Shown here piece by piece: positions 1-23,451 of a stretch of DNA of 23,451 nucleotides (within the stretch, counting starts at the first letter, position 1; each line of letters begins with the position of its first letter). The stretch is from NCBI GenBank assembly GCA_027031765.1, contig JALVPN010000212.1:1-23451 (forward strand). The letters are read 5' to 3'. Source of the stretch: Promethearchaeota archaeon (GTDB taxonomy: Archaea; Asgardarchaeota; Thorarchaeia; Thorarchaeales; Thorarchaeaceae). The position numbers were made by a program, and so were the translations under genes. The notes below the pieces were generated by a model. The model saw nothing but the letters and a program-made list of their open reading frames with translations. It searched no databases and was not told the DNA's origin.

Positions 1-1236
1 CAGGTACTCGACCTTGCTCATCCAGTCGAGCTCCTCAGGCGACGGGAGGGTCTCTGGCAGCTGGAGGACGACCATGGTAGCCGTGAACAGGGCGAAGAGC
101 AGTACCACGGGCAGCGTGGCAGGGTCGGCCAAGATCCGCACCACTATCACATTGTCGGTGATGACACCCGCGACCGTCCCAATACCAAAGGTCGCGAAGG
201 ACAGGCCCTGGTGTATCCGCCCGCCCCCACGGGGTATCAGCTCCACAGAGTACAGGTAGCTGCCAAACACGCTGAGTGTAAAGCCCACACCCAGTACGAT
301 GGGGAAGACGGTTCTCAGTGCAATGTCTTCGGCAACGCCTGCGCTCTGGAGGAATGACAGGACAAGGAATGCCAGGGCCAGGATGTAGTAGCCGATGAGT
401 TGGCTCCAGCGCCGACCAATCCTGTCATATACGACCCCCGCAGGGATAGCTATTGCCAGAAATGTGCCGAAGAGCACAACGACGAACCTGTGCAGCGCCT
501 GTGTCACAATGCCCTCGGGGAGGAGCAACACCACGGCATAGTAGCTGTTCGTAAAGAAGAAGCCTGTGAAGAACATCATTGTCAGTGATGTGCCAACACC
601 CGGTGTCCTGAGGACGGGGCCCACATGTGACCTCCGTGGCGCAATCTCCTCCTCTATCAACCTCCCCACATATAGTAGCCCTGCTGACAGTAGTCCGAAG
701 CCACAGAGCAGGCCGACACTCATGGGTGTCCTCACCTGTTCCGGCAAGACATCTGCTACCGTTGTGGCCAGGACACAGACCGAGAGGACACAGCTCGCAA
801 AGTAGAAGAGGCGACCGTTACGCTCGGGCCTCTGGAGATACGGCACGGTCACCACCATCACAGCAGGCAGCATGTTGCCTATGACGAGACCGTTCAGCCC
901 AAGTAGCACGACGGTGGCAACACGTCTCACCGTTTCAGATACCGCAAGGACAGGCACCACGGTGAGCAGTGCAAGACCGCCTGCTAGGAGCAACCCCGAG
1001 ACCGCCCCTATGGTCACTGGACTCCTGCGGGACGAGTATGCAACATAGAGCAGGCTCCCAATGGAGACCATCACAAGGTGTACTACTACCAGTACCGCTG
1101 GCAGCCCCACTCTTGCGAGTGCCGAGAACTCGAGCGTGAAGTGAAATGACCACACGAGAGAGGCCACAACCGGCACAGCAAACAGGGCAGGCCCCAGCTC
1201 AGAAATGAGGTTGCGTACAGTACCCATCATCTGCAT
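1..1236 (-). CDS. MFS-type multi-pass membrane protein, 3'-truncated by the window edge (>=412 aa); missed by the ORF track
   Basis: Minus frame is stop-free from ATG 1236 (alternatives 1230/1227; GGAG upstream) to position 1, checked codon by codon. It encodes about 12 hydrophobic segments (MQMMGTVRNLISELGPALFAVPVV...) and the MFS motif A-like GVVYDRIGRR, and ends ...LQLPETLPSPEELDWMSKVEYL at the edge. Confidence 0.85.
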   Translation of the reverse strand, partial: MQMMGTVRNLISELGPALFAVPVVASLVWSFHFTLEFSALARVGLPAVLVVVHLVMVSIGSLLYVAYSSRRSPVTIGAVSGLLLAGGLALLTVVPVLAVSETVRRVATVVLLGLNGLVIGNMLPAVMVVTVPYLQRPERNGRLFYFASCVLSVCVLATTVADVLPEQVRTPMSVGLLCGFGLLSAGLLYVGRLIEEEIAPRRSHVGPVLRTPGVGTSLTMMFFTGFFFTNSYYAVVLLLPEGIVTQALHRFVVVLFGTFLAIAIPAGVVYDRIGRRWSQLIGYYILALAFLVLSFLQSAGVAEDIALRTVFPIVLGVGFTLSVFGSYLYSVELIPRGGGRIHQGLSFATFGIGTVAGVITDNVIVVRILADPATLPVVLLFALFTATMVVLQLPETLPSPEELDWMSKVEYL

Positions 1237-1532
1237 CGCTTGCTGGCTCCGTCCAACACCCGGCAGGTACGAGGCTCTCAGACTCGCCGCTGGTGCATCC
1301 TGAAACTACCGTCAATCAACGTGTCAGATATGTGTTGTCATCCTTGTGGCATGGAGCTGACAGCATGTCCCCTCACAGCTCTACCATGTCCCATGTTGTT
1401 TTTCGACGCTGACCAGCAGTGCGCGCAGCGCCCGCATGGCGCCACTGTGAAACTGCGTATGAGCATGTGAGGCCGGTGCTAGAGTTTCTCCTCTCCTCGG
1501 TGACGCTCTCTCGTGGAGCACTGGCAGACCCC

Positions 1533-1579
1533 TCTCCCATGTATGGCCCGGTCTCCCATGTATGGCCCGGTCTCCCATG
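1533..1579. repeat. 19-bp perfect tandem repeat x2.5 (TCTCCCATGTATGGCCCGG) in a divergent intergenic region
   Basis: Exact copies at 1533-1551 and 1552-1570, with a partial copy (TCTCCCATG) at 1571-1579. Confidence 0.95.
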
Positions 1580-1784
1580 ACGGATTCACAGGCACAGCGT
1601 AGCGGCCCTGCTACCCGCACATTGTCAGTGTTCCCTTTGGTCAGGTGCACCTGTGCGAGGGGTCGCTGCGGAGTCCGGCTCCACATGTGTGCGTGTGGGC
1701 GTCTGGCCCTAGGCACGCCACTGCTAACTATGCGTGTCCCACCTCGTCCGCCCGACGTCCTCATACATCGCATGGTCAGGAGCA

Positions 1785-1796
1785 AGTATTAATACT
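1785..1796 (+). promoter_or_regulatory. Perfect AT-rich palindrome AGTATTAATACT; candidate TATA box or operator
   Basis: 12-bp self-complementary AT-rich island in GC-rich DNA, 25-55 nt upstream of the candidate starts at 1822/1849. Confidence 0.5.
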
Positions 1797-1848
1797 CCTT
1801 GTGCGAAATAAAGAGTGTCACATGGCCTACTTGATGGTGGTGAACAGT

Positions 1849-3201
1849 ATGAGGGCAATACATGCTCATGTTGTTCTTATCGCGGGCTGTATTCTCCTTG
1901 CTAGCGTGGTCGCCCCGTCAGCACAGGGGGCAAGCGTACTGGGATTGCCCCACACTGGGACGGGCGTTGACAGGACTATGGCCCAGACGCCCGACAATGA
2001 GTCAGACGACTACTTCGTTGTGACGCCAGACAGCGTCTTGGCCCGCGTCCGTACCACCAACACGATAGAGCTCCGCGTAACAAACTTTGATTCAGAGGTA
2101 CACGACTTCAGTATCTTCATCATCACTACGTGCTCATACTTGGACCTGTATTTCTCCGGCAGCAAGCTGCCGCGGCACGAGATAACAGGCGGTAAGTACG
2201 TATTCGTTGTTCCCGCTGACTTGGACTACTTTGTCCCGAACAAGACTGTGGTCATTGCGGTGGGCCTGTATCCTGACCTGCCTGAAGGCCTCGTCTACGC
2301 ACTGACCGAACTCCAGTTCAACCTGAGCATAGATGGGTCGGTCTGTGATGTGGAGCGTGTGAGCGTCTATGTGACCGAGTCCTACGAGATGATTGAGAAC
2401 TATCCTTTGGTGAAGGAGGCATCCATCTCCCCAAGCGTCATGTTCAAGGTCGAGAAGAACCCGCTCTTGGCTGCGAGTGGCACTTCTCTCACGCTCATAG
2501 TCAACAATACCGACTCGATGCCCCATGAGTACACATTGCACATCAACGATAGGGCCGGGACGTTACGCATATTCGAAGGCATCAACGAGCTCAGCCCTGG
2601 TGTCAACACTACGGGTCACGAGTTCACGATACCCCTTGGCGGCAATTTCGTCTACCAAGAAGTCCCCCTGATCCTACTGGCGGAGCAGCTGCCAGGCACT
2701 GTATGGTTCCGACAGGTTGTCGAGCTGAGTGTGACCGTCGACTCTTCCCAGTTCCAACCGTGCTACTTCGGACTGGACGTGGGAAATACGGAGGCCCTCA
2801 ATGTCACCTTTGATGACATTGTGTTTGAAGAGGTTGAGTCAGGGGCTGTGCGTGGGACAACTCATGTGCACGGGTTGCCCCAGGCAGTGCTGGCATCACT
2901 GCACCTCGCCCTGATGCTCCCGGACGTAGATGCAATGCCACTGTTCAGAGTCCATGACGACGGAGAGCTCACAGTAGTCATCTCTCGTGACACCCTTGGC
3001 TTGGCCGCGGACAGGCTCCTCTCAGGCAACAGCTCTGTCTGTATTGCAGGCTTCTATGGTCGTGTGGGTCTTGCGTCAATCGTGCACGGACTGGTCAGCA
3101 CTTCGAGCCCTGCCATCCCGCTGTTGCTGTATGTCGGTATTGGGGCCGGGGCATGCGTGGTTGTTATCCTGGCTGCCATCTGGTATAGACGGCGCTACTA
3201 G
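1849..3201 (+). CDS. Secreted, C-terminally membrane-anchored cell-surface protein with repeated Ig-like beta-sandwich domains (~450 aa)
   Basis: ATG 1849 is preceded by GGTGGTGA (ATG 1822 is an alternative; the ORF-track start at 1645 is unlikely). It has a signal peptide (VVLIAGCILLASVVAPSAQG), an internal repeat IELRVTNFDSEVHDFSIFI / LTLIVNNTDSMPHEYTLHI, and a C-terminal TM helix followed by WYRRRY. Confidence 0.8.
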   Translation: MRAIHAHVVLIAGCILLASVVAPSAQGASVLGLPHTGTGVDRTMAQTPDNESDDYFVVTPDSVLARVRTTNTIELRVTNFDSEVHDFSIFIITTCSYLDLYFSGSKLPRHEITGGKYVFVVPADLDYFVPNKTVVIAVGLYPDLPEGLVYALTELQFNLSIDGSVCDVERVSVYVTESYEMIENYPLVKEASISPSVMFKVEKNPLLAASGTSLTLIVNNTDSMPHEYTLHINDRAGTLRIFEGINELSPGVNTTGHEFTIPLGGNFVYQEVPLILLAEQLPGTVWFRQVVELSVTVDSSQFQPCYFGLDVGNTEALNVTFDDIVFEEVESGAVRGTTHVHGLPQAVLASLHLALMLPDVDAMPLFRVHDDGELTVVISRDTLGLAADRLLSGNSSVCIAGFYGRVGLASIVHGLVSTSSPAIPLLLYVGIGAGACVVVILAAIWYRRRY

Positions 3202-3512
3202 GACTGGATAGTCGGACAGACCATTCACGTACACACGTATGTTACCTCCCCCTTTGTGAGTACTTTGCCTAGGACTCGTTTCAGGGAGCATGCTGGAGGT
3301 CTGAGATTCGGTTCATCTGTACTGACGCTGTCCGTACTGACAATACGCCTGGGCAGAACCAGACACATTGTACAATGCCATACAGAGCGCAGGTATAGGA
3401 GTTCCACATGTGTCTGTGTCGAGTGACCCATTAGGGCGGGATGCTCCTGCTGTGCTAGCCATGAGTCCGGCTCATGCGCCACTTGTTCCAGTACCACCTA
3501 CGGTCTGATATC

Positions 3513-6500
3513 TCAGCTTGGCATAGCAAAACGGAGCACCTCAATGATCCTCCTGACTGCATGGTCCGCAATGTCATGGTCTGCGCAGCGCGGGTTCGAA
3601 GCACATTCTGCTAGTTTCTTGCACATGTCCATAACCAGGTCGGTAGCCTTCTTCCTTATGGCACTGTACCGCTCTGCGACTAGGACTATGTGCCAGCAGA
3701 GGATGAATCTCGCCATGATGGTATATCTGTCGGGTTCCCTGGCATGCTTGAGCTCGTCACAGATATTTCGAATGATTGTCTGCGCAGTCTTTTCCAGGTG
3801 CTTTGTCATGCTCTCCGACGAGAGATAGCTGTCGATTACCCCGACTATAGCATCCAACATGGTTGCGAATTTCGGCATACCAATCCGCGACCTGACATTG
3901 AGGACTCTTGTGAGGTTTTCAGCTGCCCCGTCGATTTGCTTCGACAGTCGTGCCTCGCGGAACTGATCCGCAAGATACGCAGCGTTCAGGAGCGCTATCA
4001 CCAGCATCGGCTCAGGGCCATATCCACTGGGCAACCACTCCACCCCCTCTCTGAGGAGCTGCGACATGTACCGCTCCTTCAACCAGTCGAGGTGCGTACG
4101 GATACTCTCCGGATTCTCAAGGGCCTCCTGCACAAAGTGGCTGACATGATGCAGAATGTCCATGCGGATGTGGGGCTTGGCACTTGAGAGGGCTATCACG
4201 CCCTCCCAGACTTCGTCCAAGGGAATGAAGAACCCGTTCAGATGGAGACGCAGGAGCGACAGTCTGAACTCGACGGAGGGGGTGCTTAGTCCCGTGCCAT
4301 GTACATCGCCCGTCGCCATTCTTTCAGCATCTACGTACGTATCTACTATGTTCGCAATGATTTCGTTGATTAGTTCAACTGGGCCCCTCCTGCTAGCGGT
4401 ACGACGCTGCTGGGTCAGTTCCCTCATGAGGTCAAGTGCAAGACCATGTTGGTCTGACACAAGCATTGCGAAGGCCAGGGCACGGCTCGTTTCCCTAGCC
4501 ACACTCTTGCTACGACCCAGGGCACGGCTCGTTTCCCCAGCCACACTCTTGCTACGGCGAGCGCCAGATGCAACAAGTCCCAGCAGCCTAGACTTCAGTT
4601 CCTGCGCAAAGATTCCGGCACGTATTCTTGTTTCTGGTGTGGGTGAGGGCACAACGGCCATGAGGACTGTTCCTAGGCGGTGCAGCTCCTCCTTCGTCAT
4701 CTTATCTGTCCTCTGTGGGTCGAGACTATGGATGATGCTCGTCCCAAACGCTAACGCAAGCCTCCTGAAGCGTCCATTTCCTGTACTTGCTGTCCACCTC
4801 TCTAGCAGTCCGAGTTTTGCTCTGTCTGGTAGCTGTTGGTGAATCTGACTCTCCAGTCTCTCTTGTTCATCGGGCCCGGGCCGTTTCATGAGAAACCGGA
4901 TGATTCTCTCAGCATCATCAATATCTTCGGCCTGACTCAGCATCCGGAGAAGAAGTCCTTTCTGCTTCCACAAGGCATCCCCAATTGTTCCGTACATCTC
5001 AGTATCCGAGTGCTCGGCAAGCTTGGCTATGAGCCGGGTGCGCCTCTCCTTCACGGCCTTTTCGGTCAGGCGGATTACAACTCGTCCCACCACCCGTGAC
5101 CACAGTCTACCCGAGATACTCGGGTCTTCTATGAAGTCCACTACCTTTTCGTTGCAGGTGTCCATGACTAGTCCCGCAAGCCCGTCGACAACAGCTTCCT
5201 CAGTGTCGTGTACCTCCCCCACATTGTGGCGCTCAACTACGAACCTGACAAACCTGCGTGCCCCGTCGCACTCGGTAGTCCCACGGGGTAGCTGCCCTTT
5301 GCGCAAAGTTTCGGCAATGGCAGTGTACACTTCGCGAGAGAACTTCTTGTTCTCCGGAAGCTTGGTCACCACGTCTCGGTACCCGAAGTCTTCACCGATG
5401 CGCTGGACGACAGTTGCCCTGATGATTGCCTCGACAAGCGGTACCAGCCCGGGTCTTCGCCCCTTCTGTTGAGGTGCTCTGAGCATGTCTGCAACCCAAT
5501 CCGCAAGATGACCCAGCAGCTCGGCGTCGTCGCTACATGCTTTGACAAATGCCCCCACGTACTTGCCAGCCCGCGCCAATTCCAAGCGCTTCTCACCGGC
5601 AAGTGCGTCGGCAACTTGAATGGCGCGCGCAAAGGCATCGACACCGGCCTTCTCCTGTGCATGTCGTACAAGAACCTCCAGCACACGTTCAACCAGCTCC
5701 GGGTGCTCTCTGACGGTGTCCTCCCTCTCCAGCACCTTCGTGAGGGATTTGGGCGGTAGGTTCTCCAGTGCACGGCCAATCATGTCCAATAGAATCCTAT
5801 GGAGCTCGTTTTCCAGTCGCGTCTGCCTGGTTCTTGGTAAGGCTCCGAGGATACTGTCAATGTATTTGTGCGGACAGGCTTCCTGACCAAGTGCTCTTTC
5901 CATATTCCGAAGTACTGCCTCCACGCCCGGTAGGGCTCCAGTACTATTCAATGCCTCCGCATGTGAAAGGAGGTACTTGCAGAGTCGTAGTATCTCATCT
6001 GTGCCAACGCTCTTTCCTATCCGGACAGAAACGAACGTGTCCAACACGGCCCGGTCGAGTGCGCTGAACTCACTTGGTATGGCTTGCAGCGCCTCTTGAT
6101 ACTCCCTGACCGTTACGTGCTTCCACAAGTCGAGTAGAGTACTGAATAGGGCCTCCGTTTCATCTTTTGCCTGAAACTTCCCCCTGACACGTTGTCCATC
6201 GATGTTGAACGCATAGAATCCTTGGCCAAAAAGTGTGCTCTCTGCGCTGCGATGTGGGAATACAAGGCATGTGTGCGCATCCCGCCTACCTCGTGTGACG
6301 AGCTCGTCCACTTCGATGTCCCTGCGCAGTGACGGCGGGATGAACATGAGCGCAGTGATCATCATGAACCGCGGTGGGACTTCGTTGCGACTCACAAGCA
6401 TGACCTTGTGCCCTTCAAGGAGCGCTTCAATCAGTGGCCTGATTTCTTGCACTATATTCTTATCAAGCCGGTCGAGCGGCCGGTCTGGCTCCCCGATACT

Positions 6501-7007
6501 ACCCTCCTGAATGATGTTGCATATCTCGTAGTAGAGGTTGTCAAGTTCCCCTTCGTCTATCTCCTCCAATCCTGTTTTCTTCGGTACCTTTCTAGGACTG
6601 ATTGGCGGGCGTTCTTCCCTGAGCAGATGCGGCAGCAGGAGGTGTGGCAGTCCGTGCAACCTCTGGTAGTCCCCTGGACTGAGGACAAGACAGGCCAACA
6701 TGGAGACCAGTCGGCCAGCCGTGTCCTTACCGGCGTGTTTCACAAGGGATACAATACGTTGTTCCTGCTGCTCTCCGTAAGTCCTAGTTCTCAGCACCCC
6801 GTCCGAGTAGCACAGTGAGTCGACAACAGACTTGCCACGACTCCCAATCCTAGGATCCCCGCCCAGAGGGATTCTGTCAGCTTGGATGTTCAGGCTCTGA
6901 TACACTGCTCTGGCATATTCTACTCTGAGGTTGTTGCTATACTCGTACACGTCATACCCGACGTCGGCAGCTTTCATCCATCCGCCTACTATCCGACCCA
7001 CCCTCAT
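3513..7007 (-). CDS. Large (1164 aa) protein: N-terminal GAP1-N2/GAP1-M-like (DENN-like) module plus a long alpha-helical solenoid
   Basis: Long ORF. N-terminal GYDVYEYSNNL and AGKDTAGRLVSMLACLVL resemble GAP1-N2 (G-f/y-x-v-x-x-S-x-x-l; G-x-D-x-x-GR). LIEALLEGHKVMLVS...ITALMFIPPSLRR resembles GAP1-M/cDENN. The remainder is Leu/Glu/Arg/Ala-rich amphipathic helices with no TM segment. Start could be 7007 or 6977. Confidence 0.85.
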   Translation of the reverse strand: MRVGRIVGGWMKAADVGYDVYEYSNNLRVEYARAVYQSLNIQADRIPLGGDPRIGSRGKSVVDSLCYSDGVLRTRTYGEQQEQRIVSLVKHAGKDTAGRLVSMLACLVLSPGDYQRLHGLPHLLLPHLLREERPPISPRKVPKKTGLEEIDEGELDNLYYEICNIIQEGSIGEPDRPLDRLDKNIVQEIRPLIEALLEGHKVMLVSRNEVPPRFMMITALMFIPPSLRRDIEVDELVTRGRRDAHTCLVFPHRSAESTLFGQGFYAFNIDGQRVRGKFQAKDETEALFSTLLDLWKHVTVREYQEALQAIPSEFSALDRAVLDTFVSVRIGKSVGTDEILRLCKYLLSHAEALNSTGALPGVEAVLRNMERALGQEACPHKYIDSILGALPRTRQTRLENELHRILLDMIGRALENLPPKSLTKVLEREDTVREHPELVERVLEVLVRHAQEKAGVDAFARAIQVADALAGEKRLELARAGKYVGAFVKACSDDAELLGHLADWVADMLRAPQQKGRRPGLVPLVEAIIRATVVQRIGEDFGYRDVVTKLPENKKFSREVYTAIAETLRKGQLPRGTTECDGARRFVRFVVERHNVGEVHDTEEAVVDGLAGLVMDTCNEKVVDFIEDPSISGRLWSRVVGRVVIRLTEKAVKERRTRLIAKLAEHSDTEMYGTIGDALWKQKGLLLRMLSQAEDIDDAERIIRFLMKRPGPDEQERLESQIHQQLPDRAKLGLLERWTASTGNGRFRRLALAFGTSIIHSLDPQRTDKMTKEELHRLGTVLMAVVPSPTPETRIRAGIFAQELKSRLLGLVASGARRSKSVAGETSRALGRSKSVARETSRALAFAMLVSDQHGLALDLMRELTQQRRTASRRGPVELINEIIANIVDTYVDAERMATGDVHGTGLSTPSVEFRLSLLRLHLNGFFIPLDEVWEGVIALSSAKPHIRMDILHHVSHFVQEALENPESIRTHLDWLKERYMSQLLREGVEWLPSGYGPEPMLVIALLNAAYLADQFREARLSKQIDGAAENLTRVLNVRSRIGMPKFATMLDAIVGVIDSYLSSESMTKHLEKTAQTIIRNICDELKHAREPDRYTIMARFILCWHIVLVAERYSAIRKKATDLVMDMCKKLAECASNPRCADHDIADHAVRRIIEVLRFAMPS
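4475..4556. repeat. 42-bp in-frame tandem duplication with one mismatch, encoding RSKSVAGETSRALG / RSKSVARETSRAL
   Basis: CCAGGGCACGGCTCGTTTCCC(T/C)AGCCACACTCTTGCTACG starts at 4475 and again at 4517. Confidence 0.95.
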
Positions 7008-7068
7008 CGTCTACCAACCCGGTGTGGTTCATTGATGCTTGGGTCTCACCTCACTCCTCCATTGAGTT

Positions 7069-8181
7069 CTAGCGCCGCATCAGCTCGACAATCTTCATTA
7101 TCGGAACCAAGAGTCTGTGCGGTCTCAAGACGATGACCTCCTTTCCGTCCTCGTTCTCTTCCGTCTTGGGTTGGTCTGGTGTCCCCCATGCTGAGTAGGC
7201 GGCCACATGGGTCTCATTGTTGTGCCAACTACTGAACAGGTTCCGTATCTGCTGTGCTGACGCCTTCATATGTCTATTGAACCACTGAGCAACGTCGATG
7301 TCCACATTCCCACTCCCCTTCTTTTGAGACCCTTGAGACTTATCCTTTTGAGGCCCTTGACACTTATCCTTTTGAGACCCCTGCGACTCATCCAACCCCA
7401 ACCACTTCTCAGCATGGGAGAAGGCGACTATGAGGGGTTGGTCGAGTTGGACACGTACGCGCCGCCATCCCCTCATTTGTATTCGATGTTCTGCGACATG
7501 TTTTGCAACGATGAACAGTAGAGCGTCAGCAATCTTGTCGCGCATCTCGATCACGGACTCGGACTCCTCGCACTGTCGGATGTCCTCGCACTGTCGGATG
7601 TCGAGGAGGAGAATGTACCCGTCGTACTTCTCATTCAATATGCTCTGCAGTCCTTTCCTCTGCTCCTCCTCGATGATGCTCAAGTTCTTTTCTACCTCTT
7701 TGAGGAAGGTGTTGAAGACTTTGAGGCGTCTGGGGTGTACCTTGGTACCGGCGATTATTGATTGGGCAAGATGCAGTCTCTCAGTGCTGCTCTCGTTCTC
7801 AATGGCCTCAAGTGCCGCACGGAACACCTTCGTGTAGGTCTCGCCGGCTGTATCGACCAACTTGATACAGAACCTGACCTCATCACGAGTGCCTTCGTCC
7901 AAGACAAACCACATTGATATAGGCACGGTCTCGACCGTTGCAGCGGCCCCGGTATTACCCGCCAATAGTTCTCTCTGGACTGCCCGCAGGTGTTCTCTCG
8001 CATACATGTTCATGGGTGCAGCCTGCACCAGCCGGCCCAGTATTTGCGTTGTGCTCTCGTCCGGCTTGACTTGGTCGTGCTCCCCTTGCGTTAGGAGGTC
8101 GAGCATTGCCAGGAACACTGTCTTTCCTGCCGTTGGTGGGCCAATCAAGCATATGTTGAATGTCCTCCCTTCTGCCGCCAA
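7069..8181 (-). CDS. TRAFAC-class P-loop GTPase, DO-GTPase-like (paralog B, ~370 aa)
   Basis: G1 GPPTAGKT (8119-8142), G2-like AAATVET, G3 LVDTAGE, strand DGYILLLD, G4 position IVAFSHAE, G5-like YSAWG, C-terminal LRPHRLLVPI. TTG 8181 is preferred over the ORF-track GTG 8229 because GGGTGA lies 7 nt upstream of it and the TATA-like box sits immediately upstream of 8229. Confidence 0.85.
   Translation of the reverse strand: MAAEGRTFNICLIGPPTAGKTVFLAMLDLLTQGEHDQVKPDESTTQILGRLVQAAPMNMYAREHLRAVQRELLAGNTGAAATVETVPISMWFVLDEGTRDEVRFCIKLVDTAGETYTKVFRAALEAIENESSTERLHLAQSIIAGTKVHPRRLKVFNTFLKEVEKNLSIIEEEQRKGLQSILNEKYDGYILLLDIRQCEDIRQCEESESVIEMRDKIADALLFIVAKHVAEHRIQMRGWRRVRVQLDQPLIVAFSHAEKWLGLDESQGSQKDKCQGPQKDKSQGSQKKGSGNVDIDVAQWFNRHMKASAQQIRNLFSSWHNNETHVAAYSAWGTPDQPKTEENEDGKEVIVLRPHRLLVPIMKIVELMRR
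7321..7392. repeat. Three imperfect 24-bp tandem units encoding DESQGSQK/DKCQGPQK/DKSQGSQK
   Basis: CTTTTGAGACCCTTGAGACTTATC, CTTTTGAGGCCCTTGACACTTATC and CTTTTGAGACCCCTGCGACTCATC at 7321, 7345 and 7369. Confidence 0.9.
7565..7600. repeat. Exact 18-bp in-frame tandem duplication encoding DIRQCE-DIRQCE
   Basis: TCCTCGCACTGTCGGATG at 7565-7582 and 7583-7600. Confidence 0.95.
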
Positions 8182-8232
8182 CTGACGTTCACCCGCTACC
8201 TGATATTCCTTGTTCTGTGCTTGGTACACGGG

Positions 8233-8247
8233 CTTATACTCTTTTTG
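8233..8247 (-). promoter_or_regulatory. Archaeal BRE plus TATA-like promoter for GTPase B and the downstream large protein
   Basis: Minus strand reads CAAAAAGAGTATAAG (A-rich BRE followed by a TATA-like box), about 50 nt upstream of TTG 8181, with a GGGTGA RBS in between. Confidence 0.6.
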
Positions 8248-8421
8248 TGCATGTTTCGGCCACAGGTACTAAGTGTGGATGAGTGGGAGATGGCTGATAC
8301 CATTGGGCACCGGGCCCGATTGCAGGCACACAAAGGCACAGAGCTCTTCCAAGGAGGGCCTGACATCGCCTCTCTGTAGCCCACGTGCTACCTGGGGCTT
8401 GGACGGACAGCCCTGCTGGAC

Positions 8422-9399
8422 TCAGACCCGGATGCATGCTAGGGTCATCAAGAGTCGGTAGAGGAGCAGGAGGACTCTTTCTGGCCTTATGGTCCTCGTG
8501 TTACGTGTCGTCCTGAGTCCATAGGCCGAGTACGGCACCACGGGCCTCTGTTTCTTCTTCCACTGGCTGAAGACCTTGGCGAGCACTGAACTGGCGTCCG
8601 GGTGTTCGCTACAGAACCAGTCCCACGCCACTCTGTCCCGGTCTGTCCGGGTGTTGCTGAGCCACTCCTCCGCGTGAGAGACTGCAACAATGATGGGTGC
8701 GGTCACCTTGAGGCGTTGGGAGACCGCACTGAGTCGTGCTCTCCTACCATAGATTTCCACTGCTGCAACTAGCCTTGCCATGTTGATGGTCGCTTCGTAT
8801 ACGTAGTCGCTGCCCTTCGTCCCGTCGAGGACCAGCATGTACGCATCTTGGGGCGTTTCGAAAGGAGTACTGCCACCACGTGATGGGCCCTCCTCGGGCG
8901 GCGCAGGGTCGGTCACTAGGGGCCCAACGTGGTCGCGGAACGGTGCCAGTTTCTTCCTGTCCACTCCCTTTCCTTCTACTACCGCCTCGATGACATCTGA
9001 TACGTCCCTATTTGTATCTGCCAGGGTGTCCAGAGAGTGTACCCGCCCCTCAAACGCGAGACCGGAAATGTCAGAAAGAGAGAGCCCCATGGCCATGGAC
9101 GTGTTGCCTCTCTTCGAGTCCAGCGAGTACCACATCCGATATGTTGTCCACCCATGCGACCGGGGCACTCTACGTCGTTTCTTGTTCAGGACTATGTCCT
9201 GTACCTTTCTCAAGTTGCTACGGGCGGCAGCAGGCAAGCATGAAGTGCAGGTAAGTCTTCTTCTCAGGTCTTGGCACTCCTCGCCAACCTCGACGTCCGG
9301 ATGACCAGATGTCAGGAGCTCCCAGAGCGCAAGTAGAACGGTCTTCCCACCCCCCTTGGGACCAAGGAGCATCACCCCCGGTGTCCGTTCGTCCGACAT
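8422..9399 (-). CDS. TRAFAC-class P-loop GTPase, DO-GTPase-like (paralog A, 325 aa)
   Basis: G1 GPKGGGKT, G3 LSDISG, strand DAYMLVLD, G4 position IIVAVSHAE, G5-like YSAYG, C-terminal IRPERVL. RBS AAGAGGAGAT lies directly before ATG 9399. It aligns by eye with paralog B along its full length. Confidence 0.85.
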   Translation of the reverse strand: MSDERTPGVMLLGPKGGGKTVLLALWELLTSGHPDVEVGEECQDLRRRLTCTSCLPAAARSNLRKVQDIVLNKKRRRVPRSHGWTTYRMWYSLDSKRGNTSMAMGLSLSDISGLAFEGRVHSLDTLADTNRDVSDVIEAVVEGKGVDRKKLAPFRDHVGPLVTDPAPPEEGPSRGGSTPFETPQDAYMLVLDGTKGSDYVYEATINMARLVAAVEIYGRRARLSAVSQRLKVTAPIIVAVSHAEEWLSNTRTDRDRVAWDWFCSEHPDASSVLAKVFSQWKKKQRPVVPYSAYGLRTTRNTRTIRPERVLLLLYRLLMTLACIRV

Positions 9400-9705
9400 A
9401 TCTCCTCTTACCTACCTGTGCCTACATGACGGTGCAGCAAGGGCCCTCTCTCCTTTCAAGGTTTGTGGGTATCGAGTGTGCTGGCACCCACGTCCGGATG
9501 CTCGCCATTGTCCTGATGACAGCGACAACACCAAGATATTGCCGGGACAGGTAGCCCCTTGAGGGTTCACCGGCAGCTGACTGGAACCGTATGAGAGTTG
9601 TGTTTCTACGCGGACTATCGCAGAGGATATCGGCAGGTGCTGTGGACTGTACGCCGTCCTTGGTGCTGGAGACGAGTCGGTGACTGCCCCAAGTCCTCTG
9701 TACCG

Positions 9706-9723
9706 ACAAAATGAATAAATTAG
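9706..9723 (+). promoter_or_regulatory. AT-rich candidate BRE/TATA element in the divergent intergenic region
   Basis: CAAAATGAATAAATTTAG is the only strongly AT-rich tract between 9399 and 9753 and lies about 30 nt upstream of the 9753 ORF. Confidence 0.5.
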
Positions 9724-9752
9724 AGCATCAGTGTACAGAGCTCTGAAAAGAT

Positions 9753-12089
9753 GTGAAGGGCAGCATGTTGGGGTTGATCCGCGGGAAGCCTATGGTTCTC
9801 TTGCTGGTGGTCGGTCTATTGCTACTTGCAGGGTACCAGCCGGCGCTTTCCTTGCAGAAGTGCACTCGTGCCAGTACTGAGACCGCAGGCCCTGTCGACG
9901 GGTCTGGCGTGGAGGTCTCGGATCTCGATGCCGTCATCTCCTGCTCACCAGCACTTGCTGACCTCGATGGTGATGGTGTGACTGATATTGTCATCGGCTC
10001 CGACTCCGGAGTTGTGCGTGCATACTCTCCCATCTTCCACGGATCCCTCTGGCAATATGCGACAGATGGCCCGGTTGCATCGTCGCCATGTGTGTACGAC
10101 GTTGACAACGACACTAGACTTGAGGTGATAGTTGGCACCTGGGACGCACGAGTATGCGCCGTTGATGCAGGGAGTGGGACGGCCGAGTGGGTACATGATG
10201 CCACCTCTCAGGTGGTCGCCTCGCCCTGCATTGCAGATGTGGACGGCGACGGACTGGTCGACGTTGTGGTGGCATCGTGGGACGGTACAGTGACGGTACT
10301 GCGTGGGCAGGATGGGAGCGTAGCCCTGGAGAAATCGCTGGGGTCCTACGTCGTATCGTCACCGTCAGTCGCCGACTTCAGTGCTGATGGTCATCAGGAC
10401 ATTGTCGTGGCACTTGGCAATGGTACAGTCATTGCTCTGGACGGAGCTGATGGGCAAGAGCTGTGGCGGTACGAATGTCGTGGTACCGTGTGGTCTTCAC
10501 CAGCACTTGCTGATGTCAACAACGACACGGTTCCTGACATCTTCGTGGGGTCGCGAGACGGTCACTTCTACGCACTGGATGGGCCTACTGGCAGCCCCAT
10601 GTGGATTATCCCGACTCGCGGCGGTGTTGTTGCATCCCCTGCCCTGTGTGACATCGACGGCGACGGTCGTCTAGATGCAGTGTTCGGTACTCTCGATGGT
10701 CGCGAGTACGCTGTTGACTGCAGCACAGGCAATGTTGTCTGGTGTTTCCACGCCACCGGGCCAATATGGGCCTCTCCAGCAGTCGCGGACATTGACTCGG
10801 ATGGCAACCTCGATGTGGTCTTCCCGTCAGAGCGTGGCTGCTTCTACGTACTGGACGGACGCTTCGGCTTCCCTCTCGTCCAGGAGTCGCTTGGGGCTTC
10901 GGTTTCGAGTTCGCCTGTCCTGTCCGACATTGATGGTGACTCCAGGCTTGATGCTGTCGTTGGTACATGGGGTCGGGACGTCGTGCTCGTCAGAGGTATT
11001 ACCGCTGGCCAGTCGCGCCTCTATTGGCAGGGCCTATGTGGTCTTGACGGCTTCAGGAGGACGCGCTCCACCGCAGTCCATGACCCCGACGGCGACATGT
11101 TGTCATCGGTGTCGGAGAGTTTCTTGGGTACTGACCCTCAACGGCCAGACACCGACGGTGATGGGATGCCTGACGGATGGGAGGTCGCTAACGGTCTGGA
11201 CCCGTGCGTACCAGATGCAGGCGGTGACCGCGATGGCGATGGCCTATTGAATATTGAAGAGTTCACACTCGGTACGTACGCCTGCGTAGTGGACTCTGAC
11301 CTTGATGGTCTCGACGACCGTTCAGAGCTGGCACGCGGCACCTCACCACGACTCAACGACTCGGATGCAGACGGGCTGAGCGACGGTGAGGAGATTGGAC
11401 TCGGCCTAAATCCGCTGGCAGCCGACTCGGATGGCGATGCCCTCGACGACTACTGGGAAGTGGTCACCGGTTGCTCTCCGACAGTGCCAGATGCCTCCGA
11501 GGACCCAGATGGTGACGGCCTGGACAACGGTGGTGAGTACCTGCATGGCACTCTGCCAAATGTATCCGATACCGACGGTGATGCTCTGGATGACGGTACA
11601 GAGGTCGAGTTGGGTCTTGACCCGTTGAGTCCCGACAGCGATGGCGATGGTATGCCTGACGGGTGGGAACGCCTGATGTCCCTTGACCCACTCGTCCCTG
11701 ATGCTGCGGACGATAGGGACAACGACACTCTGACGAACATTGAGGAGTACCTTCTTGGTACCAGCCCCGTGAGTTGCGACACGGACCATGACGGCTGTCC
11801 TGATGGCTGGGAGGTATACTACTCGTTCAATCCACTTGTGAACGACAGTTTCATCGACGCTGACCAGGACGGGCTATCGAACCTCCGTGAGTTCGTGCTG
11901 GGTCTTGACCCCACCAACCCCGACACTGATGGCGACCACGTGATAGATGGCGGCGACATGTTTCCGCTCGTACAAGACCAGCTGGTAGTAGGCTACAGCT
12001 TGACAGCACTGGTACTGATGGTTGCGGTACTTGTCGCAGTGCGCCTACTTCCAGTAGTCCGCCGCCTCTATATACGGTGGAAATACTAG
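9753..12089 (+). CDS. Cell-surface protein: signal peptide, 8-blade FG-GAP/PQQ-like beta-propeller, 13 thrombospondin type-3-like Ca-binding repeats, C-terminal TM anchor
   Basis: Eight ~46-aa repeats of type xxSSPxxADxDGDGxxDxVxGxxDGxxYAxDGxxGxxxW, then 13 DxDxDG(L/M)xD/NxxE units, a TM helix (LTALVLMVAVLVAV) and a basic tail RRLYIRWKY. Start could be 9753, 9765 or 9792. Confidence 0.9.
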   Translation: MKGSMLGLIRGKPMVLLLVVGLLLLAGYQPALSLQKCTRASTETAGPVDGSGVEVSDLDAVISCSPALADLDGDGVTDIVIGSDSGVVRAYSPIFHGSLWQYATDGPVASSPCVYDVDNDTRLEVIVGTWDARVCAVDAGSGTAEWVHDATSQVVASPCIADVDGDGLVDVVVASWDGTVTVLRGQDGSVALEKSLGSYVVSSPSVADFSADGHQDIVVALGNGTVIALDGADGQELWRYECRGTVWSSPALADVNNDTVPDIFVGSRDGHFYALDGPTGSPMWIIPTRGGVVASPALCDIDGDGRLDAVFGTLDGREYAVDCSTGNVVWCFHATGPIWASPAVADIDSDGNLDVVFPSERGCFYVLDGRFGFPLVQESLGASVSSSPVLSDIDGDSRLDAVVGTWGRDVVLVRGITAGQSRLYWQGLCGLDGFRRTRSTAVHDPDGDMLSSVSESFLGTDPQRPDTDGDGMPDGWEVANGLDPCVPDAGGDRDGDGLLNIEEFTLGTYACVVDSDLDGLDDRSELARGTSPRLNDSDADGLSDGEEIGLGLNPLAADSDGDALDDYWEVVTGCSPTVPDASEDPDGDGLDNGGEYLHGTLPNVSDTDGDALDDGTEVELGLDPLSPDSDGDGMPDGWERLMSLDPLVPDAADDRDNDTLTNIEEYLLGTSPVSCDTDHDGCPDGWEVYYSFNPLVNDSFIDADQDGLSNLREFVLGLDPTNPDTDGDHVIDGGDMFPLVQDQLVVGYSLTALVLMVAVLVAVRLLPVVRRLYIRWKY

Positions 12090-12145
12090 GGCTCCATCCA
12101 TCTGTAGGTGTCACACTGCTATTGATTCGTGCCTACCCCATGTGC

Positions 12146-12166
12146 GCGCCGCGCCCATTGCGGCGC
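12146..12166. terminator. GC hairpin between convergent genes; possible terminator
   Basis: GCGCCGC-7 nt-GCGGCGC perfect 7-bp stem in the 100-nt gap; no oligo-T tract. Confidence 0.25.
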
Positions 12167-12191
12167 ACCCACCAGTGCGTCAGATACCCTC

Positions 12192-14021
12192 CTATGCACC
12201 ATACATCTTGTCAAGGATGGCATCAATCTCATCGACTTTCGCAGGTATTCGGAACCGTTCTGCCACTGCCCTGGCCTGGAGCAGGACTGCTAGGAGTCTT
12301 TCAAAACGTTTCCAGTCATCACCTGACATTGTGCTTGTTTCTACGCTCGCCAGCCAGTCTCTTGCAGTCTGGACAATCCACTCTACCACCAGTTCTGCAT
12401 CACTCCTGTCCCGGACTTCTGAGACCCGTACGTCCAGGAACTCTCCATCCCGTAGGGCCTTCGCCAACTGCACCCTTCTCTCTGCCTGCTCTATGAGTTG
12501 ACATGCCTGTTCCGTCACCTCAGCCATCTCAGGCTGTACTGTCCTCGGTGGTGAGCAGTCCACACCAAGCCGTGTTAGCAGCTTCTGGATCCTTGCTACC
12601 GCATCCATGACCCTCTGACAGTATGTGTCTAGAGTCATATACCCACCACCCGTCCCGTCCAGTGCACGACGGAGGTCGACGATGCTGACCTGCAGCTCCT
12701 TAGCAGTTTCCCTTCTTTCCTCCAGAATCCCTTCAATATTGGCAAACTCGGCCCTGGTCTCATCGAAGACTCTCTTGAGCCTATCGACAAGCTCCTCTTG
12801 TCCAAGTGCCGCCGCTTGCGCCATTGATGAGGTGAGTCCAACTAGAGCGCGTTTCTCTTCAACATGGAGATTGTCAATGAACCTAGCAATGGTCTTGGCA
12901 TCAACCATGCCTACGCACTGAGTGCGGAGTCGTGCGACCGTTTCCTTTGCCATCGTCATCGCTTGGTCTGCTTCAGTCATGTTTCTATGCACCGCTAGAT
13001 GTCTGCGCACATCTCGGGACAGGCGCTCTACTTCGTCAGCGAGTCTCTGGACCTCTTCCTTTCCCTCTTCGATTCCGTACTCTTTCGCTGCCCGATGTGC
13101 CTTCTTGAGCAGCGCTCTAAACTCCGGCATGCTTTTCTGGATCTCTCTGTCTAGGGCCTCTAGTCCCATGATACTACTGACTAGCTGGAAGCGCACTTGG
13201 AGTTGCTGCAACCGGATCCGTACCGGCCGGACGAAGTCGCTTTCGAACGCTTCCAGTACTCGCCTTCTTAGCACCGCCTGTTGCTCCCGGGCCACTTGGA
13301 TGCTCGCTCTGGCCTCCTCCAGTTCTTGGGACGACGCTGCATCCGCTCCGGCTGCTTCACGCGTTCTCTCTAGCGCGAGTTCTGCTCTCTCTCTCAGTCT
13401 GCGAATCTCATTCAGTCGGCTCAGGAGGGTGGTCAGACCTTGCCGTCCCCGTTCTCTTTCGACCCGCCGCACGGCCTTTTCCAGCTCCACGACTTCCTTC
13501 TTCAGCTCAGACTGGCGCTCCTTCAAATCCACCATCTGTAGGAGTTCCTCGCGCGTCCGCCTGTGTAGTGTGACCGCTCGATTCGCCTTCGTTTCCAACA
13601 TTGCTAGGTGCGCACGCTTCGCCTCTTGCAGGGCCTGCGTGTCGAGTGCTATCGTACGTTCCATCTCCTGCCTGACGGTCCTGCGGAGCTCCTCGAACCG
13701 CTTATTGGCCTGAGAAACTGTTTCTTTGAGCTGCTTCACAATGCTCTCGGCCAAGTACAGGTACCGCTCTGTCGTTGTTATCGCGAGGTGCCGTTCCAAG
13801 TCGGCCTTTATGTCTGCATACCCTACCTCGGGCAGCTGTTTCAGCGTTCCCTCGTAGCGTGTGAGATCCCTGAGCGCAGCAGTTAGCACCGAGACTGCCC
13901 CATCATAGTCCCGACATCCCCGCAACTCCTCGGCCCTCCTCTGCTGTTCTTGGGTTCTCCGTAGGACTTGAAGCGCCTTCTCGGTTCTACTGTCATCTTG
14001 CTGCTCGTGATGCACTGTCAA
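12192..14021 (-). CDS. Long soluble coiled-coil / all-helical protein of unknown function (~609 aa)
   Basis: E/R/A/L/K/Q-rich heptad-like sequence throughout. The first ~100 aa of the ORF-track version (start 14327) look non-coding in composition. TTG 14021 is preceded by GAAGGGTG, so it is the preferred start, but this is uncertain. Confidence 0.8.
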   Translation of the reverse strand: MTVHHEQQDDSRTEKALQVLRRTQEQQRRAEELRGCRDYDGAVSVLTAALRDLTRYEGTLKQLPEVGYADIKADLERHLAITTTERYLYLAESIVKQLKETVSQANKRFEELRRTVRQEMERTIALDTQALQEAKRAHLAMLETKANRAVTLHRRTREELLQMVDLKERQSELKKEVVELEKAVRRVERERGRQGLTTLLSRLNEIRRLRERAELALERTREAAGADAASSQELEEARASIQVAREQQAVLRRRVLEAFESDFVRPVRIRLQQLQVRFQLVSSIMGLEALDREIQKSMPEFRALLKKAHRAAKEYGIEEGKEEVQRLADEVERLSRDVRRHLAVHRNMTEADQAMTMAKETVARLRTQCVGMVDAKTIARFIDNLHVEEKRALVGLTSSMAQAAALGQEELVDRLKRVFDETRAEFANIEGILEERRETAKELQVSIVDLRRALDGTGGGYMTLDTYCQRVMDAVARIQKLLTRLGVDCSPPRTVQPEMAEVTEQACQLIEQAERRVQLAKALRDGEFLDVRVSEVRDRSDAELVVEWIVQTARDWLASVETSTMSGDDWKRFERLLAVLLQARAVAERFRIPAKVDEIDAILDKMYGA

Positions 14022-14453
14022 GAGTCTTGGCACCCTTCCGTCTAGTCTGCTACCCCCGCGCACTACTCTGCAGGCGTCCGTGTTTCCTTGGAACAAACAC
14101 AGAAAAAACTGTTGGCGTCTAGCTGGCAGTACCAGGAGCTGCGTACTGTGTTCCAGCGTGTTTGAAGCTGAATACCCGTGGCCACCGGTAGGCCGCTCAG
14201 TCAGTGCACGGGCGGACTTGTCCCCCGAACTAGTCATACCGTGCTCGCTCCGGTCTGGCCCGATACGCACCCTTCTGGCAGGGAACATGAATCCTCTGCC
14301 TGTTGCGTCAGGCCATAGGAATGTCACGCACCGCGTCGTTGATGACCCGTTGCGCCCGGCTCTAACACCATACCTGCCGCTACGCTGTGGAAATGTTTTT
14401 CACTCCCTTTACGGTGCACTTCGCCCGCGAAAATGGGAACAGATGGTGACCGG

Positions 14454-17400
14454 ATGCACGCAAGTATCAAGTCCTCCGCTCTGATTCTCATGGTTATCAT
14501 GTTGACTGCCGGTGCCCTCCCCCTTCATCCTCTCGTGAGGCCAAGGCACCCGCAGGCCTACAGCCCAGTTATCAGTAGCAGCCCCCCTGAGCAAGACTTG
14601 CAGGAAGTGCTTGAGCACCTCCGTTCTGGGGGGCAGTCACTCCCGTTCGGTGGGTTCATCCGCAACCTCGGACAACTTGACGATGAGCGTGTGGAATACT
14701 ATGTACCCGGCCGGGTCATGGACGTAGGCTTTGGCCCGTCGATGGTACTGTACGCGTTCCACCGCCCGGACGGCGGTCGTACAGTGTTCCGCATGACGTT
14801 CCCGGGGTCTGACACAGTGCACCCCACTGGACGGGTCAGGAACCAGCATGTCGTCAACTATTTCCATGGCGACCTCGTACTGACCAACGTACCCACCTAC
14901 AACGAGGTGTGGTTCGAGGGCCTCTATCCTGGCATCGACCTCAGGTTCATGATGACCGGGGGCGGTCTCAAGTACGAGGCCATTGCGCGTCCCCATTCAG
15001 ACCCCTCGGTGTTCCGCATCCAGCTGTCGGGCGATGTCGACGTCGAAGTGTCGGACGTGGGCGTGTCGGTGAGCCTGCCTGGAGTCTCGGGCGGGCCTGT
15101 CTTCACCGACAGCGGTCTTGACGTGTTCCAGACAGGCGGTGCCAGTGTCCCTGCTGAGTACACCCTTATAGACCCGCTCACACACACCTACGGGTTTGCT
15201 TTGGGGGAGTACGACCCCTCGAAGACGCTGATCATTGACCCGTGGTGCGTATCTCATGCCACCCTTCTCGGTGGCAGCGGTGGTGAGTGGGCATATGATA
15301 TTGATGTCGACTCGAGCGGGCACGTGTATGTCACGGGGTACTCCGGTTCTGTAGACTTCGACGTCACGCAGGACGCATATCAGGCATCCCATGGTGGTGC
15401 CCATGACATCTTTGTGACAGAGTTGAACCAGACAATGACTGGACTGGTCTACAGTACGTACATCGGTGGCTCGGGTGATGATGAGGGGCGGTCGCTGTTC
15501 GTGGACAGCTCCGGCAACGTATACATCGGTGGCTATACTGCCAGCAGTGACTTTCCACTGGTGAATGCCTACGACCCGAGTCTGGACGTGCGGGACGCAG
15601 TCGTTGTGAAGCTCGACTCAAGTGGACAGCTAGTGTTCTCCACTTACTTCGGTGGCAGTGGGGAAGAGGTCATCACTGGCATTGTACCCTCAGGCACCAA
15701 CTACATCTACGTTGTTGGGTACACGACCTCCGACGACCTCAACGTCACCAGTGCGTACCAGGACACCTTTGGGGGTGGCTCCTACGACGCGTTTGCTGCC
15801 GAGTTCGACACGAGTTCGGCCAGTCTTGTCTACAGCACGTATCTCGGGGGTTCGGATGATGACTTGGCCTATGATGCAGTCCTCATCGGGCAGGATGTTG
15901 TGCTCGTCGGACATACGTGGAGCTCCGACTACCCAGCAGCGAACGGCTACGACACCTCCATCAATGGTCAGACTGACATCTTCGTCACCCGGCTGAACTC
16001 CACCGGCAACGGCATAGTGTTCAGTACTTTTCTCGGCGGCGGCTCCTACGACTACGGTCAGAGCATCGCACTCGACTCGAGTAACAACATCTATGTTGCT
16101 GGTCGGTCAATGTCGTCGAACTTCCCCACAGTGTCCGCCTATCAGGACTCCCTTGCTGGAGAATACGATGTCGTGGTGAGCGAGCTCTCTGCAAACGGTC
16201 AGACCCTCTTGGCAAGCACTTATCTCGGTGGCACCGACACTGAGTGGTCGGGTGTCGTCACAGTCGACCCCACTGGACACGTGTGCGTTGCAGCCAAGAC
16301 CGCATCCACTGACTACCCCCTCCTCAATGCCAGCGACAGTTCCCGAACTGGCGCGACCGACGCGGTGCTCACCCTTTTCGACTCTGGACTCAGCACTCTC
16401 CGGTTCTCCACCTACTTCGGTGGGAGCCACACGGAAGAAACGCTTGGGATTGACACTGACAGTTCTGGGGCCGTCTACTTCTGCGGGACATCCACCTCCC
16501 TCAGTTTTCCAGCACACCGCGCATATCAGCCGGGTCTCAGCGGTACGAGCGATGCGTACATTGTGAAGTACGATGTTGATGTAACGCCGCCGACCATTGG
16601 GCTGGTCGGTACGTCGAACAACACGGTCCACAGGTCAGGCACTCTGATCCGGCTCGACCCTGATGATGACATGTCGGGCGTGCAGTCGGTGACGTACAGC
16701 TGGGACGGTGGTGCCAATAACTCTCTGAGCGCACCGTACAAGGTCGCACTCCCGTCCGGCGAGACCACCCACGTCTTGCGTGTGTATGTGAGCGACCGGG
16801 TCGGCTTCGAGTCCAGCGCCGTCTATTCCTTCGTGACAGACGACACAGCCCCTGTCATAGACTTGGTAACGCCGACCAATCACACAAGTGCCTGCTCGGG
16901 CACCCTTGTTGATGTGGACATCACGGAGCCCCACATCGGCTCGGTCACATACACGTGGGGTGACAGCAGTCCTCAGGCCTGGAGTGCGCCCTATCACACG
17001 GTAATCCCCCACGAGAACGGGTGGGTCACTCTGACTGTGAACGCAACGGACCAGGCCGGTAACAATGCCGTCGCTACCTACGTGTTCAAGGCCTCTGCAT
17101 CTAGGTACCTGCACTACTCCACGTACTTCGGCGGGACAGATGTGGACATGGCTGAGGACCTCGCCGTTTCAACCAATGGCGTCATGTACATTGTCGGTAG
17201 CACTGCCGGCTCTCTCCCGACCTTCAATGCATATGACTCCAGTTTCAACGGCCTGCCCACGGACGCGTTCCTGGCCGCATTTGCAGGAAACGGCTCCCTG
17301 CTCTTCTCGACCTACATTGGTGGTGATGACGAGGACCATGCGTACTCCGTTGCCCTCGACAGCGACGGTACAATTGTGGTGGCCGGACTCACTGCCAGCT

Positions 17401-23451: not shown

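Follow-up and report, generated by a model that had tools for sequence, protein, structure and literature searches.

Organization of the gene cluster

The window, a 23,451-nucleotide stretch of contig JALVPN010000212.1 from an Asgard archaeal genome (GCA_027031765.1), contains a cluster of three co-oriented genes on the minus strand. As an earlier note made from the sequence had described, two encode full-length P-loop GTPases and the third a protein of 1164 residues. The genes, their parts and one neighbor are as follows, in order of transcription for the cluster.

8422-9399, minus strand: GTPase B (P0003), 325 aa, a divergent DO-type TRAFAC GTPase
8230-8421, minus strand: intergenic spacer between the B and A genes, 192 bp, read directly from the sequence
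7069-8229, minus strand: GTPase A (P0002), 386 aa from a GTG start at 8229; an alternative TTG start at 8181 would give about 370 aa
7565-7602, minus strand: perfect, in-frame tandem duplication in GTPase A, 18 bp x 2.1 (DIRQCEDIRQCE)
7321-7393, minus strand: in-frame tandem repeat in GTPase A, 24 bp x 3, 85% match (QKDKCQGPQKDKSQGSQKK), which makes a low-complexity insert
3513-7007, minus strand: gene for the large protein P0001, 1164 aa
6558-7007, minus strand: P0001 aa 1-150, GAP1-N2-type domain with the motif HAGKDTAGR and a predicted longin/roadblock-like fold
6108-6557, minus strand: P0001 aa 151-300, GAP1-M-type alpha/beta domain with the motif LEGHKVMLVSRNEVPPRFMMITALMFIPPSLR
3513-6107, minus strand: P0001 aa 301-1164, orphan region without a recognized domain
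4475-4556, minus strand: recent in-frame tandem duplication in the helical region of P0001, 42 bp x 2, 97% match (RRSKSVAGETSRAL / GRSKSVARETSRAL)
9753-12089, plus strand: membrane-anchored extracellular protein with an FG-GAP propeller and TSP3 repeats (Pfam FG-GAP_3, 4e-22; TSP3_bac)

The P0001 gene starts 61 bp past the GTPase A stop codon on the same strand. An A/T-rich, TATA-like element (agtataag, 8241-8234) can be read immediately before the start codon of GTPase A, and a separate promoter may serve GTPase A and the large gene. Scanning for sigma-70 sites and terminators tells nothing about an archaeal sequence, as archaeal promoters lie outside the scope of that tool. The three ORFs, 5.6 kb in total, contain no stop codons and no frameshifts. 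Homologs with identical gene order exist elsewhere, from which we conclude that the cluster ORFs are real genes and not chance ORFs. Two flanking minus-strand ORFs of 90 aa (3225-3497) and 95 aa (9422-9709) were rejected as genes on account of their odd composition and the lack of a family or transmembrane (TM) segment.

PADLOC and NCBIfam return no matches for the cluster proteins. Pfam and PADLOC find no nuclease, TIR domain or other effector in the cluster, in line with the earlier reading of the sequence.

Two paralogous GTPases

GTPases A and B share 24% identity over about 340 columns (BLASTP, E 7e-20), which bears out the paralogy read from their motifs. All of the motifs on which that reading was based are present in the translations: IIAGTKVHPRRLKVF/VVEGKGVDRKKLAPF, YDGYILLLD/QDAYMLVLD, SHAE, YSAWG/YSAYG and LRPHRL/IRPERV. 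The two proteins are sisters in our tree (support 96/92), with GTPase B on a long branch, and the comparison indicates that they arose by local duplication. The amino-acid composition of both proteins is atypical, and this may favor their sister grouping.

Both proteins carry the P-loop GxxxxGK[ST] and the Walker B DxxG required of TRAFAC GTPases. GTPase A has the P-loop GPPTAGKT, the Walker B motif LVDTAGE, SHAE at the G4 position and YSAWG; GTPase B has GPKGGGKT, LSDISGL, SHAE and a G5-like YSAYG. The Walker B motif of DO-GTPases contains a conserved glutamate, DxxGE (Kaur, Burroughs, Iyer, Aravind 2020, eLife; PMC7159879). This residue is present in A (DTAGE) and absent from B (DISGL). A second Asgard locus, in genome G199, has an independently duplicated GTPase according to the tree, and one of its paralogs also departs from DxxGE (DFGGD). 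Among the Asgard loci compared, at least two separate local duplications have produced the 'double' GTPase state. Loss of the catalytic residue by one copy fits an asymmetric dimer.

The G4 motif is less conventional. Canonical Asgard DO-GTPases have [ST]KxD, the subfamily of the window GTPases has SK[AS]E, and in the window paralogs, with SHAE, the lysine is lost too. The guanine-specificity motif [NT]KxD is absent from both, and their guanine specificity is uncertain because G4 reads SHAE and not [ST]KxD. Together with the missing glutamate of GTPase B, this series of substitutions would suit P-loop proteins that are ATPases or non-hydrolyzing nucleotide sensors, for which 'GTPase switch' would be a misnomer. 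We consider this somewhat unlikely, since the fold, the P-loop, DxxG and the G5-like YSA[WY]G are kept in A and B, and Glu could in principle substitute for Asp at the base contact. The question concerns chemistry, and an altered specificity would fit either of the biological roles discussed below.

The AlphaFold2 (AF2) model of GTPase A (pLDDT 79.6, pTM 0.83) matches only TRAFAC GTPases, with YcjX best, followed by EF-Tu, MglA, septin and G-alpha. The low-complexity insert, aa 283-304, has pLDDT below 50. GTPase A and YcjX (PDB 6nz4-6nz6; E 4.4e-6, probability 1.0) both have a TRAFAC core with large helical insertions, but identity is 12% and the TM-score only 0.31-0.36. The partner of YcjX is the membrane protein YcjF and not a GAP1 protein. 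A sequence search of the PDB with the GTPase profile gave matches at the level of the P-loop only.

Assignment to the DO-GTPase class

Direct Pfam scores of GTPase A for DO-GTPase2 (15.3 bits) and DO-GTPase1 (12.3 bits) fall below the gathering cut-off of 27 bits for these families (PF19975 / PF19993), and GTPase B has no Pfam DO-GTPase match. Another member of the subfamily, P0007, passes the DO-GTPase1 cut-off (31.3 versus 27 bits). Profile-profile comparison with hhalign aligns the window GTPase subfamily (A6) with Pfam-confirmed Asgard DO-GTPases (A7) over 262 columns (98.8%, E 1e-16), so that the affiliation proposed in the earlier note is recovered at this level in spite of the sub-threshold direct scores. 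The neighbors of GTPase A in the language-model feature atlas are DO-GTPase clusters (0.94). We conclude from these comparisons that the window GTPases share full-length homology with confirmed DO-GTPases.

The large protein has a GAP1-type head and an orphan C-terminal region

P0001 has no Pfam match at gathering score, including GAP1-N2 (PF20013; cut-off 24 bits). Its residues 86-370 align with an 836-aa protein from locus L008 (E 2e-7), which itself scores 23.9 bits against GAP1-N2, and the corresponding protein from locus L027 scores 27.8 bits. Heads of the P0001 type (A5) align with the GAP1 profile A4 over 185 columns across N2 and M (hhalign; 97.5%, E 6.5e-12). With P0001 alone the match is weak (E 9e-4, 23% probability), and its GAP1 membership accordingly rests on intermediates and on non-alignment methods. 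The latter concur: atlas features of the head reach 0.95 to GAP1-N2/M clusters, with neighbors that carry GAP1-M, and a shape search gives TM values up to 0.66 (row value) to GAP1-N2 clusters. For GAP1-M (PF20014), the hhalign alignment continues via aa 190-236 of P0001 into the segment assigned to GAP1-M by Pfam in the protein of C118, a contig of the same genome. On these grounds the first 300 residues of P0001 are homologous to GAP1-N2 plus GAP1-M, as had been suspected.

The likeness to DENN proteins suggested at the same time is borne out at most in part, by the first domain alone, which is tentatively longin-like in the model. Confidence in this reading is modest because the head model has a mean pLDDT of 56. 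Its best two-domain match is TagF, a type VI secretion system (T6SS) accessory regulator (PDB 9t0n; identity 12%, rmsd 5.9 Å). TagF is a proteobacterial secretion-system regulator and is not known to partner a GTPase. Longin/roadblock platforms and longin-DENN regulators, among them MglB, Ragulator, GATOR1 Nprl2/3, FLCN-FNIP, C9orf72-SMCR8 and DENND1, are among the closest known systems. When complex prediction was run on the two GTPases together with aa 1-300 of P0001, the score was 0.00 and the tool gave no verdict; this counts neither way.

The C-terminal region of about 860 residues finds nothing in Pfam, NCBIfam or PADLOC, gives no usable feature match in the atlas and contains no TM segment. 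Helical prediction spans residues 283-415, and aa 301-420, the sole part of the orphan region that was folded, is modeled as all-helical.

Related loci and gene order

Relatives of the cluster are rare. When 1.84 billion proteins were searched exhaustively, two other proteins were recovered, and 400 Asgard genomes yield two further loci. Full-length relatives occur in 2 of the 400, and the 85 genomes of the host's own family contain none. A word-based search of 5.8 billion proteins (queries P0002, P0001 and the 8-row head alignment) returned only P0001's own record; pattern scans of genome and metagenome contigs with A2 found nothing new and returned the L009 contig again.

The order of a GTPase gene followed by a GAP1-like gene is shared with distant relatives, in seven related loci (L008, L027, L028, L029, L030, L031 and C118). 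The third genes vary: L027 has an overlapping nSTAND3 NTPase gene, and L008 an FG-GAP membrane protein. The host genome (G000) itself has three paralogous DO-GTPase loci, including that of the window. Two candidate neighbors were set aside. The radical SAM gene upstream in L008 is no ortholog of the one that the window carries at a distance of 12 kb (E 0.18), and HerA-NurA upstream in L028 was not taken as part of the system as it occurs at a single locus.

The FG-GAP protein adjoining the cluster (9753-12089) is divergently transcribed; its N-terminus bears a signal/TM segment and its C-terminus a further TM segment. In L008, an FG-GAP, Big_7 and TM protein is encoded directly downstream of the GAP1-like gene, and G000 contains only about 19 FG-GAP genes. 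The protein is a possible associated component, a link that comes from two loci only. As a constant fourth component it is weakened, because the C118 neighbor is cytoplasmic and falls below the FG-GAP cut-off and because L027 has a STAND NTPase in that place. The other neighbor in the window is an SBBP/Big protein.

Comparison with described DO-GTPase/GAP1 systems

Kaur et al. 2020 (PMC7159879) described DO-GTPase/GAP1-N2 GTPase-centric systems, for the most part in actinobacteria, firmicutes, planctomycetes and chloroflexi, with a few archaeal cases included and with several paralogous systems per genome. For this reason 'undescribed system', for which the cluster had been put forward as a candidate, is too strong. 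The cluster agrees with those systems (PF19975, PF19993, PF20013, PF20014) in having two paralogous TRAFAC GTPases, one with the Walker B glutamate, and a gene for a GAP1-N2 plus GAP1-M-headed protein directly after them; variable parts C-terminal to GAP1 and in adjoining genes, several paralogous systems per genome and a patchy spread are likewise common to both. It differs in its Asgard host, in that all three proteins lie below every Pfam threshold, in the G4 motif, in the orphan helical region that occupies the C-terminal 860 residues and in lacking any tubulin, HSP70 or kinase theme.

Zinc ribbons or TM segments at the N-terminus are usual in GAP1-N2-type systems, of which an FNIII-repeat partner and GAP1-C are further hallmarks. 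In contrast, the window GTPases have no CxxC pairs before the P-loop that would indicate zinc ribbons, and no hydrophobic segment for a TM helix. None of the window proteins has an FN3 match, and P0001 has no Pfam match to GAP1-C (PF20052) at E up to 1 and no atlas match for aa 301-1164.

C118 (locus L020) offers a comparison within the same genome. There, too, a DO-GTPase gene precedes one for a giant GAP1-N2/M-headed protein and one for a further large protein, and in C118 the genes are translationally coupled. Unlike those of the window, its proteins reach or nearly reach Pfam thresholds (DO-GTPase1 46; GAP1-N2 23.3-27.9; GAP1-M 21.6 bits), and its single GTPase has an intact TKAD. The 980-aa partner is cytoplasmic and combines a propeller, a coiled coil and a zinc ribbon. 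BLASTP detects no similarity between C118 and the window outside the P-loop region, and their GTPases fall in separate clades of the tree.

The evidence from profile-profile alignment, above-threshold subfamily members, the language model and shape points in the same direction, namely to the Asgard DO-GTPase plus GAP1-N2/M system, with no recognizable effector, that the earlier note had proposed. The cluster is very probably a highly divergent Asgard-lineage DO-GTPase/GAP1-N2 system. This kind of system is already known, and its Asgard branch is rare and unusual; the class thus extends into Asgard archaea as a branch too divergent for standard models.

A putative GTP-driven switch

The most likely function of the cluster is that of a GTP-driven switch, and a divergent Asgard DO-GTPase/GAP1-N2 system in which a GAP1 head serves a switch made of a GTPase pair is, with good probability, the best overall explanation of our data. 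A and B would form a heterodimeric nucleotide switch, with GTPase A, which keeps the glutamate of DTAGE, as the catalytic partner and GTPase B (DISGL) as a regulatory or slow one. Longin and roadblock domains dock on other small GTPases, and the longin-like GAP1-N2/M head of P0001 may dock on the GTPase pair. Through the head, the lineage-specific helical region of 860 residues would then be coupled to the pair's nucleotide state, and this region could act as a sensor, a scaffold or a recruiter of an output that the locus does not recognizably encode.

On the view of Kaur et al. 2020 (PMC7159879), a switch of this kind would most likely serve in conflict, against viruses or mobile elements. 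Rare relatives, three paralogous loci, variable third genes and recent in-frame tandem duplications together make up a conflict-type signature. By analogy the system may act in defense, a proposal to which we give slightly less than even weight. It is twice removed from observation, since the open literature that we searched holds no experiment on DO-GTPase/GAP1 systems and none showing antiviral defense, the class having been predicted computationally. We hold the assignment to the class with much greater confidence than the role.

A cellular module without a part in defense would account for some of the same features. Eukaryotic longin/DENN complexes control small GTPases, and a longin-like, possibly DENN- or TagF-like, head could be a GAP or GEF of both GTPases, with the solenoid as a membrane or envelope scaffold, perhaps together with the FG-GAP surface protein. 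The longin-like model of the first head domain, the two-domain match to TagF, the absence of an effector from the cluster and the TM-anchored extracellular protein that adjoins it here and in L008 all speak for this. However, housekeeping genes should be conserved, which the counts for the host's family and phylum contradict; the C-terminal 860 residues of P0001 are an orphan, the coupled third gene of L027 encodes a STAND NTPase typical of conflict systems, and the FG-GAP link spans two loci, with the FG-GAP-like neighbor in C118 cytoplasmic and sub-threshold. We regard such a module as unlikely.

A broader proposal is that the head of GAP1-N2 and GAP1-M found in this cluster and in the bacterial systems is a prokaryotic longin-plus-alpha/beta module, kin to TagF and to eukaryotic longin-DENN regulators, that serves as the GAP/GEF platform of its own linked GTPase pair. 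This kinship is doubtful at present. If the GAP1-N2 head is longin-like, this would explain how GAP1 reads the GTPase and would provide a structural tie to eukaryotic GTPase regulators, whose origin is debated. Should the kinship with longin-DENN be true as well, an Asgard genome with three systems would supply a prokaryotic setting in which to view how longin-DENN regulators originated, and two GTPases with a head of 300 residues would make a tractable model of a platform reading a GTPase dimer.

A decaying, non-working remnant of a once-functional system, to which the lost catalytic residue of GTPase B, the low-complexity tandem insertions in GTPase A and the 192-bp gap between the GTPase genes might point, is very improbable, as the three ORFs are intact, every tandem duplication is in frame, and A and B both keep about 20 motif positions invariant across the subfamily, which at only 24% identity argues for purifying selection on both.

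DO-GTPase/GAP1 systems constitute a large class of NTP-driven switches known from computational prediction, for which the three soluble proteins of the cluster form a compact set for biochemistry. The source setting is a hydrothermal vent: among the listed sequencing runs the stretch occurs only in a metagenome from such a vent, which probably represents the source sample.

Results

A three-gene GTPase cluster on the minus strand

The cluster spans positions 3513-9399 and is formed by three open reading frames (ORFs):

8422-9399, minus strand: GTPase B (P0003), ORF of 325 aa
7069-8229, minus strand: GTPase A (P0002), ORF of 386 aa counted from GTG
3513-7007, minus strand: large protein P0001, ORF of 1164 aa

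Their shared strand confirms the three co-oriented genes described in the earlier note, and every motif quoted there is found in the translations. The genes of GTPases B and A are separated by 192 bp, those of GTPase A and the large protein by 61 bp; an alternative TTG start of GTPase A at 8181 would resemble the starts of its homologues. The two GTPases are paralogues (24% identity, E 7e-20, BLASTP), and none of the three proteins contains a hydrophobic segment. Recent change that left the reading frame intact is evident from three tandem duplications (42 bp x 2, 24 bp x 3 and 18 bp x 2). The sole sequencing run containing the stretch is a hydrothermal-vent metagenome.

The cluster is a divergent member of the DO-GTPase/GAP1 class

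As defined by Kaur et al. 2020 (PMC7159879), the DO-GTPase/GAP1 class combines paralogous DO-GTPases carrying a Walker-B glutamate with a GAP1 protein encoded downstream (domains N, M and C) and variable extras, and was predicted to comprise NTP-dependent conflict systems in bacteria and "a few archaea". Direct family searches with the cluster proteins stay below threshold: GTPase A scores 15.3 bits against Pfam DO-GTPase2 and 12.3 bits against DO-GTPase1 (cut-off 27), Pfam gives no relevant match for GTPase B or P0001, and PADLOC and NCBIfam give none for any cluster protein.

Four independent lines nevertheless agree that the cluster belongs to this class. Proteins of the window's own subfamily exceed the family thresholds: the GTPase P0007 reaches 31.3 against the DO-GTPase1 cut-off of 27, and the GAP1-like protein of genome G115 27.8 against the GAP1-N2 cut-off of 24; its counterpart in locus L008 scores 23.9. 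Profile-profile comparison aligns window-type GTPases with Pfam-recognised Asgard DO-GTPases (98.8%, E 1e-16, 262 columns) and window-type heads with both domains of Asgard GAP1-N2/M (97.5%, E 6.5e-12, 185 columns), taking in the AGKDxxGR and "EGxxVxxV...LLP..R" motifs; P0001 alone reaches only E 9e-4 against the GAP1-N2/M profile. By language-model features, the neighbours of the P0001 head (aa 1-300) are GAP1-N2/GAP1-M clusters (0.95) and those of GTPase A are DO-GTPase clusters (0.94). In predicted shape, the head most resembles ESM-Atlas GAP1-N1/N2/M clusters (TM at most 0.66 by row, 209 residues). The classification proposed in the earlier note is thus correct and the cluster is genuine. 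Its "undescribed system" goes too far: what is new is a very divergent variant of a known, computationally defined class, not the type of system.

The divergence is visible in the GTPase motifs. Canonical Asgard DO-GTPases keep [ST]KxD at the G4 position, whereas GTPases A and B both have SHAE; the subfamily of the window GTPases has SK[AS]E. The Walker-B glutamate is kept in GTPase A (DTAGE) but replaced in GTPase B, which has DISGL. Zinc ribbons, TM helices on the cluster proteins, an FNIII partner and tubulin, HSP70 or kinase themes are absent from the window proteins. Residues 301-1164 of P0001 have no relative and no domain match in word-indexed and atlas feature searches.

In our tree, GTPases A and B group together as sisters (96/92) and B has the longer branch; their common atypical composition may favour this grouping. 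The two GTPases of genome G199 are likewise sisters, so local duplication produced the double state on at least two occasions.

Rarity and loci of relatives

A word-indexed search of 5.8 billion proteins returned nothing beyond P0001's own record. When a profile of both GTPases was run exhaustively with hmmsearch against 1.84 billion representatives, three proteins matched, GTPase B itself, P0006 (E 4e-13) and P0007 (E 2e-4), so the subfamily is rare in public data. Among 400 genomes of the same phylum searched with the GTPase profile, 85 of them of the same family, full-length relatives occur in two, G072 (E 1.8e-32) and G115 (E 5.8e-30), which belong to another family; the own family gave six matches, to the P-loop region only. 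GAP1-N2 was detected in 7 of 301 genomes of the phylum and, within the own family, in the window's genome alone.

P0006, from its TTG start a complete 344-aa GTPase, was found on three metagenome contigs (L008, L009 and L010). It is directly followed by an 836-aa protein that aligns with P0001 aa 86-370 (E 2e-7), then by a 984-aa FG-GAP and Big_7 protein with a C-terminal TM anchor. In G072 and G115 a small membrane protein precedes the GTPase and a GAP1-like protein of about 830 aa. Three loci carry further features:

L027 (G115 contig C107), 4115-6247: 710-aa nSTAND3-type NTPase (35.7 bits), 4-bp overlap with the stop of the GAP1-like gene
L028 (G072 contig C178), 4588-7662, minus strand: HerA and NurA, directly upstream and co-directional
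L029 (G199 contig C110), 3901-12303, minus strand: double-GTPase locus of an Asgard genome with 29% GC

The overlap suggests that a STAND NTPase is the third component in the L027 lineage. HerA and NurA precede the small membrane protein, GTPase and GAP1-like genes in this single locus. L029 encodes the sister GTPases (289 and 264 aa), a 1108-aa GAP1-N2 protein and a 1107-aa protein without family. A compact form in L030 and L031 (genomes G085 and G090) comprises a 230-aa GTPase, a stand-alone 330-aa GAP1-N2/M protein and a 474-aa protein without assigned family; an ABC_ATPase (PF09818) gene lies near it in L030.

Family searches located two more DO-GTPase loci in the window's own genome:

Contig C118 (L020), 4289-12908, minus strand: second DO-GTPase system, with better scores on the Pfam models than the window cluster
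Contig C60 (L054), 15908-16657, plus strand: third DO-GTPase (E 7e-30, canonical Asgard profile)

In the C118 system, 4-bp ATGA overlaps couple the genes for a 341-aa GTPase (DO-GTPase1, 46 bits), a 1552-aa protein with GAP1-N2 and GAP1-M, and a cytoplasmic protein of 980 aa that combines a propeller and a coiled coil with a zinc ribbon at its C-terminus; a subtilase gene adjoins the system. The downstream partner of the C60 GTPase is truncated away by the end of the contig.

Structure models and possible role

The model of GTPase A is confident (pLDDT 79.6, pTM 0.83) and best matches YcjX (E 4.4e-6), followed by EF-Tu, MglA, septins, G-alpha and SR-beta, matches that indicate a TRAFAC GTPase carrying helical insertions. 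Confidence is lower for the head model (pLDDT 56, pTM 0.51), which covers aa 1-420 and was built from an eight-row alignment; residues 301-420, the only modelled part of aa 301-1164, are helical. The boldest reading, of low probability, would make GAP1-N2/M a prokaryotic relative of longin-DENN/TagF modules.

A paralogous TRAFAC GTPase pair is followed by a GAP1-N2/M-headed protein, and this order is kept across distant loci. GTPases A and B may act as an asymmetric heterodimeric switch. Longin-like domains dock on other small GTPases, and the putatively longin-like head would dock onto the pair and transmit its nucleotide state to the long helical region specific to this lineage, a putative sensor, scaffold or recruiter of output. 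The patchy distribution, the presence of several paralogous systems in one genome, the variable, at times STAND-type partners and the fast-evolving parts favour a conflict role. The cluster contains no recognisable effector, and the open literature searched yielded no experiments on any DO-GTPase system. The main alternative casts the cluster as a cellular regulator acting in an envelope or membrane process. In its favour are the putatively longin/TagF-like head and the FG-GAP neighbours with membrane anchors in the window and L008; FG-GAP genes are few in this genome (about 19), although the link is confined to two loci.

Other genes of the window

Further genes lie beyond the cluster and its FG-GAP neighbour:

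12192-14327, minus strand: 711-aa Glu/Arg/Leu-rich protein of coiled-coil-like appearance, no Pfam family
14433-19505, plus strand: 1690-aa surface protein with DUF7948, many SBBP beta-propeller repeats and Ig-like domains
21045-22130, minus strand: radical SAM protein, 361 aa
22366-23451, minus strand: DNA-methylase-like protein (weak N6_N4_Mtase match), running past the window end

The 711-aa protein is encoded past the FG-GAP gene on the strand of the cluster, and the surface protein also has a long poly-Thr linker and a C-terminal TM anchor. One of the feature clusters nearest to GTPase A (839 members) has DO-GTPase1/2 on 12-16% of its members and is 45% viral (Uroviricota); tailed phages may therefore also carry DO-GTPase-like proteins.

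Follow-up and report, generated by a model that had tools for sequence, protein, structure and literature searches.

A probable, highly divergent DO-GTPase and GAP1-type gene cluster from a Thorarchaeota archaeon encodes a partner protein with a predicted longin- and DENN-like head

Results

A three-gene cluster on the minus strand

The window (the whole stretch of 23,451 nucleotides that was analysed) had been attributed to an Asgard archaeon, an assignment confirmed by an RpoB piece that is 88-93% identical to its counterparts in Thorarchaeota MAGs. Its minus strand carries two genes for GTPase-like proteins, followed by an open reading frame for a large protein, P0001. The following features were recognised or predicted.

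8422..9399, minus: P0003, 325 amino acids, paralogue of P0002 (24% identity, E 7e-20), G4 motif SHAE
7069..8229, minus: P0002, 386 amino acids, divergent DO-GTPase encoded immediately 5' of P0001, with intact G1 and G3 motifs and G4 motif SHAE
3513..7007, minus: open reading frame of P0001, 1164 amino acids in translation, with a probable true start at M11 (nt 6977)
6618..6977, minus: residues 11-130 of P0001, GAP1-N2-like domain, predicted longin-like (uDENN-like) fold in the order b1-b2-a1-b3-b4-b5-a2-a3
6711..6734, minus: residues 92-99, motif AGKDTAGR, in which the family signature G-x-D-x-x-G-R is retained and R99 falls in the b4-b5 hairpin loop
6183..6554, minus: residues 152-275, GAP1-M-like domain predicted to form a cDENN-like alpha/beta lobe
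6321..6344, minus: residues 222-229, motif FIPPSLRR, with P224, the sole position that is invariant across the family alignment
6009..6164, minus: residues 282-333, dDENN-like helices that follow the alpha/beta lobe and align to where the DENND1A/1B module ends, with low model confidence over the final 30 residues
3513..6008, minus: residues 334-1164, tail without a recognisable family or atlas match

Translation of P0001 probably begins at M11, where both the database gene call and the family alignment begin, and a purine-rich stretch lies directly 5' of this ATG. A Pfam search and an atlas feature search with the tail (residues 330-1164) were both empty. No RNA datasets are listed as containing the locus, and its DNA is present in a single metagenome run from a hydrothermal vent, which is probably the source sample.

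The adjacent genes encode divergent DO-type GTPases

The initial annotation placed the N-terminal head of P0001 next to its own GTPases, and P0002 and P0003 do lie upstream of it on the same strand, with only 61 nt between the end of P0002 and the P0001 open reading frame. Both proteins share the G1-G3-G5 layout of DO-GTPases. Pfam models for DO-GTPases match them weakly (E 0.016 and 0.1), and neither has a Pfam match to the Ras/Rab family. Over its full length, P0002 matches GTPases whose genes lie immediately 5' of GAP1 heads in two further Asgard genomes, G124 and G083 (E 4e-10), and these GTPases themselves match P0007, a canonical DO-GTPase (E 4e-6). In the 'GTPase-centric' systems described for DO-GTPases and N2-type GAP1 proteins, GAP1 is encoded 3' of a DO-GTPase or is fused to one, and a direct interaction between the two has been inferred (Kaur, Burroughs, Iyer, Aravind 2020, eLife 9:e52696, PMC7159879). 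P0002 and P0003 are linked to DO-GTPases by way of the G124 and G083 intermediates and by the G1-G3-G5 layout, and P0001 likewise lies downstream of a DO-GTPase. Moreover, about 10 of the Asgard loci retrieved have a DO-GTPase-like open reading frame beside the GAP1 head and in the same orientation.

Two features set these GTPases apart. First, P0003 is missing the Glu after the G3 glycine that is present in P0002 and in most aligned relatives. Second, the nucleotide preference of both proteins is uncertain because SHAE replaces the base-recognition motif G4, [NT]KxD, and the nucleotide they bind may differ from the usual one. Complex prediction with the head and P0002 gave a score of 0.02, which is below the mark and, obtained without control runs, counts neither for nor against binding.

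The head of P0001 is a very divergent GAP1-type partner

Three segments had been singled out in the N-terminus, and all are present in the P0001 translation, at about nt 6327-6959 of the minus strand: GYDVYEYSNNL (residues 17-27), IVSLVKHAGKDTAGRLVSMLACLVLSPGDYQRL (residues 85-117) and IRPLIEALLEGHKVMLVSRNEVPPRFMMITALMFIPPSL (residues 189-227). The reading of this region as GAP1-N2/M-like is supported by profile searches, language-model features and predicted shape. An HMM built from 27 GAP1 heads of Asgard archaea matches residues 75-253 of P0001 among 25,836 genome ORFs (35.5 bits, E 8e-8). P0001 ranks second in this genome-wide search; a canonical GAP1 encoded on contig C118 comes first, and the next unrelated ORF scores E 3.6. 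Alignment of the P0001 head with GAP1 heads by hhalign yields a probability of 84% (E 7.7e-6), and the ESM features of the head score 0.95 to GAP1-N2/GAP1-M clusters. The AlphaFold2 model of the head superimposes on ESM-Atlas models of bacterial GAP1-N2/M/N1 clusters with TM values of 0.56-0.69 over 251-291 residues.

The family was represented by an alignment (A2) of 28 head sequences, 11 of which match PF20013 and seven PF20014. P0001 retains the signature residues G17, Y18, S24, P52, G93, D95, G98, R99, P121 and P224. Within G-x-D-x-x-G-R, the successive columns are conserved in 24/27 (G), 22/27 (D), 20/27 (G) and 23/27 (R) sequences. A family His found in 22 of the 27 sequences is Ala in P0001, and Leu replaces the Pro that follows the Arg.

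P0001 lies below every Pfam GAP1 threshold. The Pfam models for GAP1-N2, GAP1-M and GAP1-C do not match P0001 even at E 1, whether the whole protein or residues 1-320 are searched, and PF20013, searched against all six frames of the genome, found contig C118 and missed the P0001 ORF. PADLOC and NCBIfam searches of P0001, P0002 and P0003 returned nothing, and a sequence-profile search of the head against solved structures gave no match. Exhaustive phmmer searching of 1.84 billion cluster representatives recovered P0001 itself and one 7671-aa adhesin-like repeat protein, whose match (E 2e-4, summed over 22 repeats) was judged spurious. Among 5.8 billion clusters, word-index searching returned only P0001 itself for its own head, one relative of P0006 for the head of this canonical GAP1, and nothing for a 7-sequence alignment. 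A weak head match in the related genome G004 was rejected because it runs antisense to a real gene. GAP1 heads are patchy among Asgard genomes, occurring in 26 of 400.

With N2-type GAP1 proteins (PF20013, PF20014), P0001 shares an N-terminal head bearing two signatures, G-x-D-x-x-G-R and L-x-P...R, a position directly after one or more DO-type GTPase genes, a variable C-terminal extension and the predicted shape. It differs from them in the absence of the conserved His, in its archaeal (Thorarchaeota) host, in the lack of a TM segment, and in a locus with two full-length paralogous GTPases that both carry SHAE at G4. In addition, no GAP1-C (PF20052), FNIII partner or effector domain of the described GAP1-N2 systems was recognised in P0001 or its neighbouring genes, though very divergent versions might escape the family models. 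Together, the sequence profiles and the structural model support assigning the P0001 head (the first 330 residues) to the prokaryotic GAP1 GTPase partners, as a strongly diverged member.

The predicted fold of the head resembles longin-plus-DENN modules

Eukaryotes use DENN modules to regulate GTPases of the Rab, Arf and Rag types during membrane traffic and in nutrient signalling. The initial annotation had also called the P0001 N-terminus uDENN/cDENN-like and proposed comparing a predicted structure with known ones; this part of its claim stands at the level of the predicted fold, and sequence profiles give no link to DENN proteins. AlphaFold without an alignment produced an unusable model of the head (pLDDT 34). 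The AlphaFold2 model built on the 28 sequences has a pLDDT of 71.2 and a pTM of 0.74, with linkers of low confidence, and presents the tripartite order of a DENN module: a longin lobe, then an alpha/beta DENN lobe, then helices. When this model was compared with the PDB by Foldseek, DENND1B led the list (E 9.5e-5, probability 1.0), and the first 11 matches were all DENN-module proteins or TagF. TagF is a regulator of type VI secretion systems (T6SS) for which no action on a GTPase is known.

The two-lobed layout of the model is common to the eukaryotic modules of DENND1A/1B (PDB 6ekk, 3tw8) and DENND10 (8p0v). However, identity to these is 8-9% and the profiles show no similarity, the arrangement of the lobes differs, and the partner GTPases are of the DO type rather than Rabs. 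TagF (PDB 9t0n, 2qnu, 6iz8) also shares the fold, whereas P0001 has no T6SS context.

We considered whether the DENN-like appearance might be generic or a modelling artefact, with the head being a TagF-like protein-binding or scaffold module that plays no role in the nucleotide cycle of a GTPase. The small alignment behind the model, its modest pLDDT of 71 and low-confidence linkers, and a global TM to DENND1 of ~0.3 are consistent with this explanation. So are the changed G4 motif and, in P0003, the loss of the Glu at G3, which suggest unusual or inactive NTPases. We nevertheless regard it as improbable, since the top Foldseek matches are coherent and span both lobes, the ESM-Atlas models of bacterial GAP1 proteins, predicted independently, share the shape, and the recurrent pairing of GAP1 heads with DO-type GTPase-like ORFs also argues against it.

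A resemblance of fold raises the prospect of common descent, the link suggested in the initial annotation, such that GAP1 conflict modules and DENN GEFs and GAPs would form one superfamily. In favour of true homology, the domain order is the same and both lobes are matched independently of their orientation, and both GAP1 heads and DENN modules are paired with GTPases. Sequence comparisons are less accommodating. The Pfam DENN, uDENN and folliculin models match none of the 28 GAP1 heads, P0001 included, and the cDENN-like pattern noted in the initial annotation does not rise above chance as bare sequence. Comparison of the GAP1-head alignment with Asgard folliculin/DENN-like proteins by hhalign is not significant (probability 4-11%) and covers a motif of only 42-44 columns, and the longin parts of GAP1 heads and Asgard folliculin-like proteins align with a probability of 0.1%. 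The 42-44 column motif corresponds to the helix-strand-helix-LxP stretch that the initial annotation had quoted, and the best, non-significant, profile alignments to Asgard folliculin-like proteins always fall on this structurally equivalent stretch, which speaks for homology.

The distribution of these families and the nature of their partners count against common descent. Folliculin-like longin-DENN proteins occur in 176 of 400 Asgard genomes and are far commoner than the patchy GAP1 heads, and the GAP1 partners are DO-type GTPases (Kaur et al. 2020, PMC7159879), P0002 and P0003 lacking any Ras/Rab-family match in Pfam. Overall, we consider homology of the head with eukaryotic DENN modules possible but rather unlikely. 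The folliculin-type longin-DENN family of Asgard archaea is a more obvious relative of eukaryotic DENN modules than is the GAP1 head. The query used did not recover these proteins from the 85 genomes of the host's own family.

DENN-domain proteins beside GTPases have already been reported in Asgard archaea (bioRxiv 10.1101/2020.10.19.343400). Our literature searches found no paper stating a link between GAP1 and DENN, and nothing relevant for DENN in prokaryotic conflict systems or for TagF with a DENN domain or longin.

A conserved arginine at a predicted GAP-type finger position

The model places R99 in the loop that joins b4 and b5 of the longin-like domain, and an Arg is kept at this position in 23 of 27 relatives. 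The arginine fingers of SMCR8 (R147) and FLCN (R164) occupy the equivalent longin loop (bioRxiv 10.1101/2020.04.16.045708). R99 is a candidate arginine finger by analogy, and its placement in the same loop as the SMCR8/folliculin finger favours activation of a GTPase at least as much as nucleotide exchange. It is also among the observations that would fit descent from a common ancestor.

The analogy with the folliculin/SMCR8 GAP subunits (PDB 6nzd, 3v42, 7mge) has limits. These proteins carry a GP motif before b2 that is absent from P0001, where GY is found instead, they act as longin heterodimers, and the profile comparison of Asgard folliculin-like longin-DENN proteins with GAP1 heads is not significant.

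Alternatively, the head might act on P0002 and P0003 as a GEF of the DENND1 type, the function suggested in the initial annotation, in line with its best structural matches, the GEF modules of DENND1A/1B in complex with Rab35. However, depending on the family, a DENN-fold module is either a GEF or a GAP, and the Arg conserved in the GAP1 family sits at a GAP-type finger position. This activity appears unlikely to us, and we rank activation of hydrolysis through R99 slightly above nucleotide exchange as the putative function of the head.

Discussion

Our findings partly support the initial interpretation of the P0001 N-terminus as a whole. We favour, with some confidence, the explanation that positions 3513-9399 of the minus strand hold a very divergent three-gene cluster of the 'GTPase-centric' DO-GTPase/GAP1 kind, whose GAP1 head has a predicted longin and DENN-type fold. 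Two paralogous DO-type GTPases would be followed by the GAP1-type partner P0001, whose head (about residues 11-333) would combine GAP1-N2-like and GAP1-M-like domains with the helices behind them. As modelled, the head would fold into a longin domain and then a DENN-type alpha/beta lobe with helices, two-lobed like the eukaryotic DENN modules. It might bind one or both of the adjacent GTPases and set their nucleotide state, and the 830-residue tail might couple this state to something else.

A broader proposal is that GAP1 heads and eukaryotic longin-DENN modules belong to one ancient superfamily in which the Arg of GAP1-N2 (R99) is a working finger of the folliculin/SMCR8 kind. We hold this combined proposal to be speculative and unlikely. 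If true, GAP1 proteins would be true longin-type GTPase-activating proteins, and the three-gene Thorarchaeota cluster would be a compact prokaryotic model of DENN-type GTPase control.

Our literature searches found no published fold or mechanism for GAP1, and no experimental test of the widespread predicted system of which GAP1 is the core partner. The DENN-like predicted fold and the conserved Arg at a finger position offer a concrete hypothesis for this 'GTPase-associated protein' that can be tested by mutation. P0001 also provides a measure of how far GAP1 can drift, being invisible to Pfam and to sequence searches while keeping the signature residues and the predicted fold.

Sequence profiles place the P0001 head in the GAP1 family

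The initial annotation described the N-terminus of P0001 as both GAP1-N2/M-like and uDENN/cDENN-like. This protein is encoded with two P-loop proteins:

3513-7007, minus strand: ORF of 1164 residues, P0001 (head, ~residues 11-333; tail, residues 334-1164)
7069-8229, minus strand: P-loop gene P0002, upstream of P0001 on the same strand
8422-9399, minus strand: P-loop gene P0003, upstream of P0001 on the same strand

All sequence stretches quoted in that annotation were found in the P0001 translation (residues 17-27, 85-117 and 189-227). The true start of P0001 is probably M11 (nucleotide 6977), because the database gene call and the family alignment both begin there and a purine-rich stretch precedes its ATG codon.

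P0001 yielded zero matches in Pfam, NCBIfam and PADLOC, and no relative of its head was found by a word-index search of 5.8 billion clusters or by exhaustive phmmer searches of 1.84 billion representatives, save a repeat protein that was judged spurious. Language-model features linked the head to GAP1-N2/GAP1-M clusters (score 0.95). A seven-sequence alignment of Asgard GAP1 heads, which served as the first profile, matched P0001 residues 86-252 by hhalign (probability 84%, E 7.7e-6), and was also used to gather further heads, found in 26 of 400 Asgard genomes. An HMM built from 27 gathered Asgard heads matched residues 75-253 with 35.5 bits and, when run over the genome's complete set of 25,836 six-frame ORFs, ranked P0001 second (E 8e-8) behind the GAP1 protein of contig C118, with the next ORF at E 3.6. 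In a MAFFT alignment, the motifs GY..S, G-x-D-x-x-G-R and L-x-P...R are in register between P0001 and the GAP1 heads, and 10 of the 14 strongly conserved positions after the start codon are retained; a conserved His is replaced by Ala, and the Pro after Arg by Leu. The GAP1-N2/M assignment is therefore borne out by the genome-wide HMM search, the hhalign match and the signature motifs, and we conclude that the head represents a real but very divergent GAP1-N2 plus GAP1-M module.

The predicted fold of the head resembles DENN modules

AlphaFold produced a useless model from the single head sequence (pLDDT 34), whereas a 28-row alignment yielded a model with pLDDT 71.2 and pTM 0.74. Its first lobe (b1 12-13, b2 18-19, a1 29-39, b3 71-77, b4 83-94 and b5 100-109, then a2 and a3, in P0001 numbering) has, as modelled, its secondary structure in longin order. 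The linker that comes next is poorly modelled, and beyond it lie an alpha/beta lobe of five predicted strands (201-275) and then helices (282-333). In a Foldseek search of the PDB, the top match was DENND1B (E 9.5e-5, probability 1.0), followed by DENND1A, folliculin, SMCR8/C9orf72 and TagF. Global TM-scores were only ~0.3, which we ascribe to the two lobes being set differently. A second structure aligner, independent of Foldseek and run against 48,161 representative chains, placed DENND1A first.

Matches of the head model by the second aligner (chain; protein; score; aligned residues; range)
6ekk_A; DENND1A; 9.6; 245 (rmsd 5.5); 4-318
8p0v_M; DENND10; 7.8; 241; 5-305
9t0n_A; TagF; 6.8; 201; 7-262
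8yqg_B; Lokiarchaeal longin domain; 5.9; 121; 3-150
6nzd_H; folliculin C-terminal DENN domain; 5.9; 136; 169-311

The model also matches ESM-Atlas predictions for bacterial GAP1-N2, GAP1-M and GAP1-N1 clusters (TM 0.56-0.69 over 251-291 residues); since these were made by another predictor, they tie the head model to the predicted shape of the GAP1 family.

Sequence comparisons do not extend this likeness. None of the 28 GAP1 heads was matched by Pfam DENN-type models, and the Pfam DENN model detected, at a sub-threshold level, a single protein across 400 Asgard genomes. This folliculin-like protein has a GP motif, matches PF02141 and PF11704 weakly, and belongs to a longin-DENN family (GP and RGG.R motifs) present in 176 of the 400 genomes (loci L043/L044 on contig C222 of genome G307, and L045-L073); with that query, members were found in 0 of 85 genomes of the host organism's own family. 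Many members are 470-500 residues long, and some carry a P-loop-like GK[ST] motif after the longin part. By hhalign, the GAP1 heads align with this family over only 42-44 columns (helix-strand-helix-LxP; probability 4-11%), which is the pattern the initial annotation had picked out as cDENN-like and which, by itself, is not beyond chance. The longin parts align with a probability of 0.1%. DENN homology thus has no support at the sequence level, and the case for a DENN-like head stands on the predicted fold. The earlier reading, with its possible link from GAP1 modules to eukaryotic DENN GEFs, is partly supported: the head is GAP1-like, and its DENN-like fold holds as a prediction.

Asgard DENN-domain proteins have been described, some of them sharing an operon with genes for a Rab-like GTPase and a Roadblock protein (bioRxiv 10.1101/2020.10.19.343400), and so have Asgard longins that bear both a GP motif and an arginine finger (PMC12290439). 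DENN and longin go unmentioned in the GAP1-defining paper (PMC7159879), and our literature search found no paper tying GAP1 or TagF to DENN. The system in the window is a new and extreme form of a type already described.

Possible action of the head on the adjacent GTPases

The analysis shows the profile-based family assignment, the gene order and the predicted fold; from these, the head would bind one or both of P0002 and P0003. DENN-fold modules act as GEFs (DENND1 on Rab35) or as GAPs via a longin arginine finger (folliculin, SMCR8). In the model, R99, a strongly conserved GAP1-N2 signature residue, is placed where the b4-b5 loop ends. SMCR8 R147 and FLCN R164 reside in the same longin loop (bioRxiv 10.1101/2020.04.16.045708), and because of this analogy we rank activation of hydrolysis by the head slightly above nucleotide exchange. 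None of the effectors, FNIII partners or membrane segments that characterise described GAP1-N2 systems was recognised here, and the 830-residue tail of P0001 has no recognisable family.

As paralogues, P0002 and P0003 share 24% identity (E 7e-20), with weak matches to Pfam DO-GTPase models. In two other Asgard genomes, the gene immediately upstream of a GAP1 head encodes a GTPase that aligns with the whole of P0002 (E 4e-10 and 1.5e-7) and in turn matches the canonical C118 DO-GTPase (E 4e-6). These closest relatives lie at L041 (genome G124, contig C107, 33-6247) and L042 (G083, contig C178, 403-4469), in a four-gene arrangement with a 178-residue membrane protein, the GTPase, an 830-residue GAP1-head protein and, in G124, a 710-residue P-loop protein; of the settings described, this may come closest to that of the window system. 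In a multiple alignment, G1, G3 and G5 motifs are common to P0002, P0003, the intermediates and canonical DO-GTPases, and G4 runs from [TS]KxD in canonical proteins through SKSE in the two other genomes to SHAE:

7408-7419, minus strand: SHAE at G4 of P0002
8668-8679, minus strand: SHAE at G4 of P0003

The SKSE sequence looks like an intermediate G4 state. At G3, P0003 is in addition missing the Glu that follows the glycine. The nucleotide specificity of P0002 and P0003 may therefore have changed.

A canonical system in the same genome

An operon on contig C118 (locus L003, 4289-12908, minus strand) encodes a canonical system. Its genes overlap at their stop and start codons and specify a DO-GTPase (PF19975, E 5.5e-12), a 1552-residue GAP1 protein (residues 3-108 matching PF20013 and 170-235 matching PF20014) and a 980-residue FG-GAP beta-propeller protein. 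BLAST detected no similarity between P0001 and this GAP1 protein.

Host and neighbouring genes

The window spans the full length of a 23.5-kb contig, which belongs to a 2.95-Mb genome bin, and the window's DNA is contained in a hydrothermal-vent metagenome run. An RpoB piece from the bin shares 88-93% identity with Candidatus Thorarchaeota MAGs, and the attribution to an Asgard archaeon therefore stands.

In-frame tandem duplications occur in the P0001 tail (4475-4556, 42 bp x2, repeating a 14-residue unit) and in P0002 (7321-7393, 24 bp x3; 7565-7602, 18 bp x2); their appearance suggests slippage, of recent date, in loops at the protein surface. Three further genes were noted:

9753-12089, plus strand: 778-residue protein, divergently transcribed 354 nt upstream of P0003, with beta-propeller repeats of the FG-GAP/PQQ type, a match to the bacterial TSP3 repeat (PF18884) and a hydrophobic anchor at the C-terminus
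12192-14327, minus strand: 711-residue protein without a family match, probably coiled-coil and with a high content of charged residues
14433-19505, plus strand: 1690-residue surface protein that combines SBBP beta-propeller repeats, DUF7948 and Ig-like domains with a Thr-rich stalk and an anchor at its C-terminus

An FG-GAP propeller protein is common to the window neighbourhood and the C118 locus, possibly by coincidence.
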